Shown here: positions 1 to 64,000 of the stretch, in pieces | Layout: every line of letters begins with the position of its first letter | Numbering within the stretch: position 1 is the first letter of the stretch | Assembly: GCA_963612845.1 (NCBI GenBank) | Contig: CAVDWO010000002.1 | Coordinates: 15,335 to 79,334 of the forward strand | Length of the DNA stretch: 64,000 nucleotides | Direction of reading: 5' to 3' | Origin: Alistipes onderdonkii | GTDB taxonomy: Bacteria; Bacillota; Clostridia; Oscillospirales; Oscillospiraceae | Translations under genes and position numbers: made by a program | The notes under the pieces: generated by a model | What the model was told of the DNA's origin: nothing | Databases searched by the model: none | The model's input: the letters and a program-made list of their open reading frames with translations, nothing else

Positions 1-365
1 TGTCGATGTATTTCGGTATGTGGTTCGGCAAGCGCAAGATGGCGCCGCACGTCAGCCCGCACAAGACCTGGGCGGGCGCGGTCGGCGGTCCCATCGGCAG
101 CGCGCTCGCGATGCTGCTGCTCGGCTTCATCGGGCAGAGGTGGCTCGGCTACGCGCCGGACTATCCGATGCTCGTCCTTGCGGGCGTGGTCGGGAACGTG
201 TTCGGGCAGCTCGGCGACCTTTCAATGTCGCTTATCAAGCGCGAGGCGGGCGTGAAGGATTACAGCCGCCTGTTCCTCACGCACGGCGGTATGCTTGACC
301 GGTTCGATTCGACTATGTTCATCGCGCCGGTCGTGTATCTGCTGGTGCTGGCTGGGGCGCTGTGA
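1..365 (+). CDS. cdsA: Phosphatidate cytidylyltransferase, 3' part (starts before window)
   Basis: SPHKTWAG and KDYS..HGGMLDRFDS motifs; position upstream of rseP. Confidence 0.93.
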   Translation, partial: SMYFGMWFGKRKMAPHVSPHKTWAGAVGGPIGSALAMLLLGFIGQRWLGYAPDYPMLVLAGVVGNVFGQLGDLSMSLIKREAGVKDYSRLFLTHGGMLDRFDSTMFIAPVVYLLVLAGAL

Positions 366-392
366 CGGAGAATCTAAATTTTAGGAGTAAGC

Positions 393-1457
393 ATGGTCTA
401 TATTCTCATTGCGATACTGATCTTCGGCGTGCTGATCGCCGTGCATGAGCTGGGGCATTTCCTTGCTGCCAAGGCGTGCGGCGTGCGCGTCAACGAGTTT
501 TCCATCGGCATGGGTCCGCAGCTCCTGCACAAGACGAAGGGGGATACGGAGTATTCCCTGCGCCTGCTGCCCATCGGCGGCTTCTGCGCGATGGAGGGGG
601 AGGACGGGGAGTCCGACGACGAGCACGCGCTGGGCCGTCAGGTCTGGTGGAAGCAGCTCATCATCTTTGCCGCGGGCGCGTGCATGAACTTCCTGACGGG
701 GTTTCTCATCGTCGTCTGCCTGTACGCGGGCGCGGCGGGGTTTTATACCGCAGAGATCGTCGAACTCCAGCCGGAGCTCACCGCGCAGGGTGAGGACGGG
801 CTGATGGTCGGCGACGTGATCTGCGCGGTGAACGGCGAGCGCGTCTATCTCAAGAGCGACATCGCGATGCTGCTGAGCCTCGGCGGGGACGACGGCACGC
901 TGGAGCTGGGCGTCCTGCGCGGCGGCGAGCGGCTTGAGCGCACGCTGACGAAGCGCACCTTTACCGCGTCCGACGGCTCGGAATATCAAGCCTACGGCTT
1001 CACCTACGGGGGCGTCGTTAAGGCGACGCCGCTCGTGCGGCTGCAATACAGCTGGTACCAGACGATGGATTACGTCCGCATCGTGCGGCTTAGCCTACAG
1101 ATGCTTTTCAGCGGCGCGGCGGGCGTGGACGATCTGAGCGGACCGGTGGGCATCGTCTCGACGATCACCGAGGTCGGCAAGGAGACCGAGGCGCAGTCGG
1201 GCTTCGGCGCGGCGCTGGAGAGCGTGCTCTTTTTCGCCGCGATGATCGCGGTGAACCTCGCCGTGATGAACCTGCTGCCGCTGCCCGCGCTGGACGGCGG
1301 ACACATTCTGTTCCTCGTGGTGAATCTGATCGCCGCGGCGCTGTTCAAGCGGGAGATCCCGCCCAAATATCTGAACGCTATCAACGGCATCGGCTTCGCG
1401 CTGCTGATGGCGCTGATGCTGTACGTCACGTTCCACGACGTGGTCAAGCTCATTTGA
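393..1457 (+). CDS. rseP: RIP metalloprotease RseP (M50, PDZ)
   Basis: HELGH zinc motif, NLLPLPALDGG motif, SD AGGAG. Confidence 0.95.
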   Translation: MVYILIAILIFGVLIAVHELGHFLAAKACGVRVNEFSIGMGPQLLHKTKGDTEYSLRLLPIGGFCAMEGEDGESDDEHALGRQVWWKQLIIFAAGACMNFLTGFLIVVCLYAGAAGFYTAEIVELQPELTAQGEDGLMVGDVICAVNGERVYLKSDIAMLLSLGGDDGTLELGVLRGGERLERTLTKRTFTASDGSEYQAYGFTYGGVVKATPLVRLQYSWYQTMDYVRIVRLSLQMLFSGAAGVDDLSGPVGIVSTITEVGKETEAQSGFGAALESVLFFAAMIAVNLAVMNLLPLPALDGGHILFLVVNLIAAALFKREIPPKYLNAINGIGFALLMALMLYVTFHDVVKLI

Positions 1458-1468
1458 GGAGGGATCGC

Positions 1469-2506
1469 ATGAGCAGGAGGATCTTTGCCGGGAGCGTCGC
1501 CATCGGCGGCGGCTCGCCGGTCACGATACAGTCGATGTGCAACACGCGCACCGAGGACGCGAAGGCGACAGTCGCGCAGATCCGCGCGCTGGAGGCGGCG
1601 GGCTGCGAGATCGTGCGCGTCACCGTGCCGAACATGGACGCGGCGCGCGCGCTGAGCGAGATCCGGGAGAACATCACCATTCCGCTCGTGGCGGATATCC
1701 ACTTCGACTACCGCCTCGCCGTGGAAGCGGCGGCGCGCGGCGCGGATAAGATCCGCATCAATCCCGGCAACATCGGGGGCGAGGAGTGCGTAAAGACGGT
1801 GGTCGGCGCCTGCCGCGCGCGCGGTATCCCGATCCGCGTGGGTGTGAACGGCGGGTCGCTGGAAAAGGACCTGCTGGAAAAGTACGGCCGTGTGACGCCC
1901 GAGGCGCTCGTCGAGAGCGCGCTGCGCCATGTGCGCCTGCTGGAAAAATTTGATTTTACCGATATCTGCCTGTCCGTCAAAAGCTCGGACGTGCCGCTCA
2001 ACATGGCGGCGTACCGGCTGCTGCACGAGCGGGTGGACTATCCGCTCCACCTCGGCGTGACCGAGGCGGGGACGCCGTCGATGGGGCTGATCAAGTCCGC
2101 CGTCGGCATCGGCGGGCTGCTGTGCGAGGGTATCGGAGACACCGTGCGCGTGTCGCTCACGGCGGACCCCGTGGAGGAGGTCTATGCCGCCAAGCGCATC
2201 TTGCAGGCGTGCGGGCTGCGCGGCGGCGGGGTGAACCTGATCTCCTGCCCGACCTGCGGGCGCACGGCGTATGACATGATCCCCATTGCCGAGGAGCTGG
2301 AGCGCCGGCTCGCCGGCTGCGGGAAGAACATCACGGTCGCTGTGATGGGCTGCGTGGTCAACGGACCGGGCGAAGCCGCCGCCGCGGACATCGGCGTGGC
2401 GGGCGGCAAGGGCGAGGGGCTGATCTTCCGAAAAGGAAAAGTGCTTTACAAGGTACCGCAGGAGGGGCTTGTGGACGCGCTGATGCGGGAGATCGAGCGG
2501 CTCTGA
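1469..2506 (+). CDS. ispG: HMBPP synthase IspG
   Basis: LVADIHFDY, RINPGNIG, CPTCGR, MGCVVNGPGE; ATG 1469 after GAGGAGG. Confidence 0.97.
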   Translation: MSRRIFAGSVAIGGGSPVTIQSMCNTRTEDAKATVAQIRALEAAGCEIVRVTVPNMDAARALSEIRENITIPLVADIHFDYRLAVEAAARGADKIRINPGNIGGEECVKTVVGACRARGIPIRVGVNGGSLEKDLLEKYGRVTPEALVESALRHVRLLEKFDFTDICLSVKSSDVPLNMAAYRLLHERVDYPLHLGVTEAGTPSMGLIKSAVGIGGLLCEGIGDTVRVSLTADPVEEVYAAKRILQACGLRGGGVNLISCPTCGRTAYDMIPIAEELERRLAGCGKNITVAVMGCVVNGPGEAAAADIGVAGGKGEGLIFRKGKVLYKVPQEGLVDALMREIERL

Positions 2507-2528
2507 ATTTTGGAAAAGGGCGAAGACT

Positions 2529-5500
2529 ATGGCACAGAAGATACCGTTTTTTGAATTGTTTACCGACTTTATGCCGGAGTTTGAGCTGCGCGTGCCGCTG
2601 AACGCCGCGACCGTGACGGGCATGGTGCTGGAGGCGGAGGCACGCGCGATGACGCTCGATATGACGGTGCGCGCCGAGCTGAGCGGCGCGGCGCGTGAGA
2701 AGCTGGAGCGCCAGCTCGCGCGGCACTACGAGCTCACGCGCGTGACGCTGAACGTCCGCTCGACGGCGGAGAGCTTCCCCGACCCGGCGAAAAACGCGGG
2801 GCGGAAGGTCTCCGGCAGCGGGAGGATCATCATGGGGCGCGAGATCAAGGGGCGCGTGCTGCCGATCGCCGAGCTGACCGCAAAGAGTGAACACGTCGCC
2901 GTCGAGGGGCGGGTCTTCAAGCTCGACTGCCACGAGACGCGGCGCGCCGGAACGTGGACGATGCTGCTGGAGATCACGGATTTCACCGGCTCGCTGATGA
3001 TCCGCCGCAATATGCTGCCCGAGGACGAGGCGCGCGCGCTGCTGGGAAAGATCGAAAACGGCATGTGGCTGCGCGTGGCGGGGCGGATGGAGCTGACCTA
3101 CGACGGCAAGGATATGCAGCTCAACCCGCGGGACATCATGCAGATCGAGCACGCCGAGCGCATGGACACGGCGGAGGAAAAGCGCGTGGAGCTGCACCTG
3201 CACACGCGTATGTCCAACATGGACGCGCTGACCGACACCGCCGCGGTCGTCAAGCGCGCGATCAAGTGGGGGATGCCCGCCATTGCCATCACCGACCACG
3301 GCGTGGCGCAGAGCTTCCCGGACGCTTGGCACACGGGCGAGGGTAAAATAAAACTACTTTACGGGTGCGAGGGGTATTTCCTTAACAATCTGGACGACCG
3401 CATCGCCGTACACGGCGCGCAGGACGGCGATTTTTCGACGGAGATCTGCTGCTTCGACATTGAGACGACCGGACTGAAGGCGGCGCACGACGCGATCACG
3501 GAGATCGGCGCGGTCATTCTGAAAGACGGCGAGATTACGGACACGTTCCAGACCTTTGTCGACCCGGAGCGGCGGCTCTCGCCGGAGATCGTCGGGCTGA
3601 CGGGCATTACGGACGAGATGCTGCGCGGCGCGCCGAAGCTGGAGGACGCGCTGCGCGCGTTCCTCGACTTTGCGGGCGGCCGTCCGCTCGCGGCGCACAA
3701 CGCGGAGTTCGACATCAGCTTTATCCGCGCGGGCTGTGGGCGCTGCGGCATCGCCTTCGACCCGACCTATCTCGACACGCTGATCTTCGCGCAGAATCTG
3801 CTGCCGGAGCTGAGCAAGCACAAGCTCGACATCGTGGCGGACCATTTGCAGCTGCCGCAGTTCAACCACCACCGCGCGTCGGACGACGCGGTGCCTGTGG
3901 CGCAGATGCTCGCCAAGTTCTTCCCGATGCTGGAGGAGCGCGGCGCGACGCGCTTGCAGCAGATCAACGGCGAGATGGCGAAGCTCCGCCCGCTGGGGCA
4001 GAAGCGCAGCCGCTATCCCAAGCACATCATTCTGCTGGCAAAGAACAAGGTGGGGCTGAAGAATTTGTATCAGCTCATCTCGGCGTCGAACCTCAAGTAT
4101 TTCAAGCGCGTGCCTATCATTCCCAAGAGCGAGCTGAACGCGCACCGCGAGGGGCTGATCGTCGGCTCGGCGTGCGAGGCGGGCGAGCTGTTCCGCGCGG
4201 TCGTCGATCACAAGGACTGGAGCGAGCTGAAGCGCATCGCGTCGTACTACGATTTTCTGGAGATCCAGCCCATCTGCAACAACCGCTTCATGGTGCGCGA
4301 CGGTACGGCGCGCGACGACGAGGAGCTGCGGGACTTCAACCGCACGATCGTCCGGCTCGGCGAGGAGCTGGGCAAGCCCGTCTGCGCGACGGGCGACGTT
4401 CATTTCCTCGACCCCGAGGACGAGGTCTACCGCCATATCCTGCTGGCGTCGAAGAAGTTTGCGGACGCGAACGCGCCGCTGCCGCTCTACTTCCGCACGA
4501 CGGACGAGATGCTCGCGGAGTTCGATTATCTCGGCGCGGAGAAAGCCTATGAGGTCGTGGTGACGAACACGCGCGCGGTCGCCGAGCAGGTCGAGGATAT
4601 CGAGCTGCTGCCCAAGGGGCAGCTTTTCCCGCCGCGGCTGGAGAACTCGGAGGAGGACCTCAACCGCATGGTTTGGGGAAAGGCACACGAGCTGTACGGC
4701 GACGAGCTGCCGCAGCTGATCGTCGATCGGCTGAACGTTGAACTGGGTGGTATCCTCGGCAAGTACGACGTGGTCTATATGTCGGCGCAGAAGCTCGTGC
4801 AGCGCTCGCTCGAGTGCGGGTATCTGGTCGGCTCGCGCGGGTCGGTCGGCTCGTCGCTCGTGGCGTATATGGCGGGCATCACCGAGGTCAACGCGCTCCC
4901 GCCGCACTACCGCTGCCCGAAATGCCGCAGCGTGGAATTCCACGGCGGGGAGGGCTACGGCTGCGGCGCGGATATGCCGGACAAGGTCTGCCCCGCGTGC
5001 GGCACGAAATACGTCAAGGACGGGTTCGATATCCCGTTCGAGACCTTCCTCGGCTACGGCGGCGGCAAGGTGCCGGATATCGACCTGAACTTCTCGGGCG
5101 AGTATCAGGCGCGCGCGCACCAGCACGCGGTCGAGATGTTCGGCAAGACGCAGGTGTTCCGCGCGGGCACGATCGGCACGCTCGCGGAGAAGACCGCCTA
5201 CGGCTTCGTCAAAAAATACCTTGAGGAGAACGGCATCGCCGCGGGCGCGGCGGAGATCGACCGCCTGACCGCGGGCTGCGTCGGCGTGCGGCGCACGACC
5301 GGTCAGCACCCCGGCGGGCTCGTCGTCGTGCCGGACGACATGGATATCGAGGATTTCTGCCCCGTGCAGCACCCGGCGGACGATCCCAACAGCGAGACCA
5401 TCACCACGCATTTTGAATACCACTGCATGGAGGACAACCTCCTGAAGCTCGATATGCTCGGGCACGATGACCCAACGATGATCCGTATGCTCGAAGGGCT

Positions 5501-6512
5501 GACGGGCGTGAACGCCCGCGCGATCCCGCTCGACGATCCGGACACGATGTCGATCTTCACCTCGTCGAAGGTGCTCGGCTACGAGAACGACGAGGTGCTC
5601 GGTCCCACGGGCGCCGTGGCGATCCCGGAGTTCAACACGCGCTTCACGCGCCAGATGCTCGTCGATACGCAGCCGAAGGATTTCAACACGCTGCTGCGGC
5701 TGTCCGGCTTCTCGCACGGGACGGACGTGTGGCTCGGCAACGCGAAGGAACTGATCGTCAGCGGCACCGCGAGCGTTCTGGAGACGGTCGGCTGCCGCGA
5801 CGATATCATGCTCTACCTCATCTCCATGGGGCTTGACCCGAAGATGAGCTTCAAGATCATGGAGGCGGTGCGAAAGGGCAAGGTCAAAGCCGGCAAGGCG
5901 GGGGACTGGCAGACGTGGGTCGAGGAGATGCGCGCGCACGACGTGCCGGAGTGGTACATCGAGTCGCTCGCGAAGATCGGCTACCTCTTCCCGAAGGCGC
6001 ACGCTGTCGCCTACGTCATGATGGCGTTCCGCATCGCGTGGTTCAAGGTACACGAGCCGCTCGCGTTCTACGCGACGTTCTTCACCATTCGCGCCAAGGC
6101 GTTCGACGCCGCCGAGTGCTGCAAGGACGCCGACGCGCTGCGCCGCCGCATCCGCGAGATTGAGAACAACAAGGACGCGACCGCCGTGGAGCAGGATCTG
6201 ATGACGACGCTCGAGGTCTGCTACGAGTTCTGCCTGCGCGGCTTCCACTTTGACACGATCGACATTTACCGCAGCGACGCGACGAAGTTCCTCGTCACGG
6301 AGAACGGGCTGCTGCCGCCGTTCACGTCGGTGCATGGGCTGGGCGAGACCGCCGCGCTCGACACGGTCGAGAAGCGCAAGGGAAAGGACTTTACATCGAT
6401 CGAGGAGTTTGCCATGTGCTGCAGCAAGCTCTCGCAGACGCACATCGAGCAGCTCAAGGCGCTCGGAGCGTTCGCGGGACTGCCGGAGACGAGCCAGCTG
6501 ACGCTGTTTTGA
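2529..6512 (+). CDS. polC: DNA polymerase III PolC-type
   Basis: PHP ELHLHT, inserted exonuclease FDIETTG, GSRGSVGSS, PDIDLNF, zinc finger CPKC..CPAC. Confidence 0.98.
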   Translation: MAQKIPFFELFTDFMPEFELRVPLNAATVTGMVLEAEARAMTLDMTVRAELSGAAREKLERQLARHYELTRVTLNVRSTAESFPDPAKNAGRKVSGSGRIIMGREIKGRVLPIAELTAKSEHVAVEGRVFKLDCHETRRAGTWTMLLEITDFTGSLMIRRNMLPEDEARALLGKIENGMWLRVAGRMELTYDGKDMQLNPRDIMQIEHAERMDTAEEKRVELHLHTRMSNMDALTDTAAVVKRAIKWGMPAIAITDHGVAQSFPDAWHTGEGKIKLLYGCEGYFLNNLDDRIAVHGAQDGDFSTEICCFDIETTGLKAAHDAITEIGAVILKDGEITDTFQTFVDPERRLSPEIVGLTGITDEMLRGAPKLEDALRAFLDFAGGRPLAAHNAEFDISFIRAGCGRCGIAFDPTYLDTLIFAQNLLPELSKHKLDIVADHLQLPQFNHHRASDDAVPVAQMLAKFFPMLEERGATRLQQINGEMAKLRPLGQKRSRYPKHIILLAKNKVGLKNLYQLISASNLKYFKRVPIIPKSELNAHREGLIVGSACEAGELFRAVVDHKDWSELKRIASYYDFLEIQPICNNRFMVRDGTARDDEELRDFNRTIVRLGEELGKPVCATGDVHFLDPEDEVYRHILLASKKFADANAPLPLYFRTTDEMLAEFDYLGAEKAYEVVVTNTRAVAEQVEDIELLPKGQLFPPRLENSEEDLNRMVWGKAHELYGDELPQLIVDRLNVELGGILGKYDVVYMSAQKLVQRSLECGYLVGSRGSVGSSLVAYMAGITEVNALPPHYRCPKCRSVEFHGGEGYGCGADMPDKVCPACGTKYVKDGFDIPFETFLGYGGGKVPDIDLNFSGEYQARAHQHAVEMFGKTQVFRAGTIGTLAEKTAYGFVKKYLEENGIAAGAAEIDRLTAGCVGVRRTTGQHPGGLVVVPDDMDIEDFCPVQHPADDPNSETITTHFEYHCMEDNLLKLDMLGHDDPTMIRMLEGLTGVNARAIPLDDPDTMSIFTSSKVLGYENDEVLGPTGAVAIPEFNTRFTRQMLVDTQPKDFNTLLRLSGFSHGTDVWLGNAKELIVSGTASVLETVGCRDDIMLYLISMGLDPKMSFKIMEAVRKGKVKAGKAGDWQTWVEEMRAHDVPEWYIESLAKIGYLFPKAHAVAYVMMAFRIAWFKVHEPLAFYATFFTIRAKAFDAAECCKDADALRRRIREIENNKDATAVEQDLMTTLEVCYEFCLRGFHFDTIDIYRSDATKFLVTENGLLPPFTSVHGLGETAALDTVEKRKGKDFTSIEEFAMCCSKLSQTHIEQLKALGAFAGLPETSQLTLF

Positions 6513-6520
6513 AAAGAGAA

Positions 6521-6563
6521 AAAAGCGGGATCCGCCTTTCGGCGGATCCCGCTTTTGTTTTTT
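6521..6563. terminator. Bidirectional intrinsic terminator
   Basis: AAAAGCGGGATCCGCC-TTTC-GGCGGATCCCGCTTTT between convergent genes. Confidence 0.9.
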
Positions 6564-6566
6564 GCG

Positions 6567-7439
6567 TTACAGCCCCAGCTCCACCGCGCGGCGCAGACGC
6601 ACCTTGCCGTCGAGCGCTTCGTCGATGGTGTGGATCAACGCCGCGCGGTCGCGGTTGAGCGTGCCGCCGAGGGGGAGGTAGTTCGAGGCGTGGTTCGAGC
6701 GGAAGACGCTGCCCTCGGAGTCGATGTGCTCGAGGAACAGCCGCGTCTCGGTCATCAGCTCGGTGGGGTTCATCATCCGGAACTCGCCGCGCTCGATCCA
6801 GTCGTGCAGCGGCGTGCCGGAGTAGACGCGCAGCGTGAGGAAGGCGATATAGTCCGGCTTCATGCGGGAGACGGCGTTCGCCGTGTCGACCGCGTGGGCG
6901 CGCCAGTCGCCGTCCGCGCCCGCCATGCCGTTGATGGCGGTGACGGAGGTGGCGATGCCCGCCGCCTTGCAGCGCAGGGTGCTCACGACCGTTTCCTCCG
7001 CCGTGACGCCCTTGCAGAACTTCTTCAAAAGCGCCTCGTTGCCGCTCTCAAGCCCGATGTAGACGATGCCGAGTCCGTGCTCGCGCAGCGTGCGCAGTTC
7101 CTCGTCCGTCTTGCGCATGACCGCCTTGGTCGTGGCGTATGCCGCGACGCGGCGGCACTCGGGGAAGTATTGGCGGATATAGTCGAGCACGGTCAGCAGA
7201 TAGTCCATCGGCAGGATCAGCGCGTCGCCGTCGGCAAGGAAGACCTTTTCGATAAAGCGGCTGTAGGAGCGCGCCTCGGCAAGGTCCATGAGCACCTGCT
7301 CGACGGGGTTGATGGAAAATTTCTTGTCCTTATACATCGTGCAGAAGGCGCACTTATTGTGGCTGCACCCGAGCGTGCACTGCACGATCAGGCTGCGCGC
7401 CTCGCTGGGGGGACGGTAAACGGCTCCGGAATAGTGCAT
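6567..7439 (-). CDS. Radical SAM protein, function unknown
   Basis: YRPPSEA N-terminus, GCSHNKCAFC cluster motif, FLADGDA, GLESG. Confidence 0.88.
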   Translation of the reverse strand: MHYSGAVYRPPSEARSLIVQCTLGCSHNKCAFCTMYKDKKFSINPVEQVLMDLAEARSYSRFIEKVFLADGDALILPMDYLLTVLDYIRQYFPECRRVAAYATTKAVMRKTDEELRTLREHGLGIVYIGLESGNEALLKKFCKGVTAEETVVSTLRCKAAGIATSVTAINGMAGADGDWRAHAVDTANAVSRMKPDYIAFLTLRVYSGTPLHDWIERGEFRMMNPTELMTETRLFLEHIDSEGSVFRSNHASNYLPLGGTLNRDRAALIHTIDEALDGKVRLRRAVELGL

Positions 7440-7449
7440 GGCTCCTCCT

Positions 7450-7842
7450 TTATTCTGCCAGCTTGGCTTGGCATTTGTCCATGAAGCGGTCCACAGTGAC
7501 GACGGCGCGCTGGTGCGTACCCTCGCCGATGAGACCGGCGGCGTCGGTCACGACCGCCTTGAAGTCGATCAGCTTGCCGTTAGCGGAGATGCCCGTGACC
7601 TCGACGGTCGCGCAGACCTCCATGCCGACGGGCGAGGGGGAGACGTGGGTGACGGCGACAGCCGTGCCGACGGTGCTCTTTCCCTCGGGCAGCTCCTGCT
7701 GGAGATAGGCGAAGGCGGCGCTCTCGACCATGGCGACGAGGTACGGCGTGCCGAACACGGGCAGCCCGCCGCTGCCGAGCGCGGCGGCGGTCATGTCCTC
7801 CGTGACGGTTTTTCTGACGGTATAAGTATCTCCGATCTTCAT
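7450..7842 (-). CDS. Hot-dog fold thioesterase (FlK-like)
   Basis: GSGGLPVFGTP..E, TVGT..H..PSPVG, GTHQR motifs. Confidence 0.85.
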   Translation of the reverse strand: MKIGDTYTVRKTVTEDMTAAALGSGGLPVFGTPYLVAMVESAAFAYLQQELPEGKSTVGTAVAVTHVSPSPVGMEVCATVEVTGISANGKLIDFKAVVTDAAGLIGEGTHQRAVVTVDRFMDKCQAKLAE

Positions 7843-7864
7843 GCTGAATACTCCTTTGTCTGCT

Positions 7865-9769
7865 TTACTTTGCCGCCTTGACCTTGATCCAGAGACGGCT
7901 CAGTTCGCGCATGAGCACCTGATTGTCGTGGAACATCTCGTCCTCCTCATAGCCGCTGCGGGGGAGGTAGGCGGCGTTCTCGGCGTAGAGGTCCGCGGAC
8001 GTGGTCATTTCCTCGAATACCTCCGCGTTGGGAGAAGTATACCCCACCGTCTCGGTGTTGTCAAACGCGGCTTCGTAGGTGAGCATATAGTTAATGAACT
8101 CGTGGGCGAGGCTGGGATTCTCGGCGTTCCGGGGAATGACCATCGCGTCGCACCAGATGTTCGTCCCCTGATAGGGCATATAGAAGCTCATGTCCTCGTT
8201 CTCGTCGAGGATCACGGTCGCGTCGCCGGAGTAGACGACGGCGATGTCCTTGTAGCCGTTCATCATGCCGTCGATGACCTCGTCGGTCACGTAGACGGGA
8301 GACATGGTGTCGTTCATTTGCAGGAGCCACTCGTAGGCGGCGTTGATCTCGTCGGGATCGTTGGTGTTCATCGAGCAGCCCAGCGCCTTGAACGCCATCA
8401 TGAACGAGTCGCGCTCGGAATCGTAGATGTAGATCTGACCGGCATAGTCGGTGTCGCGCAGGAGCTCCCAGCCCTCGCGCTCGACGACGGTGGGATCGAC
8501 GTTCTCATGGTTGTAGACGAGTCCGACGCTGCCCCAGAAGTAGGGGACCGAGTAGGTGTTGTCAGGGTCGTAGCTCATGCCGCGCACGGAATCCGTCAGG
8601 TTCTCCATGTTGGGGATCAGGCTCTTGTCGAGCGGCTGGAGGAAGTCCTCCTTCGTCAGCCGCTCGATCATATAGTCGGAGGGGATCACCACGTCGTAGC
8701 GGTCGCCCGCCATGAGCTTGGTATACATCATCTCGTTGGAGTCGAAGTTCTCGACGATGACGCGCACGCCGAACTGCTTTTCAAAGTCGGAGATGACGTT
8801 CTCGCCGAGGTATTCGCCGGGGAGGTAGAGCTTGAGGACGTTGCTGCCGTATTTTTCGACCGCCGCCGCGCTCCGGCGGCTCTGCGCGAGCCCCGCGCCG
8901 ACGGTGCCGCCGAGGACGGCGAGCGCCAGCACGCCCGCGGTGACCGCCGCGGCTCTGCGGCTCATGCCGCGCGGGGCTTTGCCGTCCGCTTCGCGCTTTT
9001 CGCGCAGGATCGGCACGAGGTTCACAACGCCGAGCGCCAGCGTGATGAGCAGGATCACGATGGTCGAGAGGGCGTTGATGGACGGGTTGACGCGCTTGGA
9101 CATGGTGTAGACGAGGATCGAGATGTTGCTCACGCCGTTGCCCGTGGTGAAGTAGGAGATGACGAAATCGTCGAAGCTCATCGTGAAGGCGATCAGCGCG
9201 CCGGAGACGATGCCCGGCTTGATCTGCGGGACGATGACGCGGGTGAGCGCCTGATAGGGCGTCGCGCCGAGGTCCATCGCCGCGTCGATGAGGTTCGGGT
9301 CGAGCGAGCGGAGCTTGGGCGTGACGGAGAGCATCACATAGGGGATGCAGAACATGATATGCGCGAGCAGGAGCGTTCCGAAGCCCTTTTTGACCGAGAG
9401 CACGCTGAAGAACATCAGCAGCGAAATGGCGGTGACGATATCGGGATTCATCACCGGCAGGTCGTTGACGCGCTCGACCAGCTTCTGCACGGCCTTTTTC
9501 GACTTGGAAAGCCCGATGGCGGTGACCGTGCCGACGACGGTGGAGACTGCCGTTGCGATGAGGGCGATGACGACGGTGTAGAACACCGCCTCCATCATCG
9601 TGGAGTCGGCGAACATCTTCTCGTACCAGCGCAGGGAAAAGCCGCTGAACCTCGTCAGCGAGCGGGAACCGTTGAACGAAAAGACGATGATATAGAGAAT
9701 GGGCAGGTAGAAAAAGAGCAGCGTGAGCGTGAGGATCACGTGGGAGAGGATTGAGGATCTCTTTTTCAT
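7865..9769 (-). CDS. potCD: Spermidine/putrescine ABC transporter permease PotC fused to substrate-binding PotD
   Basis: N-terminal permease (DAAMDLGAT, SFDDF) plus C-terminal FDSNEMMY, PSDYMIERL, PYFWG, GTNIWCDAM. Confidence 0.92.
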   Translation of the reverse strand: MKKRSSILSHVILTLTLLFFYLPILYIIVFSFNGSRSLTRFSGFSLRWYEKMFADSTMMEAVFYTVVIALIATAVSTVVGTVTAIGLSKSKKAVQKLVERVNDLPVMNPDIVTAISLLMFFSVLSVKKGFGTLLLAHIMFCIPYVMLSVTPKLRSLDPNLIDAAMDLGATPYQALTRVIVPQIKPGIVSGALIAFTMSFDDFVISYFTTGNGVSNISILVYTMSKRVNPSINALSTIVILLITLALGVVNLVPILREKREADGKAPRGMSRRAAAVTAGVLALAVLGGTVGAGLAQSRRSAAAVEKYGSNVLKLYLPGEYLGENVISDFEKQFGVRVIVENFDSNEMMYTKLMAGDRYDVVIPSDYMIERLTKEDFLQPLDKSLIPNMENLTDSVRGMSYDPDNTYSVPYFWGSVGLVYNHENVDPTVVEREGWELLRDTDYAGQIYIYDSERDSFMMAFKALGCSMNTNDPDEINAAYEWLLQMNDTMSPVYVTDEVIDGMMNGYKDIAVVYSGDATVILDENEDMSFYMPYQGTNIWCDAMVIPRNAENPSLAHEFINYMLTYEAAFDNTETVGYTSPNAEVFEEMTTSADLYAENAAYLPRSGYEEDEMFHDNQVLMRELSRLWIKVKAAK

Positions 9770-9773
9770 GCGA

Positions 9774-10610
9774 TCACTCCTTTCCCTGCGAGGCGACCTG
9801 CACGTCCGCCTTGCGCGTGAGCCACATCGAGAGCATGATGATGACCGCCATGATCAGCGAGATGGCGCTGCCGAAGTTCCAGTCGCCGGTGGTGAGGAAC
9901 TGCGACTCGATGATGTTGCCGACGAGGACGTACTGCCCGCCGCCGAGGAGCTTGGGGATAAAGAAGCTCGACACCGCCGGCAGGAACACGAGCGTGATGC
10001 CGGAGATGACACCGGGCAGGCTCAGCGGCAGCGTGACGCGCAGGAACGCCTGCGCGGGCGTCGCGCCGAGGTCGTTCGCCGCTTCGAGCAGGCTGCGGTC
10101 CATCTTGTCGAGCGAGGTGTGGATCTGCAGGATCATAAAGGGAATGAAGTTGTAGACCATGCCGAGGATCACGGCGAAGCTCGTGTGGATCATCGTCACG
10201 GGACCGATGCCGAACCAAGAGAGGACGGTATTGAGCACGCCCTCGTCCTGCAAAATGCCCATCCAAGCATAGGTGCGCACCAGCATATTGACCCATGTGG
10301 GCATGGTGATGAGCAGGATCAGAATGGTGCTGCTGCGGCTGCTGCGCCGGGCGATGACATACGCCACGGGGTAGCCGAGCAGCACGCAGATCAGCGTGGT
10401 GATGAGCGCGATATAGAGCGAGCGCAGCAGCACGTTCATGAACACCTTGTCCGTGACGAAGCGGGCAAAATTGTCGAAGGTGAACTGGAACGTGAGCACC
10501 TCGTTGCCGGAGATGGTGAAGGCGTAGAGCACGATCAGCAGCATCGGCAGGACGATGATGGCGCAGATCCACGCGATGTAGGGATACGTCATGGAACGAA
10601 AGTGCTTCAC
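9774..10610 (-). CDS. potB: Spermidine/putrescine ABC permease PotB
   Basis: [24 protein letters not shown] start overlaps potA stop (GTGA). Confidence 0.9.
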
Positions 10611-12196
10611 CAGCGACCCTCCTTTTTCATCACATGAATGTCCTCCGGACGGAAGACAAGACCGACCTGTTCGCCCTCCTCGAAGGCGTGGGTAGTGGAG
10701 ACGCGGTACTCGTAGCCCTCGGTGGAGAAGGTCACGTCGTACACGCCCGGGGTGATGGTCTCGGGGTCGAAATCGTACTTGACGTCCGTGATCTCGACCT
10801 GCTCGCCGTCCTCGAGCGACCACGCCGACGCGCTCGCCCAGGTCTCAAGGTCGGTGTCGAGCGCGATGCTCTCCTGGATATCCTCGACCTTTTTGAAGAA
10901 GTTCATCGCGTAGATCTCCTCCTGATAGACCTTGCTCTCGACGCGGTTCTGCGCCACGACGAGCGCCCGGACCGTGATAGCGGTGCCGTTCGCGGTGGAG
11001 AAGGTGACGGTATAGTTGCCGGTCTCGGGCTTGATGTCGTACTCCACGCTCTTGATGGAGATGGGCTCCTCGGTCTCGGCGTCCCACGCCTCGGCGGAGG
11101 CGAGGGCGACGACCTTGACGTCGTCAAGCTCCTCCACGTCCTCCACGTCGAGCAGAAAGGCGTTGGCGCTGATCTTCTCGCCCTTTTCCTCGTTATAGAC
11201 GGGGCGGTCCTGCGAGACCTGCATCTTCACGGTGATGGACGTGCCGACGCGCGTTTCGACCACGGTCTCGTAGTGCATTCCCTTGAAGAGCTGGGACTTC
11301 ACCGTGCCCTTGAGCATACCCTCGGCGCGGGGGACGAGGTCGAGATGCTCCGGGCGGATCACGACGTCAACCTTTTCGTTCCTGCTGAAGCCGCGCGCGC
11401 GGCAGGCGAACTTCTTATCCTCGAACATCACGAGATCGTCGTCGAGCATCACACCGTCGATGATGTTCGTCTCGCCGATGAACTTGGCGACGAATTCGTT
11501 GACGGGGCTGCGGTAGATGTCCGTCGGCGTGCCGATCTGCTGGATCTCGCCCGCGTTCATCACGACGATCTTGTCCGACATCGTCAGCGCTTCCTCCTGG
11601 TCGTGCGTGACAAAGACGAAGGTGATGCCGACCTCCTGCTGAATGTACTTGAGCTCCTGCTGCATCTCCTTGCGGAGCTTTAAGTCGAGCGCGCCGAGCG
11701 GCTCGTCGAGCAGCAGGACGCTCGGCTCGTTGACGAGCGCGCGGGCGATGGCGATACGCTGCTGCTGACCGCCGGAAAGCTCGGTGACGTTGCGGTGAGC
11801 GTAGTCCTCAAGGCTCACAAGGCGGAGCATACGCATGACCTTCTGCTCGATAACGTCCTTCGGCTCCTTTTTGAGCGTCAGCCCGAAGGCGATGTTGTCG
11901 TACACGTCCATGTGGGGAAAGAGGGCGTATTTCTGAAAGACGGTGTTGATCTCGCGCCGGTAGGGGGGGACGTTGACGATATCCTCGCCGTCGAAGAGGA
12001 GCTTGCCCTCCGTCGGCTGTAAAAAGCCGCCGAGGATACGCAGCAGCGTCGTCTTGCCGCAGCCCGAGGGTCCGAGCAGCGTGACGAACTCGTTTTCATA
12101 GATATCGAGGGAGACGCCCTTGAGGACGACCTGCCCGTCCTCAAAGCTCTTGACGATGTTTTTGAACTGGATCAGCTTTTTCTTTTCCTCAGCCAT
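10607..12196 (-). CDS. potA: Spermidine/putrescine ABC ATPase PotA (529 aa, with insertion in TOBE region)
   Basis: [23 protein letters not shown]; start MAEEKKK after AAAGGAG. Confidence 0.92.
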
Positions 12197-12227
12197 TTCC
12201 GTTTCTCCTTTTGTATTCTGCCGCCGG

Positions 12228-12761
12228 TCAGAACAGCGGCGGGGTGGATACCCAGAGGATGCGCGCGGTGGTCGTGCGCTCGTTTTTGAGGCGGTGGAAC
12301 GTCCTGCCGTGGAGGTAGAACGTCTCGCCGCGGCGCACGACGCTGCGCGCGCCGTCGCACTCGAGCACGACGCTGCCGCTGAGCACGTAGCCGAACTCCT
12401 CGCCGCTGTGCGGCTCGACCTCGAACGACTCGCCGCCGGCGGGAAGCTCCAAGAGGATCGGCTCCATCTGGTTTTTCTGCGTGTTGGGAACGATCCAATG
12501 AACGGTACACTGCCCGCGCTCATCGACGAAGAAATCGTCCGCGCGGAAAACGAACTGATCGTTCCGGTCCTCCTGGAAAAACTCCGAGAGGTTGGTGCCG
12601 AGCGCCTCCAGAATGTCGCTGAGCGAGTCAATGGAGGGGGAGGTGAGGTCGCGCTCCAGCTGGGACAAAAACCCCTTCGTAAGCTCGCTTCGGCTGGCAA
12701 GCTCCTCCAGAGTCAGTCCCTTTCGCGTTCGCAGCTGCTTGATTTTGTTGCCGATGTCCAT
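12228..12761 (-). CDS. XRE-family HTH plus cupin transcriptional regulator (PuuR-like)
   Basis: [34 protein letters not shown] cupin; first gene of pot operon. Confidence 0.9.
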
Positions 12762-12818
12762 ACGGGCACCTCCGTTTTATATACTAAACTTTTGGTGAAT
12801 GTTTGCTAAACCGAGACC

Positions 12819-12846
12819 ATTATACACGTCGTGCGCAGAAATGCAA
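12819..12846 (-). promoter_or_regulatory. SigA promoter of pot operon
   Basis: TTGCAT-16-TATAAT on minus strand. Confidence 0.7.
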
Positions 12847-12885
12847 CAGTTTTATAAACAAAAAGTTTTATATTTTGAACTTTTC

Positions 12886-12923
12886 AAAAATAAAGCAGCG
12901 GAGAGCTGTTTTCGGCTCTCCGC
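12886..12923 (-). terminator. Terminator after rluA-family gene
   Basis: GCGGAGAGC/GCTCTCCGC stem followed by T-rich tract on minus strand. Confidence 0.7.
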
Positions 12924-12932
12924 TTGTTGCAG

Positions 12933-13889
12933 TTATCCAAAATATTTCGTCCGGAACGGCACCTCGTCCAGCCGGAACTCGCGCCCGCGCAGATAGCTGA
13001 GGATGCCCGCGTCGGTCGGGAAGTCGAAGCGCAGGCGGTAGGAGCAGAGCGCCTGCCGCGTCTCGCCGTACCTGCGGTTGACCGCGCCGGCGCCGTACTT
13101 CCCGTCGCCGAGCAGGGGGTGGCCGAGGTCGGCGAAGCTCGCGCGGATCTGGTGCGTGCGGCCGGTGAGCAGCTCGACCTCCAGAAGCGACAGCCCGCCG
13201 CGCGTCTGAAGCGTTTGATATAAGGTGACGGCGCTGCGCCCGTCCGGCACGGGGCGGTGGTAGACGCGCACGGTGTTGCTTTTCTCGTCCTTGCGCAGGA
13301 AACACTCGATCCTGCCCGCGGGCGGCTCGACGCTGCCGAGGACGATGCATAAATAGTACTTGGCGATCTCGCGGTCGCGGATCTTGTCGTTGAGGATACG
13401 CAGCGCCTCGGCGTTCTTCGCGGCGATGACGATGCCGCAGGTGTTGCGGTCGATGCGGTTGCAGAGGGCGGGGGTGAAGGCGTTCTCCTCGCGCGGGCGC
13501 CACTCGCGCTTCTGATAGAGGTAGGCGAGCAGGTGGTTGACGAGGGTGTTGACCTTTTCATGCTCGTCGGCGTGGACAAGCATACCCGCGGGCTTGTCGA
13601 GCAGGAGGATATTCTCGTCCTCGTAGACGACGTTCAGCCGCGGCGAGGCGATCGTGAGGTAGGCGTTCTCCTCGCCCGGCGGGGCGAAGAACTCGTCGTT
13701 GATGTAGCATTGCAGCACGTCGCCGGCGAGCAGCTTCTGCTCGCGCTGGGCGCGCGCGCCGTTGACCTTGATGCGCTTCAAGCGGATATATTTCTGCGCG
13801 AGCGACGCGGGCAGCAGCGGGACCGCCTTGCCGAGGAAACGGTCGAGCCGCTGACCGGCGTCGTTCGGTCCGATGTGAAATTCGCGCAT
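12933..13889 (-). CDS. RluA-family pseudouridine synthase with S4 domain
   Basis: RLDRFL S4 start, KPAG, NRIDRNTCG catalytic Asp, TGRTHQIR. Confidence 0.93.
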   Translation of the reverse strand: MREFHIGPNDAGQRLDRFLGKAVPLLPASLAQKYIRLKRIKVNGARAQREQKLLAGDVLQCYINDEFFAPPGEENAYLTIASPRLNVVYEDENILLLDKPAGMLVHADEHEKVNTLVNHLLAYLYQKREWRPREENAFTPALCNRIDRNTCGIVIAAKNAEALRILNDKIRDREIAKYYLCIVLGSVEPPAGRIECFLRKDEKSNTVRVYHRPVPDGRSAVTLYQTLQTRGGLSLLEVELLTGRTHQIRASFADLGHPLLGDGKYGAGAVNRRYGETRQALCSYRLRFDFPTDAGILSYLRGREFRLDEVPFRTKYFG

Positions 13890-13999
13890 CTCATTCCGCC
13901 TCCCCTGCGCCCGCGCGCGGTTTTATGCCATTGTACGACAGCGGCGGGAAAAAGTAAAGGACGCCCGCCGAAAATTTTGCCGAAACGGTGAAAAAGTGT

Positions 14000-14028
14000 T
14001 TGACAATCGGGGGCGCGTCCTCTATAAT
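14000..14028 (+). promoter_or_regulatory. Consensus SigA promoter of yceD-rpmF
   Basis: TTGACA-17-TATAAT, perfect consensus. Confidence 0.9.
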
Positions 14029-14055
14029 ATCACTCGTGTCATTGCGAGGTGCAGC

Positions 14056-14550
14056 ATGGTTTTAGATGTAAAGCGTATCGTCAACACCCCCGGAGGCAGG
14101 ATACCTTTCGAGTTTTCGGAAGATCTTTCTGATGTGGACTTCGGCGGCGTGTGTCCCGCGGTTCAGCCGGTCTCAGTGGTAGGGCAGGTGCAGAACATTG
14201 CGGGGATGCTTCGCTTGCAGATGGATCTTGCGGCAGAGCTTTCCGCCGTGTGCGACCGCTGCGGCGCGCCGTTCGCGCTGCCTTTCCGGCACCGCTTCGA
14301 GTGTATGCTCGCGGAGTCGCTGGAGGAGGACGAGAACGACGAGATCCGCCTGCTCGATCACGACAGGCTCGATCTCAGCGAGCTTGCGCGGGAGACTTTT
14401 ATCCTCAATATGCCGAGCAAGACCCTTTGCCGCGAGGATTGCAGGGGACTGTGTTCCGGCTGCGGCGCCAATCTCAACCATGAGAAGTGCCGCTGCAAAA
14501 AGGAAGTCGACCCCAGGCTGGCAGCCCTTGCAAAGCTACTGGAACAATAA
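14056..14550 (+). CDS. yceD: DUF177/YceD family protein
   Basis: CDRC and LCREDCRGLCSGCG..DPRLAAL; upstream of rpmF. Confidence 0.9.
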   Translation: MVLDVKRIVNTPGGRIPFEFSEDLSDVDFGGVCPAVQPVSVVGQVQNIAGMLRLQMDLAAELSAVCDRCGAPFALPFRHRFECMLAESLEEDENDEIRLLDHDRLDLSELARETFILNMPSKTLCREDCRGLCSGCGANLNHEKCRCKKEVDPRLAALAKLLEQ

Positions 14551-14590
14551 ATACGCTGCTCGTTCAGCTTAACTTTAAGGAGGTGTCAAC

Positions 14591-14788
14591 ATGGCAGTCC
14601 CCAAGGGGAAAGTATCCCGTCAGAGACGTGATAAGAGGCGTTCTTCTCACTGGAAGCTCACCGCTCCCGCGCTCGTCGCGTGCCCGAAGTGCGGCGCTCT
14701 GCACCAGCCTCACAGAATGTGCCCGGAATGCGGTACCTATAACGGCCGTCAGGTCAAGGTCATCGAGTCCAAGGTCGCAGCCGAGTGA
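14591..14788 (+). CDS. rpmF: 50S ribosomal protein L32
   Basis: MAVPKGKVSRQRRDKRR, CPKCG..PHRMCPECG. Confidence 0.98.
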   Translation: MAVPKGKVSRQRRDKRRSSHWKLTAPALVACPKCGALHQPHRMCPECGTYNGRQVKVIESKVAAE

Positions 14789-14808
14789 CCCGAGCGAAAC
14801 CGGATCAG

Positions 14809-14842
14809 AAAAAGAAGAGCGGAGTTCCGCCCTTCTTTTTTT
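14809..14842 (+). terminator. Terminator after rpmF
   Basis: AAGAAGAGCGGA/TCCGCCCTTCTT plus T run. Confidence 0.8.
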
Positions 14843-14887
14843 GTGCATTTGCGCGGAAAAGAAAGGCACCGCGGGCGCGGTTTGCGC

Positions 14888-14916
14888 TTGCGCAGCGGGA
14901 AAGAATCGGCTATACT
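14888..14916 (+). promoter_or_regulatory. Putative SigA promoter of der operon
   Basis: TTGCGC-17-TATACT. Confidence 0.55.
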
Positions 14917-14968
14917 GTAAACGGCGCGGCGCGTCCCTGCGCCGCTTTGGGATAAAGGAGGCAGAGAG

Positions 14969-16294
14969 ATGAAACCTTTGGTCGCTATCGTTGGACGGCC
15001 CAACGTGGGCAAGTCCATGCTTTTCAATAAACTCATCGGTCAGCGGCTGTCCATCGTGGAGGACACGCCGGGCGTCACGCGCGACCGCATCTACGGCGAG
15101 AGCGAGTGGTGCGGCCGCAAGTTCACGCTGGTCGACACCGGCGGCATCGAGCCGCGCACGGACGACCAGATCCTGACCTTTATGCGCGAGCAGGCGGAGA
15201 TCGCCATCAGCCACGCCGACGTCATCATCTTCCTGACCGATGTGAAGACGGGGCTGACGGCTTCCGATCAGGAGGTCGCCAATATGCTGCTGCGCAGCCG
15301 CAAGCCCATCGTGCTGGCGGTGAACAAGATGGACTCGACCGGACGGGTCGACCCGGACTTCTACGAGTTCTACAATTTGGGATTGGGCGATCCGATCGCC
15401 GTCTCCGCCGTCCACGGGCACGGCACCGGCGACCTGCTCGACGCGTGCCTGCAATACTTCCCGCCGGAGGGGGACGAGGACGAGGAGAGCGACGTCATCA
15501 AGGTCGCTATCATCGGCAAGCCGAACGTCGGCAAGTCCTCGCTGACGAACCGTATCCTCGGCGCCGAGCGCATGATCGTCAGCGACGTTGCGGGCACGAC
15601 GCGCGACGCCATCGACTCGTACTTTGAAAACGAGCAGGGAAAATACGTCTTTATCGACACCGCGGGTATGCGGAAGAAGTCGAAGGTGGACGACGCGATC
15701 GAGCGCTACAGCGTGCTGCGCGCGACGATGGCGATCGACCGCGCGGACGTGTGCCTTATCATGATCGACGCGCAGGAGGGCGTGACCGAGCAGGATACGA
15801 AGGTCGCGGGGCTCGCGCACGAGGCGGGCAAGGCGTGTATCATCGTGGTGAACAAGTGGGACCTTGTCGAAAAGGACGGCAAGACTATGGACAGGCTGCG
15901 CGAGGACGTGCGCCGCGACCTGAGCTATATGACCTACGCGCCGGTCCTTTTTATCTCGGCGGCGACGGGGCAGCGCGTGCCGCGCCTGTTCGAGATGATC
16001 AACTACGTCCACAACCAGTCCTGTATGCGCATCAGCACGGGTATGCTCAACAACGTGCTTGAGGACGCGCAGACGCGCGTCCAGCCGCCGACGGACAAGG
16101 GCAAGCGGCTGAAGATCTACTACATGACGCAGGTGGGCGTCTGCCCGCCGCACTTCGTCGTTTTCTGCAACGAGCGCAAGCTCTTCCACTTCTCCTACCA
16201 GCGGTATCTTGAGAACTGTATCCGAAACGTATTCGGTCTCGAGGGTACGCCGGTGATCCTCTCGATCCGCGAGAAGGGGGAAAAGGAGGAGTAA
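14969..16294 (+). CDS. der: Ribosome biogenesis GTPase Der/EngA
   Basis: Two GTPase domains, GRPNVGKS and GKPNVGKS. Confidence 0.98.
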   Translation: MKPLVAIVGRPNVGKSMLFNKLIGQRLSIVEDTPGVTRDRIYGESEWCGRKFTLVDTGGIEPRTDDQILTFMREQAEIAISHADVIIFLTDVKTGLTASDQEVANMLLRSRKPIVLAVNKMDSTGRVDPDFYEFYNLGLGDPIAVSAVHGHGTGDLLDACLQYFPPEGDEDEESDVIKVAIIGKPNVGKSSLTNRILGAERMIVSDVAGTTRDAIDSYFENEQGKYVFIDTAGMRKKSKVDDAIERYSVLRATMAIDRADVCLIMIDAQEGVTEQDTKVAGLAHEAGKACIIVVNKWDLVEKDGKTMDRLREDVRRDLSYMTYAPVLFISAATGQRVPRLFEMINYVHNQSCMRISTGMLNNVLEDAQTRVQPPTDKGKRLKIYYMTQVGVCPPHFVVFCNERKLFHFSYQRYLENCIRNVFGLEGTPVILSIREKGEKEE

Positions 16295-16299
16295 AGGGA

Positions 16300-16989
16300 A
16301 TGTACTTGCTTACCCATCTGGATTATCTCTATGCGGCGGTTGCCGCCTATTTCTGCGGCTGCTTCAACGGGGCGATCTTCACCTCGCGGGTATTCTTTCA
16401 CGACGATGTGCGCACCCACGGCAGCGGCAACGCGGGGCTGACGAATTTCTACCGCACCTACGGCGCGAAGTACGCGCTGTTCGTCATCGCCTGCGATATG
16501 CTCAAGGCGGTCGCCGCCGTCTCCTTTGCGGCATGGCTGGGCGCGCGCTTCGACCCGCGTATGATGCCAGACGTTCCGCTGACCGCGGCGGAGCAGGCGG
16601 AGTACGTCCTGCACTTCAAATACTGGGCGGGGCTGTTCTGCGTGCTGGGGCATATGTTCCCCTGCACGGCGAAATTCAAGGGCGGCAAGGGCATCCTCTG
16701 CTCGGCAACGCTCACGCTGCTGCTCGACTGGCGCATCGCGCTCGTGTGCTGGGGGGTGTTCGCCGCGCTGTGGCTGACGACGCGCTACGTCTCGCTCGGC
16801 TCGATCGCGGCGGCTGCCGCCTTCCCCGTGATGACGCAGCTCGTGTTCGGCAGCGCCTTTGCGACGGTGATCGCCGGCGCCATCGTAGCGCTCGTGCTTT
16901 GGGCGCACAGGGGGAACATCAAGCGGCTGCTGAACGGCACGGAGAGCAGATTCCGCTTTCACGTGAACGCACCGGAGGAGGAAGCATGA
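16300..16989 (+). CDS. plsY: Glycerol-3-phosphate acyltransferase PlsY
   Basis: GSGNAGLTNFYR, GHMFP..FKGGKG, YVSLGS, HRGNIKRL. Confidence 0.93.
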   Translation: MYLLTHLDYLYAAVAAYFCGCFNGAIFTSRVFFHDDVRTHGSGNAGLTNFYRTYGAKYALFVIACDMLKAVAAVSFAAWLGARFDPRMMPDVPLTAAEQAEYVLHFKYWAGLFCVLGHMFPCTAKFKGGKGILCSATLTLLLDWRIALVCWGVFAALWLTTRYVSLGSIAAAAAFPVMTQLVFGSAFATVIAGAIVALVLWAHRGNIKRLLNGTESRFRFHVNAPEEEA

Positions 16990-17987
16990 ATATCACGGTA
17001 CTTGGCAGCGGGGCGTGGGGCACGGCGGCGGCGATGCTGCTCGCCGACAACGGTCACCGCGTCACGCTCTGGTCTCATGACCCAAAAAAGGCGGAATCGC
17101 TGCGGGAGACAAGGGAAAATACTTTACTCAAGGGCGTCCGCATTTCCGAGCGCATCGCCGTCACGGGCGACCTGACCGCGCTCGAGGACGCGGAGATGGC
17201 GGTGTTCGCTCCGCCGTCGTTCGCGCTGCGCGCGGTTGCGCATGAGGCGGCGGCGCACCTCAGGCGCGGTGCGCTGCTCGTCTCGCTCACCAAGGGCATC
17301 GAACGCGGGACGCACCTGCGCATGAGCGAGCTAATCGCGCAGGAGTGCGGGGAGGGCTTCCCAATCGTCGCGCTCTCCGGCCCGTCGCACGCCGAGGAGG
17401 TCGCGCGCCGGCTGCCGACGGGCTGCGTGGCGGCGTGCGCCGATCCCGCCGCGGCGGAGACGGTGCAGCGCGCGTTCATGAACGAGGTGTTCCGCGTCTA
17501 CACGCACGACGACATCATCGGCGTGGAGCTGGCGGGCGCGCTGAAGAACGTGGCGGCGCTGTGCTGCGGCGTCAGCGACGGCTGCGGCATGGGCGACAAT
17601 ACGCGCGCGCTGCTCATCACGCGCTCGCTGAGCGAGATCTCGCGCCTTGCCGAGCGCATGGGCGGGCGCAAGGAGACGCTCGCGGGACTCGCGGGCATGG
17701 GCGATCTGATCGTCACCTGCACGTCGATGCACTCGCGCAACCACCGCGCGGGGATTCTGATCGGGCAGGGCAGGAGTGCGCGGGAGGCGATGGACGAGGT
17801 CGGCGCGGTGGTCGAGGGCTACTATGCCGCGCGCAGCGCGCACGAGCTCTCGCAGCGCTACGGCGTGGAGATGCCCATTTCCACCGCCGTGTACGAGGTC
17901 CTCTACGAGGGCAAGAGCGCCGCGCCGATGATCGGCGTGCTGATGAGCCGCGCGCCCAAGCGCGAGAGCGACAGCAGCTGGGTATGA
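16986..17987 (+). CDS. gpsA: NAD(P)H-dependent glycerol-3-phosphate dehydrogenase
   Basis: GSGAWG, SGPSHAEEV, GALKN, GMGDLIVTC..SRN. Confidence 0.96.
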   Translation: MNITVLGSGAWGTAAAMLLADNGHRVTLWSHDPKKAESLRETRENTLLKGVRISERIAVTGDLTALEDAEMAVFAPPSFALRAVAHEAAAHLRRGALLVSLTKGIERGTHLRMSELIAQECGEGFPIVALSGPSHAEEVARRLPTGCVAACADPAAAETVQRAFMNEVFRVYTHDDIIGVELAGALKNVAALCCGVSDGCGMGDNTRALLITRSLSEISRLAERMGGRKETLAGLAGMGDLIVTCTSMHSRNHRAGILIGQGRSAREAMDEVGAVVEGYYAARSAHELSQRYGVEMPISTAVYEVLYEGKSAAPMIGVLMSRAPKRESDSSWV

Positions 17988-18005
17988 CGCCCGGGGAGGA
18001 CGAAG

Positions 18006-18584
18006 ATGGACGATATCATTGAACAGATCGAGCGCTACGCACCGTATAATGAGCAGGAGGAGCGGGACCGGGAGCTGATCCTGCGCTGCCTGCGCACGCA
18101 GGAGGATATCTTCACGCGGGACGATCCGCTCGCGCACATGACGGCGTCGGCATGGGTGGTGAACGGGACGTTCGACCGCGTGCTGATGGCGTATCACAAT
18201 CTCTACGATTCGTGGTCGTGGCTCGGCGGACACGCCGACGGGGAGCGCGATCTGCTGTCCGTCGCGCTGCGCGAGGTGCGGGAGGAGAGCGGCGTCGCGC
18301 ATGTGCGCCCCGCGAGCGGGGAGATCTTCTCGCTCGAAGCGCTGACTGTGGACGGGCATATAAAGCGGGGGCAGTATGTGTCCTCGCACCTGCATCTGAA
18401 CGTGACGTATCTGCTCATTGCGGACGATAGGGACGCGCTGCGCGTCAAGCCGGACGAGAACAGCGGCGTGAAGTGGTTCACGCCGGAGGGTGCTGTGGAC
18501 GCCAGCAGCGAGCCATGGTTCCGCGAGCATATCTACCGGAAGCTCAACGAGAAGCTCGCGCGCTGCCGCGCCGGAAAGGAATAG
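18006..18584 (+). CDS. NUDIX hydrolase
   Basis: Nudix box GGHADGERDLLSVALREVREESG. Confidence 0.9.
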   Translation: MDDIIEQIERYAPYNEQEERDRELILRCLRTQEDIFTRDDPLAHMTASAWVVNGTFDRVLMAYHNLYDSWSWLGGHADGERDLLSVALREVREESGVAHVRPASGEIFSLEALTVDGHIKRGQYVSSHLHLNVTYLLIADDRDALRVKPDENSGVKWFTPEGAVDASSEPWFREHIYRKLNEKLARCRAGKE

Positions 18585-18613
18585 AAAAAAAGCGCTGCAA
18601 AAGCAGCGCTTTT
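18585..18613. terminator. Bidirectional terminator
   Basis: A-run AGCGCTGC-AAAA-GCAGCGCT T-run between convergent genes. Confidence 0.85.
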
Positions 18614-18634
18614 CCTTATTCGTCTGTCACACGA

Positions 18635-18823
18635 TCAGACCGCGCGGGTAACCTTACCGGAACGCAGACAGCGGGTACAAACATAGACATGGCGGGGCGT
18701 ACCGTTGACGATAGCCTTCACGCGCTTGACGTTGGGTTTCCAAGGGCGGTTGGAACGACGGTGGGAATGGGAGACCTTGATACCGAACGAGACACCCTTG
18801 TCACAAAACTCGCACTTTGCCAT
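18635..18823 (-). CDS. rpmB: 50S ribosomal protein L28
   Basis: MAKCEFCDKG..VSHSHRRSNRPWKPNV..CTRCLRSGKV; SD AAGGAGGT. Confidence 0.98.
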   Translation of the reverse strand: MAKCEFCDKGVSFGIKVSHSHRRSNRPWKPNVKRVKAIVNGTPRHVYVCTRCLRSGKVTRAV

Positions 18824-18880
18824 CCGTTGCACCTCCTTGCTGTAGTCAGATCAAGACTTGCTCATTCACAAGCATTTGAT

Positions 18881-18909
18881 ACTATAGCAGATGGGAACGC
18901 AAAATGCAA
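18881..18909 (-). promoter_or_regulatory. SigA promoter of rpmB
   Basis: TTGCAT-17-TATAGT with extended TG. Confidence 0.7.
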
Positions 18910-18998
18910 GACTTATTTTCAAAAAAGGGAAATTTTTTGCCGAAAGCGCGCGGCGGGAGCGCCCGCGCAAAAAACCGCGCCGCGTGCGGCGGTTGCGC

Positions 18999-19027
18999 TT
19001 GTAAAAAGACGGGAAAGCGATTATAAT
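18999..19027 (+). promoter_or_regulatory. SigA promoter of hprK operon
   Basis: TTGTAA-17-TATAAT. Confidence 0.75.
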
Positions 19028-19056
19028 GGAACCATATCGGTCATGGGGAGGACGCT

Positions 19057-20010
19057 ATGAATACCAACCGTTTCGTCCGCGTGAAGGACATTGTGGAAAA
19101 ATTCCAGCTTGAGGTCATCTACGCGGGTACAGATTACGAGACAGAGACGCTGACGATCACGGACGTGAACCGTCCGGGCTTGCAGTTTATCGGCTTTTTT
19201 GATTACTTCGACCCCCGCAGGCTCCAGATCATCGGCAAGAGCGAGGTCATGTTCCTGCGCAGCTTTTCCGCGGAGGAGCGGCGCAGGTGCTTCGAGGCGC
19301 TGTTCCGCTACGAGATCCCCGCGCTGGTCGTCTCGCGCAGTCTGGATATCTTCCCCGAGTGTCTGGAGATGGCGGAGAAGTACGGCCGCACGCTGCTGCG
19401 CACGAAGCACACCTCCGTGGAGTTCACCTCCATGACCATCGACTATCTCAACCATGAGCTCGCGCCCGTCATCACGCGCCACGGCGTGCTGATGGACGTA
19501 TACGGCGAGGGCGTGCTGATCTTCGGCGACAGCGGCATCGGCAAGAGCGAGACGGCGATCGAACTCATCAAGCGCGGGCACCGGCTCGTCGCGGACGACG
19601 CGGTGGAGATCAAGCGCATCGGCTCGGTGCTCATGGGCACGGCGCCGGAGCTGATCCGCAACTATCTGGAGGTGCGGGGCGTCGGCGTGATCGACGTGGA
19701 GAAGCTCTTCGGCGTGGGCGCGGTGCAGGATTCCACGCAGATCGACCTTGTGATCCAGTTTGAAAAGTGGACGGACAGCAAGTTTTACGACCGGCTCGGG
19801 CTGGAAGACAGCTACGCCACCATCATGGACGTTCCCGTGCCGCAGGTGACGATCCCCGTCAGCGCGGGGCGCAACCTTGCGGGCATCGTGGAGCTTGCCG
19901 CGATGAACAACCGGCAGAAGAAGCACGGCTACAACTCCGCGCGCGAGTTCGTCGCGCAGATCGACGGGCATATCGACCAGACGGCGCGGGAGCAGAACGA
20001 AGCGCATTGA
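19057..20010 (+). CDS. hprK: HPr kinase/phosphorylase
   Basis: NRPGLQ, HGVL, GDSGIGKSE, LVADD, LEVRGVG. Confidence 0.97.
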   Translation: MNTNRFVRVKDIVEKFQLEVIYAGTDYETETLTITDVNRPGLQFIGFFDYFDPRRLQIIGKSEVMFLRSFSAEERRRCFEALFRYEIPALVVSRSLDIFPECLEMAEKYGRTLLRTKHTSVEFTSMTIDYLNHELAPVITRHGVLMDVYGEGVLIFGDSGIGKSETAIELIKRGHRLVADDAVEIKRIGSVLMGTAPELIRNYLEVRGVGVIDVEKLFGVGAVQDSTQIDLVIQFEKWTDSKFYDRLGLEDSYATIMDVPVPQVTIPVSAGRNLAGIVELAAMNNRQKKHGYNSAREFVAQIDGHIDQTAREQNEAH

Positions 20011-20021
20011 GCGGAGGGGGC

Positions 20022-20939
20022 ATGAGCATGGCGTGGTACACGGCACTTGATGAAAAAGTCCGCGAGCGGCTGCCGGACCTTGACTGGGTCTGCGGCGAGC
20101 CGATGGCGAAGCACACCTCGTTCCGCATCGGCGGACCGGCGCGGCGCATGGCGTTTCCGGCGTCCGCCGAACAGATCGTCCTGCTGATGAGCCTTGCGCG
20201 GGAGTGCGGCGTTGAGCCGTTCCTGCTCGGCAACGGCACCAACCTGCTCGTCTCCGACGAGGGGCTCGACACCGTGGTCATCGACACCTCCGCGCGCTTC
20301 ACGCACATCGCGCTGACGGGGGAGGGCGAGCTCACCGCGGACGCGGGCGTGCCGCTTTCGCGGCTGGCGCTGTTCGCGTGGAAAAACGGTCTCACCGGGC
20401 TGGAATTCGCCCACGGGATACCCGGCACGCTCGGCGGCGGCGTCGTGATGAACGCAGGCGCCTACGGCGGGGAGATGAAGGACGTGATCGCCGGGGTGAC
20501 GGCGCTGTACCCTGATGGGGTGCGGACACTCACGCCGGCGGAGCTTGATTTTTCCTACCGGCACAGCGTCTTTTCCGGCGGGGAGGGCATCGTGCTCGGC
20601 GCGCGGCTCCGGCTGCAAAAGGGCGATCCGGCTGCTATCAAGGCGAAGATGGACGACCTGATGGCGCGCCGCAGGGCGAGCCAGCCGCTCGAGCTTCCGA
20701 GCGCGGGCAGCACCTTCAAGCGTCCGGCTGGCTATTTCGCGGGACCGCTGATCGAGGGCTGCGGGCTCAAGGGCGCGCGCGTCGGCGGGGCGGAGGTATC
20801 GCCGAAGCACGCGGGCTTCATCGTCAACACCGGCGGGGCGACCTGCGCGGACGTGCTCGCGCTGATTGAAACGGTGCAGAGGACCGTCTACGACGCGCAC
20901 GGCGTACACCTGGAGCCGGAAGTAAAGCTCGTCCGCTGA
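20022..20939 (+). CDS. murB: UDP-N-acetylmuramate dehydrogenase
   Basis: HTSFRIGGPA, GNGTNLL, GIPGTLGG..MNAGAYG, PSAGSTFKRP. Confidence 0.97.
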   Translation: MSMAWYTALDEKVRERLPDLDWVCGEPMAKHTSFRIGGPARRMAFPASAEQIVLLMSLARECGVEPFLLGNGTNLLVSDEGLDTVVIDTSARFTHIALTGEGELTADAGVPLSRLALFAWKNGLTGLEFAHGIPGTLGGGVVMNAGAYGGEMKDVIAGVTALYPDGVRTLTPAELDFSYRHSVFSGGEGIVLGARLRLQKGDPAAIKAKMDDLMARRRASQPLELPSAGSTFKRPAGYFAGPLIEGCGLKGARVGGAEVSPKHAGFIVNTGGATCADVLALIETVQRTVYDAHGVHLEPEVKLVR

Positions 20940-20952
20940 GGGAGGACACAAG

Positions 20953-21816
20953 ATGGAGATCCTGATCATATCCGGGCTGTCCGGCGCGGGAAAGTCCAGC
21001 GCGGCAGCCTATCTGGAGGATATCGGCTATTATACGATGGACAATGTCCCTGCCGACATTATCCTGAAATTCGCCGAGTTCTGCGCGCAGAGCGACGGGC
21101 GCTACGACCGAGTCGCGCTCGTGAGCGATATCCGCTCGGGCGACGGGAGCTTCGGCGCGCTGCTCGGCGCGATGGAGCGGCTGCGTCAGGGCGGCGACGT
21201 CTGCCGCCTGCTCTTTATGACCGCGGAGCTTGAGACGATCATACATCGCTATAAGGAAACGCGCCGCCGCCACCCGCTGATGGAGGACGGCATGACCGTC
21301 GAGCAGGCGGCTCGGCGCGAGGAGGAGCTGCTGCGTCCGCTGCGCGAGCGGGCGGACTTCGTCATCGACACGACGGGTCTGAGCGCGGCGAAGCTCCGCA
21401 GCGAGCTGTACGGAATGTTCGGCGACAGGAGCGCGCGCGGGAGACTGAGCGTCAGCGTCGTCTCCTTCGGCTATAAATACGGTCTGCCGCGCGAGGCGGA
21501 CCTCGTGTTCGACGTGCGCTTCCTGCCCAATCCCTTCTATGTGCCGGAGCTGAAGCGCAGGACGGGCATGGAGCAGGAGGTATACGATTACGTATTCTCC
21601 TTCCCGCAGACGAAGACGTTTACGGACAAGCTTGAGGAGCTGCTCGCCTTCCTGCTGCCGCTCTACGCGGAGGAGGGGAAGAGCACGCTCATGCTCGCCT
21701 TCGGCTGCACGGGCGGGCGCCACAGGAGCGTTTCCGTTGCGCGGCACGTCGCGTCGTATCTGAACGGGCTGGGCTATCCGGTCTTTGAGAGCCACCGCGA
21801 TCTGGCGCGCGGATAG
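20953..21816 (+). CDS. rapZ: RNase adapter RapZ/YvcJ
   Basis: SGLSGAGKS, ETRRRHP, FDVRFLPNP, GCTGGRHRSV. Confidence 0.96.
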   Translation: MEILIISGLSGAGKSSAAAYLEDIGYYTMDNVPADIILKFAEFCAQSDGRYDRVALVSDIRSGDGSFGALLGAMERLRQGGDVCRLLFMTAELETIIHRYKETRRRHPLMEDGMTVEQAARREEELLRPLRERADFVIDTTGLSAAKLRSELYGMFGDRSARGRLSVSVVSFGYKYGLPREADLVFDVRFLPNPFYVPELKRRTGMEQEVYDYVFSFPQTKTFTDKLEELLAFLLPLYAEEGKSTLMLAFGCTGGRHRSVSVARHVASYLNGLGYPVFESHRDLARG

Positions 21817-21840
21817 CGCGCGAAAGGGGGAGACGGCGGA

Positions 21841-22752
21841 ATGTCCTTTGCCTATGACGTGAAGGCGGAGCTTTGCAAAGCGCCGCTCAGCCGCGCCTGC
21901 TGCGCCGTGGCGGAGAGCTGCGGCGTGCTGCTGTACGCGAGCTGCTTTTCTGCGGGAGAGGTGCGCATCGTCACGGAGAACGACGAGTTTGCCGCCCGCC
22001 TGCCGCGGCTTTTCCGCAAGGCGTTCGCCCTGCAATTCGACGAGCTGCCCGCGGAGGAAAGGAGCGGCGGCAAGCTCATCTTCCGTATCACGCGGGAGGA
22101 AAAGCTCGACGCGATCTGGCGCGCGCTCGGCTATGACCGGCGGGCGCACTTCGCGCTGCACCTGAATTTTGCGCTGCTGGAGGAGGAATGCTGCCGCGCG
22201 GCGTTCCTGCGGGGGGCGTTCCTCGCGGGCGGCAGCGTGACCGACCCGCGCAAGCGCTACCATCTGGAGCTTGCGACCTCGCACCTGCAGGCGGGGCGCG
22301 AGGTCGAGGCGCTGCTGCGCGATATGGGCTTTGAGCCGAAGAACGTCATGCGGCAGGGGAGCCTCATCACCTATTTCAAGAGCAGCGAGCATATCGAGGA
22401 TCTGCTCACGCTGATCGGCGCGCCGGGACGGGCGCTCGAAATCATGTCGGCAAAGGTCGAAAAGGAGATGCGCAACACCGTGAACCGCCGCGTCAACTGT
22501 GACGCGGCAAACCTCGACAAGGCAGTGCTCGCCTCGCGTGAACAGGTGGAAGCCTTTACACGACTGACCGAGTCCGGCGTCCTCAACGACCTGCCGGTGA
22601 AGCTGCAGGAGGTCGCCGTCGCACGGCTTTTGCAACCGGAGCTGACGCTTTCGGAGCTGGCGGCGACGTTCGACCCGCCGCTGACGAAATCCTGCCTGAA
22701 CCACCGCGTGCGCAAGCTGATGGAGCTTGCCGGCGGGGAGAAAAAAAGCTGA
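21841..22752 (+). CDS. whiA: DNA-binding protein WhiA
   Basis: LRGAFLAGGSVTDP, NRRVNCDAANLDK, TKSCLNHR. Confidence 0.95.
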   Translation: MSFAYDVKAELCKAPLSRACCAVAESCGVLLYASCFSAGEVRIVTENDEFAARLPRLFRKAFALQFDELPAEERSGGKLIFRITREEKLDAIWRALGYDRRAHFALHLNFALLEEECCRAAFLRGAFLAGGSVTDPRKRYHLELATSHLQAGREVEALLRDMGFEPKNVMRQGSLITYFKSSEHIEDLLTLIGAPGRALEIMSAKVEKEMRNTVNRRVNCDAANLDKAVLASREQVEAFTRLTESGVLNDLPVKLQEVAVARLLQPELTLSELAATFDPPLTKSCLNHRVRKLMELAGGEKKS

Positions 22753-22770
22753 AAGAAAGGAGCGCGCGCC

Positions 22771-25700
22771 ATGCCGTTCGTCCATCTGCACGTCCATACC
22801 GAATACAGCCTGCTCGACGGAGCCTGCCGCATCCGCGATCTGCCGAAGCTGGTCAAGTCGATGGGGCAGACCGCCTGCGCCATCACCGACCACGGCGTGA
22901 TGTACGGCGCGATCGACTTTTACCGCGCCTGCAAGGCCGAGGGGATCAAGCCCATCATCGGCTGCGAGGTCTACGTCGCGCCACGCACGCGCTTCGATAA
23001 GCAGCACGAATTCGACAGCGAGGCGCGCCATCTGGTGCTGCTGTGTGAGAATGAGGAGGGCTACCGCAACCTCTCCTACCTCGTCTCGATGGCGCACGTG
23101 GAGGGCTTTTACATCAAGCCGCGCATCGACCTTGATCTCCTGCGCGAACATTCCAAGGGGCTGATCGCGCTCTCGGCGTGCCTTGCGGGCGAGATCCCGC
23201 GTCGGCTGCGCAACGGTGACTACGATGGCGCAAAGGAATATGCCTTGACACTGTCGGAGATCTTCGGTCCCGAGCATTTTTATCTGGAGCTTCAGGATCA
23301 CGGAATCCGTGAGCAGGCGGTCGTCAACAAGGGTATCCTGCGCCTGCACGAGGAGACGGGGCTGCCGCTCGTCGTGACGAACGACGCGCACTATCTCAAG
23401 AAAGAGGACGCCTACGCGCACGACGTGCTGCTGTGCATCCAAACGGGCAGGACCGTGGACGACGAGAACCGTATGCGCTACGAGCCGCAGCGCTTCTACC
23501 TGCGCTCGACGGAGGAGATGGCGGCGCTGTTCCCGGACTATCCCGAGGCGGTCGAGAACACCGGCAGGATCGCCGAGCGCTGCAATCTGGAGTTCACCTT
23601 CGGCAAGTACCACCTGCCGGAGTTCAAGGTGCCGGAGGGCTACACCTCGCTTACTTATTTCAAAAAGCTCTGCGCGGACGGCTTTGCTCAGCGCTACGGC
23701 GAGGGGACGGACGCGCAGCGCGCGCAGCTCGAATATGAGCAGAGCATGATCGAGCGCATGGGCTTTGTGGATTATTTTCTGATCGTCTCCGATTTCGTGC
23801 GCTACGCCAAGAGCGTCGGGATCCCCGTCGGTCCGGGGCGCGGCAGCGCAGCGGGCAGCATCGTGTCGTACTGCCTGTCCATCACGGACATCGAGCCGAT
23901 GAAGTACGGGCTGTTCTTCGAGCGCTTCCTGAATCCCGAGCGCGTGTCCATGCCGGATATCGACATGGACTTCGGCGACACGCGCCGCGGCGAGGTTGTC
24001 GATTACGTCCGCCGCAAGTACGGCGACGACCACGTCGCCCAGATCGTGACCTTCGGCACGATGGCGGCGCGCGGCGTGATCCGCGACGTCGGGCGCGCGC
24101 TCAACATGAGCTATGCAGACTGCGATGTGATCGCCAAGCTCGTGCCCAACGCGCTGCACATCACGCTCGACGACGCGCTGCGCGTCTCGCGCGAGCTGCG
24201 CGAGAGGTATGAGAGCGACGAGCAGGTGAAAACGCTCATCGACACGGCGCGCGCGCTCGAGGGAATGCCGCGCCACGCCTCCACGCACGCGGCGGGCGTG
24301 GTCATCACGAAGCGTCCGGTCGTGGACTATGTGCCGCTCGCGCGCAACGACGATACCATCGTCTGCCAGTATGTGATGACGACGCTTGAGGAGCTGGGAC
24401 TGCTCAAGATGGACTTCCTCGGGCTGCGGAACCTCACCATTCTGGACGACGCGGTGAAGATGATCCGTGAAAAGGATAAAGACTTTACACTTGCCGGTAT
24501 TCCGGAGGATGACGCCGCCACCTATGAGATGCTGGCGGCAGGGCGGACGAGCGGCGTATTCCAGCTCGAATCGAGCGGCATGACGGGCGTCTGCGTCAGC
24601 ATGAGACCGCAGAGCATCGAGGATATCACGGCGCTGATCGCGCTCTACCGTCCCGGTCCGATGGAATCCATTCCGAAATTCATCGCCTGCAAACACGACC
24701 CGAAAAAGGTCACATACCTTATTCCGCAGCTCGAGCCGATCCTGTCGATCACCTACGGCTGCATCGTGTATCAGGAGCAGGTCATCCAGATCTTCCAGCA
24801 GCTCGCGGGCTACTCGCTCGGGCAGGCGGATATGCTGCGCCGCGCGATGAGCAAGAAGAAGGTCAAGGACATCGAGCGCGAGCGCGAGGCGTTCGTCCAC
24901 GGCGACCCGGCGCGGAACATCGCCGGCTGCGCCGCCAACGGCATCGACGAGAGCGCCGCGCAGGAGATCTACGAGGAGATCTACGCCTTTGCGAACTACG
25001 CCTTCAACAAGGCGCACGCCGCGGCTTACGCGGTCGTCGCGTACCAGACGGCGTATTTCAAGTGCCACTACACGAGAGAGTACATGGCGGCGCTGCTCTC
25101 GAGCGTACTGGACGCGGCCGGCAAGGTCGGGGAATACTTCAACGAGTGCCGCGAGTGCGGCATCAAGCTGCTGCCGCCGGACGTGAACCATTCGCTCGAC
25201 CGCTTCACGGTCGAGCCGGAGGGGATCCGCTTCGGGCTCGTGGCGATCAAGAGCATCGGGCGCGGACTGATCGCGCGGCTGCTCCAGGAGCGCGGGCTGC
25301 ACGGTCCGTTCACGGATTTTCAGGATTTCTGCCGCCGCATGGACGGCATGGAGATCAACAAACGCGCGGTGGAGAATCTGATCCGCGCGGGCGCGTTCGA
25401 CTCGCTGGGCGCAAAGCGCTCGCAGCTCATCGCCGTGTATGAAAAGGTGATGGACGGCATCGCCGAGGGCAACCGCACCAACGTCGAAGGGCAGATCGAC
25501 TTCTTCGGCATGGGTGCGGAGACCGCGCAGCAGCAGGCGCTCGTCCTGCCGGATATTCCGGAGTTCTCGCCGCAGGAGCTGATGGCGATGGAGCGGGCGA
25601 CGACGGGGCTGTATCTCTCCGGCCACCCGATGGACGCCTACCGCTCCGTCGCCCGCGCGAGCGGCGCGGCCCCCATCGGGCGCGTGATGGAGGACTTTGC

Positions 25701-26235
25701 GCAGGAGGAGGGACCGGCTAACTTTTCCGACGGGCAGCGCCTTACGCTCGCCGGCGTTGTGACCGCGAGCAAGACCAAGATGACCAAAAAGAACACGATG
25801 ATGGCTTACGTCACGCTTGAGGACAATACGGGCAGCATCGAGATGCTCTGCTTTTCGCGCGTCATCGAGCAGTACGGCAGCTTCCTGCGGGAGGGGCAGA
25901 TCCTCCGCGTGGACGGCACGCTCTCCGTGCGGGACGAGAAGGCGCCGCAGCTGATGTGCGACCGCGTCCGTCCCCTCACGGAGGACGGCGCCGCGGCAGC
26001 AGCCGCCGCCCCGCAGCGGGACAGCCGCACGCTCTATGTGCGTCTGCCGTCGGCGGACGGACCGGAGATGGAGATGCTGAAGAAGGTGCTCTTCATGTTC
26101 GAGGGGCAGAGCAGCAGCGTCCGTATCCGCCTTTCGGACAGCGGCAAGCTCATCGGCACGACCTGCGAGCTGCATCCCGCGCTCGTGCGCGATCTGGAGG
26201 AGCGCTTCGGCAGGGAGAACGTGGTGGTGAAGTGA
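22771..26235 (+). CDS. dnaE: DNA polymerase III alpha subunit DnaE
   Basis: FVHLHVHTEYSLLDG, GPGRGSAAGS, MPDIDMDF, KMDFLGL, YAFNKAH. Confidence 0.98.
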   Translation: MPFVHLHVHTEYSLLDGACRIRDLPKLVKSMGQTACAITDHGVMYGAIDFYRACKAEGIKPIIGCEVYVAPRTRFDKQHEFDSEARHLVLLCENEEGYRNLSYLVSMAHVEGFYIKPRIDLDLLREHSKGLIALSACLAGEIPRRLRNGDYDGAKEYALTLSEIFGPEHFYLELQDHGIREQAVVNKGILRLHEETGLPLVVTNDAHYLKKEDAYAHDVLLCIQTGRTVDDENRMRYEPQRFYLRSTEEMAALFPDYPEAVENTGRIAERCNLEFTFGKYHLPEFKVPEGYTSLTYFKKLCADGFAQRYGEGTDAQRAQLEYEQSMIERMGFVDYFLIVSDFVRYAKSVGIPVGPGRGSAAGSIVSYCLSITDIEPMKYGLFFERFLNPERVSMPDIDMDFGDTRRGEVVDYVRRKYGDDHVAQIVTFGTMAARGVIRDVGRALNMSYADCDVIAKLVPNALHITLDDALRVSRELRERYESDEQVKTLIDTARALEGMPRHASTHAAGVVITKRPVVDYVPLARNDDTIVCQYVMTTLEELGLLKMDFLGLRNLTILDDAVKMIREKDKDFTLAGIPEDDAATYEMLAAGRTSGVFQLESSGMTGVCVSMRPQSIEDITALIALYRPGPMESIPKFIACKHDPKKVTYLIPQLEPILSITYGCIVYQEQVIQIFQQLAGYSLGQADMLRRAMSKKKVKDIEREREAFVHGDPARNIAGCAANGIDESAAQEIYEEIYAFANYAFNKAHAAAYAVVAYQTAYFKCHYTREYMAALLSSVLDAAGKVGEYFNECRECGIKLLPPDVNHSLDRFTVEPEGIRFGLVAIKSIGRGLIARLLQERGLHGPFTDFQDFCRRMDGMEINKRAVENLIRAGAFDSLGAKRSQLIAVYEKVMDGIAEGNRTNVEGQIDFFGMGAETAQQQALVLPDIPEFSPQELMAMERATTGLYLSGHPMDAYRSVARASGAAPIGRVMEDFAQEEGPANFSDGQRLTLAGVVTASKTKMTKKNTMMAYVTLEDNTGSIEMLCFSRVIEQYGSFLREGQILRVDGTLSVRDEKAPQLMCDRVRPLTEDGAAAAAAAPQRDSRTLYVRLPSADGPEMEMLKKVLFMFEGQSSSVRIRLSDSGKLIGTTCELHPALVRDLEERFGRENVVVK

Positions 26236-26255
26236 AAAGAAAGGAGCCTGCGGTG

Positions 26256-26282
26256 ATGAGATTGCGTATACCCATGATTTGA
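26256..26282 (+). CDS. Putative regulatory leader peptide MRLRIPMI (alternative GTG starts at 26253 or 26232)
   Basis: SD AAGGAG 26241-26246; RLR motif; its 3' end forms the left arm of a hairpin overlapping the downstream SD. Confidence 0.6.
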   Translation: MRLRIPMI

Positions 26283-26307
26283 GTCTATCAAAATCATGGA
26301 GGAAATT

Positions 26308-26706
26308 ATGAAGATCATCGAATATTCGCAGTACCGTGCATCGGAGGTCGTGCCGCTGTACGCCTCCGTCGGCTGGACGGCTTACAGCGACGAGCCGGAG
26401 ACGCTGCGGCGCGGCTTTGAGCGCTCCTTGCTGACGCTCGCCGCCTACGAGGGGAAAACGCTCGTCGGACTTGTCCGCGCCGTGGGCGACGGGGAAACGG
26501 TCGTGCTGGTGCAGGACCTGCTCGTCTGCCCGCAGTATCAGCGGCGCGGCGTCGGTACGGCGCTGATGCGCGCGCTGATGGCGCGCTTTGCCGGCGTGCG
26601 GCAGCTCCAGCTCGTGACGGACGAAACGGAGAGGACGACCGCGTTCTACCACTCGCTGGGACTGCGCGAGATTTCAAGCCTCGGCTGCCGCGCGTTCATG
26701 CGGTGA
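26308..26706 (+). CDS. GNAT family N-acetyltransferase
   Basis: LYASVGW, VGDG, QDLLVCPQYQRRGVG acetyl-CoA motif, AFYHSLG; SD GGAGG 26298-26302. Confidence 0.9.
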   Translation: MKIIEYSQYRASEVVPLYASVGWTAYSDEPETLRRGFERSLLTLAAYEGKTLVGLVRAVGDGETVVLVQDLLVCPQYQRRGVGTALMRALMARFAGVRQLQLVTDETERTTAFYHSLGLREISSLGCRAFMR

Positions 26707-26721
26707 AGCCTGCGAAAAACA

Positions 26722-26761
26722 GAAAACGCCCGCCCATTTTTCGTGGGGCGGGCGCTTTTTT
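26722..26761. terminator. Bidirectional terminator
   Basis: CGCCCGCCC/GGGCGGGCG stem flanked by A and T runs between convergent genes. Confidence 0.85.
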
Positions 26762-26764
26762 ACG

Positions 26765-27307
26765 TTATTTCTCCCCGTCGGGGTCGGCGAAGAGCGTGTT
26801 CAGGATGCCGGTATAGAGCTGCTCGGGATTTTTCTGGAAGCGCGCGGCAAGCTCCTTTGCCATGACCTCCTTTGGCACCATCAGCTCCATCTTGAGGAGC
26901 GGCTGATCGTCATCGTCGTTGAAGGCGAGGGTGACGGTATAGGTCCCGTTGCGGCGGGGCTGGCAGTCCGCCTTGATCTGCGCGCGGCGTCGGAGCTTCT
27001 GGTTGAAGATGGTAAGGTCGCGGTCGGCACGCAGGCGCACGGAGTAGGGCAGGCTCGATTCACAGATCGCGCCGTTGTGCAGCCCCTTTTCGGTGATGGC
27101 GTACAGCCCGTCGTCCGAGAGTGAGAGGTGCTGCGACTCGACCAGCGCGTTCAGACACTCGGAAAAATCGAAGAAGTCAACGCCCTCGTCGCACATCGTC
27201 AGCTCCTGCATGGCTTCAAACGGGACCGGCTCGCAGAGCCGCGCCGCCACATATAAAATAAGGAACTTGATCTCCAGCTTGTCCTGAATGAAACCGACGC
27301 GACCCAT
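26765..27307 (-). CDS. DUF4364-like winged-helix protein
   Basis: IKFLILY..YAITEKG..LPYSVR pattern; SD AAGGAGGT; TATAAT at 27340-27345 (minus). Confidence 0.75.
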   Translation of the reverse strand: MGRVGFIQDKLEIKFLILYVAARLCEPVPFEAMQELTMCDEGVDFFDFSECLNALVESQHLSLSDDGLYAITEKGLHNGAICESSLPYSVRLRADRDLTIFNQKLRRRAQIKADCQPRRNGTYTVTLAFNDDDDQPLLKMELMVPKEVMAKELAARFQKNPEQLYTGILNTLFADPDGEK

Positions 27308-27493
27308 AGCGTACCTCCTTGGGCATCTGACTGGGCTGTATTATACCGCGTTCGCGGCGGTTTGTATAGGCTTTTTTCAAAAAAGGCGCGCGCGGGCGCA
27401 CCCCTCACGCCGCGCGGCATAGACTGGGGTGAAAGAAAAACGGCGCTCTCGCCGGTCTTTCAGAAGTTACTTAGATCAGGAGGTATCTGATGT

Positions 27494-28363
27494 ATGGCTG
27501 ATAAAGTAGTGGCAGGTCCGGTGAGCGGCGCGAACGGCGTGCGCGAGGCGGTCTGTATCAATACGAAGAAGATCTACTCGTCCTGCAGGGATAAGGACTG
27601 CATCGAGGATCTGCGCTTTTACCCCACGACGAGCGCGCAGAGCGTGCTGAGCACCGCGCAGGGGCTCCGCGGCGGCAGCGCCGAGCTGCTCTACACCTTC
27701 GTGGACGTTGAGCCGGTCAATTTCAACCGCGGGTACTACACCGTCGATATGCGGTTTTTCTACCGCATCGTTTTGCAGGCGCTGATGAACGGGAGCACGC
27801 GCTATACCGAGATCGAGGGGCTTGCGACCTTTGACAAGCGCGTGGTGCTCTTCGGCAGCGAGAGCGGCGCGAAGATCTACTCCTCCCGCCCCGTGGCGAA
27901 TGCGCCGGATATGCCGCTCGACCTGACGGCGAACCTGCCCATCGCCGTGGTCTCGGTCACGGACCCGATCCTGCTGTGCGCGCACTTTGCCGACAACTGC
28001 AACTGCCGCTGTGGCTGCGACCGCGGAACGCTCGGCGGCGTCCCCGAGGGGATCCTTGAAGCGTTCAGCGAGCCTGTCATCTTCGACGAGTCCGCGATCC
28101 GCCGCGTGTGCGTGTCGCTCGGACAGTTCTCCACGGTGCGGCTCGAGCGCGACACGCAGCTGCTCGTCCCCGTGTACGATTACTGTATCCCCTCGACCGA
28201 GTGTACGCTGGCGAATCTCGGCGACTGTTCGAGTGAGGACCCGTGCAAGGTCTTCGACTCGGTGGAGTTCCCGCTGGACGATTTCTTCCCGCCCAACACC
28301 ATCTCTTCCAGCAGCAGCACCGGAAGCACCGGCAGCGGAAGCAACTGCGGCTGCGGGAGCTGA
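27494..28363 (+). CDS. Cys-rich hypothetical protein, possibly sporulation/coat
   Basis: SD AGGAGGT; CINTKKIYSSCRDKDC; CATAGACT SigE/K-like -10 at 27418-27425. Confidence 0.7.
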   Translation: MADKVVAGPVSGANGVREAVCINTKKIYSSCRDKDCIEDLRFYPTTSAQSVLSTAQGLRGGSAELLYTFVDVEPVNFNRGYYTVDMRFFYRIVLQALMNGSTRYTEIEGLATFDKRVVLFGSESGAKIYSSRPVANAPDMPLDLTANLPIAVVSVTDPILLCAHFADNCNCRCGCDRGTLGGVPEGILEAFSEPVIFDESAIRRVCVSLGQFSTVRLERDTQLLVPVYDYCIPSTECTLANLGDCSSEDPCKVFDSVEFPLDDFFPPNTISSSSSTGSTGSGSNCGCGS

Positions 28364-28392
28364 GAAAAAACGGGGGTATTCCCCGTTTTTTC
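28364..28392 (+). terminator. Intrinsic terminator
   Basis: GAAAAAACGGGG-GTATT-CCCCGTTTTTTC. Confidence 0.8.
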
Positions 28393-28395
28393 TTT

Positions 28396-28424
28396 GCATA
28401 AGCCCGTCCGCGCGCTCATAGAGT
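28396..28424 (+). promoter_or_regulatory. SigE-type promoter of spoIIIA operon
   Basis: gcATA-16-CATAGAGT matches the SigE consensus ATA-N16-18-CATAcaNT; spoIIIA is a known SigE target. Confidence 0.7.
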
Positions 28425-28455
28425 GGAGTATCACAAGAGAGGGGAGCGCGTGAGA

Positions 28456-29394
28456 ATGGAACGGATCGATCGGATCTATCGCTACGAGCAGGCGTGCGAG
28501 TTTCTTCCGCACCGGCTCCGGCGGCTGGCGCTTGGGCTGCCGGACGCGCAGAAGGAGCGCACCGAGGAGCTGCGCCTGCGCGTGATGCGGCCGCTGACCG
28601 TGCTGACACCGGAGGGGGAGCTGAATGCCGCGAGCGCGGACAGTGCGGCGCTCGTGACGGCGGAGGATCTGGAGCAGATGCTCGGCGCGGTGACGGAGTA
28701 TTCCCGCTATGCCGCCGCCGAAACGCTGCGCCAGGGCTTCGTGCCGCTGCGCGGGGGCTTTCGCCTCGGCGTGTGCGGGAGCGCCGTCGTGCGCGGCGGC
28801 GAGGTGTGCGGGCTGAAGGATATCTCCTCGGCGGCGCTGCGCATCGTCCGCGAGCAGATCGGGCTGGCAAGCGGCATCGCGCCGCAGCTGTTCGGCGCGG
28901 ACGGGCGGTTTGAAAGCACGCTGCTCCTCTCGCCGCCGGGCGGCGGCAAGACGACGCTGCTGCGCGACCTGATCCGCACGCTCTCGCTCGGCGACAGCGA
29001 GCACCGCGCGCTGCGCGTGGCGGTGATCGACGAGCGCTGCGAGATCGCCGTGTGCCATCAGGGCAGGGCGCAGATGGAGCTCGGCAGTCACACGGACGTG
29101 CTCTCGCTCTGCCCGAAGGCGGCGGGGATCCCGATGGTGCTGCGCGGCATGGCGCCGCAGCTGATCGCCGTGGACGAGATCACGGCGCAGGAGGATATCC
29201 GCGCGATGTGCCACGCCGCCAACTGCGGCGTGGGGCTGCTGGCGAGCATTCACGCCGCGGACGCGGACGAGCTGACGCGCAAGCCGCTGTGGAGAGAGCT
29301 GCTGGACGCGGGCGTGTTCCGGCGCTGTGTCGTGATCCGCTGCGAGGACGGCGCGCGCCGCTATGAGGTGCGGGAGCTGCCATGCTGCGCGTGA
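28456..29394 (+). CDS. spoIIIAA: Stage III sporulation protein AA (ATPase)
   Basis: EELRLR, SPPGGGKTTLLRD, IDERCEIA, PQLIAVDEI; start could be GTG 28450. Confidence 0.93.
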   Translation: MERIDRIYRYEQACEFLPHRLRRLALGLPDAQKERTEELRLRVMRPLTVLTPEGELNAASADSAALVTAEDLEQMLGAVTEYSRYAAAETLRQGFVPLRGGFRLGVCGSAVVRGGEVCGLKDISSAALRIVREQIGLASGIAPQLFGADGRFESTLLLSPPGGGKTTLLRDLIRTLSLGDSEHRALRVAVIDERCEIAVCHQGRAQMELGSHTDVLSLCPKAAGIPMVLRGMAPQLIAVDEITAQEDIRAMCHAANCGVGLLASIHAADADELTRKPLWRELLDAGVFRRCVVIRCEDGARRYEVRELPCCA

Positions 29395-29873
29395 CGGGCG
29401 CGGCGCTGGTGCTCGTGTCCGCCGCCGCCCTGCGGGGCGGGCTGCTCTCCGGCGCACGGCTGCGGCGCAGGACGCTGCGCGCGCTCGCGGAGGCATTTTC
29501 CGCGTTGGAGAGCGCCGTGCGGTCAACGCTCACGCCGCTGCCGCCGCTGCTGCGGGAGCTTCCCTGCGGGGAGGAAGCGCGGGCGTTTTTCGACGCCGTG
29601 CTGCGCGGTCTTGCGCGGGAGCAGACGCTTGCGCGCTCGTGGGAGGACGCGGCGCGCTCGCTGCCGATCGGGGAGACGGAACGCGCCGCCGTTGCCGCGC
29701 TGGGCGGAGCGCCGGCATGGGACGAGCAGAGCTTCTGCGCCGCGCTGCGGCGGACAGCGGAGCTGCTGGACGCATCGGAGCGGCGGCTCGCGTCGCAGGA
29801 GCGCGAGCAGGGGCGCGTGACGACCGCGCTGTGTCTCGGCGGCGGCGCGATCCTCTGCATCATGCTGCTGTGA
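29382..29873 (+). CDS. spoIIIAB: Stage III sporulation protein AB
   Basis: Position, size, terminal TM helices. Confidence 0.8.
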   Translation: MLRVTGAALVLVSAAALRGGLLSGARLRRRTLRALAEAFSALESAVRSTLTPLPPLLRELPCGEEARAFFDAVLRGLAREQTLARSWEDAARSLPIGETERAAVAALGGAPAWDEQSFCAALRRTAELLDASERRLASQEREQGRVTTALCLGGGAILCIMLL

Positions 29874-29914
29874 AGGACTGAAAAGCGAAAATACTTTACA
29901 TAAGGAAGAGACGT

Positions 29915-30109
29915 ATGGATATTGACCTCGTGTTCAAGATCGCGGCGGTGGGCATTATCGTCGCCGTGCTCAACCAGCTTCTCGTGCGCTCGGACCGCCC
30001 GGATCAGGCGATGCTCGTGAGCCTTGCGGGGCTGGTCACGACGATGATGCTGCTCGTGCGGGAGATCAGCTCACTGTTCGAGCTGGTCAAGAGCCTGTTC
30101 GGATTTTAG
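29915..30109 (+). CDS. spoIIIAC: Stage III sporulation protein AC
   Basis: MDIDLVFKIAAVGIIVAVLNQLL..LAGL. Confidence 0.95.
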   Translation: MDIDLVFKIAAVGIIVAVLNQLLVRSDRPDQAMLVSLAGLVTTMMLLVREISSLFELVKSLFGF

Positions 30110-30110
30110 C

Positions 30111-30497
30111 ATGGAGCTGCTGATCAGACTGACGGCGCTGAGCCTGTGCGTGTGCGCGATGGCGGCGCTGCTGAAGCGGCGCGACGAGACGCTCGCGCTC
30201 ATGCTGACGCTCTCGGCGGTGCTCGCGGGCTGCGCGCTGCTGCCGGACACGGTCTCGGAGCTGGCGGCGTTTTGCAGCCGCGCGGTCGAGCTGACGGGGC
30301 TTTCCGCGGCGCTCTTTCTGCCGCTGGCGAAGGTCGTGGCGATCGCGCTGGTCGCACGGTTTTCCTGCGCGCTGTGCGCCGACGCGGGACAGAGCGCGCT
30401 CTCCGCGCTGCTGGAGACGGCGGGGGCGTTCTGCGCCCTCGTGTGTGCGCTGCCGCTGCTGGAGGCGCTGCTCGCGCTGGCGGAGGGATTGCTGTGA
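30111..30497 (+). CDS. spoIIIAD: Stage III sporulation protein AD
   Basis: LCADAGQSAL motif; position. Confidence 0.9.
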   Translation: MELLIRLTALSLCVCAMAALLKRRDETLALMLTLSAVLAGCALLPDTVSELAAFCSRAVELTGLSAALFLPLAKVVAIALVARFSCALCADAGQSALSALLETAGAFCALVCALPLLEALLALAEGLL

Positions 30498-31561
30498 AAC
30501 GGCTGATACTGCTGCTCTGCGCGCTCGGCGCGCTCTGTCTGCCGGTGCGCGCCGCCGAGCTGCCGGAGGAGCTGGGCGGCGCGGTTCCGTCCGAGCTGCT
30601 CGACGGCGCGCGGGACGGGGACGACCTCGTGGCGCGCGGCGCGGACTATCTGTGCGGAATGTTGGGCGGCGCGCTGGAGGACGCGGTCCTCCCGGCTCTG
30701 CGCGCTGCCGCGGCGCTGATGCTGCTCTCGCTGCTGTGCGGACTGGTCGAGGGGACGGCGGTGGGCGCAGGCGAGCAGGGGACGCGCTGCGTCGCGCTCG
30801 CCGGTGTGCTGGGCGCGGCGGCGCTCTCGGCGGGCGATCTGAGCACGCTGATCGGACTCGGCGTGGAGACGGTGGACGAGCTTTTCACGGCGGCGAAGCT
30901 CCTTGTTCCGACACTTGCCGCAGCCATGGCGGGCGGCGGCTGCGTGAGCGCGGCGAGCGCGTGGCAGGTCGGGGCGCTGGCGATGTGCGAGATCTTCCTC
31001 GCGCTGCTGCGCGGCTGCTTCGTTCCGGCGCTCTACTGCATGATCGGCGCGGCGGCGGCGGGCGCGCTGCTGCCGGAGAGCAGGCTCACGCTGCTCTCCG
31101 AGGGAATCGGCAAGCTGCTCTCTTGGGCGCTGGGCGCGCTGCTGTTCGCCTTCACGGGCTTCCTGTCGCTGAGCGGACTGCTGGCAGGCTCCGCCGACCG
31201 CGTTTCCGTCCGCATCGGGAAGACGGTGATCTCCGGCGCAGTGCCGGTCGTGGGCGGGATCCTGTCGGACACGGCGGAGGCGCTCCTTGCCGGCGCGGAC
31301 GCGCTGCGCGGGACGATCGGGACGCTCGGCATCTTCACGGTGCTCGCGCTCTGCATGGCGCCGCTGCTGCGCCTTGCCGCGCAGTACGTGCTCTACCGCC
31401 TGACCGCGTTTTTCTGCGGCATGACGGGCAGCGAAGCGCTGCGAGGCTTCCTTGAGCAGCTTTCCTCCGCCTTCGCGCTGATGCTGGCGATGACGGCGGG
31501 CGGGGCGTTCGTGCTGCTCGCGGCGCTGATGATCGCGATAAGGATGGTGATGCCGGCATGA
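30494..31561 (+). CDS. spoIIIAE: Stage III sporulation protein AE
   Basis: Multi-TM, VPVVGGILSD motif; GTGA overlap with spoIIIAD. Confidence 0.9.
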   Translation: MKRLILLLCALGALCLPVRAAELPEELGGAVPSELLDGARDGDDLVARGADYLCGMLGGALEDAVLPALRAAAALMLLSLLCGLVEGTAVGAGEQGTRCVALAGVLGAAALSAGDLSTLIGLGVETVDELFTAAKLLVPTLAAAMAGGGCVSAASAWQVGALAMCEIFLALLRGCFVPALYCMIGAAAAGALLPESRLTLLSEGIGKLLSWALGALLFAFTGFLSLSGLLAGSADRVSVRIGKTVISGAVPVVGGILSDTAEALLAGADALRGTIGTLGIFTVLALCMAPLLRLAAQYVLYRLTAFFCGMTGSEALRGFLEQLSSAFALMLAMTAGGAFVLLAALMIAIRMVMPA

Positions 31562-32043
31562 TGCTCGTGCGCGCATGGCTGCTGGGGGTGATCGCCTGCG
31601 CGGTGCTCGTGAGCGCCGCGCAAAGCCTGACGGACGGCGGCGCGCTGCGGCGCGCGGTCCGCTTTGCGGGAGGGCTGCTGCTGATGCTCGCGATGCTGCG
31701 CCCGCTGCTTTCGGTGGAGTTTCCCGTTCGGGAGACGGCGCTCGACGGCTACCGCGCCGCCGTGGAGGAGCTGGAGCGCGAGCTTTCCGCGCAGCGGGAG
31801 GAATCGCTCTCGGGCGGCATAGCCGCCGCGACCGCCGCATATATTGAGGACAAAGCAGACGAGTTGGGCGTGAGCGTCCGCGCGTCCGTCACGGTGGAGG
31901 AGAAGGACGGCGTCCCGCTGCCGGCGGACGTGACGCTCTATGGGCAGCGGAGCGAGGCGCTCGCGGCGTACCTCGCGGACGAACTCGGGATCACGGAGGA
32001 GCATCAGACATGGATCGCATCAAAGGAGGACGGCTCCGGCTGA
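31558..32043 (+). CDS. spoIIIAF: Stage III sporulation protein AF
   Basis: VRFAGGLLL..LRPL; position. Confidence 0.8.
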   Translation: MMLVRAWLLGVIACAVLVSAAQSLTDGGALRRAVRFAGGLLLMLAMLRPLLSVEFPVRETALDGYRAAVEELERELSAQREESLSGGIAAATAAYIEDKADELGVSVRASVTVEEKDGVPLPADVTLYGQRSEALAAYLADELGITEEHQTWIASKEDGSG

Positions 32044-32543
32044 GCGCGGCGCTCGCCGCCGCCGGAAAATACCGCTACGTGCTGCTGAGCGCGGCGCTCG
32101 GAGCGTTTTTACTGCTGCTGCCGCACGGCGGCGGGGAGGAGAGCGCGCCGTCGGACACCGCTGCCGCCGACTTCGACCGCCTTGCCCTTCAGGAGGAGAT
32201 GGAGGATATCCTCTCCCGGCTCGACGGCGTCGGCAGGCTCTCGCTGATGCTCACCGTCGACGGCGGGGGAGAGTATGAGCTTGCGCGGGACGAGAGCGCG
32301 TCGAGCAGGAGCCGCGGCGGTGCGGACGAGGAGGAAACGACAAAGAGCGAGACCGTCGTGCTCGGCAGCGGCAGCGCCGCGGAGGTCGTCGTCACGCAGA
32401 GCCGCTACCCGCGCTTTGTCGGCGCGCTCGTCGTGTGCGAGGGCGGCGGGAGCGCCTCGGTGCGCTTTTCTGTGACGCAGGCGGTCGGCGCGCTCACGGG
32501 TCTGAGCGCAGACCGGATCACCGTCGTCAGGGGAACGCCATGA
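32010..32543 (+). CDS. spoIIIAG: Stage III sporulation protein AG
   Basis: ILSRLDGVG..MLT, PRFVGALVVCEGG, LSADRITV. Confidence 0.88.
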   Translation: MDRIKGGRLRLSAALAAAGKYRYVLLSAALGAFLLLLPHGGGEESAPSDTAAADFDRLALQEEMEDILSRLDGVGRLSLMLTVDGGGEYELARDESASSRSRGGADEEETTKSETVVLGSGSAAEVVVTQSRYPRFVGALVVCEGGGSASVRFSVTQAVGALTGLSADRITVVRGTP

Positions 32544-32590
32544 AGCTGGTCGTTTTTTATCATCAACAAAAAAGCAGGGAGGAAACAGGC

Positions 32591-33127
32591 ATGAAGAAGT
32601 TATGGAAGCGGAACGCGGTGGTCGCGGCGGTGCTGGTGCTCGTCTGCGCGGCGATCTATCTCAACGGGCGCTACGCCGATCAGGTCGAGCAGCCGGCGAA
32701 GGTGCTCGGGCAGGCGCAGCAGGTGGACACGGCGGACGCGGAGGCGGCGGAGGTATCCGGCGAGGCGGATGGCTCAGACTATTTCGCCTCGGCGCGCCTG
32801 ACGCGCAAGCAGGCGCGCGACAGCGCCCTGTCACTGCTCAAGGAGGCGAGCGAGAACGAGAGCGTGGACGAGCAGACGGCGAGCGAGGCGGCGAAAAGCA
32901 TCCAGACGCTCGCGTCCTACACGCTCAGTGAGGCGCAGATCGAGAACATGATCACCGCCAAGGGCTATGAGGACTGCGTGGTATTCCTCTCCGAGGACGG
33001 CGTGAGCGTCGTCGTATCGACGGGAGAGGACGGCTTGCAGACCGAGGACGTCGCCCGCATCACGGATATCGTCAAGCAGGAAACGGGCTTTGCCGCAGAG
33101 TGCATCAAGATCCTTGAGGTAAATTAG
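32591..33127 (+). CDS. spoIIIAH: Stage III sporulation protein AH
   Basis: DYFASARLTR, IENMITAKGYEDCVV. Confidence 0.9.
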   Translation: MKKLWKRNAVVAAVLVLVCAAIYLNGRYADQVEQPAKVLGQAQQVDTADAEAAEVSGEADGSDYFASARLTRKQARDSALSLLKEASENESVDEQTASEAAKSIQTLASYTLSEAQIENMITAKGYEDCVVFLSEDGVSVVVSTGEDGLQTEDVARITDIVKQETGFAAECIKILEVN

Positions 33128-33138
33128 CGATTTAGCTG

Positions 33139-33167
33139 TTGTATTTTTCAGAAAGTGATGGTAGAAT
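33139..33167 (+). promoter_or_regulatory. SigA promoter of asp23-nusB
   Basis: TTGTAT-17-TAGAAT with extended TG. Confidence 0.65.
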
Positions 33168-33210
33168 ACTCTTCGACATCGTGAGATTCAAGCAAGGAGA
33201 GGACACACGA

Positions 33211-33588
33211 ATGGCTGAGAATCGAGAGTATCTGACCCGCGGCGAGGAAAACGGCAGCATCAGCATCGCCGAGGACGTGGTCGCCGCCATCGTTGCCGAC
33301 GCGGTCGGCGAGATCGAGGGCGTCGGTCCCATGTGCCAGAACATGACCGAGCAGATCACCGAGCAGTTCACGGGGAAGAAAGCCCTGCGCGGCGTGCGCG
33401 CCGAGCTGCAGGACGGTGAGATCGTCGTGGACGTTTACCTGATGGTGCGCTACGGCTACGCGATCCCCGAGACCGCGCGCAAGGTGCAGGACGGCGTTTC
33501 CGCCGCGGTCGGCGGTATGACCGGCTACGGCGTGCGCGCCGTCAACGTTCACGTCGGCGGCATCAGCTTCAATCAAGAGAAAGAGTAA
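33211..33588 (+). CDS. Asp23/Gls24 family protein (YqhY-like)
   Basis: GSISIAEDVVAAI, YGYAIP..VQ, VNVHVGGI; precedes nusB. Confidence 0.9.
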   Translation: MAENREYLTRGEENGSISIAEDVVAAIVADAVGEIEGVGPMCQNMTEQITEQFTGKKALRGVRAELQDGEIVVDVYLMVRYGYAIPETARKVQDGVSAAVGGMTGYGVRAVNVHVGGISFNQEKE

Positions 33589-33601
33589 GGACGCAACACG
33601 A

Positions 33602-34057
33602 ATGATTCGCAATACGGCGCGAGAGATCGCGGTTCATCTGGCATATGAGCTGAGCTTTACCGACAAAACGCCGCAGCAGCTGCTCGACGAGCGGCTGAAG
33701 CGGGAATACTTTGAATCCCTTGGGGAGGAGGACGCCGTTTACCAGAAGGCGCCCGGCGCGGCGCAGGCGGAGTATATCCGTTCGATCGTCGCGGGCGTTG
33801 CCGGCCACGCGCCGGAGCTGGACGGCTACATCGCCAAATACGCCAAGGGCTGGAGCTTCGAGCGTATCCCGCTCGTCGCCTCGGCGATCATGCGCGTGGC
33901 GATGTACGAATCGCTCTACCGGGACGATATCCCCACGAGCGTCGCCATCAACGAAGCGGTGGAGATCGCCAAGAAGTACGAGACGCCGGAGACGGTGAAG
34001 TTCATCAACGGCATTCTCGGCAGCTTCGCGCGCGGCGAGCTGAACGCGGAGAACTGA
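33602..34057 (+). CDS. nusB: Transcription antitermination factor NusB
   Basis: RNTARE, WSFERI, INEAVEIAKKY, FINGILG. Confidence 0.96.
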   Translation: MIRNTAREIAVHLAYELSFTDKTPQQLLDERLKREYFESLGEEDAVYQKAPGAAQAEYIRSIVAGVAGHAPELDGYIAKYAKGWSFERIPLVASAIMRVAMYESLYRDDIPTSVAINEAVEIAKKYETPETVKFINGILGSFARGELNAEN

Positions 34058-34062
34058 CAAGG

Positions 34063-34098
34063 AAGCAGAGTACCGCCTTTCGCGGCGCTCTGCTTTTC
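34063..34098 (+). terminator. Probable terminator after nusB
   Basis: AAGCAGAG..CCGC/GCGG..CTCTGCTTTT stem. Confidence 0.6.
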
Positions 34099-34146
34099 TG
34101 CAATAGCTGAAAAGGGAAAATACTTGACAGAGAGGGGCGGCACGGC

Positions 34147-35382
34147 ATGGAACAGCCGCAGATGATCTTCAGCGTGTCGGAGGCGAACAACTTCATCAAG
34201 GCGCTGCTCGACGCGGTGCCGCAGCTCCAGAATATCTGCGTGCGCGGTGAGATCTCGAACTATAAGCGCTACCCCTCGGGGCACCATTATTTCACGCTCA
34301 AGGACGAGGGCGGCGCGCTGCGCTGCGTGATGTTCCGCGGTATGGCGGCGGGGCTGCGCTTCCGGCCGGAGAACGGTATGAAGGTCATCGCCTTCGGGCG
34401 CATCGGCGTGTTCCCGCGCGACGGCGCGTACCAGCTCTACTGCTCCGCCCTGAGCGCGGAGGGCGCGGGCGACCTGCACGCCGCCTTCGAGCAGCTCAAG
34501 GCGAAGCTGGACAAAGAGGGGCTGTTCGACTCCGCGCACAAAAAGCCGCTGCCGCGCTGCCCGCGGCGCATCGCGCTCATCACCTCGCCCGCCGGCGCGG
34601 CGGTGCATGATATGCTGCGTATCCTGAACGCGCGCTGGCCGCTGTGCAAGGTCGTGCTCCTGCCCGTGCGCGTGCAGGGGGCGGAGGCGCCGCCGGAGAT
34701 CGCGGGCGCGCTGCGCTACGCGAATAAATGGCAGGTCGCCGACCTCATCATCACGGGGCGCGGCGGCGGGTCGATCGAGGACCTCTGGGCGTTCAACGAC
34801 GAGCGCGTGGCGCGTGCCATCTATGAATCGGAGATCCCCGTCATCTCCGCAGTGGGGCACGAGCCGGACGTGACGATCGCGGACTTTGCCGCCGACGTGC
34901 GCGCCGCGACGCCATCGAATGCGGCGGAGCTTGCCGTGCCGGACCGGCAGGAGGTGAAGCGGCGGCTCGACGTGCTGCGCGAGCGCATCGCGCGGAGCGA
35001 GCGCAAGCGGCTTGAGGAGCAGCGGGAGCGGTTCGACCGGCTCGCGCGCAGCCGCGCTTTGCGGGACCCCATGGCGTTTATCGACGATAAGCGCCAGCTG
35101 CTCGACTATACGCGGAAGGATCTCGCGTCCCTCGCGCAGGATCAGATGGCGCAGCGGGAGCAGCGCTTCACGGCGCTCGCGGCGAAGCTCGACGCGCTCA
35201 GCCCGCTCAAGGTGCTCGGACGCGGCTACGCGGTGGCGCGGAATGAAAAGGGGCAGATCCTGCGCGCGGCGCGGGAGGCTAAGCCCGGCGAAACGATCGA
35301 GGTATTGCTCGGGCAGGGGAGCCTTGCGTGTACGGTGGAGCGATGCAGCATGGGAGGAAACGATGATGGCAAAAACATTTGA
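34147..35382 (+). CDS. xseA: Exodeoxyribonuclease VII large subunit
   Basis: GEISN..SGHHYFTLKD, RGGGSIEDLWAFN, SAVGHEPD, TPSNAAE. Confidence 0.97.
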   Translation: MEQPQMIFSVSEANNFIKALLDAVPQLQNICVRGEISNYKRYPSGHHYFTLKDEGGALRCVMFRGMAAGLRFRPENGMKVIAFGRIGVFPRDGAYQLYCSALSAEGAGDLHAAFEQLKAKLDKEGLFDSAHKKPLPRCPRRIALITSPAGAAVHDMLRILNARWPLCKVVLLPVRVQGAEAPPEIAGALRYANKWQVADLIITGRGGGSIEDLWAFNDERVARAIYESEIPVISAVGHEPDVTIADFAADVRAATPSNAAELAVPDRQEVKRRLDVLRERIARSERKRLEEQRERFDRLARSRALRDPMAFIDDKRQLLDYTRKDLASLAQDQMAQREQRFTALAAKLDALSPLKVLGRGYAVARNEKGQILRAAREAKPGETIEVLLGQGSLACTVERCSMGGNDDGKNI

Positions 35383-35590
35383 AGACAATATCGCGCGGCT
35401 CGAGGAGATCGTGGCGGCGCTGGAAAAGGGCGACGCAAAGCTCGCCGAGTCCCTCAAGCTCTTTGAGGAGGGCACGAAGCTCGTGACGGACTGCGGCGCG
35501 ATGCTCGACAAGGCGGAGCAGAAGGTCGTGAAGCTCTCCCGCGGCGCGGACGGCGCGCCGGTCGAGAGCGCGTTTGAAGCGGAGGAGTGA
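35363..35590 (+). CDS. xseB: Exodeoxyribonuclease VII small subunit
   Basis: FEDNIARLEEIVAALE..SLKLFEEG. Confidence 0.95.
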   Translation: MMAKTFEDNIARLEEIVAALEKGDAKLAESLKLFEEGTKLVTDCGAMLDKAEQKVVKLSRGADGAPVESAFEAEE

Positions 35591-35593
35591 GCG

Positions 35594-36481
35594 ATGGACG
35601 AGAAGCTGTTTTCCGCGCGCATGGCGGAATACAAGGCGATGGTGGAGGGCTTTCTTTCCTCCTGCCTTGCGGATACGCGGCGCGCGAGCTACCACGAGCT
35701 GACCGATTCGATGCGCTACAGCCTGAACGCGGGCGGCAAGCGCCTGCGCCCGATCCTCGCGCTGGAATTCTGCCGCGTCTGCGGCGGCAGCGTCGAAGCG
35801 GCGCTGGGCGTAGCGTGCGGCGTCGAGATGCTGCACACCTATTCCCTGATCCACGACGATCTGCCCGTGATGGACGACGACGATCTGCGCCGCGGCAAGC
35901 CGTCGAACCACAAGGTCTTCGGCGAGTGTACGGCGACGCTCGCGGGAGACGCGCTGCAGGCGCTCGCCTTTGAAACGGTGCTGGGCGCGCCGCTGCCGCC
36001 GGAGCGCGCGCTGCGCTGCGCGCAGATCTTGGCGACCGCCGCCGGACACGAGGGCATCTGCGGCGGTCAGCAGCTCGACCTTGAATGGGAGGGCAGGGCG
36101 CTGCGCGCGCCGGAGCTGGAGGAGATCTACCGCCGCAAGACGGGCGCGCTGCTCCGCGCGGCGTGTCTGATGGGCGCTGCCGCAGCCGGCGGCACGGCGG
36201 AGCAGGAGCGCGCGGCGGCAGCATACGGCGAGCATTTCGGCTATGCCTTCCAGCTGCGCGACGACGTGCTCGACGTGATCGGCGACGAGAAGACGTTCGG
36301 CAAGCCCATCGGCTCGGACCGCGAGGAGGGGAAGACGACGGGCGTCGACCTCTTCGGCATCGACGGCTGCCGCGAGCGGATCGCCGAAAGCTCGCGCGCG
36401 GCGGAGGACGCGCTCGCAGGGCTTCCCGACGCGGATTTCCTGCGGCATCTCGTCCATGTGCTCGAAGCGCGGGATAAATGA
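35594..36481 (+). CDS. ispA: Farnesyl diphosphate synthase
   Basis: GGKRLRP, HDDLPVMDDDDLRRG, FQLRDD. Confidence 0.95.
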   Translation: MDEKLFSARMAEYKAMVEGFLSSCLADTRRASYHELTDSMRYSLNAGGKRLRPILALEFCRVCGGSVEAALGVACGVEMLHTYSLIHDDLPVMDDDDLRRGKPSNHKVFGECTATLAGDALQALAFETVLGAPLPPERALRCAQILATAAGHEGICGGQQLDLEWEGRALRAPELEEIYRRKTGALLRAACLMGAAAAGGTAEQERAAAAYGEHFGYAFQLRDDVLDVIGDEKTFGKPIGSDREEGKTTGVDLFGIDGCRERIAESSRAAEDALAGLPDADFLRHLVHVLEARDK

Positions 36482-36544
36482 GCGGTAAATTTCGTGCATT
36501 TGCAAAAAAAGACGCGCAGGAGTGAAAAAATATGAATTTTCCGG

Positions 36545-36573
36545 TTGACAAGCGGGAGCGATGGTGCTACCAT
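36545..36573 (+). promoter_or_regulatory. SigA promoter of met leader/metQNI
   Basis: TTGACA-17-TACCAT with extended TG. Confidence 0.8.
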
Positions 36574-36626
36574 ACGCACAGCGCGGGAGCCGTGAGCGCC
36601 CGCAGCTGAGTTTCAGAAAGGAAACA

Positions 36627-36743
36627 ATGGGCATGAAGAACTTCGCCGTCAACTCCATGATGATGTCCGAGATGCGCATGATGTCTGTCATGTGCATGCT
36701 TCGCCATGGAGAAAACGGTCATTTCCTTTCAGAAACTGTCTGA
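36627..36743 (+). CDS. Met-rich leader peptide (38 aa, 10 Met), putative attenuator peptide
   Basis: SD GAAAGGA; MGMKNFAVNSMMMSEMRMMSVMCMLRHGENGHFLSETV; upstream of methionine transporter and a terminator. Confidence 0.85.
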   Translation: MGMKNFAVNSMMMSEMRMMSVMCMLRHGENGHFLSETV

Positions 36744-36761
36744 TATACCGGCGCACGAACG

Positions 36762-36800
36762 ACAGCGGAAGGTCAATGACCTCCCGCTGTTTTTTATTTT
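36762..36800 (+). terminator. Attenuator terminator in metQ leader
   Basis: ACAGCGGAAGGTC-AAT-GACCTCCCGCTGT then TTTTTATTTT; competing antiterminator strand at 36717-36740. Confidence 0.9.
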
Positions 36801-36952
36801 CCGATGTGAAAGGAGCAGATACCATGCGCAGCTTTCAACTGTACAGGGACGACCGAATGTGTCCGCAGGACACTGCGGGATAGGAATAAGAATGCAGCAT
36901 CATCGCTGAGCGATCCAAATAAATAAAATCATTTCATAAGGAGAACAAAACA

Positions 36953-37849
36953 ATGAAGAAGAATTCTGTCAAGCTCACCGCGCTCGTACTGGCGCTCGTG
37001 CTCACCGCCGCGCTCGCCCTGACCGGCTGCGGCTCTAAGGATACCGCCGCTGACGACTCCGGCGACAGCGCCCCCGTCATTCAGATCGCCGTCCCCAACG
37101 ACACCACCAACGAAGCGCGCGCGCTGCTGCTGCTTGAAGCCAACGGCATCATCAAGCTCAAGGACGGCGCTGGCATCACCGCCACCAAGAACGACATCGC
37201 CGAGAATCCGTACAACGTTGAGATCGTTGAGACCGAAGCCGCGGCGATCCCCAACGTCCTGCAGGACGTTGACTATGCCGTCATCAACTCCAACTACGCC
37301 ATCAACGCGGGGCTGAACCCTGTCGAGGATTCGCTCGCCATCGAAGGCTCCTCCTCGGCTTACGCCAATATCCTTGCCGTCAAGGAGGGCAACGAGACCT
37401 CCCCCAAGACGCTCGCGCTGATCGCAGCGCTTGAGAGCCAGCAGGTCGCCGACTTCATCGAAGAGAAGTATGCTGGCGCCGTTGTGAGCACCGTGGAGAA
37501 CCCGACCGACGGCTACGACGCCACCGTTGACTACGCCGCGCTCGCCGGCGAGACCATCTCCGTCGCCGCGTCCCCGACGCCGCACGCCGAGATCCTTGAG
37601 GTCGCCAAGGAGCTCCTCGCCGCCAAGGACATCACCCTTGATATCCAGACCTACAACGACTACGTCGTGCCCAACACCGTGGTCGAGGACGGCACCGCGG
37701 ACGCCAACTACTTCCAGCACACCCCGTACCTTGACGACTTCAACGCCGAAAAGGGCACGCACATCGTCTCCGTCGCCGCGATCCACGTTGAACCCATGGG
37801 TCTCTACGGCGGCAAGCAGACCACGCTCGACGCGCTGAGCGCGCAGTAA
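36953..37849 (+). CDS. metQ: Methionine ABC transporter lipoprotein MetQ/NlpA, circularly permuted
   Basis: Lipobox LTGC; IAVPNDTTNEARAL, AVINSNYA, ASPTPHAEIL, DANYFQH, HVEPMGLY motifs in swapped order. Confidence 0.93.
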   Translation: MKKNSVKLTALVLALVLTAALALTGCGSKDTAADDSGDSAPVIQIAVPNDTTNEARALLLLEANGIIKLKDGAGITATKNDIAENPYNVEIVETEAAAIPNVLQDVDYAVINSNYAINAGLNPVEDSLAIEGSSSAYANILAVKEGNETSPKTLALIAALESQQVADFIEEKYAGAVVSTVENPTDGYDATVDYAALAGETISVAASPTPHAEILEVAKELLAAKDITLDIQTYNDYVVPNTVVEDGTADANYFQHTPYLDDFNAEKGTHIVSVAAIHVEPMGLYGGKQTTLDALSAQ

Positions 37850-37871
37850 CAGCAGAAAGGAGGGAGCGTCC

Positions 37872-38879
37872 TTGATCGAACTGAAGCACCTTTGCAAGAC
37901 CTTTGAGACCGCCGGCGGACGGGTAGACGCGCTCAAGGACGTCTCCCTCACCATACCGGACGGGGACGTTTACGGCATCATCGGCATGAGCGGCGCGGGC
38001 AAATCCACGCTTGTGCGCTGCATCAATATGCTCGAGCGCCCGACCTCCGGCGAGGTCATCGTGAACGGGCAGCGGCTCGACACGATGAGCGCCTCGCAGC
38101 TGCGCGCGGCGCGGCGCGAGATCACAATGATCTTCCAGCGCTTCAACCTGCTGATGCAGCGCAGCTGCCTCGACAACGTGTGCTTCCCGATGGAGCTGGC
38201 GGGCGTGAAAAAGAGTGAGGCGGTCAAGCGCGCGCAGGAGCTGCTCGAGACCGTGGGGCTGCCCGACAAGGCGAAGGCATATCCCGCGCAGCTCTCCGGC
38301 GGGCAGCAGCAGCGTGTCGCCATCGCCCGCGCGCTCGCAACGGAGCCAAAGGTGCTGCTGTGCGACGAGGCGACGAGCGCGCTCGATCCCAAGACGACGC
38401 GCCAGATCCTCGAACTGATCGGCGACATCAACAAGAAGCTCGGCATCACGGTCGTCATCATCACGCACCAGATGAGCGTCGTGCGCGAGGTTTGCAGCCA
38501 CGTCGCCATTCTTGACGACGGCGAGGTGGTCGAGGAGGGGCTCGTTTCCGCGGTATTCTCCGCGCCGAAGTCCGCCGCCGCGCGGCACCTTGTATTCCCC
38601 CGCGGCGCGGATATCGACGTGTCCGACCCGCAGCATGAGCGCCGCATCCGCCTGATCTTCCGCAGCGCGAAGACGACCTCCGTGCCCCTCGTGGCGCGCC
38701 TTGCCACGGAGGAGGGCGTGAACGCGAACGTCATTTCCGCCAACACGCAGAAGCTCTCCGAGGAGGTCTACGGCAGTATGCTGCTGGGCGTGCCCAACGC
38801 GCAGTTCGAGCGCGCGATGGCGTTCCTCAAGGGCATCGAAAATCTTCAGGTAGAGGAGGCGAGCGTCAATGTACAGTAA
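37872..38879 (+). CDS. metN: Methionine ABC transporter ATPase
   Basis: GMSGAGKST, IFQRFNLL, LCDEATSALDP, C-terminal NIL-like domain; TTG start. Confidence 0.95.
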   Translation: MIELKHLCKTFETAGGRVDALKDVSLTIPDGDVYGIIGMSGAGKSTLVRCINMLERPTSGEVIVNGQRLDTMSASQLRAARREITMIFQRFNLLMQRSCLDNVCFPMELAGVKKSEAVKRAQELLETVGLPDKAKAYPAQLSGGQQQRVAIARALATEPKVLLCDEATSALDPKTTRQILELIGDINKKLGITVVIITHQMSVVREVCSHVAILDDGEVVEEGLVSAVFSAPKSAAARHLVFPRGADIDVSDPQHERRIRLIFRSAKTTSVPLVARLATEEGVNANVISANTQKLSEEVYGSMLLGVPNAQFERAMAFLKGIENLQVEEASVNVQ

Positions 38880-39573
38880 GATGTTTTCGCCGGAGTCTGT
38901 TTCCCAGCTGGTCGTCCTTTTGCAGACGCAGTTCCCGCTGGCGATCTGGGAGACGTTTTACGTCACCGTGCTCTCCACGCTTTTGGCGGTGGTGCTCGGT
39001 CTGCCGCTCGGCGTATTGCTGGTGGCGGGGGAGAAGGACGGCGTGCTGCCGCTTCCCAAGGCGCTGATGAGTGTGCTGAACGTCATCATCAACCTGCTGC
39101 GCTCCGTCCCGTTCCTGATCCTGATGGTCATGGTCTTCCCGCTCTCACGCCTGATCATCGGCACGACCGTCGGCACGAAGGCGACGATCGTCCCGCTCGT
39201 CGTGGCGGCGTTCCCGTTCGTGGCGCGCCTTGTTGAGAGCAGCCTGCGCGAGGTCGACCCCAACATCATCGAAGCCGCGCAGAGCATGGGCGCGACGCCG
39301 CTTCAGATCGTCTGTAAGGTGATGATCCCCGAGAGCGTCCCCTCGCTTTTGCAGAACTTCACCATCGCGCTGACGACCATTCTCGGCTACTCCGCGATGA
39401 GCGGCGTTATCGGCGGCGGCGGACTCGGCAAGATCGCCATCGACTACGGCTACTACCGCTACAAATATCTGGTGATGTTCGCCGCGACGCTCCTGCTGGT
39501 CCTGCTCGTGCAGGGCTTCCAGTCGCTCGGCACCTACCTTTCCACAAAATGTGACAAGCGGCTCAAAAAATAA
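38869..39573 (+). CDS. metI: Methionine ABC transporter permease
   Basis: LRSVPFLIL, PFVARLVE, YSAMSG..GGGGLG. Confidence 0.95.
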   Translation: MYSKMFSPESVSQLVVLLQTQFPLAIWETFYVTVLSTLLAVVLGLPLGVLLVAGEKDGVLPLPKALMSVLNVIINLLRSVPFLILMVMVFPLSRLIIGTTVGTKATIVPLVVAAFPFVARLVESSLREVDPNIIEAAQSMGATPLQIVCKVMIPESVPSLLQNFTIALTTILGYSAMSGVIGGGGLGKIAIDYGYYRYKYLVMFAATLLLVLLVQGFQSLGTYLSTKCDKRLKK

Positions 39574-39591
39574 ACCGGCTTCCGCTCCCGC

Positions 39592-39627
39592 AGCGCCCTG
39601 ACCGTTCGACGGCCGGGGCGCTTTTTT
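39592..39627 (+). terminator. Terminator after metI
   Basis: AGCGCCCTGACCGT/ACGGCCGGGGCGCT plus T run. Confidence 0.8.
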
Positions 39628-39703
39628 GGTCAGATTGTGCAGATTGCCCGAAAAAACACAGGGGATTTTTGCAGGAGAAATGAATCAAAAATTGCAAAAT
39701 GAC

Positions 39704-39732
39704 TTGTAAAAGAGGGGCGCGGCTGATATAAT
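39704..39732 (+). promoter_or_regulatory. SigA promoter
   Basis: TTGTAA-17-TATAAT with extended TG. Confidence 0.75.
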
Positions 39733-39789
39733 AGACCCATTATCAGATGCGGCTCGCGCCGATCTGCATTATGTTATCGGAGAAATTGC

Positions 39790-40449
39790 GTGAACAGCTT
39801 CCATGAACTTTTCCTGTCGCTGGACTGGGCTGCGCTTGCCGGCGCGCTCCTGCGCGTGCTCGGCGTCTTTTTATGCCTGACGGTGCATGAGACCTGCCAC
39901 GGTCTTGCGGCTTACGCCCTCGGCGACCCGACGGCGAAGCGCGCCCACCGTCTGAGCCTGAATCCCCTGCACCATATCGACTGGTTCGGCTTAGCCGCGA
40001 TGCTGCTCGTCGGCTTCGGCTGGGCGAAGCCCGTGCCGGTGGACATGAGCTATTTCAAAAAGCCGCGGCAGGGCATGGCGCTCACGGCGCTGGCGGGACC
40101 GGTGTCGAATTTTGTGCTGGCGGCGCTTGCGATGCTGCTCGCGCGGGCGATCTACCGGCAGTACGGCGTCGGGTGGGACTATCTGTTCGACTTCCTGCTG
40201 ATGACGGCGTACATGAGCATCGGTCTCGGGCTGTTCAACCTGATCCCGATCTCGCCGCTCGACGGGTCGAAGGTGCTTTTCGCCTTTTTGCCGGACGCGG
40301 CGTATGAAACGCTCATGCGCTATGAAAAATACGGTATGGTCGTGCTGCTCGCGCTCGTTTGGCTCGGCGTGGGGGACAATCTGCTCGGCGCCGCTATCTA
40401 CCGCGTATATGAATTTTTCCTGCGAGGGATCTTCCGCGGTCTGCTTTGA
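39790..40449 (+). CDS. Site-2 protease family (M50) protein
   Basis: HETCH, GDPTAK, AGPVSN, FNLIPISPLDG. Confidence 0.92.
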   Translation: MNSFHELFLSLDWAALAGALLRVLGVFLCLTVHETCHGLAAYALGDPTAKRAHRLSLNPLHHIDWFGLAAMLLVGFGWAKPVPVDMSYFKKPRQGMALTALAGPVSNFVLAALAMLLARAIYRQYGVGWDYLFDFLLMTAYMSIGLGLFNLIPISPLDGSKVLFAFLPDAAYETLMRYEKYGMVVLLALVWLGVGDNLLGAAIYRVYEFFLRGIFRGLL

Positions 40450-40484
40450 GCGCGCGGAGCTTTCCCGGAACGGAGACAGGCTGA

Positions 40485-41270
40485 ATGGACAATCCCGTTT
40501 TCAAGCTGGAGAGCGTCGTCCACGAGCGCAGCGCCGAGGCGCTGCAGGACTTTGAAGGTCCGCTCGATCTGATCCTCTTCCTGCTGTCGAAAAATAAAAT
40601 AGAGATCCAGGATATCCCCATCGCGCTGATCCTCGACCAGTACCTCGCGTATCTCGAGCAGCGCAAGCAGCTCGACCTCGAGGTGGCGAGCGAGTTCATC
40701 ACGATGGCGGCGCACCTGATGTATATCAAAACGCGGATGCTGCTCTCGCTTGAGGACGAGCAGGCGCAGAGCGAGATGGATGAGCTGATCGCCTCGCTCA
40801 AGGAGCGCCAGCAGAAGGACACCTATCTGCGCGTCAAAATGCTGACCGAGACGCTCGGTCCGATGGGCGAGTTCGGCCGCAGCGTGATGACGCGCGCGCC
40901 GGAGCCGATGCAGCGCGGCAAGATCTACGAATACGACCACGAGAAGGCGGAGCTCGTGCTCGCCATGCAGGCGATGCTCGACCGCGGCGAGCGGGTTTCC
41001 GCTCCGCCGGGCGCGGCGCTGAGCGAGATCGTGCGGCGCGAGCCGTACCCCGTCAAGGGCAAGGCGGAGGAGATCCTGCGCCGGCTGAAGGAGTTCGGCA
41101 TGACGCGCTTTCAGCTGCTTTTCCGCGGCAGCCGCAGCCGCAGCGAGATCGTAGCGACCTTTATCGCCGTGCTGGAGCTGTGCCGCGAGAAGGTCATCCG
41201 CCTCGCCGGGTCCGACACGGACTGCACGGTCGAGTGCGGGGAGAGCGGCGGCAAAACCATTGATTTGTGA
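40485..41270 (+). CDS. scpA: Segregation/condensation protein A
   Basis: FEGPLDLIL, IKTRMLL, TFIAVLEL. Confidence 0.95.
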   Translation: MDNPVFKLESVVHERSAEALQDFEGPLDLILFLLSKNKIEIQDIPIALILDQYLAYLEQRKQLDLEVASEFITMAAHLMYIKTRMLLSLEDEQAQSEMDELIASLKERQQKDTYLRVKMLTETLGPMGEFGRSVMTRAPEPMQRGKIYEYDHEKAELVLAMQAMLDRGERVSAPPGAALSEIVRREPYPVKGKAEEILRRLKEFGMTRFQLLFRGSRSRSEIVATFIAVLELCREKVIRLAGSDTDCTVECGESGGKTIDL

Positions 41271-41279
41271 GGAGATAGC

Positions 41280-41894
41280 ATGGCTTTGGAATCATTGGAC
41301 CTGCGCGAGGTCGAGGCGGCGATCGAGGGGATCCTGTTTGCCAGCGGCGAGCCGCTGGGCATCGACCGCATCTGCCTTGCGCTGGAGCTTGACCGCCCCA
41401 CGGCGGAGCAGGTGCTGCAAAAGCTCGGCGATCATTACGCCTACGAGCGCCGCGGGATCCGTCTCGTGCGCATGGAGGACAGCTACCAGCTCTGCTCCGC
41501 GCCGGACTATGCCGAGGTGATCCGCAAGGCGTTCGAGATCCGCAAGACAGCGAAGCTCTCCCAGCCCGCGCTGGAGGTGCTGACGGTCGTCGCCTACTAC
41601 CAGCCCACGACGCGCGCCTACGTCGATCAGGTGCGCGGGGTGGACAGCTCGTACACCATGGGGCTGCTGCTGGAGCGCGGGCTGATCGAGGAATGCGGGC
41701 GCCTGCAGGTGCCCGGCAGACCACATCTCTACCGCACGACGAAGAAATTCCTGCGGGATTTCCACTTAGGCTCGCTTGAGGAGTTGCCCGAGATGCCCGG
41801 TCTTGAGGCGGACGGTCAGCTCCGCATGACCGAGGACGGCTCGATCCTCGACCCCAACACGCTCATGCCGCAGGACGCGGACGGCGCAAAATGA
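41280..41894 (+). CDS. scpB: Segregation/condensation protein B
   Basis: IEGILFA, LSQPALEVL..AYYQP, PGRPHLYRTT. Confidence 0.95.
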   Translation: MALESLDLREVEAAIEGILFASGEPLGIDRICLALELDRPTAEQVLQKLGDHYAYERRGIRLVRMEDSYQLCSAPDYAEVIRKAFEIRKTAKLSQPALEVLTVVAYYQPTTRAYVDQVRGVDSSYTMGLLLERGLIEECGRLQVPGRPHLYRTTKKFLRDFHLGSLEELPEMPGLEADGQLRMTEDGSILDPNTLMPQDADGAK

Positions 41895-41936
41895 CCGGCA
41901 GATTGCAGATACAGATACGGACAGGGAGGTGATCGC

Positions 41937-42629
41937 TTGACGGCGCTGAAGGTGATCGGGATCATACTGCTGATCCTGCTGCTCATCGGACTGCTGCGCG
42001 TGGGCGCGGAGGTGCGCTTCGGAGAAGCGCTCGTCGTGAAGCTGCGCATCGGTCCGTTTCGCAGGACCATCGTCCCGATGGGCGAAAAGCCGCCCAAAAA
42101 GCGGAAAGAAAAGGAAGTGCCGGACGAGCCGGCGGCGGAGAAGCCGAAGAAAAAGCGTTCCCTGCCGAAGCCGACGCTCCGCGAGCTTACCGACCTTATC
42201 TCCACAGCATTTTCCGCGCTGGGCGCGATGCTGCGCGCGACCTGCCGCCGCCTTCGCATCGACCCGCTGGAGGTGTCCGTCACCTTCGGCGGCGCGGATC
42301 CGGCGGAGATCGCGCAGAAGTACGGCTACGCCTGCGCCGCGATGTGGGCGCTGATGCCGCGGGCGGAGACGCTGTTCCGTATCCCGCACCCATCGCTCCA
42401 CCTGCGAATGGACTATCAGGCGGCGGAAACGCGCGCCGAGGGGTCGCTGGGGCTGAGCGCGCGCGTCGGGCAGCTTTTGGTCATCGCGCTCGCGCTTGCC
42501 GTTCCGCTGCTGAAGTGGTTCCTGCGCTTTAAGAAGGCGCACCGAGACGACGCGCCGAGGAGCGCGGAGCCGCCCGCGCAGGCGGGAGCGGCGGAGCAAA
42601 CGGAGAAAACAGAAAAACTGTCAGCATAA
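41937..42629 (+). CDS. YtfI/DUF2953-like membrane protein
   Basis: N-terminal TM, DPAEIAQKYG motif, upstream of ytfJ. Confidence 0.75.
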   Translation: MTALKVIGIILLILLLIGLLRVGAEVRFGEALVVKLRIGPFRRTIVPMGEKPPKKRKEKEVPDEPAAEKPKKKRSLPKPTLRELTDLISTAFSALGAMLRATCRRLRIDPLEVSVTFGGADPAEIAQKYGYACAAMWALMPRAETLFRIPHPSLHLRMDYQAAETRAEGSLGLSARVGQLLVIALALAVPLLKWFLRFKKAHRDDAPRSAEPPAQAGAAEQTEKTEKLSA

Positions 42630-42654
42630 GCAGAAAAGAGAAAGGAAGAACACC

Positions 42655-43050
42655 ATGGAAAATCTTGAGAAGAAAGCCCCTCTGAACGATCTGATGGACA
42701 CGGCGATGGGAAAGATCCGCGAAATGGTCGATTCCAACACCATCATCGGCGAGCCGATCACCACGCCCGACGGCGTGACCGTGATCCCCGTCTCCCGCGT
42801 CAGCTTCGGCTTCGGCTCCGGCGGCGGCGACTACGGCGCGGCGAAGACGAACTTCGGCGGCGGCGCGGGCGCGGGCGTCCGGATCGACCCTGTCGCGTTC
42901 CTGATCATCAAGGACGGCGTGACGCGCATCATGCCGGTCGCCGTACCCGCTGTGACGACGGTCGACCGCGTGCTTGACCTCGTTCCCGAGGTGATGGACC
43001 GCGTGGAAAATTTCGTCAACAAGAAGAAGGAAGAGAAAGAAATCTACTGA
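42655..43050 (+). CDS. gerW: Sporulation protein YtfJ/GerW
   Basis: DSNTIIGEPI, IPVSRVSFGFGSGG, GGGAGAG..PVAFL. Confidence 0.92.
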   Translation: MENLEKKAPLNDLMDTAMGKIREMVDSNTIIGEPITTPDGVTVIPVSRVSFGFGSGGGDYGAAKTNFGGGAGAGVRIDPVAFLIIKDGVTRIMPVAVPAVTTVDRVLDLVPEVMDRVENFVNKKKEEKEIY

Positions 43051-43092
43051 TCCGGGGCATAATAGGGACATTCTTGACAAAGGAGTGATCCC

Positions 43093-44214
43093 ATGCCGCG
43101 TTTCCCACGCCGAATCGCCGCTGCTTTCCTTGCGGCAGCTTGCCTGACAGGGAATATCACTTGTCAGGCTGACGCGCCGCAGACCTCTGCCGCCGCCTTC
43201 GTCCTGATGGATGCGGACAGCGGTCGGGTGCTGGCTTCGCAGAACGAAACGCAGGAGCGCGGCATCGCCAGCACGACGAAGATCATGACCTGCCTTGTGG
43301 CGCTGGAGCACAGCGAGCTCACGGACCGGGTCACGGTCAGGCGCGAGCATCTGCGCGAGGGCTCGTCGATGTACCTTGCCGAGGGCGAAACGCTGACAAT
43401 GGAGGAGCTGCTCTACGGGCTGCTCCTGCCCTCGGGGAACGATGCAGCCGAGTGCATCGCCGCTTTCTGCGGCGGGGGCGACAGTGCGCGCTTTGTCGCG
43501 TGGATGAACGAAAAGGCCGCCGCGCTCGGCATGACGCGCACAGAGTTCCGCAACCCGAGCGGGCTCGACGAGCAGGGGCACCATTCCTGCGCCCTCGACA
43601 TGGCGCGCCTTGCAGCGGCCGCCATGGAGGAGCCGACCTTCGCGCGCATCGCTTCGACGCGCACGGCGTCCGTCGGCACGAGGACGATGAGCAACCACAA
43701 TAAGCTGCTCGGCTCATTTTCCGGCTGCATCGGTCTCAAGACGGGCTATACGGACGACGCGGGGCGCACGCTGGTCACCTGCGCGGAGCGCGGCGGACTG
43801 CGGCTGATCGCCGTCACGCTGCACGACGGCAACGACTGGGCGGATCATGCCGCGCTCTATGAATACGGTTTTTCCGCTTACCGCTCCGCCGCCGGTGCGA
43901 AGCAGGGCGAGCGGTACGGCAGCGTACTCGCGGGAGGGAAGGATATCCCCGTCGTCGCGGCGGAGAGCTTCTGCTATCCCGTCGCCGCGGGCGAGGAGTT
44001 GACGGTGCGCGCCGAGCTTCCGCAGACCGCACCCGTCCCGCTGCGGACGGGGCAGGCGGTCGGGACGCTCGTGATCCTCTGCAACGGAGCGGAGGTCGGG
44101 CGCGTGGCGCTTCTCAGCGGCGGCACGGCGCTGCCGCAGACGGTGCCGGAAACGGCGGAAACAACGAAAAAGACAACGCTCGCGGAAAGGCTGTGGAAGC
44201 TGCTTTCCGCGTAA
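43093..44214 (+). CDS. D-alanyl-D-alanine carboxypeptidase (S11)
   Basis: ASTTK (SxxK), SGN, KTG motifs. Confidence 0.92.
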   Translation: MPRFPRRIAAAFLAAACLTGNITCQADAPQTSAAAFVLMDADSGRVLASQNETQERGIASTTKIMTCLVALEHSELTDRVTVRREHLREGSSMYLAEGETLTMEELLYGLLLPSGNDAAECIAAFCGGGDSARFVAWMNEKAAALGMTRTEFRNPSGLDEQGHHSCALDMARLAAAAMEEPTFARIASTRTASVGTRTMSNHNKLLGSFSGCIGLKTGYTDDAGRTLVTCAERGGLRLIAVTLHDGNDWADHAALYEYGFSAYRSAAGAKQGERYGSVLAGGKDIPVVAAESFCYPVAAGEELTVRAELPQTAPVPLRTGQAVGTLVILCNGAEVGRVALLSGGTALPQTVPETAETTKKTTLAERLWKLLSA

Positions 44215-44227
44215 GGAGGGGATCGCG

Positions 44228-44956
44228 CTGGCGGAGGAACGGATACAAAAGCTGCTCTCGGAGGCGGGACTCTGCTCCCGCCGCACCGCGGAGCAGTGGA
44301 TCGCCGCCGGGCGCGTCCTTGTGAATGGGGAGGCTGCGTTCCTCGGGCAGAGGGCTGATCCGGCGCGCGACGCGCTCACCGTGGACGGCGCGCCGCTCGC
44401 GCGCGCAGAGCGGAAGCGCTACCTGATGCTCAACAAGCCGCGCGGCGTCGTCTGCACGCTGTCGGACGAGAAGGGGCGCCCTACGGTCGCGGAGCTGGTC
44501 GCGGACTGTGGGACGCGCGTCTATCCCGTCGGGCGGCTGGACTATGACTCCGAGGGGCTGCTCCTGCTGACGAACGACGGGGACTGGGCGCAGCGGCTGC
44601 TGCACCCGCGCTACGAGGTGGACAAGACCTATCTTGTCACCGTCGCGGGGGAAACGGCGGGCTGCGACAGAGCGCTCGCCGCGGTCACGGCGCTCGCCGG
44701 CGAGCCGATCCGCCCTGCGGCAGTGCGGCTGCTGCGCGGCGGGAAGGAGACCGCGCAGCTCTCCGTCACGATACACGAGGGGAAAAACCGGCAGATCCGG
44801 CGTATGTGCGCCGCCTGCGGGCTGCACGTCAAGCGGCTGCGGCGCGTGGGGGAACATTCCCTTACGCTCGGCGACCTTCCGTGCGGCGCATGGCGCGAGC
44901 TGACAGAGCGCGAGCTCGCGGCGACAAAACAAGAAAGGCAAAAGGCAGAACCATGA
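44228..44956 (+). CDS. rluB: RsuA/RluB-family pseudouridine synthase (probable CTG start)
   Basis: S4 ERIQKLLSEAGLCSRR lies upstream of first GTG; NKPRG, VGRLDYDSEGLLL, EGKNRQIRRM. Confidence 0.88.
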   Translation: MAEERIQKLLSEAGLCSRRTAEQWIAAGRVLVNGEAAFLGQRADPARDALTVDGAPLARAERKRYLMLNKPRGVVCTLSDEKGRPTVAELVADCGTRVYPVGRLDYDSEGLLLLTNDGDWAQRLLHPRYEVDKTYLVTVAGETAGCDRALAAVTALAGEPIRPAAVRLLRGGKETAQLSVTIHEGKNRQIRRMCAACGLHVKRLRRVGEHSLTLGDLPCGAWRELTERELAATKQERQKAEP

Positions 44957-45816
44957 CGAAGAACATCTTACATAACATCGAAAAGAATATGTCCGGATTT
45001 TCCAAGGGGCAGAAGCTGATCGCCCGCTTCATTCTGGACAATTACGATAAAGCCGCGTTTATGACGGCGAGCCGTCTCGGCAAGACCGTGCAGGTCAGCG
45101 AATCCACCGTGGTGCGCTTTGCCACGCAGCTCGGCTACGACGGCTACCCCAGTATGCAGCGCGCGCTGCAGGAGATGATCCGCGGGAAGCTGACGAGCAT
45201 CCAGCGGATTCAGGCGTCCGACGGGGAGCTTTCCGGCGCGGGGCTGATGGCGAACGTGCTCCAGCGCGATATGGAGAAGATCCGCATGGCTGCCGACCAG
45301 ACCGAAAGCGCGGAATTCGACCGCGTGGTCGATACGATCATCGGCGCAAAGCGGATCTATATCGTCGGCTTCCGCTCCTCGTCGTTCCTCGCGGGCTATC
45401 TGAACTTCTATTTCCGCCTGATCTTCGACAACGTCACGCAGGTGCAGGGCGGTGCCGCAGGGACCTTTGACCAGATTTTCCGCGTTTCGCCGGGCGATGT
45501 GGTCATCGGCATCTGCTTCCCGCGTTACAGCGAGCTGGCGCTCAAGACCATTCACTTCGCAAAAGAGCGCGGCGCGACGATCGTCGGCGTGACCGACAGC
45601 GAAATGTCCCCGATCAGCCAGATGGCGTCCTGCTCGCTGCTCGTGCGCAACGAGATGATCTCGTTCGTCGATTCGCTCGCCGCGCCCATGAGTATGCTCA
45701 ACGCGCTGATCCTTGCGGCGGCGGGCAAGAAGGGCGCGGACGTGTCCGCCACCTTCTCCGAGCTTGAGCACGTCTGGGAGAAGTTCAGCATCTTCGGCAA
45801 GGTGGAAGATGAGTGA
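44953..45816 (+). CDS. MurR/RpiR family transcriptional regulator
   Basis: VSESTVVRFATQLGYDGY HTH plus SIS domain. Confidence 0.93.
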   Translation: MTKNILHNIEKNMSGFSKGQKLIARFILDNYDKAAFMTASRLGKTVQVSESTVVRFATQLGYDGYPSMQRALQEMIRGKLTSIQRIQASDGELSGAGLMANVLQRDMEKIRMAADQTESAEFDRVVDTIIGAKRIYIVGFRSSSFLAGYLNFYFRLIFDNVTQVQGGAAGTFDQIFRVSPGDVVIGICFPRYSELALKTIHFAKERGATIVGVTDSEMSPISQMASCSLLVRNEMISFVDSLAAPMSMLNALILAAAGKKGADVSATFSELEHVWEKFSIFGKVEDE

Positions 45817-47050
45817 GAGCGGAGGGCTCGCGGTCGTCGGGGGCGGCGCCGCGGGCATGATGGCGGCGATCTGCGCGGCGCGCGCCGGCGCCGCCGTTAC
45901 GCTGCTTGAGCCGAACGAACGGCTCGGGAAAAAGGTGAACATCACCGGCAAGGGCCGCTGCAACGTGACGAACGACAGCAACTGCGAGGAGCTGCTTGCC
46001 CATGTGCCGCAAAATCCGCGCTTTTTGTACTCCGCCTTCTCCCGTTTCGACGGGCGGGACGCCATGGCGTTTTTTGAGGCGCTCGGCGTGCCGCTGAAGG
46101 TCGAGCGCGGGCGTCGCGTGTTCCCCGTGTCCGACCGTTCATTCGACGTCACCGCCGCGTTGGAGCGCGAGCTGAAGCGCCTGCGCGTGAAGCTCGTGCG
46201 CGACCGCGCGCGCGAAATTTCGGTCGAAAACGGCTGCGTTTCCGCCGTCAGGGGCGAAAAGGGGGCGTACCCCGCGCGCGCTGTCGTGCTGGCAACGGGC
46301 GGCGTGTCCTATCCCGCGACCGGATCGACGGGCGACGGCTTCGCCATGGCGGCGGCGCTCGGTCATACGGTCACGCCGCTGCGCGGTTCTCTCGTGCCGC
46401 TGCAGGCGGACGGCTGCGCGGAGCTGCAGGGGCTGAGCCTGCGCAACGTGGGGCTGACGGTTTACGAAAACGGCAAAAAAATACACACGGACTTCGGCGA
46501 GCTGCTCTTTACGCACTTCGGCGTGAGCGGACCGCTCGTGCTGTCTGCCAGCGCGCATATGCGGCAGTTCGGGAAGAAGCAGTACCGGTTGGCGATCGAC
46601 CTCAAGCCTGCGCTGGACGAGAAGGCGCTGGATAAGCGGCTGCTGTCCGACTTTGAAAAGTATGCCAACAGCGACTTTCGCAACGCGCTCGGCGCGCTCC
46701 TGCCGCAGAAGCTGATCGGCGCGTTCATTGACCGTTCCGGCATCCCGCCGCACCAGAAGGTGCATGATATCACGCGCGCCCAGCGCGAGACGGTCCGCGC
46801 GCTTTTGAAGCGCTGGACGGTCGCTGTCGCCGCGCCCATGCCCGTGGAGAGCGCGATCGTCACCTCCGGCGGCGTGAAGGTGGGGGAGATCGACCCGAGG
46901 ACCATGGCGTCGAAGAAGGTCGCGGGGCTGTACTTTGCCGGGGAAATGATCGACGTGGACGCTTACACGGGCGGGTTCAACCTCCAGATCGCGTGGGCGA
47001 CCGGCAAGGCGGCAGGAGAAGCTGCCGCCGCGTATCTGCAAGAGCAATAA
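45809..47050 (+). CDS. HI0933/YhiN family FAD-dependent oxidoreductase
   Basis: GGGAAG, ITGKGRCNVTN, ATGGVSYPATGSTGDG, GGFNLQIA. Confidence 0.92.
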   Translation: MSESGGLAVVGGGAAGMMAAICAARAGAAVTLLEPNERLGKKVNITGKGRCNVTNDSNCEELLAHVPQNPRFLYSAFSRFDGRDAMAFFEALGVPLKVERGRRVFPVSDRSFDVTAALERELKRLRVKLVRDRAREISVENGCVSAVRGEKGAYPARAVVLATGGVSYPATGSTGDGFAMAAALGHTVTPLRGSLVPLQADGCAELQGLSLRNVGLTVYENGKKIHTDFGELLFTHFGVSGPLVLSASAHMRQFGKKQYRLAIDLKPALDEKALDKRLLSDFEKYANSDFRNALGALLPQKLIGAFIDRSGIPPHQKVHDITRAQRETVRALLKRWTVAVAAPMPVESAIVTSGGVKVGEIDPRTMASKKVAGLYFAGEMIDVDAYTGGFNLQIAWATGKAAGEAAAAYLQEQ

Positions 47051-47087
47051 AGCAAAAATACTTTACACGAAAGTTGACGATATCACG

Positions 47088-47765
47088 ATGAAAGAGCACT
47101 ATTCCGTTGCCATTGACGGCCCCGGCGGGGCGGGCAAGAGCACGCTTGCCCGCGCGATCGCCAGGGAGCTGGGGATCCTTTATGTCGATACCGGCGCGAT
47201 CTACCGCACCATCGGCTATGCGGCGTTCCTGCGCGGGCTTGACGCGAAGGACGAGTCGCAGATCGCGCCGCTGCTGAAGGAGCTCCACATCGAGATGACC
47301 TTTGACGGAGCGGGCGAGCAGAGGATGCTGCTTGACGGCAAGGACGTGAGCCGGCAGATCCGCCTGCCGGAGATCTCGATGTACGCCTCGAACGTTTCGG
47401 CGCTGCCCTGCGTGCGCGCCTATCTTCTTGAAATGCAGCGCGACGTCGCGCGAAAAAGAAGCGTCATCATGGACGGCCGCGACATCGGCACGGTCGTGCT
47501 GCCGCAGGCGGACGTGAAGATATACCTCACCGCGACAGCGGAGGAGCGCGCCCGCCGCCGCTTTCTGGAGCTGGAGCGCCGCGGCACGCCCAAGCCCTAC
47601 GACGAGGTGCTGCGTGAACTCAACGAGCGCGACGAGCAGGATATGCACCGCGCCTCCGCGCCGCTGCGCTGCGCGGAGGACGCCGTGCGCGTGGATACCT
47701 CGCAGCTCGATTTCGACGCGAGCCGCGCCGCGCTTTTGAAGCTGATCGGAGAGAGGCTGAAATGA
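47088..47765 (+). CDS. cmk: Cytidylate kinase
   Basis: AIDGPGGAGKST, DTGAIYR, MDGRDIGTVV. Confidence 0.97.
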   Translation: MKEHYSVAIDGPGGAGKSTLARAIARELGILYVDTGAIYRTIGYAAFLRGLDAKDESQIAPLLKELHIEMTFDGAGEQRMLLDGKDVSRQIRLPEISMYASNVSALPCVRAYLLEMQRDVARKRSVIMDGRDIGTVVLPQADVKIYLTATAEERARRRFLELERRGTPKPYDEVLRELNERDEQDMHRASAPLRCAEDAVRVDTSQLDFDASRAALLKLIGERLK

Positions 47766-48385
47766 GAGTGCTGTTTCTTATCGTATGGTGGATCGGGCGG
47801 CTGCTGCTGTGGGTGTTCCGCGTGGAGGTCGAAGGGCTGGACCGCCTGCCGAAAAACGGCGCGCTGCTCTGTCCCAACCACGCGAGCGACATCGACCCCG
47901 TGCTCATCGGGCTGAGCCTGCCGTCGGACTATCATCTGCATTTCATGGCGAAGGCGGAGCTTTTCAAAAATCCGCTCAAGGGCTGGTTCCTGCGCGCGCT
48001 CGGCGCGTTTCCCGTCGATCGGGACGGGCGGGATATCCAGTCCGTCAAGACCGCCATGCAGGTCCTCCGCAAGGGTGAGAACCTGCTGATCTTCCCAGAG
48101 GGGACGACGATCCACGGCGGCGTCGGCTATCATGACGGGCTGCCTGCCCACGCCCACGCGGGCATCGCCATGATCGGCGTGCGCACGGGCGCGGCGCTCG
48201 TGCCGGTGTTCTGCGGCGGCGAGAAGAAGCCCTTCCGTAAGACGCGCATCGTCTTCGGCGAGCCGTACACGCCCGAGGTCACGGGTCGGCGCGGCACGTC
48301 GGAGGAGCTGCAGACCATCGCCGACGAAACGCTGCGCCGCGCTTATGCGCTCGGCGGGCAGCAGGTAGGAGGCGCGCCGCTGTGA
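47762..48385 (+). CDS. plsC: 1-acyl-sn-glycerol-3-phosphate acyltransferase
   Basis: NHASDID (HX4D), FMAKAEL, IFPEGT. Confidence 0.92.
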   Translation: MRVLFLIVWWIGRLLLWVFRVEVEGLDRLPKNGALLCPNHASDIDPVLIGLSLPSDYHLHFMAKAELFKNPLKGWFLRALGAFPVDRDGRDIQSVKTAMQVLRKGENLLIFPEGTTIHGGVGYHDGLPAHAHAGIAMIGVRTGAALVPVFCGGEKKPFRKTRIVFGEPYTPEVTGRRGTSEELQTIADETLRRAYALGGQQVGGAPL

Positions 48386-50340
48386 AGGTCATTCTGGCAA
48401 AGACCGCGGGCTTCTGCTACGGTGTGGAGCGCGCGGTGAAGCTCGCGCAGGAAACGGCGGCGGCGCACGGCGGCGCAATGCTCGGCAGCGTGGTGCACAA
48501 CGAGGGCGTCGTGCGCGGATTGGAAGCGCGCGGTATGCGCCTGATCGACAGCCCCGCGCAGGCGCGCGCGGGGGAGACGGTGCTGCTCCGCGCCCATGGG
48601 GAGACGAGGGACGCCGTCGAAGCGCTGCGGGCGCGCGGGGCGGTGGTCGTCAGCGCCGTCTGCCCGCACGTCGAGCGGATCCGGACGCTCGCGCAGGAGG
48701 CGGAGCGGGAGGGGCGCCGCGTGATTCTGATCGGCGAGCGCGCGCACCCGGAGCTGCGCGGCATCGCCAGCTGGTGCAGCGGCGCGTTAATTTTCGAAAA
48801 TGCGCAGGAAGTTGCCGATCACCTCGAAAAACACCCGGAATTTGCCAATTTACCCAGTATCGCGCTCGCGCAAACGACCTGTATTCGTGCGCTTTGGGAA
48901 AGTTGTGTTAAAATTCTAAAAAAAGAGTGTACAAATCTGAAAATCAATGATACAATATGCTCCGCTACGCAGAGACGTCAGGCTGAGGCGGCGGAACTCT
49001 CCGCCAAGGTAGACGCGATGGTGGTCGTGGGCGACAGAAGAAGCGCCAACACAGGGCATTTGACCGAGATTTGCAGAGAGAACTGCGCGAGGGTATTTCA
49101 GATCGAATCCGCAGACGAGCTCTCACCGGAATCCTTTTCCGGTTGCCGTGCGGCGGGACTGACGGCAGGCGCGTCCACCCCTGCGAGTATCATTATGGAG
49201 GTATTAACAACAATGACGGAAGAAATCATCAACACCACCGCTCCCGAGACTGGCGAATCCTTCGAAGAAATGCTTGAAAAATCTTTCAAGACTCTAAATA
49301 CAGGCGATAAGGTGACGGGCATCGTCACTGCCATCGGCGCGACCGAGGTGCAGGTCGATGTCGGCTGCAAGCAGGCGGGCTACATTCCCGTTTCCGAGCT
49401 GAGCAGCGACCCCGACGTCAAGCCCGAGGACGTCGTCAAGGTCGGCGACGAGATCGAGGCTTACGTTGTCCGCGTCAACGACGTGGAGGGCTACGCCACC
49501 CTCTCCAAGAAGCGTCTCGACGCTGTCAAGCTGTGGGAGGACATTGAGACTGCCGTGGAGGACAAGACCGTTCTCGAAGGCACCGTGACCGAGGTGAACA
49601 AGGGCGGTATCGTCGTGTCCGTGAAGGGCGTGCGCGTGTTCGTGCCCGCCTCCCAGAGCGGTATGCCCAAGGATTCCGACCTCAGCCAGATGGTCAAGCA
49701 GAAGGTCCAGCTGCGCGTGACGGAGGTCAACCGTGCCCGCCGCCGCGTGGTCGGCTCGATCAAGTCCGTGCTCAACGAGGCGCGTCAGGCCGCTCAGGCT
49801 GCCGTCTGGGAGGGCATCGAGGTCGGCAAGCACTATGACGGTGTCGTCAAGTCCATGACCTCCTACGGCGTGTTCGTCGACATCGGCGGCGTGGACGGCA
49901 TGGTCCACATCTCCGAGCTGAGCTGGAGCCGTATCAAGAACCCCGCCGAGGTCGTCTCCATCGGCGACCATCTCGACGTGTACGTCATCTCCTTCGATCC
50001 CGAGAAGCACAAGATCTCCCTCGGCGTCAAGGACCGCACCCAGAACCCCTGGGACGTGTTCATGAACACCTACAAGGTCGGCGACGTTGCCAACGTCCGC
50101 ATCGTCAAGCTGATGACCTTCGGCGCGTTTGCCGAGGTCGTTCCCGGCGTGGACGGTCTGATCCACATCTCCCAGATCGCCGACCGCCGCATCGACAAGC
50201 CCTCCGACGTGTTGAGCGAGGGTCAGATGGTCGATGCAAAGATCACCGCCATCGACGAGGAAAAGAAGAAGATCTCCCTGAGCATCCGCGCGCTGCTCAC
50301 TCCCGCAGCCGAGGAAGCCCCCGCGCCCGTCGAGGAATAA
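48382..50340 (+). CDS. ispH: Bifunctional IspH / 30S ribosomal protein S1
   Basis: GFCYGV, HN, CPHV, DTICSAT, SAN, TAGASTP followed by four S1 repeats. Confidence 0.95.
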   Translation: MKVILAKTAGFCYGVERAVKLAQETAAAHGGAMLGSVVHNEGVVRGLEARGMRLIDSPAQARAGETVLLRAHGETRDAVEALRARGAVVVSAVCPHVERIRTLAQEAEREGRRVILIGERAHPELRGIASWCSGALIFENAQEVADHLEKHPEFANLPSIALAQTTCIRALWESCVKILKKECTNLKINDTICSATQRRQAEAAELSAKVDAMVVVGDRRSANTGHLTEICRENCARVFQIESADELSPESFSGCRAAGLTAGASTPASIIMEVLTTMTEEIINTTAPETGESFEEMLEKSFKTLNTGDKVTGIVTAIGATEVQVDVGCKQAGYIPVSELSSDPDVKPEDVVKVGDEIEAYVVRVNDVEGYATLSKKRLDAVKLWEDIETAVEDKTVLEGTVTEVNKGGIVVSVKGVRVFVPASQSGMPKDSDLSQMVKQKVQLRVTEVNRARRRVVGSIKSVLNEARQAAQAAVWEGIEVGKHYDGVVKSMTSYGVFVDIGGVDGMVHISELSWSRIKNPAEVVSIGDHLDVYVISFDPEKHKISLGVKDRTQNPWDVFMNTYKVGDVANVRIVKLMTFGAFAEVVPGVDGLIHISQIADRRIDKPSDVLSEGQMVDAKITAIDEEKKKISLSIRALLTPAAEEAPAPVEE

Positions 50341-50352
50341 TTTAAGAATAGG

Positions 50353-50385
50353 AAAGGGGACAGGCTGTGCCTGTCCTCCTTTTTT
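50353..50385 (+). terminator. Terminator after ispH-rpsA
   Basis: GGGGACAGGC/GCCTGTCCTC plus T run. Confidence 0.8.
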
Positions 50386-50408
50386 GCGCCCGCTGCGGAA
50401 ATAGCTCT

Positions 50409-50436
50409 TTGCAAGCGGGGAAAAGCGTGATATAAT
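50409..50436 (+). promoter_or_regulatory. SigA promoter of but
   Basis: TTGCAA-16-TATAAT with extended TG. Confidence 0.7.
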
Positions 50437-50487
50437 TACCAGAGTTTCGAGGAAAACCAGAACATTGACATACAGGAGGAACCTACC

Positions 50488-51828
50488 ATGGACTATGCAG
50501 CGCTCTACCGAAAGAAGCTGACCTCCGCCGCAGACGCCGTCAAGGCCGTCAAGAGCGGCGACTGGGTCGATTACGGCTGGTGCACCAACCACCCCTACAC
50601 GCTCGATAAGGCGCTTGCCGCGCGGGCGAACGAGCTCAGGGATGTCAAGGTGCGCGGAGGCGTGACGATGTGGATGCCCGAGATCTGCAAGGCGGACGAC
50701 GCGCCCGAGCACTTCGTCTGGCATTCGTGGCATTGCAGCGGCATCGACCGCAAGATCATCGCCAAGGGAATGGGCTACTTCAGCCCCATGCGCTACAGCG
50801 AGCTGCCGCGCTTCTACCGTGACGGCAACGTCAGCGTGGACGTCGCCATGATCCAGGTCACGCCGATGGACAAGCACGGGAACTTCAGCTACGCGCTGGC
50901 GTCCTCGCATCTCGCCGATATGCTTGCGCGCGCGAAGACGGTCATCGTCGAGGTCAACGAGAAGCTCCCGTGGGTCTACGGGCTGACCGGCTGCGAGATC
51001 AACGTCGAGGACGTCGACATGGTCGTGGAGGGGGAGAATCCTCCCGTGGCGCAGCTCGGCGCGGGCGGCGCGCCGACCGAGGTCGATACCGCGGTCGCCA
51101 ACCTTGTCGTGCCCGAGATCCCGAACGGCGCGTGCCTCCAGCTCGGCATCGGCGGTATGCCCAACACCATCGGCTCGATGATCGCGCAGTCCGACCTCAG
51201 GGATCTCTCCGTTCACACTGAGATGTACGTTGACGGCTTCGTGGATATGGCGCTCGCCGGCAAGATCACCGGCAGGCACAAGCAGCTCGACAAGGGACGT
51301 CAGGTCTTCGCCTTCGCCGCCGGTACGCAGAAGCTCTACGACTACATGGACCGCAACCCCGCCGTCATGGGCGCGCCGGTCGATTATACGAACGACGTAC
51401 ACGTCATCTCCCAGATCGACAATTTCATCTCCATCAACAACGCCATCGACTGCGACCTTTTCGGTCAGGTCAACGCCGAGAGCGCCGGCATCAAGCACAT
51501 CTCCGGCACGGGCGGTCAGCTCGACTTTGCGATGGGCGCATATCTCTCCAAGGGCGGCAAGAGTTTCATCTGTATGTCCTCGACCGTCACGGGCAAGGAC
51601 GGCACGGTCAAGAGCCGCATCGTCCCGACGCTGACGCCCGGCTCCATCTGCACCGACCCGCGCTCCTGCACGCACTACATCGTCACCGAGTACGGCATGG
51701 TCAACCTCAAGGGGCTTTCCACATGGGAGCGCGCCGAGGCTCTCATCGGCATCGCGCATCCGGATTTCCGCGAGCAGCTCATCGCAGACGCGGAGAAGAT
51801 GCACATCTGGCGCCGCAGCAACAAATAA
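50488..51828 (+). CDS. but: Butyryl-CoA:acetate CoA-transferase
   Basis: [44 protein letters not shown], typical of gut Clostridia But. Confidence 0.85.
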
Positions 51829-51844
51829 TATTCTTCGGCAGACT

Positions 51845-51875
51845 AACGGCTCTCCGCAGCGCGGGGAGCCGTTTT
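51845..51875 (+). terminator. Terminator after but
   Basis: AACGGCTCTCCGC-AGC-GCGGGGAGCCGTT-TT. Confidence 0.8.
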
Positions 51876-52039
51876 GCCGTAAAAATCCCGGGAAAAAATG
51901 CCGGCGTCGGATATTTCATAAAAAAACGCTTGAAAAACGCACCGGCGCACGTTATACTATCTATGGGGGATTAGTCGCTCCCAAAACGTATTTTTGGCGA
52001 ATGGCGATCTCATTCTGCCGGAAAGGAGGTGGGCATAGA

Positions 52040-52531
52040 ATGTTTCAAATCGGGGACAAGGTCGTGCACCCGATGCACGGTGCCGGCGTGATCGAAAGCA
52101 TCACGCGGGAGAAGATCGGCGGGAAGCTGACGCAGTTTTATGTCTTCAAGATGCCCATTTCCGGTCTGACGCTCAAGATCCCGACGGAGAATACCGCGGC
52201 GATCGGCGTAAGGGCGATCAGATCGGCGGACGAGATCGAGGGCGTTATCGCGCGGATCCCGCAGCTCGGCGTCGATATGACCGCCAACTGGAATCACCGC
52301 TACCGCGAGAATATGGACCGGCTGAAAAGCGGAGATCTGAACGAGGTCAGCGCCGTGATCAAGGCGCTGATGCACCGCGACAGCGAGCGCGGGCTTTCCA
52401 ACGGGGAGCGCAAGATGCTCCACATCGCAAAGCAGATCCTCGTTTCGGAGATCGTCTTGGCGGAGGGCGTGGAATATCCCGCGGCGGAGAGCCGCGTGAA
52501 CGCCGCGATGCTCGAAAGGGAGAAGGAATAA
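52040..52531 (+). CDS. carD: CarD family transcription factor
   Basis: MFQIGDKVVHPMHGAG, NWNHRYREN, LVSEI. Confidence 0.95.
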   Translation: MFQIGDKVVHPMHGAGVIESITREKIGGKLTQFYVFKMPISGLTLKIPTENTAAIGVRAIRSADEIEGVIARIPQLGVDMTANWNHRYRENMDRLKSGDLNEVSAVIKALMHRDSERGLSNGERKMLHIAKQILVSEIVLAEGVEYPAAESRVNAAMLEREKE

Positions 52532-52532
52532 C

Positions 52533-53264
52533 ATGAAGCTGTTTGAAAAGCTGTTCCGCAGGAAGACGCGGCGGGATCACCCCTACTGCTCGGCGCTGAT
52601 CGCCGCCGCGGGCAGCTCGCAGCGCTGCGGCGGGGAAAATAAGCTGCTGTTCGAGCTGGACGGGCAGCCCGTCCTCGCGCACACGCTGCTTGCGGCGGAG
52701 CGCGCCGCGCGCGTCGACGAGATCGTCATCGCCGCGCGGGAGGACGAGCTGCTGCGCTATGCGGAGCTTTGCAAGACCTGCGGCATCACCAAGCCGGTCA
52801 AGGTCGTTGTCGGCGGGGAGACGCGCACGGAATCCGTGCTGCGCGCCGCGCTTGAAGCCTCACCCGAGGCGGAATTTCTCGCCGTGCAGGACGGCGCGCG
52901 CCCGCTCGTCACGAGCGAATTGATCGACAGCGTGATCGAAGCCGCGTATCTCAGCGGTGCCGCCGCGCCTGCGGTGGCGGTGCACGATACGATCAAGGTC
53001 GCCGTCGGCGGCGTGGTGCAGAGCACGCCCGCGCGCGACACGCTTTTCGCTGTGCAGACGCCGCAGGTGTTCGACGCGGGGCTGCTGAAGGCGGCGCTCC
53101 AGTCCGCGCTGACCGCGGGGGTGGAGCTGACGGACGATTGCTCCGCTGTGGAGCGCATTGGCAAGGAAGTTTACTTGACAGAGGGCGACCTCGAAAACAT
53201 CAAGATCACCACGCCGCTCGACCTGACCGTGGCAGAGGCGATCCTACAGCGCAGAGGGGAATAG
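52533..53264 (+). CDS. ispD: MEP cytidylyltransferase
   Basis: AAGSSQR, GGETRTESV, QDGARP, VQTPQ, TDD, NIKITTP. Confidence 0.95.
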   Translation: MKLFEKLFRRKTRRDHPYCSALIAAAGSSQRCGGENKLLFELDGQPVLAHTLLAAERAARVDEIVIAAREDELLRYAELCKTCGITKPVKVVVGGETRTESVLRAALEASPEAEFLAVQDGARPLVTSELIDSVIEAAYLSGAAAPAVAVHDTIKVAVGGVVQSTPARDTLFAVQTPQVFDAGLLKAALQSALTAGVELTDDCSAVERIGKEVYLTEGDLENIKITTPLDLTVAEAILQRRGE

Positions 53265-53305
53265 TCGCATTTCCCTCTGCCTTTTCTTGAAAAGAGGGAC
53301 GGTAA

Positions 53306-53791
53306 ATGACAGATCTGCGCATCGGGCACGGCTACGACGTGCACCGGCTGACGGCGGGGCGCGCGCTGATTCTCGGCGGCGTCGATATCCCATATGAGAA
53401 AGGGCTGCTCGGCCATTCGGACGCCGACGTGCTGACCCACGCGGTGATGGACGCGCTGCTCGGCGCGGCGGCGCTGGGCGACATCGGGGAGCTTTTCCCC
53501 GATTCCGCGGCGGAGTTTGCGGGCATCTCCAGCCTTGAGCTGCTGCGCCGCGTGAGGACGAAGCTCACGGAGCGCGGCTTTTCCGTCGTGAATATCGACG
53601 CGACCGTGCTGGCGCAGGCACCGAAGCTCGCGCCGTACCGCGCGCAGATGCGCAGCGGCATCGCGGACGCGCTGGCGCTCGATCCCGACCGTGTGAGCAT
53701 CAAGGCGACGACCGAGGAGGGGCTTGGCTTCACCGGCAGCGGCGAGGGAATCGCCGCGCACGCGGTCGCGCTGCTGGAAAAGCTGAGGTAA
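53306..53791 (+). CDS. ispF: MEcPP synthase
   Basis: [23 protein letters not shown]. Confidence 0.97.
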
Positions 53792-53804
53792 GAAATACCG
53801 ATCG

Positions 53805-53844
53805 GAGAGGGAGCGTTCCTGAGGGACGCTCCCTCTTTTCTTTT
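53805..53844 (+). terminator. Terminator after ispF
   Basis: AGAGGGAGCGTTCC/GGGACGCTCCCTCT plus T run. Confidence 0.85.
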
Positions 53845-53894
53845 GCCGCACCCCTGCCGTGCCGCGGCATATCATGCGGTGAGGGGGGATCGGT

Positions 53895-54146
53895 ATGGAG
53901 CATTATCTCTTTGTCGCCCGCTCGGTCACTCATGCGCAGCACATGGCGAAAGCGCTGAGTGACGCGGGCGTTTTTTCAAAAATTCGCCGCGCCGGAGCAG
54001 AACTGACGGAGCGCGGCTGTGGTTATACGCTTGAGATCGCTCCGCGGAGCGCCGCGCGCGCCGCGGATATCTGCCGTGCGGCAGGCACAGCGCCGGTGAG
54101 GATACTGCGTGTCTCCGGCGGGGGAAGGCAGGAGGTCGCGCTATGA
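53895..54146 (+). CDS. Small DUF3343-like (putative S/Se carrier) protein
   Basis: SVTHAQ..GCGY motif; overlaps csd start (ATGA). Confidence 0.7.
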   Translation: MEHYLFVARSVTHAQHMAKALSDAGVFSKIRRAGAELTERGCGYTLEIAPRSAARAADICRAAGTAPVRILRVSGGGRQEVAL

Positions 54147-55267
54147 TCTATCTGGACAGCGCCGCCACGACCTTCCAGAAGCCCGCTGCGGTGCATCGCG
54201 CCGTGGCGCGCGCGATGCGGACGATGAGCTCCTCCGGACGGGGAAGCCACAGCGCGGCGCGCGCCGCCGAGGAGATGCTGTTTCGCTGCCGCAGCGCGGC
54301 GGCGGAGCTTTTTTCCGTCCCATCGGGCGAGCAGGTCGTCTTTACGATGAATGCCACACAGGGGCTGAACATCGCCATCAAGAGCCTTGTTCCGCGCGGC
54401 GGGCACGCGGTCGTCTCCGGCTATGAGCACAATGCGGTCACACGGCCGCTGCACGCGCTGGGAGCCGAGGTAAGCGTCGCCGCCGCGCCGCTTTTCCGTC
54501 CGCAGGAGACGCTTGCCGCCTTCGAGCGCGCACTCTCGGACGGCGCGGACGCGGTCATCTGCACACAGGTATCGAACGTGTTCGGCGATATCCTGCCGAT
54601 CGAGGGGATCGCGGCGCTCTGCACGCGCGCCGGCGTGCCGCTCATCGTGGACGCCTCACAGTCCGCAGGCTCGCTGCCGCTCGACTTCTCGGCGCTCGGC
54701 GCGGCATTTGCCGCCATGCCGGGGCATAAGGGATTGTACGGTCCGCAGGGGACGGGGCTGCTGCTCTGCAACCACGAGGCGCTGCCGCTCCTCGAGGGCG
54801 GCACGGGCAGCGATTCGCTGCGGCAGGAGATGCCGGACTTCCTGCCCGACCGTCTGGAGCCGGGCACGCACAATATCCCCGGCATCGCCGGGCTTGAGGC
54901 GGGGCTCGCGTTCGTCCGCGCGCAGCGTCCGGAGCGGATATTGCTGCACGAGCAGGAGCTGCTGTGCCGCGCCTGCGAGGGGCTGCGCTCGCTGCCGCGC
55001 GTGCGCGTTTTCTGCGCGGAGGAGCCGCGCGCACAGGCAGGCGTCCTGTCCTTCACGGTGGACGGCATGGCGCCGGAGGAAGTCTCCGAAGCGCTGGCGC
55101 TGCAAGGCGTCGCGCTGCGCGCGGGACTGCACTGCGCGCCGTATGCCCACCGCACGGCGGGCACACTGCCGGAGGGTACCGTGCGCCTGAGCTTCTCGGC
55201 GTTCAACCGCGCCTGCGAGATCGACGCGATGCTCTCGCTGCTGGAGGAGCTTTTGCAGGAGAATTAA
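54143..55267 (+). CDS. Cysteine desulfurase family PLP enzyme (class V)
   Basis: IYLDSAATT, DASQ, GHKGLYGPQG, RAGLHCAP. Confidence 0.92.
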   Translation: MIYLDSAATTFQKPAAVHRAVARAMRTMSSSGRGSHSAARAAEEMLFRCRSAAAELFSVPSGEQVVFTMNATQGLNIAIKSLVPRGGHAVVSGYEHNAVTRPLHALGAEVSVAAAPLFRPQETLAAFERALSDGADAVICTQVSNVFGDILPIEGIAALCTRAGVPLIVDASQSAGSLPLDFSALGAAFAAMPGHKGLYGPQGTGLLLCNHEALPLLEGGTGSDSLRQEMPDFLPDRLEPGTHNIPGIAGLEAGLAFVRAQRPERILLHEQELLCRACEGLRSLPRVRVFCAEEPRAQAGVLSFTVDGMAPEEVSEALALQGVALRAGLHCAPYAHRTAGTLPEGTVRLSFSAFNRACEIDAMLSLLEELLQEN

Positions 55268-55305
55268 AAAATCTTGCATTTCACAGAAAATTCATGTCTC
55301 AAGCG

Positions 55306-55334
55306 TTGCAATTCGTGAGCATTTATATTAGAAT
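55306..55334 (+). promoter_or_regulatory. SigA promoter of cdaA operon
   Basis: TTGCAA-17-TAGAAT. Confidence 0.65.
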
Positions 55335-55368
55335 AAGTGATAATTATTGCTTAGAGGGGAGTGTGTCC

Positions 55369-56259
55369 ATGGAATTTGTCATGTCCACACTGGAAGGCGC
55401 ATGGCGCTATCTGCTGACGCTCGGGATCTCGGACTATCTGGATATCGCGCTGATGGCATACGGGATCTACTGGGTGCTGAAGCTGATCGGCACCTCCAAG
55501 GTCGAGAGCTTCGGCAAGGTCGTGCTGATCTTCCTGCTGGCGCTGATGCTCTCGGACGCGCTGCAGCTCGGCGGGATCAACTTTATTCTGAGCCATGTGC
55601 TCTCGCTGGGAGCGCTCGCCCTGATCGTTCTCTATCAGCCGGAGATCCGCCGCCTGATCGACCAGCTCGGCTCGAGCAGGCTGCGCGCCTTCAACCCGTT
55701 TGCCCACACGCAGCAGGTCACCGCCATCGAAAACGCCATCTCGCAGACGGTGCTCGCCTGCACGGAAATGGCGCGCTCCCGCACGGGCGTGCTGATTGTT
55801 TTTGAGCGCGATATCCCGCTTGACGATATCGCCCGCACGGGTACGATCGTCGATGCGCGCGTGAGCAGCGAGCTGCTCAAGAACATCTTCTTCGTCAAGG
55901 CAGCCATGCACGACGGCGCGGTCATCATGCGCGATGGGCGGCTGCTGGCGGGCGGCTGTATGCTGCCGCTGTCGAAAAACGTCAACCTCAGCCGCGACCT
56001 CGGGATGCGCCACCGCGCCGGCATCGGCATGAGCGAAAATTCCGACGCGGTGGTCGTGATCGTCTCGGAGGAGACGGGAACGATCTCCGTCGCCATCGGC
56101 GGGCTTTTGAAGCGGCACCTGATGCCGGAAACGCTCGAAAAGCTGCTGATCAACGAACTGATCCCGCAGGCGCCGGAGGCGCCGCCCGAAAAGCTGTATA
56201 TGCGGCTTCTGCACGCGCTCCGGTCAGGAAAGGAGGACAAGCAGGATGAGCAAGATTAA
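55369..56259 (+). CDS. cdaA: Diadenylate cyclase CdaA
   Basis: Three N-terminal TMs, QPEIRR, HDGAV, RHRA, VSEETG. Confidence 0.95.
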   Translation: MEFVMSTLEGAWRYLLTLGISDYLDIALMAYGIYWVLKLIGTSKVESFGKVVLIFLLALMLSDALQLGGINFILSHVLSLGALALIVLYQPEIRRLIDQLGSSRLRAFNPFAHTQQVTAIENAISQTVLACTEMARSRTGVLIVFERDIPLDDIARTGTIVDARVSSELLKNIFFVKAAMHDGAVIMRDGRLLAGGCMLPLSKNVNLSRDLGMRHRAGIGMSENSDAVVVIVSEETGTISVAIGGLLKRHLMPETLEKLLINELIPQAPEAPPEKLYMRLLHALRSGKEDKQDEQD

Positions 56260-57469
56260 GCGCCGCAAGTTTTTTTATGTGCTTCTTTCCCTGATGATCG
56301 CCTCGATGGTCTGGTTTTACGTCAACAACCGGGATGATGTGACGATCTCAGTCCACGACGTTCCCGTGGAGTTCCTCAACGAGGAGAGCGCACTTGCCGA
56401 CAAGGGGCTGATGCTCGTCAACGGCGAGGAGGACATCACCGTGGATCTTGAGCTGAAGGTCCCGCGCAACCTGATGTTTGAGTTTGACCCGGAGGAGATC
56501 CATATAGTGAGCGATCTTTCCTCCGTCACCTACGCCGGAAAGCAGTCCGTCTCGTTCAATATCCGTTATCCGAGCGGCATTTCGCCGAGCAGCATCTCCG
56601 TGGAATCGCCGACGGTGCGTACCGTGCAGGTGGAGATCGGCGAGCTGAGCAAGAAGACGGTCGAGATCCGCTACAAGGTCGTCGGCAACGTGGCTGACGG
56701 CTACACCGCCGGAACGGTCCAGCTCGAGCCCTCTGAGCTCCAGCTCCGCGGTCAGCAGGAGGATATCATGCAGGTCAGCTACGCGCTGGTCACGCTGAAC
56801 ATCGAGGACGCGACCTCCACGGTCGTGGATTTGCTGGATTACGAGCTGTACGATTTCAGCGATCAGCTCGTCGAAAACCGGAATATCCACCCGACGAGCG
56901 AGAATATTCAGGTCACGATGCCCGTGCTCAAGATCAAGGACGTGCCCTTGAAGGTGGAGTTCATCGAAACGCCCGGCTCACGGGAGGAGAATTTCTCGTG
57001 GACGCTCAGCCGCGAGAGCATCACGCTCTCCGGCGACGCTTCCCAGATCTCCGCGATCGACGAGATCGTGCTCGACACGCTCGCGCTGGAGGATCTGCGC
57101 GCGGAGGAGAGCTTCACCTACGAGATCCCCATTCCCGAGGGGGTGAATAATCTCAGCGGCATTACCAGCGTGACGCTTGTGATCCGCAGCAGCAATATCG
57201 ACACGAAGGAAATGGAAGCCACCCACTTCAGCTACGAGAACTTCAGCGGCGACAAGCCGGTGAGCGTCGTGACCTCGTCGCTTGCCGTTACGCTGCGCGG
57301 GACGACGGAGGACCTTGCCGCCGTGACGGGTGAGCAGGTCAGCGTGATCGCCGACCTGTCGGACATCGCGGCGGACAGCGGGAGTTATACCGTCCCCGCG
57401 CGCATCGAGGTGGACGGCTATGATATCGGCACCGTCGGCAGCTACGAGGTCACGGTGCGGATCGGATAA
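56246..57469 (+). CDS. cdaR: CdaR/YbbR-like regulator
   Basis: N-terminal TM ending WFYV, beta-rich YbbR-type repeats, directly after cdaA. Confidence 0.85.
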   Translation: MSKIKRRKFFYVLLSLMIASMVWFYVNNRDDVTISVHDVPVEFLNEESALADKGLMLVNGEEDITVDLELKVPRNLMFEFDPEEIHIVSDLSSVTYAGKQSVSFNIRYPSGISPSSISVESPTVRTVQVEIGELSKKTVEIRYKVVGNVADGYTAGTVQLEPSELQLRGQQEDIMQVSYALVTLNIEDATSTVVDLLDYELYDFSDQLVENRNIHPTSENIQVTMPVLKIKDVPLKVEFIETPGSREENFSWTLSRESITLSGDASQISAIDEIVLDTLALEDLRAEESFTYEIPIPEGVNNLSGITSVTLVIRSSNIDTKEMEATHFSYENFSGDKPVSVVTSSLAVTLRGTTEDLAAVTGEQVSVIADLSDIAADSGSYTVPARIEVDGYDIGTVGSYEVTVRIG

Positions 57470-57478
57470 GGAGAACAA

Positions 57479-57886
57479 ATGACTCAGATCGCAACGGTTG
57501 AAAAGATCCTCGGCGGCGGTATGGCGGAGATCTCCGTCCCGCGCAAGTCCGCCTGCGGACACGACTGCGAGAGCTGCTCCGGCTGCGGCATGACCGGCTC
57601 GTCGGTTCACGCGCTCGCGCGCAACCCCATCGGCGCGGAGGCAGGGCAGCAGGTCGTGGTCGAAAGCAGCACGAAGCGGCTGCTGAGCGTGATGCTCGTG
57701 GTCTATATGATCCCGATCCTGCTGTTCTTCATCGGCTACTTTGCCTCGGCTTCGCTCGCGCGCGAAGGCGCGCGCTATGCCGTCGCCATCGCGGCATTTC
57801 TGCTCGGCATCGTCCCCGCGGTCCTGTACGACCGGCACGTTAAGCGCACGGGCGCGCTGACATTTACCATCGTCCGCCTGTTCTGA
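57479..57886 (+). CDS. RseC family membrane protein
   Basis: RKSACGHDCESCSGC, NPIGA..G..V, two TMs. Confidence 0.85.
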   Translation: MTQIATVEKILGGGMAEISVPRKSACGHDCESCSGCGMTGSSVHALARNPIGAEAGQQVVVESSTKRLLSVMLVVYMIPILLFFIGYFASASLAREGARYAVAIAAFLLGIVPAVLYDRHVKRTGALTFTIVRLF

Positions 57887-57890
57887 GGAG

Positions 57891-58799
57891 ATGTTCGGAT
57901 ATGTCAGACCCGCTCCGGAGCGGCTGAGCGAGGGGGACGAGCCGCTTTTCCGGCAGGCTTACTGCGGACTTTGCCACACGCTTGGGGAGAAGTACGGCTT
58001 TGCCGCGCGCTTCGTGCTGAATTTTGATTTTACCTTTCTGGCGATCCTCCTCTCCGGCACGCAGGCGCCGGAGTGCGTGAGCCGCCGCTGCGCGGCGCAC
58101 CCGTGCAAGGCGCAGTGCGTGATGGCGCAGACCCCCGCGCTCGAAACGGCGGCGGATCACAGCATTGTGCTTACATGGTGGCAGCTGCGCGACCATATCG
58201 CCGACCACGGCTTTCTGACGGGGCTGCCTTACCGGCTCGCCGCGCTCACGCTGCGCCGTGCGTATCGGAAAGCGCGGCGCTGCGTCCCTGCCTTTGACGA
58301 GGCGGTGCGGCGGCACCTTGCGGAGCTGTCGCGGCGCGAGGAGGAGCGCTGCGCTTCGCTCGACGCGGCAGCCGAGCCCTTCGCCGCGCTGATGGCGGAC
58401 ATTGCGGACTGTGTGCCGGATACGGCGCAGCGGCGCGTGATGGCGGAGATCTTCTACCATCTTGGTCGCTGGATCTATCTGGTCGACGCGGCGGACGATC
58501 TGGAAAAGGACTTCCGCTCCGGCTGCTATAACCCGCTGCGCTTCCGCTACGGGCTGGAAAGCGGCACGCTCAGCGAAGAACTCCGGCAGGAGGTCGCGCT
58601 CTCGCTCGACCTCTCCGTGCACCGCATGGCAAGCGCCTACGCGCTGCTCGACCGCGGCGCGTGGTCCGGTATTCTTGACAGTATTTTTTACGAGAGCCTT
58701 TACGGGATCGGCGGCGCGGTCCTGAAGGGCACCTACCATAAGCCCCCGCGCAGGGTGCATTTCCGCACCAAACCAAAGGAAAACGAGGACACTGTATGA
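57891..58799 (+). CDS. DUF5685-like protein
   Basis: MFGYVRP, YCGLC, LGRWIYLVDA.DD...D...GCYNP. Confidence 0.8.
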   Translation: MFGYVRPAPERLSEGDEPLFRQAYCGLCHTLGEKYGFAARFVLNFDFTFLAILLSGTQAPECVSRRCAAHPCKAQCVMAQTPALETAADHSIVLTWWQLRDHIADHGFLTGLPYRLAALTLRRAYRKARRCVPAFDEAVRRHLAELSRREEERCASLDAAAEPFAALMADIADCVPDTAQRRVMAEIFYHLGRWIYLVDAADDLEKDFRSGCYNPLRFRYGLESGTLSEELRQEVALSLDLSVHRMASAYALLDRGAWSGILDSIFYESLYGIGGAVLKGTYHKPPRRVHFRTKPKENEDTV

Positions 58800-59422
58800 A
58801 CGATCCCTATCAGATCCTGAATATCCCGCCGACCGCCACCGACGAGGAGGTCAAGCGCGCCTACCGCGAGCTTGCCCGCAAATACCACCCGGACAATTAC
58901 CATGATAATCCGCTGGCGGATCTGGCGCAGGAGAAAATGAAGGCGATCAACGAGGCGTACGACCAGATTCAGAAGCAGCGCAAGGCGTCGGCGCAGAGCG
59001 GCTATTCGGAGAGCGCCTACGGCGGCGCGTCCTACGGCAGCTCCGCTTACGGCGGCGGGCGGCTCCAGCAGATCCGCCTCGCCATCAACCGCGGCGATAT
59101 CTCCACGGCGGAGCGGATGCTCGGTGCGATCTCCGAGCACGACGCCGAGTGGAACTTCCTGATGGGGATCGTCTGCTCGCGGCGCGGCTGGCTGGACGAG
59201 GCGAAGCGCTATCTGGAGACCGCCGTGCAGATGGACCCCGGCAACGGAGAATACCGCAGCGCGCTCGCCTCGCTGACCGGCGCGGGCTACCGTCCTGCGG
59301 GCTTCCACACGTTCCGCACCGGCAGCTTCGACGACGACAGCTGCCTGCGCTGCTGTGCCGCGTGGTCGTGCTGTACGCTGTTCAGCGGCGGGGGCTGCTA
59401 CTTCTTTCCCTGCATCTACTAA
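58796..59422 (+). CDS. J-domain protein with TPR-like region and Cys-rich tail
   Basis: DPYQIL..AYR..YHPD J domain; CLRCCAAWSCC tail. Confidence 0.9.
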   Translation: MNDPYQILNIPPTATDEEVKRAYRELARKYHPDNYHDNPLADLAQEKMKAINEAYDQIQKQRKASAQSGYSESAYGGASYGSSAYGGGRLQQIRLAINRGDISTAERMLGAISEHDAEWNFLMGIVCSRRGWLDEAKRYLETAVQMDPGNGEYRSALASLTGAGYRPAGFHTFRTGSFDDDSCLRCCAAWSCCTLFSGGGCYFFPCIY

Positions 59423-59445
59423 TACGATAACGGAGGAAACCAATC

Positions 59446-60333
59446 GTGGTCAAGAGCATGACCGGCTATGGGAGAGCCAAGAAAACCCTGTCCAACCGCA
59501 GTATCACCGTCGAGGTGCGCTCGGTCAACAACCGCTATCTCGACTGCACAGTGAAGCTGCCGCGCGCATATATTTTTGCCGAGGACGCCATCAAGGGGCG
59601 CGTGCAGAATGTCATTTCCCGGGGAAAGGTGGACGTATTCGTCAGCATTGACTCCACCGGCGCGGACGAGGAAGTCGTCACGGTCAACGAGGGGCTTGCA
59701 CGCAGCTATCTCGGCGCGCTGCAAAGGCTCTATGAGCTTGATGGCGGGACGCTCCTTGAAAAGAAAGCCTGCGTGACGGATCTTGCCCGTATTCCGGACG
59801 TGCTGACCGTTACGAAGGCGGAGGAGGATCTCGAATCCGTCGGCGCGGACATCTGCGAGGTGCTCGACGAAGCGCTCGCTTCTTACAACCAGATGCGCGC
59901 GACGGAGGGGGTAAAGCTCGCCGAGGACATCGCCGGACGGCTCGACACCATCGAGGCGCTCACCGGCAGGGTCGAGCAGCGCTCGCCCGAAACGGTGCGC
60001 GAGTACCGTGAAAAGCTGACGGCGCGTATGCAGGAGGTCCTGCAAAGCACAACGATCGACGAGAGCCGTATTTTGACCGAGGCAGCTATTTATGCCGACA
60101 AGATCGCCGTGGACGAGGAGACTGTGCGCCTGCGCTCCCACGTTGCGCAGCTGCGCGATATGCTGCGCTCGGACGAACCGATGGGCCGCAAGATGGACTT
60201 TCTCATTCAGGAGGTCAACCGAGAGAGCAATACGATCGGCTCGAAGTGCAACGACGTGACCATCGCGCGCGATGTGGTCGCACTCAAGGCGGAGGTCGAG
60301 AAGATCCGCGAGCAGGTCCAGAACATCGAATAA
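59446..60333 (+). CDS. yloC: YicC/YloC endoribonuclease
   Basis: [42 protein letters not shown]. Confidence 0.95.
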
Positions 60334-60346
60334 AGGGGAACGAAAG

Positions 60347-60604
60347 ATGAAGCTGCTGAATATCGGATTCGGCAATATGATCTCCGCCGAGCGGCTGATC
60401 GCCGTCGTCAGCCCCGACAGCGCGCCCATCAAGCGGCTCGTTCAGGAGTCGCGCGAGCGGGGAATGCTGATCGACGCAACCTACGGGCGTAAGACGGCGT
60501 CCGTGTTCATCATGGACAGCGACCACGTGGTGCTGAGCGCGGTGACGGCGGAAAAGCTGCTCGCGAGGCTCGGCGTGGAGACGCTTGGAATGGAGGAAGA
60601 ATAG
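60347..60604 (+). CDS. remA: RemA/DUF370 regulator
   Basis: [32 protein letters not shown]. Confidence 0.93.
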
Positions 60605-60610
60605 CGCGTT

Positions 60611-61204
60611 ATGTATAAGGGTAAAACATTTATCATCTCCGGTCCGTCCGGGGTGGGCAAGAGCACGGTGCTAAGGGAGCTTTTCAAGGACCGCAGCGAT
60701 CTTTACTTTTCCGTTTCCGCCACGACGCGCGCGCCGCGTCAGGGCGAGATCGACGGCGTCCACTATCATTTTACCGACGTGGACCATTTCCAGCGCCTGA
60801 TTTCGGAGGATGCCTTTCTGGAATACGCCGAATACGTCGGCAACTTTTACGGCACGCCCAAGCGCTTCGTCGATGAGGCGATGGCGCAGGGCAAGGACGT
60901 GATCCTCGATATCGAGGTGCAGGGCGCGCTTCAGGTGACGAGCAAGCGTCCGGACGTGGTGCGGATATTCATTGCGCCGCCGAGCTGGCAGGCGCTTGAG
61001 CAGCGGCTGGTCGGCCGCGGAACGGACAGTCCCGAGAAGGTGCGCAAGCGGCTCGTCCGCGCCAAGGTCGAGCTGCAGAACGCCAACACCTATGATTATT
61101 TCGTTATCAACGACACGGTCGAACAGGCTGTGCGCGAGATCAACGCCATCATGCTCGCCGAGCATTGCAAGCCCGCCGAGCGCATGGCGATATTGTCCCA
61201 ATAA
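60611..61204 (+). CDS. gmk: Guanylate kinase
   Basis: SGPSGVGKST, SATTRAPR, YGTP, DIEVQGA. Confidence 0.97.
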   Translation: MYKGKTFIISGPSGVGKSTVLRELFKDRSDLYFSVSATTRAPRQGEIDGVHYHFTDVDHFQRLISEDAFLEYAEYVGNFYGTPKRFVDEAMAQGKDVILDIEVQGALQVTSKRPDVVRIFIAPPSWQALEQRLVGRGTDSPEKVRKRLVRAKVELQNANTYDYFVINDTVEQAVREINAIMLAEHCKPAERMAILSQ

Positions 61205-61245
61205 CCGATAAAAAACAGCCGTATGGCGAAAGGAAGTAATTTATC

Positions 61246-61458
61246 ATGATGCTTTATCCCGCAATGAGCACGCTCAACAAGTACATTGAAAACCGCTACC
61301 TGCTGGTGAACGTCGTGGCGCGCCGCGCCCGTCAGATCGCCGAGGAAGCCGACGAGGAGGGTATCGCTCTCACGGAGAAGCCGGTCACCACGGCGATCAA
61401 CGAGGTGGCAGCCGGGGAGATCAGCACCGCCGGGATCGACACCACCATCGCACACTGA
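61246..61458 (+). CDS. rpoZ: RNA polymerase omega subunit
   Basis: NRYLLVNVVARRARQI, KPVTTA. Confidence 0.95.
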   Translation: MMLYPAMSTLNKYIENRYLLVNVVARRARQIAEEADEEGIALTEKPVTTAINEVAAGEISTAGIDTTIAH

Positions 61459-61489
61459 ACGAACAACACGGAGAGAAAGGGGAGACTGT

Positions 61490-63958
61490 ATGGCAGAGAG
61501 AAGGATCGCTCGCATTGCAGTCTCTTCTGTTCCGTATGCGGCGGACAGGCTCTATACCTACCTCGTGCCGGAGCCGCTTGAGGGGCTTGTCGCAGCGGGA
61601 AAGCGCGTCACCGTTCCCTTTGGACGTGGCAACCGCCGCAGCGAAGGGCTCGTTCTCGAGCTGGGGCGCGAAGAGGACACCGTGCCGCTCAAGGCAATCG
61701 GCGCGGTGCTGGACGATGCGCCGCTGCTGGACGGGAACGAGCTTCGGCTCGTCCGATGGATGAAGGCGCGGTATTTCTGCACCTATTACGACGCGGTCAA
61801 GGCGATCCTGCCCGGCGGCGTGTGGCTGCGCTACCGCGAGATCTGGCGGCTGAACGACGCGGTCGGCGCGGAGAACGCGCTCTCCTCCGTCGCGCCGGAC
61901 TCGGCGGAGGAAACCCTGCTGCGTGCCGTGCTGAGCGCGAAGGGGCTTGAGCGCGCCGCGCTCGATGAGCTTGGCGGCGAAAAAACAGGCAAAACGCTCC
62001 GCGCGCTCGAGCAGAGGGGCTTGCTCGTCTGCGAGACGACGGTAAAGCGCCGCCTTACGGACAAAACGGTGCGCATGGTATCGCTCCGCGTCAGCGCGGA
62101 GGACGCGCTCGCCGTCGTTGCGCCGAAGCGCCGAAGCGCGCCGGTGCGCTGCGCGGTCGTGGAGCTGCTGAGCCGCGAGGGGACGCTTTCCGCCGCGGAG
62201 ATCGGCTACTACACCGGCGCGACGATGCAGACGCTGCGCGGTCTGGAGCGCGCCGGACTGATCGCCTTTTCCGAGCGGGAGGAGCTTCGCGTGAGCGAAT
62301 ACGCCTCCGGCGCGCCGGAGACGGCGGTCACGCTCAACGATGAACAGCGCGCCGCCTGCGAGGGGCTTTCCGCCCTGCTGGGGCGCGAGGGCGGCAGTGC
62401 GGCGCTGCTGTACGGCGTGACCGCCAGCGGCAAAACGCAGGTCTACCTTGAGCTGATCGAGGAAACGCTGCGCCGAGGGAGAACGGCGATGCTGCTCGTG
62501 CCCGAGATCGCGCTGACGCCGCAGATGCTGCGGCGGTTTACGGCGCGCTTCGGCGCGGACGTGGCGCTGCTCCACAGCGCGTTGCCTCTCACCGAGCGCT
62601 ACGACCAGTGGAAACGCATCCGCCGCGGCGAGGTGCGCGTGGTGCTCGGGACGCGCAGCGCGGTGTTTGCGCCGCTTCCGAAGCTCGGCTTGATCGTCCT
62701 CGACGAGGAGCAGGAGACGAGCTACCGCTCGGAAAATCCACCGCGCTATCAGGCGCGCGATATCGCGCAGTTTCGCTGCGCGCAAAATGGCGCGCTGCTG
62801 CTTCTCGGCTCGGCAACGCCGACCGTCGAGACGGCGTATTACGCCAAACACGGGCGCTATCAAGTATTTTCCCTTCACAGGAGATACAACGATCTGCCGC
62901 TGCCGAAGGTGCTCATCGCCGATTTGAAGGACGAGCTGCGGCAGGGGAACGAGACCTCCATCGGGCGCGTGCTGCGCGCGGAGCTTACCAAAAATCTTGA
63001 GCGCGGCGAGCAGAGTATTCTGTTCCTCAACCGCCGCGGCAGCGCGCGGCTGCTGCTGTGCGGCGAGTGCGGCTACGTGCCGCAGTGCCCGCGGTGCAGC
63101 GTGCCGATGACCTACCATTCCGCGAACGGGCGGTTGATGTGCCACTACTGCGGTCATTCTGAAACCGCGGCGGAGCGCTGCTGCGAGTGCGGCGGGCTGA
63201 TGAAGCACGTCGGCGCCGGCACGCAGCGGGTCGAGCAGGAGCTTGGCGCGCTGTTTCCGGGGACGAAGGTCCTCCGCATGGACGCCGACACCGTCGGCGC
63301 GGCGCGCAGCCACGAGACGCTGCTGCGGGAGTTTGAGGAAAAGAAGGTCCCGATCCTCCTCGGCACGCAGATGGTGGCGAAGGGTCTGGATTTCGACAAT
63401 GTGACGCTCGTCGGCGTGCTGGACGCAGACCTTTCGCTGTATGCGCAGAACTACGGTGCCGCCGAGCGGACCTACAGCCTGCTGGCGCAGGTCGTCGGCC
63501 GTGCCGGACGGGGAGACCGCGCGGGGCGCGCGGTCATCCAGACCTACCACCCGGAGAGCGAGGTCATTCGCGCGGCTGCCGCGCAGGACTACGAGGCGTT
63601 TTACCGCGGCGAGTTGCGTCTGCGCCGCCTGCGGCGCTATCCGCCGTTTGCGGAGCTTTTCACGCTGACGGTCTCCGGACTTGAAGAACACCGCGTGATC
63701 GCGGCGTCCTGCGCGCTGCGGGACGCGCTGCGCGCAAGCGTCGAGGGCGGCAGGCTCTGCCCGCGGGATACGGAGATCCTCGGTCCCGCCGCCGCGCCGG
63801 TGGTCAAGGTCAACAACCGCTACCGCTACCGGCTCTACGTCTGCGGAACGGACGGCGGCGCGCTGCGCCGCATGGTGAGCGGGTATCTGTCGGCGTTTTA
63901 TGCAAGGAAGGAAAACCGCGGACTCGACATTTTTGCCGACTGCAATGCTTTACAATAG
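61490..63958 (+). CDS. priA: Primosomal helicase PriA
   Basis: GVTASGKT, DEEQE, CXXC zinc cluster, GTQMVAKG, GRAGR. Confidence 0.97.
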   Translation: MAERRIARIAVSSVPYAADRLYTYLVPEPLEGLVAAGKRVTVPFGRGNRRSEGLVLELGREEDTVPLKAIGAVLDDAPLLDGNELRLVRWMKARYFCTYYDAVKAILPGGVWLRYREIWRLNDAVGAENALSSVAPDSAEETLLRAVLSAKGLERAALDELGGEKTGKTLRALEQRGLLVCETTVKRRLTDKTVRMVSLRVSAEDALAVVAPKRRSAPVRCAVVELLSREGTLSAAEIGYYTGATMQTLRGLERAGLIAFSEREELRVSEYASGAPETAVTLNDEQRAACEGLSALLGREGGSAALLYGVTASGKTQVYLELIEETLRRGRTAMLLVPEIALTPQMLRRFTARFGADVALLHSALPLTERYDQWKRIRRGEVRVVLGTRSAVFAPLPKLGLIVLDEEQETSYRSENPPRYQARDIAQFRCAQNGALLLLGSATPTVETAYYAKHGRYQVFSLHRRYNDLPLPKVLIADLKDELRQGNETSIGRVLRAELTKNLERGEQSILFLNRRGSARLLLCGECGYVPQCPRCSVPMTYHSANGRLMCHYCGHSETAAERCCECGGLMKHVGAGTQRVEQELGALFPGTKVLRMDADTVGAARSHETLLREFEEKKVPILLGTQMVAKGLDFDNVTLVGVLDADLSLYAQNYGAAERTYSLLAQVVGRAGRGDRAGRAVIQTYHPESEVIRAAAAQDYEAFYRGELRLRRLRRYPPFAELFTLTVSGLEEHRVIAASCALRDALRASVEGGRLCPRDTEILGPAAAPVVKVNNRYRYRLYVCGTDGGALRRMVSGYLSAFYARKENRGLDIFADCNALQ

Positions 63959-63977
63959 AGAAAAGAGGAAGAACATT

Positions 63978-64000
63978 ATGGCGATTCGCACCATTCGGGA
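63978..64000 (+). CDS. def: Probable peptide deformylase, N-terminal fragment
   Basis: MAIRTIR after GAGGA SD; conserved position after priA. Confidence 0.65.

Follow-up and report, generated by a model that had tools for sequence, protein, structure and literature searches.

A candidate methionine-codon attenuator upstream of a metQNI-like operon in an Oscillospiraceae genome

The window analyzed here is a stretch of 64,000 nucleotides of an Oscillospiraceae genome. It contains a metQNI-like operon, and ahead of that operon lie a short ORF crowded with Met codons and an intrinsic terminator. The question is whether ribosomes reading this leader set the transcription of the operon in response to Met. 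The first-pass annotation had proposed a Met-tRNA-sensing attenuator of metQNI. The core of that proposal holds on conservation, gene context, co-variation, and geometry. Its two-state wiring is incomplete, with the leader's own ribosome-binding site (RBS) as a third partner. From these comparisons, Met-responsive, ribosome-mediated attenuation of metQNI appears highly probable. The best explanation overall, to which we give a probability of about 80%, is a ribosome-read transcription attenuator that would activate metQNI when the supply of elongator Met-tRNA runs low.

Leader layout and downstream genes

The features of the locus are as follows. The RBS helix and mini-ORF 2 were absent from the first-pass description.

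36545..36573, + strand: sigma-A-type promoter; TTGACA (36545-36550), 17 nt, TACCAT (36568-36573), extended -10 TG; kept in relatives
36609..36624, + strand: leader ribosome-binding region (segment 1); Shine-Dalgarno (SD) core 36618-36623; partner 36722-36737, 15 of 16 bp
36633..36743, + strand: leader ORF 1, probable extent; 36 codons, 9 Met (8 internal); other in-frame ATG at 36627
36657..36698, + strand: Met-codon cluster (sensing codons); 8 Met codons, ending AUG-UGC-AUG
36672..36697, + strand: local hairpin within the Met cluster; candidate pause signal
36717..36740, + strand: segment 2; antiterminator 5' strand and also RBS partner
36761..36800, + strand: intrinsic terminator and U-tract; hairpin 36761-36791; its 5' arm, loop, and first 3'-arm bases pair with segment 2
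36810..36883, + strand: mini-ORF 2; own SD 36810-36815; 19 codons from 36824; invariant CGA-AUG-UG at 36854-36861
36953..37849, + strand: metQ-like lipoprotein; MetQ/NlpA family, PF03180; below NCBIfam cut-offs
37872..38879, + strand: metN-like ABC ATPase; best family TIGR02314, under its cut-off
38869..39573, + strand: metI-like permease; best family PRK10782, slightly under its cut-off

The TTGACA-17-TACCAT promoter lies where it had been annotated and carries the extended -10 TG besides. Transcription would start near 36580. A small stable hairpin (36582-36603) stands at this inferred 5' end of the leader RNA. Its sequence differs in relatives, and a role in stabilising the 5' end is conceivable. 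Many metQ and metY leaders (L024-L028, L037, L045, L047-L049, L052, L201, L203, and L209) have a palindrome, CCTA-N9-TAGG, across the -35 box. This palindrome is not in the window's promoter. It occurs somewhere in 37 of 220 loci, a count taken without a chance control, and its position suggests a repressor site.

Leader ORF 1 had been annotated as 36627-36743 with 38 codons and 10 Met codons. The stop codon (36741-36743) stands. The start, length, and Met count do not, and translation probably begins at the second ATG, 36633. This start is preferred because it aligns with the starts of the homologues and lies 9 nt past the SD, which is the family mode. The spacing is 7 to 11 nt in nearly all family representatives, and 36627 lies only 3 nt past the SD. 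The annotated run of 8 clustered Met codons is found in full between 36657 and 36698. With 8 Met in 15 codons, leader ORF 1 is the densest Met ORF among the genome's 2203 short SD-led ORFs. Both entries with that density are this ORF, through its two ATGs, and the runner-up has 5. Given the genome's 2.5% Met, the binomial P for the leader is about 2e-6. No second Met-rich leader was found in this genome. Two other short ORFs, each with 4 Met codons in a stretch of 15 (G000:C5:24622-24506 and C23:8285-8178, both on the - strand) lie about 230 to 260 nt before long genes, one of which we take to be a glutamate dehydrogenase gene by resemblance. Both short ORFs fall inside the chance tail.

The terminator, annotated at 36762-36790 plus a U-tract, was recovered as a hairpin at 36761-36791 with a z of -4.25 against 200 shuffles. 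The 18-bp antiterminator was also reproduced, with its three helices as drawn (36717-36723 with 36775-36781, 36725-36730 with 36767-36772, and 36736-36740 with 36761-36765) and a duplex energy of -22.0 kcal/mol. Of the two conformers, then, the antiterminator duplex can form as described, but equilibrium folds favor the terminator. In the window alone, the antiterminator is unremarkable (z -1.59). Its support comes from family co-variation and not from the single-sequence z.

The leader matches neither the S-box (RF00162) nor the T-box (RF00230) covariance model. As had been expected, an Rfam scan gave nothing at gathering score in the window; the leader contained just a chance match with an E of 9.8. 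One S-box match elsewhere in the genome served as positive control, and the genome's nine T-box matches all lie outside the window. Judging by N-termini, the gene behind the S-box is probably MetK-like, and most of the nine T-boxes presumably precede aminoacyl-tRNA synthetase genes. Rfam returned tRNAs alone in 40 related loci, and 17 leader peptides gave 0 Pfam or NCBIfam families.

The product of 36953-37849 matches the MetQ/NlpA profile in two stretches whose order is swapped, with residues 44-179 corresponding to the profile's C-terminal half. Its predicted architecture is that of a circularly permuted MetQ/NlpA protein. In this 97%-complete genome, no MetA- or MetY-type match was found over cut-off; uptake is therefore probably its Met source.

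Distribution of the leaders and their conserved pairings

The genus set consisted of the best 30 metQ loci drawn from 61 genomes, all of the same genus, and the presence of a leader was not a criterion. A Met-rich ORF and a terminator were present in 18 of the 30 loci. All 18 leaders contain the tripeptide MCM, and several of the terminators are unrelated in sequence. The other 12 loci lack leader 1: five have mini-ORF 2 alone, one is cut by a contig end, and six have neither.

A leader-only pattern was then run on 401 genomes of the order. It gave 23 rows, or 21 distinct places. Fifteen of these are in-frame leaders, all 15 before metQ, metN, or metY, and the other six are chance matches. The reversed pattern gave 1 match in the same search. 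With one genome per species, a search of all species gave at least 120 loci, 80 of them with flanks. Among the matches listed, 69 of these 80 have a Met-rich SD-led ORF, and the next gene in 63 of the 69 is metQ (23), metN (33), metY (5), a MetE-type synthase gene (1), or metA (1). Of the remaining six leaders among the matches listed, four stand before no such Met gene and two are cut off. The search pattern partly forces the Met and Cys content of the pattern-selected sets; gene context is unforced. Leader-bearing taxa include Oscillospiraceae, Faecalibacterium, Subdoligranulum, Dysosmobacter, Mogibacterium, Anaerovoracaceae, Pseudobutyrivibrio, and Lachnospiraceae. In a class-wide sample, 14 of 401 genomes matched, against 2 control matches, and leaders were present in six of the 16 loci inspected. 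Five of these six belong to the metY family by appearance. Occurrence outside the order is patchy. One leader from another Clostridia family (L174) is Met/Cys-rich and is followed by a terminator and a gene for a small membrane protein of unidentified family, which is a candidate Met-related transporter component.

The leaders encode 20 to 44 amino acids, and their C-termini are unconserved. The reading frame past the Met cluster is unconserved also, with a 1-nt deletion in L054 and L082. These properties bear on a reading in which the functional product is the leader peptide itself, as a Met/Cys-rich metal-binding micropeptide, or a trans-acting terminated RNA, and the terminator is just a gene end. 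Met/Cys-rich peptides can bind copper or silver, and the ORF does have its own promoter, SD, and terminator. Variable lengths and C-termini and frameshifts do not fit a conserved peptide, nor does the lack of any Pfam or NCBIfam match among the 17 peptides. The leaders also stand before five different Met genes, and no second promoter-like site was found between the terminator and metQ. We regard this reading as scarcely credible.

A further question is whether the leader senses Met alone. It might instead sense sulfur amino acids jointly, through Met-tRNA and Cys-tRNA, or a general slowing of translation. The median leader has 3 Cys, MCM occurs in 18 of 18 leaders that were not selected by pattern, and no residue separates two Mets more often than Cys (104 of about 253, with one MCM pattern-forced in most of 67 of the 73 representatives). 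The window's leader, however, has 1 Cys against 8 internal Met. In unselected cases, all 25 Cys residues that directly precede a Met are encoded by UGC, whereas other Cys codons are evenly split; in this genome's genes, the figure is 74 of 113. A C directly precedes AUG in 258 of 422 cases. These counts point to a nucleotide-level cause for MCM, either CAUG pairing or codon context. The UGC bias (25/25 versus 74/113) fits a selected CAUG-based hairpin and weakens the case for Cys sensing, which we consider improbable.

For structural analysis, 9 duplicates and 6 loci judged not genuine were removed from 135 leader-bearing loci, leaving 120. The six were L050, L067, L074, L107, L123, and L154. 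Five of them had no downstream Met gene and L154 was atypical, so this exclusion is partly selection on outcome. A terminator is present in 113 of the 120 leaders.

Per-locus tests of the antiterminator were weak. P was at most 0.05 in 18 of 73 clusters with shuffling and in 3 of 73 with a whole-terminator swap, and the swap suffers because the exchanged segments are unequal in length and have a pyrimidine tract in common. It was replaced by a permutation test on 73 cluster representatives with both segment sets held fixed. For the stretch downstream of the Met cluster, pairing with the terminator of the same locus (arm, loop, and first 3' bases) gave -17.5 kcal/mol, against -13.8 kcal/mol for permuted partners (z -11.2, 0 of 20000 permutations). 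Three control regions gave z values of -2.0, +1.0, and -0.7. The signal sits in the loop anchor (z -7.0); locus-specific pairing of the terminator 5' arm alone was absent among the 73 representatives (z -1.4).

An alignment of 35 sequences agrees. Here 89% of antiterminator cells are paired, with 18 two-sided changes, a number reached in 0 of 500 shuffles. Two-sided changes in the terminator likewise exceed all 500 shuffles. This alignment covers one broad subfamily without the window's clade, and its shuffle control ignores relatedness. Searched with no positional constraint, the pairing has its 5' edge 10 to 25 nt past the final Met codon in 48 of 73 representatives, where about 13% were expected. 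The alignment of upstream regions proposed earlier turned out in favor of the attenuator: Met-rich leader ORFs are conserved, and the antiterminator co-varies.

Whole-leader folding of the window gave a further helix, between the leader RBS and segment 2. It pairs 36609-36614 with 36732-36737 and 36616-36624 with 36722-36730. Across the 73 representatives, this pairing is locus specific (native -16.0, permuted -11.75, z -13.5), with control z values of -1.4, +2.3, and +1.1. In 66 of 73 representatives, the RBS partner and the antiterminator strand share 4 nt or more. The spacer between SD and start codon keeps the signal by itself (z -11.7). The signal also holds inside gene classes (z -6.9 for metN-first leaders and -10.0 for others) and among 57 leaders less than 55% identical (z -12.2). 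In one fixed register, 80% of cells are paired and 11 are two-sided, and part of the family is shifted by 2 nt. The helix is not universal. It is weak in L057, L060, L108, L150, and L168.

The classical 1:2 protector helix, in which the sensing codons pair with segment 2, was rejected as a conserved element. No locus-specific pairing of this kind was present among the 73 representatives (z +0.7), and the cluster hairpin in the window extends just to 36719. From these comparisons, the conserved switch is predicted to consist of RBS:2, 2:3, and 3:4 pairings, with the RBS helix filling the role of the 1:2 protector.

Co-variation also bears on whether the arrangement is a chance one or a fixed dampener, a leaky terminator with no conditional switch. 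The antiterminator z of just -1.59 in the window fits a dampener, as does the preference of equilibrium folds for the terminator. Three mutually exclusive helices nevertheless co-vary over 57 to 73 divergent leaders, and the Met run is the genome's extreme. We consider a dampener very unlikely.

Seven short leaders of 20 to 25 codons (L057, L077, L117, L127, L135, L139, and L150) have the antiterminator strand wholly past the stop codon. L057, L077, L117, and L127 are labelled Mogibacterium or Anaerovoracaceae. The RBS helix is weak in L057 and L150, the two short-leader representatives examined. Short leaders are possibly wired differently.

Models of the switch and known attenuators

The switch was modeled with a 30-nt footprint kept unpaired at each codon and the transcript folded to 6 nt before the U-tract. 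The model boundary varies with the assumed footprint size, and equilibrium folding ignores timing and ribosome bulk. With a single footprint, the terminator of the window formed at every cluster Met codon, with a termination probability (Pterm) of 0.99 in this equilibrium model. Antitermination (0.08-0.24) appeared solely with footprints at the start site, covering the RBS. Family means showed almost no switch either (0.43 at the last Met versus 0.51 downstream). With the RBS and cluster both blocked, mean Pterm for the family was 0.09 at the last Met and 0.6 to 0.65 five to eight codons on (n = 60 to 65 of 73). With the RBS blocked, Pterm in the window was 0.84 to 0.89 at the first Mets, then 0.3 to 0.6, 0.07 at the last Met, and 0.99 three codons on. 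In the model, then, one stalled ribosome switches the leader only when the RBS is also occupied. When a longer portion of the terminator is transcribed, the terminator always wins; the switch must therefore be kinetic and needs a pause. The Met cluster gives a weak sign of such a pause: in 64 of 73 representatives it folds somewhat more stably than its synonymous recodings (median z -1.3), with a P of 0.12 in the window. The model runs indicate what is possible, not actual events.

The proposed mechanism is as follows. When Met is plentiful, the ribosome would cross the AUG cluster and sit over segment 2 while the terminator emerges, and transcription would end near 36797. Behind the passing ribosome, segment 2 would shut onto the RBS, locking the off state and blocking re-loading. 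When Met is scarce, the ribosome would wait in the cluster. Segment 2 could then take the terminator arm and loop, and polymerase would read through. For this, a queued ribosome, or else a 30S subunit awaiting fMet-tRNA, would keep the RBS filled, or the RBS would be unable to reach across the stalled ribosome. A leader left untranslated would terminate by default. Met starvation could also slow initiation on the leader and so favor the RBS helix and termination, which is the wrong direction. The first-pass annotation had placed a ribosome at the stop codon over 36717-36740. Given the usual footprint size, such a ribosome would probably not cover 36717-36723.

A plain trp-like attenuator would be simpler. 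The stalled ribosome alone would free segment 2, since a 70S ribosome in practice keeps the RNA on its two sides from pairing. The RBS helix would merely stop re-translation of a released leader and set the untranslated default to termination. Segment 2 lies at the distance from the last Met codon that this reading predicts. The folding model also overstates pairing around the ribosome, which it treats as a flexible unpaired loop. Terminated trp leaders have a similar RBS-masking fold. The co-variation of the RBS helix, however, equals that of the antiterminator in strength. In many leaders, moreover, the stop codon lies 20 to 45 nt beyond segment 2. A terminating ribosome there cannot hold segment 2, and so a lock is needed. 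The plain trp-like arrangement is judged unlikely, and we lean slightly toward an RBS helix that takes part in the decision over one that tidies up afterwards.

The host bears on ribosome-timed attenuation as a whole. In this genome, taken without a control genome, 54 of 168 predicted gene-end terminators lie at most 12 nt from the stop codon. Stop-adjacent terminators are a signature of uncoupled "runaway transcription." The count suggests loose transcription-translation coupling in the host, which would make ribosome-timed attenuation harder. If true, sensing of RBS occupancy would suit loosely coupled bacteria, and it would suit Met, which is needed for both initiation and elongation. For Firmicutes, in which transcription may outrun translation, the RBS-capturing helix offers a concrete, mutable design for ribosome-timed attenuation that is testable with one 250-nt fragment.

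The leader resembles trpL, hisL, thrL, leuL, ilvL, and pheL of Escherichia coli, whose mechanism is summarized in the available text of bioRxiv 10.1101/834739 and PMC6123439. In those, a short ORF rich in cognate codons precedes competing antiterminator and terminator structures, and the antiterminator strand begins about one ribosome edge beyond the sensing codons. Here, sequence features give a short SD-led ORF in the operon's 5' leader, a codon run cognate to the downstream pathway, and a terminator between leader and first gene. The antiterminator is mutually exclusive with the terminator, co-varies, and begins just past the stalled-ribosome position. Unlike the trpL type, the leader here would sense through AUG codons, mainly targets a transporter, and occurs in a member of the Clostridia. 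The anti-antiterminator partner is the leader RBS and not the sensing-codon segment, and a second mini-ORF follows. We keep the leader apart from the trp/his/leu class because it has no co-varying codon-segment protector helix.

Firmicute leader peptides are described for Leu/Ile in the accessible text of PMC5794164 and PMC6123439, and His leaders are predicted in bacilli in that of Naville and Gautheret (2010; PMC2965389). The Staphylococcus aureus ilv-leu attenuator (Kaiser 2018; PMC5794164) and the bacilli His leaders share with our locus ribosome-mediated attenuation in place of a T-box. They sense Leu/Ile or His, and the leader here would sense Met. In the same accessible text, the S. aureus antiterminator ties up the U-tail without opening the hairpin; in our leader, it would instead take the arm and loop of the terminator. 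Mycobacterial poly-Cys sORFs (Canestrari; bioRxiv 10.1101/834739, available text) likewise have a run of sulfur-amino-acid codons and a stalling ribosome, but they are leaderless, read Cys rather than Met, and control translation. The predicted Rhodobacterales cysS uORFC-8-2 (Brewer 2021; PMC8632094) has a run of Cys codons rather than Met, and the word "methionine" has 0 occurrences in the available text of that paper. The parts of PMC545781 and PMC13689557 that were accessible held nothing relevant.

S-box and T-box control of met genes in Firmicutes has the same target genes and the same terminator/antiterminator output; the leader matches neither. The first-pass annotation knew of no characterized Met-codon attenuator, and a full-text literature search, which covered main text and few subscription papers, also found none. 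Predicted Met leaders could stand in the supplements of attenuator screens. If the reading is true, Met, the start codon's own amino acid, joins those read by leader-peptide attenuators. Met genes would then have a third route besides the S-box and T-box, in abundant gut and rumen Clostridia.

Mini-ORF 2

Mini-ORF 2 follows the terminator in 24 of 46 metQ leaders, 6 of 7 metY leaders, and 1 of 40 metN leaders, the last apparently spurious. At its conserved R-M site (once R-T), the Arg codon is CGA in 42 of 42 genuine cases. CGA accounts for 397 of 20675 Arg codons in this genome, and tRNA-Arg(UCG) was not found in its tRNA set, which is incomplete. In the full-length family (20 sequences), the ten residues ahead of the site (L-V-R-x-N-F-R-F-G) are kept and synonymous change is free. 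The copy in the window is shortened, and its peptide conservation is eroded. The CGA-AUG pair is fixed there at the nucleotide level. Among the other 19 CGAATGTG sites in this genome, 0 were mini-ORF-like.

The mini-ORF 2 pattern matched 31 of 301 genomes, with 0 control matches. Of 30 loci fetched, 27 have a metY or metQ match as the next gene, and just 5 have a Met-rich leader 1. In most, the mini-ORF stands alone behind promoter-like sequence, with the Arg at codon 17. A hold-out of the leader pairing on loci chosen by mini-ORF 2 came to n = 2 only. Because it is mostly found without leader 1, mini-ORF 2 appears from its distribution to be an independent module, mostly alone before metY or metQ and shortened in the window. 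As an element, it is small, widespread, and unannotated.

No convincing structural partner for mini-ORF 2 was found (z -2.7, -0.3, and -1.8). No terminator follows it, and it does not overlap the downstream RBS; the CGA lies 62 to 120 nt before the gene start. Rho-dependent action was set aside as unlikely here, with no Rho found in the 97%-complete genome. The most likely reading, which is tentative and has somewhat less than even odds, is a further sensor of Met/SAM that acts after transcription. With help from the nascent chain, ribosomes would pause at CGA-AUG and thereby change how stable the read-through mRNA is.

SpeFL, TnaC, and plant CGS1 MTO1 are further arrest-peptide uORFs akin to mini-ORF 2. 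If arrest at mini-ORF 2 is true, it would be a bacterial counterpart in logic of the plant CGS1 feedback. In its available text, the short uORF rbfL of S. aureus (PMC13009471) likewise combines a rare Arg codon with a nascent-chain segment that is conserved before a fixed site. Unlike rbfL and other rare-Arg or arrest-peptide uORFs so far as that text describes them, mini-ORF 2 has no downstream RBS overlap, terminator, clear co-varying structure, or family match.

A more ambitious reading, which we hold to be doubtful, joins both elements as tandem novel sensors. The attenuator would decide on its own RBS occupancy, in the form of a ribosome queue or a 30S subunit awaiting fMet-tRNA. Mini-ORF 2 would represent a class of Met/SAM arrest mini-genes of about 18 codons for metY and metQ mRNA. 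Their consensus would end L-V-R-x-N-F-R-F-G-R-M with the invariant CGA-AUG, and they would act without a terminator.

Six loci (L012-L017) have mini-ORF 2 without leader 1 upstream of metQ, with two CGA-AUG sites each. In L017, the metQ start occupies the place of the mini-ORF start in L012-L016. A TATAG-N7-CTATA-like palindrome lies ahead of the promoter in L012-L017 and presumably resembles the MET-box of the LysR-type MetR/MtaR. The end of the upstream gene in these loci appears LysR-like.

Follow-up and report, generated by a model that had tools for sequence, protein, structure and literature searches.

The locus lies in a 64,000-nucleotide stretch of DNA, the whole of which is called the window here, and consists of a putative methionine (Met) uptake operon, metQ-metN-metI, preceded by a promoter, a short Met-rich leader ORF and an intrinsic terminator (Table 1). 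Transcription would start near 36580. The Shine-Dalgarno (SD) sequence of the leader, GAAAGGA (36616-36622), lies within segment 1, and the leader ORF holds eight internal Met codons (36657-36698) and one Cys codon. The terminator was overlooked by a simple terminator scan and was found by folding.

Table 1. Features of the Met leader and of the operon that it precedes (positions in the window)
Feature	Position	Strand	Basis or remark
Sigma-70-type promoter, TTGACA-17-TACCAT with extended TG	36545..36573	+	both boxes kept in genus homologs
5' hairpin of leader RNA	36580..36607	+	predicted; sequence not conserved
Segment 1, 5' arm of long-range helix	36609..36624	+	fold, complementarity, family covariation
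Leader ORF, ATG 36633 to TGA 36743, 36 codons	36633..36743	+	genus comparison
Inner hairpin from Met-codon tract, 36646-36659 with 36705-36718 plus apical stem	36646..36718	+	predicted
Segment 2, antiterminator strand; contains 3' arm 36722-36737, ends in leader stop codon	36717..36742	+	near-invariant in genus
Segment 3, terminator 5' strand and loop; pairs with segment 2 in antiterminator	36761..36781	+	folding
Intrinsic terminator, about -19.7 kcal/mol, T tract	36761..36800	+	folding
Second short ORF, SD AAGGAG 36810-36815, 19 codons	36824..36883	+	conserved CGA-ATG (Arg-Met) at 36854-36859
metQ-like lipoprotein, halves swapped relative to MetQ profile	36953..37849	+	best profile match, under its curated cut-off
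metN-like ABC ATPase	37872..38879	+	best match ABC_MetN, under its curated cut-off
metI-like permease	38869..39573	+	best match MetI, under its curated cut-off

Firmicutes usually control Met genes through T-boxes or SAM riboswitches. An Rfam search of positions 30000-44000 at E ≤ 1 returned nothing relevant, just two unrelated weak matches, and 16 homologous loci gave no Rfam match to a T-box, a SAM riboswitch or any other family. The genome has nine T-box matches and one SAM-I match, the latter before a metK-like ORF (gene name read from the translation), indicating that the usual tools of Met control exist in this genome and are unused at this locus. Two of the T-box matches (G000 C20:5017-5273 and C2:694-902) precede lipoprotein-like ORFs rather than synthetases. 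The leader peptide matched no Pfam family, and no other Met-rich leader with an SD and a downstream T run was found in this genome. The metQ-like product is apparently circularly permuted, with residues 43-178 matching profile positions 131-268; MetQ matches in the family are mostly in two pieces of swapped order, and are colinear at 64% or more in 31 of 301 genomes, including this one.

An earlier note on this DNA had described a near-perfect repeat between the ribosome-binding site (RBS) of the leader and a segment downstream, and this inverted repeat is real. The arms (36609-36624 and 36722-36737) lie 97 nt apart and can pair at 15 of their 16 positions, the exception being an A.A mismatch (36615/36731). 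When the 221-nt leader was dinucleotide-shuffled 500 times, no shuffle gave a 15/16 match (best 14), and no other RBS window of the genome (n=654) matched the same strand as well (best 14, in two windows); when scored by loose duplex energy, the leader RBS ranked just 30th-53rd of the 654. The RBS helix was present in both the MFE and the centroid folds of 36580-36800 (z -4.8; 1 of 200 shuffles equally stable). Its 3' arm sits within segment 2, and as isolated duplexes the antiterminator and the RBS helix were valued at -20.4 and -16.4 kcal/mol, respectively. Both arms contain the self-complementary 9-mer TTTCAGAAA (36609-36626; 36727-36735), and a local GUUUC/GAAAC hairpin is possible in the RBS once segment 2 is covered.

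We collected related leaders from several sources. From the 29 best non-self metQ loci of 301 family genomes we obtained 24 with a Met-rich leader, with no leader pattern used, while a pattern scan of a genome collection gave at least 120 stretches, and from the first 80 of these we retained 75. The total sample was 115 Clostridia leaders, or 66 clusters at 70% identity; a held-out set of 40 unused loci yielded 35 leaders, 18 of them less than 70% identical to all others. We dropped L029 (terminator-only match), L071 and L080 (judged false positives), L155 (weak SD), loci in which no Met leader was found (L033, L056, L057, L058, L060, L069, L129, L135) and loci with no leader (L146, L167, L175, L177), and assigned the start of L042 by hand. 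Alignment A1 was made without 11 atypical clusters, so that the fixed-column, core-fit and segment-2 offset counts refer to 55 of the 66 clusters. By our own permissive routine, run with no null, a terminator-like hairpin and T tract were found in 115 of 115 leaders, and the hairpin lay 13-50 nt past the stop codon in the 66 cluster representatives. Judged by motif labels, three of which were checked with Pfam (two above cut-off), 110 of the 111 called downstream ORFs had the look of Met transport or synthesis (78 metQ, 25 metN, 5 metY, 1 metE, 1 metA and 1 unclassified). The leader thus also occurs beyond the transporter, before metY-like, metE-like and metA-like genes (L064, L079, L082, L090, L140, L123, L125). 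Named records with leaders that cluster with that of the window were labelled Oscillospiraceae or Clostridiales; two leaders close to the Oscillospiraceae ones came from records labelled Phascolarctobacterium and Alloprevotella (L111, L133), reflecting either mis-binned contigs or transfer.

The geometry of the leader was regular across the family. The representatives carried 5-11 internal Met codons; the first was codon 7-10 in 55/66, and the last Met-x-Met ended at codon 19-24 in 57/66. The segment-2 core followed 26-27 nt past the last Met-x-Met in 50/55, and the stop codon lay 1-33 nt past the core in 55/55. With the ribosome footprint assumed to span -15 to +13 from the A site, this geometry would be consistent with a segment 2 left exposed by a stalled ribosome and covered by one that completes the leader. 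Met codons are mostly separated by TGC, which is the Cys codon commonly used in this genome, and in 19 pattern-free leaders Cys was encoded by TGC in 30/30 cases between Met codons vs 29/37 elsewhere (p 0.007). A TGC between Met codons makes the Met tract self-complementary; the leader Cys may have a structural role, a sensing role or both. At the locus the inner hairpin of the Met tract is predicted to bring segments 1 and 2 together.

The RBS site and the antiterminator site shared at least 4 nt of segment 2 in 61/66 clusters, which bears out the proposal that the downstream segment is also the antiterminator strand and that three helices compete. Full-length equilibrium folding with ribosome masks gave the terminator in nearly every state, suggesting that the choice between terminator and antiterminator must be kinetic. 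We modelled the switch on transcripts cut just past the terminator loop and counted the antiterminator at five or more pairs. It formed in 17/66 free RNAs, in 54/66 with an initiation complex alone and in 3/66 with a ribosome at the stop codon. Placing a ribosome on the first Met codon gave 36/66, rising to 62/66 when the RBS was covered too; the corresponding numbers for a ribosome at the last Met codon were 34/66 and 51/66. In the RNA of the window the modelled antiterminator appeared only when the RBS was covered (12.4-12.6 bp vs 0-2), and under a single stalled footprint 10.6-16.6 bp of the RBS helix remained. Steric hindrance to a helix that closes around a ribosome is not part of the model, and in the cell a single stalled ribosome may therefore be enough.

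The comparison reveals a terminator behind a Met-rich leader, and in segment 2 a single strand able to pair with either the RBS or the terminator 5' strand and loop. We consider it likely that the long-range helix, segment 1:2, serves as the anti-antiterminator in a Met leader-peptide transcription attenuator, with the leader's own RBS as its 5' strand; segment 1 thus appears, from the sequences compared, to be the RBS and not the sensing codons. With no ribosome on the leader, the Met tract would fold on itself, the RBS would pair with segment 2 and the terminator would form, leaving the released leader closed to re-translation. Folding supports the RBS helix and terminator as the probable default in the ribosome-free state, as the earlier note had held, in the manner of super-attenuation in the available portions of two reports (PMC1183508, PMC5864092). 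When Met is plentiful, a ribosome would reach the stop codon and cover segment 2, resulting in the terminator. When charged Met-tRNA is scarce, a ribosome would dwell in the Met tract with segment 2 just 3' of its footprint, and either this stalled ribosome, sitting in the loop of the RBS helix, or a second one occupying the RBS, or the two together, would keep that helix from forming. The antiterminator could then form and metQ-metN-metI would be transcribed. Without ribosomes held at the beginning of the leader gene, the operon is probably silent.

The helix might instead act only after the decision, which the position of the ribosome on segment 2 alone would make, by stopping re-translation of a terminated, Met-costly leader and perhaps by protecting the RNA. 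There is a precedent in the B. subtilis tlrB (yxjB) leader, where, according to the part of the report available, a hairpin sequesters the tlrB SD, blocks leader-peptide translation and represses further rounds of it (PMC6851288). The persistence of the RBS helix in the full-length fold and the number of Met codons spent per leader also agree with a late role, and by analogy with tlrB it is plausible that the helix blocks re-initiation on terminated leaders, as had been suggested. An exclusively late role is nevertheless unlikely, given that the 3' strand of the helix coincides with the antiterminator in nearly all clusters and that covering the RBS shifts modelled antiterminator formation as described above. 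Moreover, this strand is transcribed before segment 3, so the helix would form in time to compete.

The anti-antiterminator reading further depends on whether the pairing is more than a by-product. Segment 2 complements the purine-rich strand of the terminator and any purine-rich SD resembles that strand, so part of the complementarity is forced, and the near-perfect match at the locus could have come about by chance or by templated copying of the palindromic 9-mer, which is identical in both arms. DNA searches of the genus gave matches in 12/60 relatives and in 16/48 genus genomes, one of them a mere terminator look-alike. ATG 36633 was kept in 16/16 genus leaders; ATG 36627, considered as a conserved start, was rejected, being an in-frame extra ATG that is lineage-specific (5/16 genus leaders). 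On the 5' side the GAAAGG core alone was kept, and segment 2 was nearly invariant. The clade of the window lengthens the helix upstream of the SD, and other genus members lengthen it into the spacer. In the cluster of the window the 16-nt match was 14-15/16 in just 4/18 members and 10-12/16 in the other 14. We thus rejected the exact 16-bp helix of the earlier note as a conserved unit, its upstream extension being lineage-specific, and the genus data by themselves would be compatible with a by-product.

We calculated the duplex energy of every RBS window (-22 to +3) paired with every segment-2 region across the 66 clusters. Cognate pairs averaged -17.8 kcal/mol vs -13.7 for non-cognate pairs, a difference reached in none of 20,000 permutations (z -12.5). 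Taken by itself, the spacer that separates the SD from the start codon, which is free of any need for complementarity, matched its own segment 2 (z -11.4), and the terminator strand did so at z -7.1. The upstream window (z -0.1) and the RBS paired with the region past the terminator (z -1.7) served as controls; a third control, the first codons (+4 to +28), was not null (z -3.6). The 18 held-out leaders gave z -6.0 for the RBS, -4.1 for the spacer, -4.8 for the terminator strand and -1.3 for the control. As the clusters are related, all these z values overstate certainty. Around a fitted 5-bp core, the six flanking pairs contained 2.27 Watson-Crick pairs vs 1.66 when permuted (0/3,000; 55 clusters), with most of the gain in the first two. 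The sequences and registers of the pairing vary between lineages and the register slides, as seen in the RBS/segment 2 matches GGAAGA/UCUUCC (L049), GGAGGACA/UGUCCUCC (L050), GGAGAGCA/UGCUCUCC (L053), AGAAAACAUG/CAUGUUUUCU (L054), GCGAACCG/CGGUUCGC (L137) and GAAAAUCAGU/ACUGAUUUUC (L139); in some leaders the helix is weak (L108, -5.6; L079, -8.4).

Other contrasts were less clear. In fixed columns the best antiparallel diagonal reached z 3.2 vs 2.7 for the parallel control (55 clusters), a comparison with no clear outcome because the register slides. Among disjoint sister pairs the cognate pairing was better in 17/25 untied pairs (p 0.054) and in 15/21 (p 0.039), both borderline; the spacer alone was not significant there and neither was the antiterminator itself, which points to low power in this contrast. 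The covariation in homologous leaders that the earlier note had named as a check is borne out by cognate pairing, including that of the held-out leaders, and left borderline or near the control by the sister pairs and fixed columns. These weak tests, the scarcity of the 16-bp form and the loose-duplex rank speak for a by-product; the cognate match of the spacer and the differing sequences and registers speak against it and make it improbable. Across the leaders compared, the RBS helix apparently keeps its function better than its sequence. That the helix is mainly a pause signal or timer, making the polymerase wait past segment 2 until a ribosome arrives, in a phylum whose polymerase runs ahead of its ribosomes, accords with the pause site after the 1:2 hairpin of classical attenuators (PMC1183508), the classing of Bacillota as runaway transcribers (PMC12407708) and the pausing that tlrB requires, all from the accessible parts of these sources, and is very improbable because a formed helix hides the RBS and later waiting would not help the first ribosome to load.

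The Met leader resembles E. coli trpL in its amino-acid-rich ORF, three competing helices, stop codon over segment 2 and predicted default termination. Beside trpL, the classical leader-peptide attenuators include hisL, thrL and pheL. Older work from the Yanofsky laboratory reportedly showed that a distal segment pairs with the trpL RBS, shutting off leader synthesis. By computation, the leader has a codon-enriched, SD-led ORF, a terminator, a 2:3 antiterminator and a 1:2 protector helix. The regulatory codons form segment 1 in trpL, whereas here the RBS and spacer, upstream of the start codon, make up segment 1 and the Met tract falls within the loop. The amino acid presumably sensed is Met, which, unlike that of trpL, is also needed by initiation. 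According to two papers, classical attenuators combine a short ORF enriched in codons for the sensed amino acid with three competing helices and a stop codon over segment 2, and terminate by default when the leader is untranslated (PMC1183508, PMC4615214). In the experimentally tested Listeria Rli60 leader (ilv-leu), RBS and ATG mutants are super-attenuators (PMC5864092), and His leaders have been predicted in Eubacteriales, namely the Bacillus cereus group, Peptostreptococcaceae and Erysipelotrichales (PMC9413887, PMC2965389); these leaders share phylum and logic with the Met leader and serve other amino acids, and the excerpts of these papers describe no RBS:antiterminator helix. As the tlrB hairpin blocks leader translation, initiation must precede folding there; tlrB senses tylosin through an arrest motif and, unlike for the Met leader, the available text identifies no antiterminator. 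Firmicute Met T-boxes and SAM-I riboswitches control Met genes by termination and antitermination (PMC3771891, in part); the Met leader differs in matching no Rfam family and would sense through translation of a conserved ORF.

Our literature search found no paper on a Met leader attenuator; the supplements of PMC2965389, PMC9413887 and PMC4833913, which lay outside its scope, could list some. The literature on leader-RBS shut-off and super-attenuation likewise did not describe the RBS:antiterminator helix of a Met leader. The attenuator logic, Firmicute leaders for other amino acids and the tlrB translation block are known; a Met leader with its RBS as segment 1 is probably new. Met is an awkward choice for control by a leader peptide, being required for initiation as well. 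The locus may offer a compact, testable system for ribosome-coupled attenuation in a phylum with runaway transcription, and bears on how abundant gut Oscillospiraceae control Met uptake. It also raises the questions of ribosome queues as a signal and of initiator vs elongator Met-tRNA pools in starvation.

The earlier note had raised fMet-tRNA as a possible second sensing layer, a suggestion that we did not find supported. Less fMet-tRNA would lead to less initiation, more helix and more termination; taken simply, this would oppose induction by Met shortage, unless the RBS were protected by a 30S complex waiting on it. On initiator vs elongator tRNA charging, our search returned just the S. 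aureus Met T-box paper, available in part (PMC3771891). We tentatively propose, from the folding models, that this gut Clostridia attenuator reads RBS occupancy. Read-through would then require two occupied sites, the Met tract by a ribosome held there and the RBS by another ribosome or an initiation complex in waiting; the switch would count queueing and not one stall, and the Arg(CGA)-Met uORF past the terminator might be a further translation-coupled layer. Under such queueing, the Met tract would start at the point at which the leading ribosome has left the start codon free and end about one footprint later.

The SD-led Arg-Met uORF was found in 31/66 clusters (including L034, L035, L043-L046, L050-L052 and L064). 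Its Arg codon was the rare CGA in 31/31, with no codon assumed; CGA makes up 200 of the 9,765 Arg codons in this genome. The codon after Arg-Met begins with TG in 26/31, and a subgroup keeps upstream residues (F-R-x-x-R-M). From its sequence the second uORF looks like an arrest or sensor peptide. Upstream of metQ, L033 is without the Met attenuator and keeps the Arg-Met uORF; it also has what we take to be TATAG-type boxes adjoining a LysR-like gene. In L058, likewise upstream of metQ, an ORF of the Arg-Met type is itself the leader before the terminator, and its spacer pairs at 8/8 positions with a segment inside the leader.
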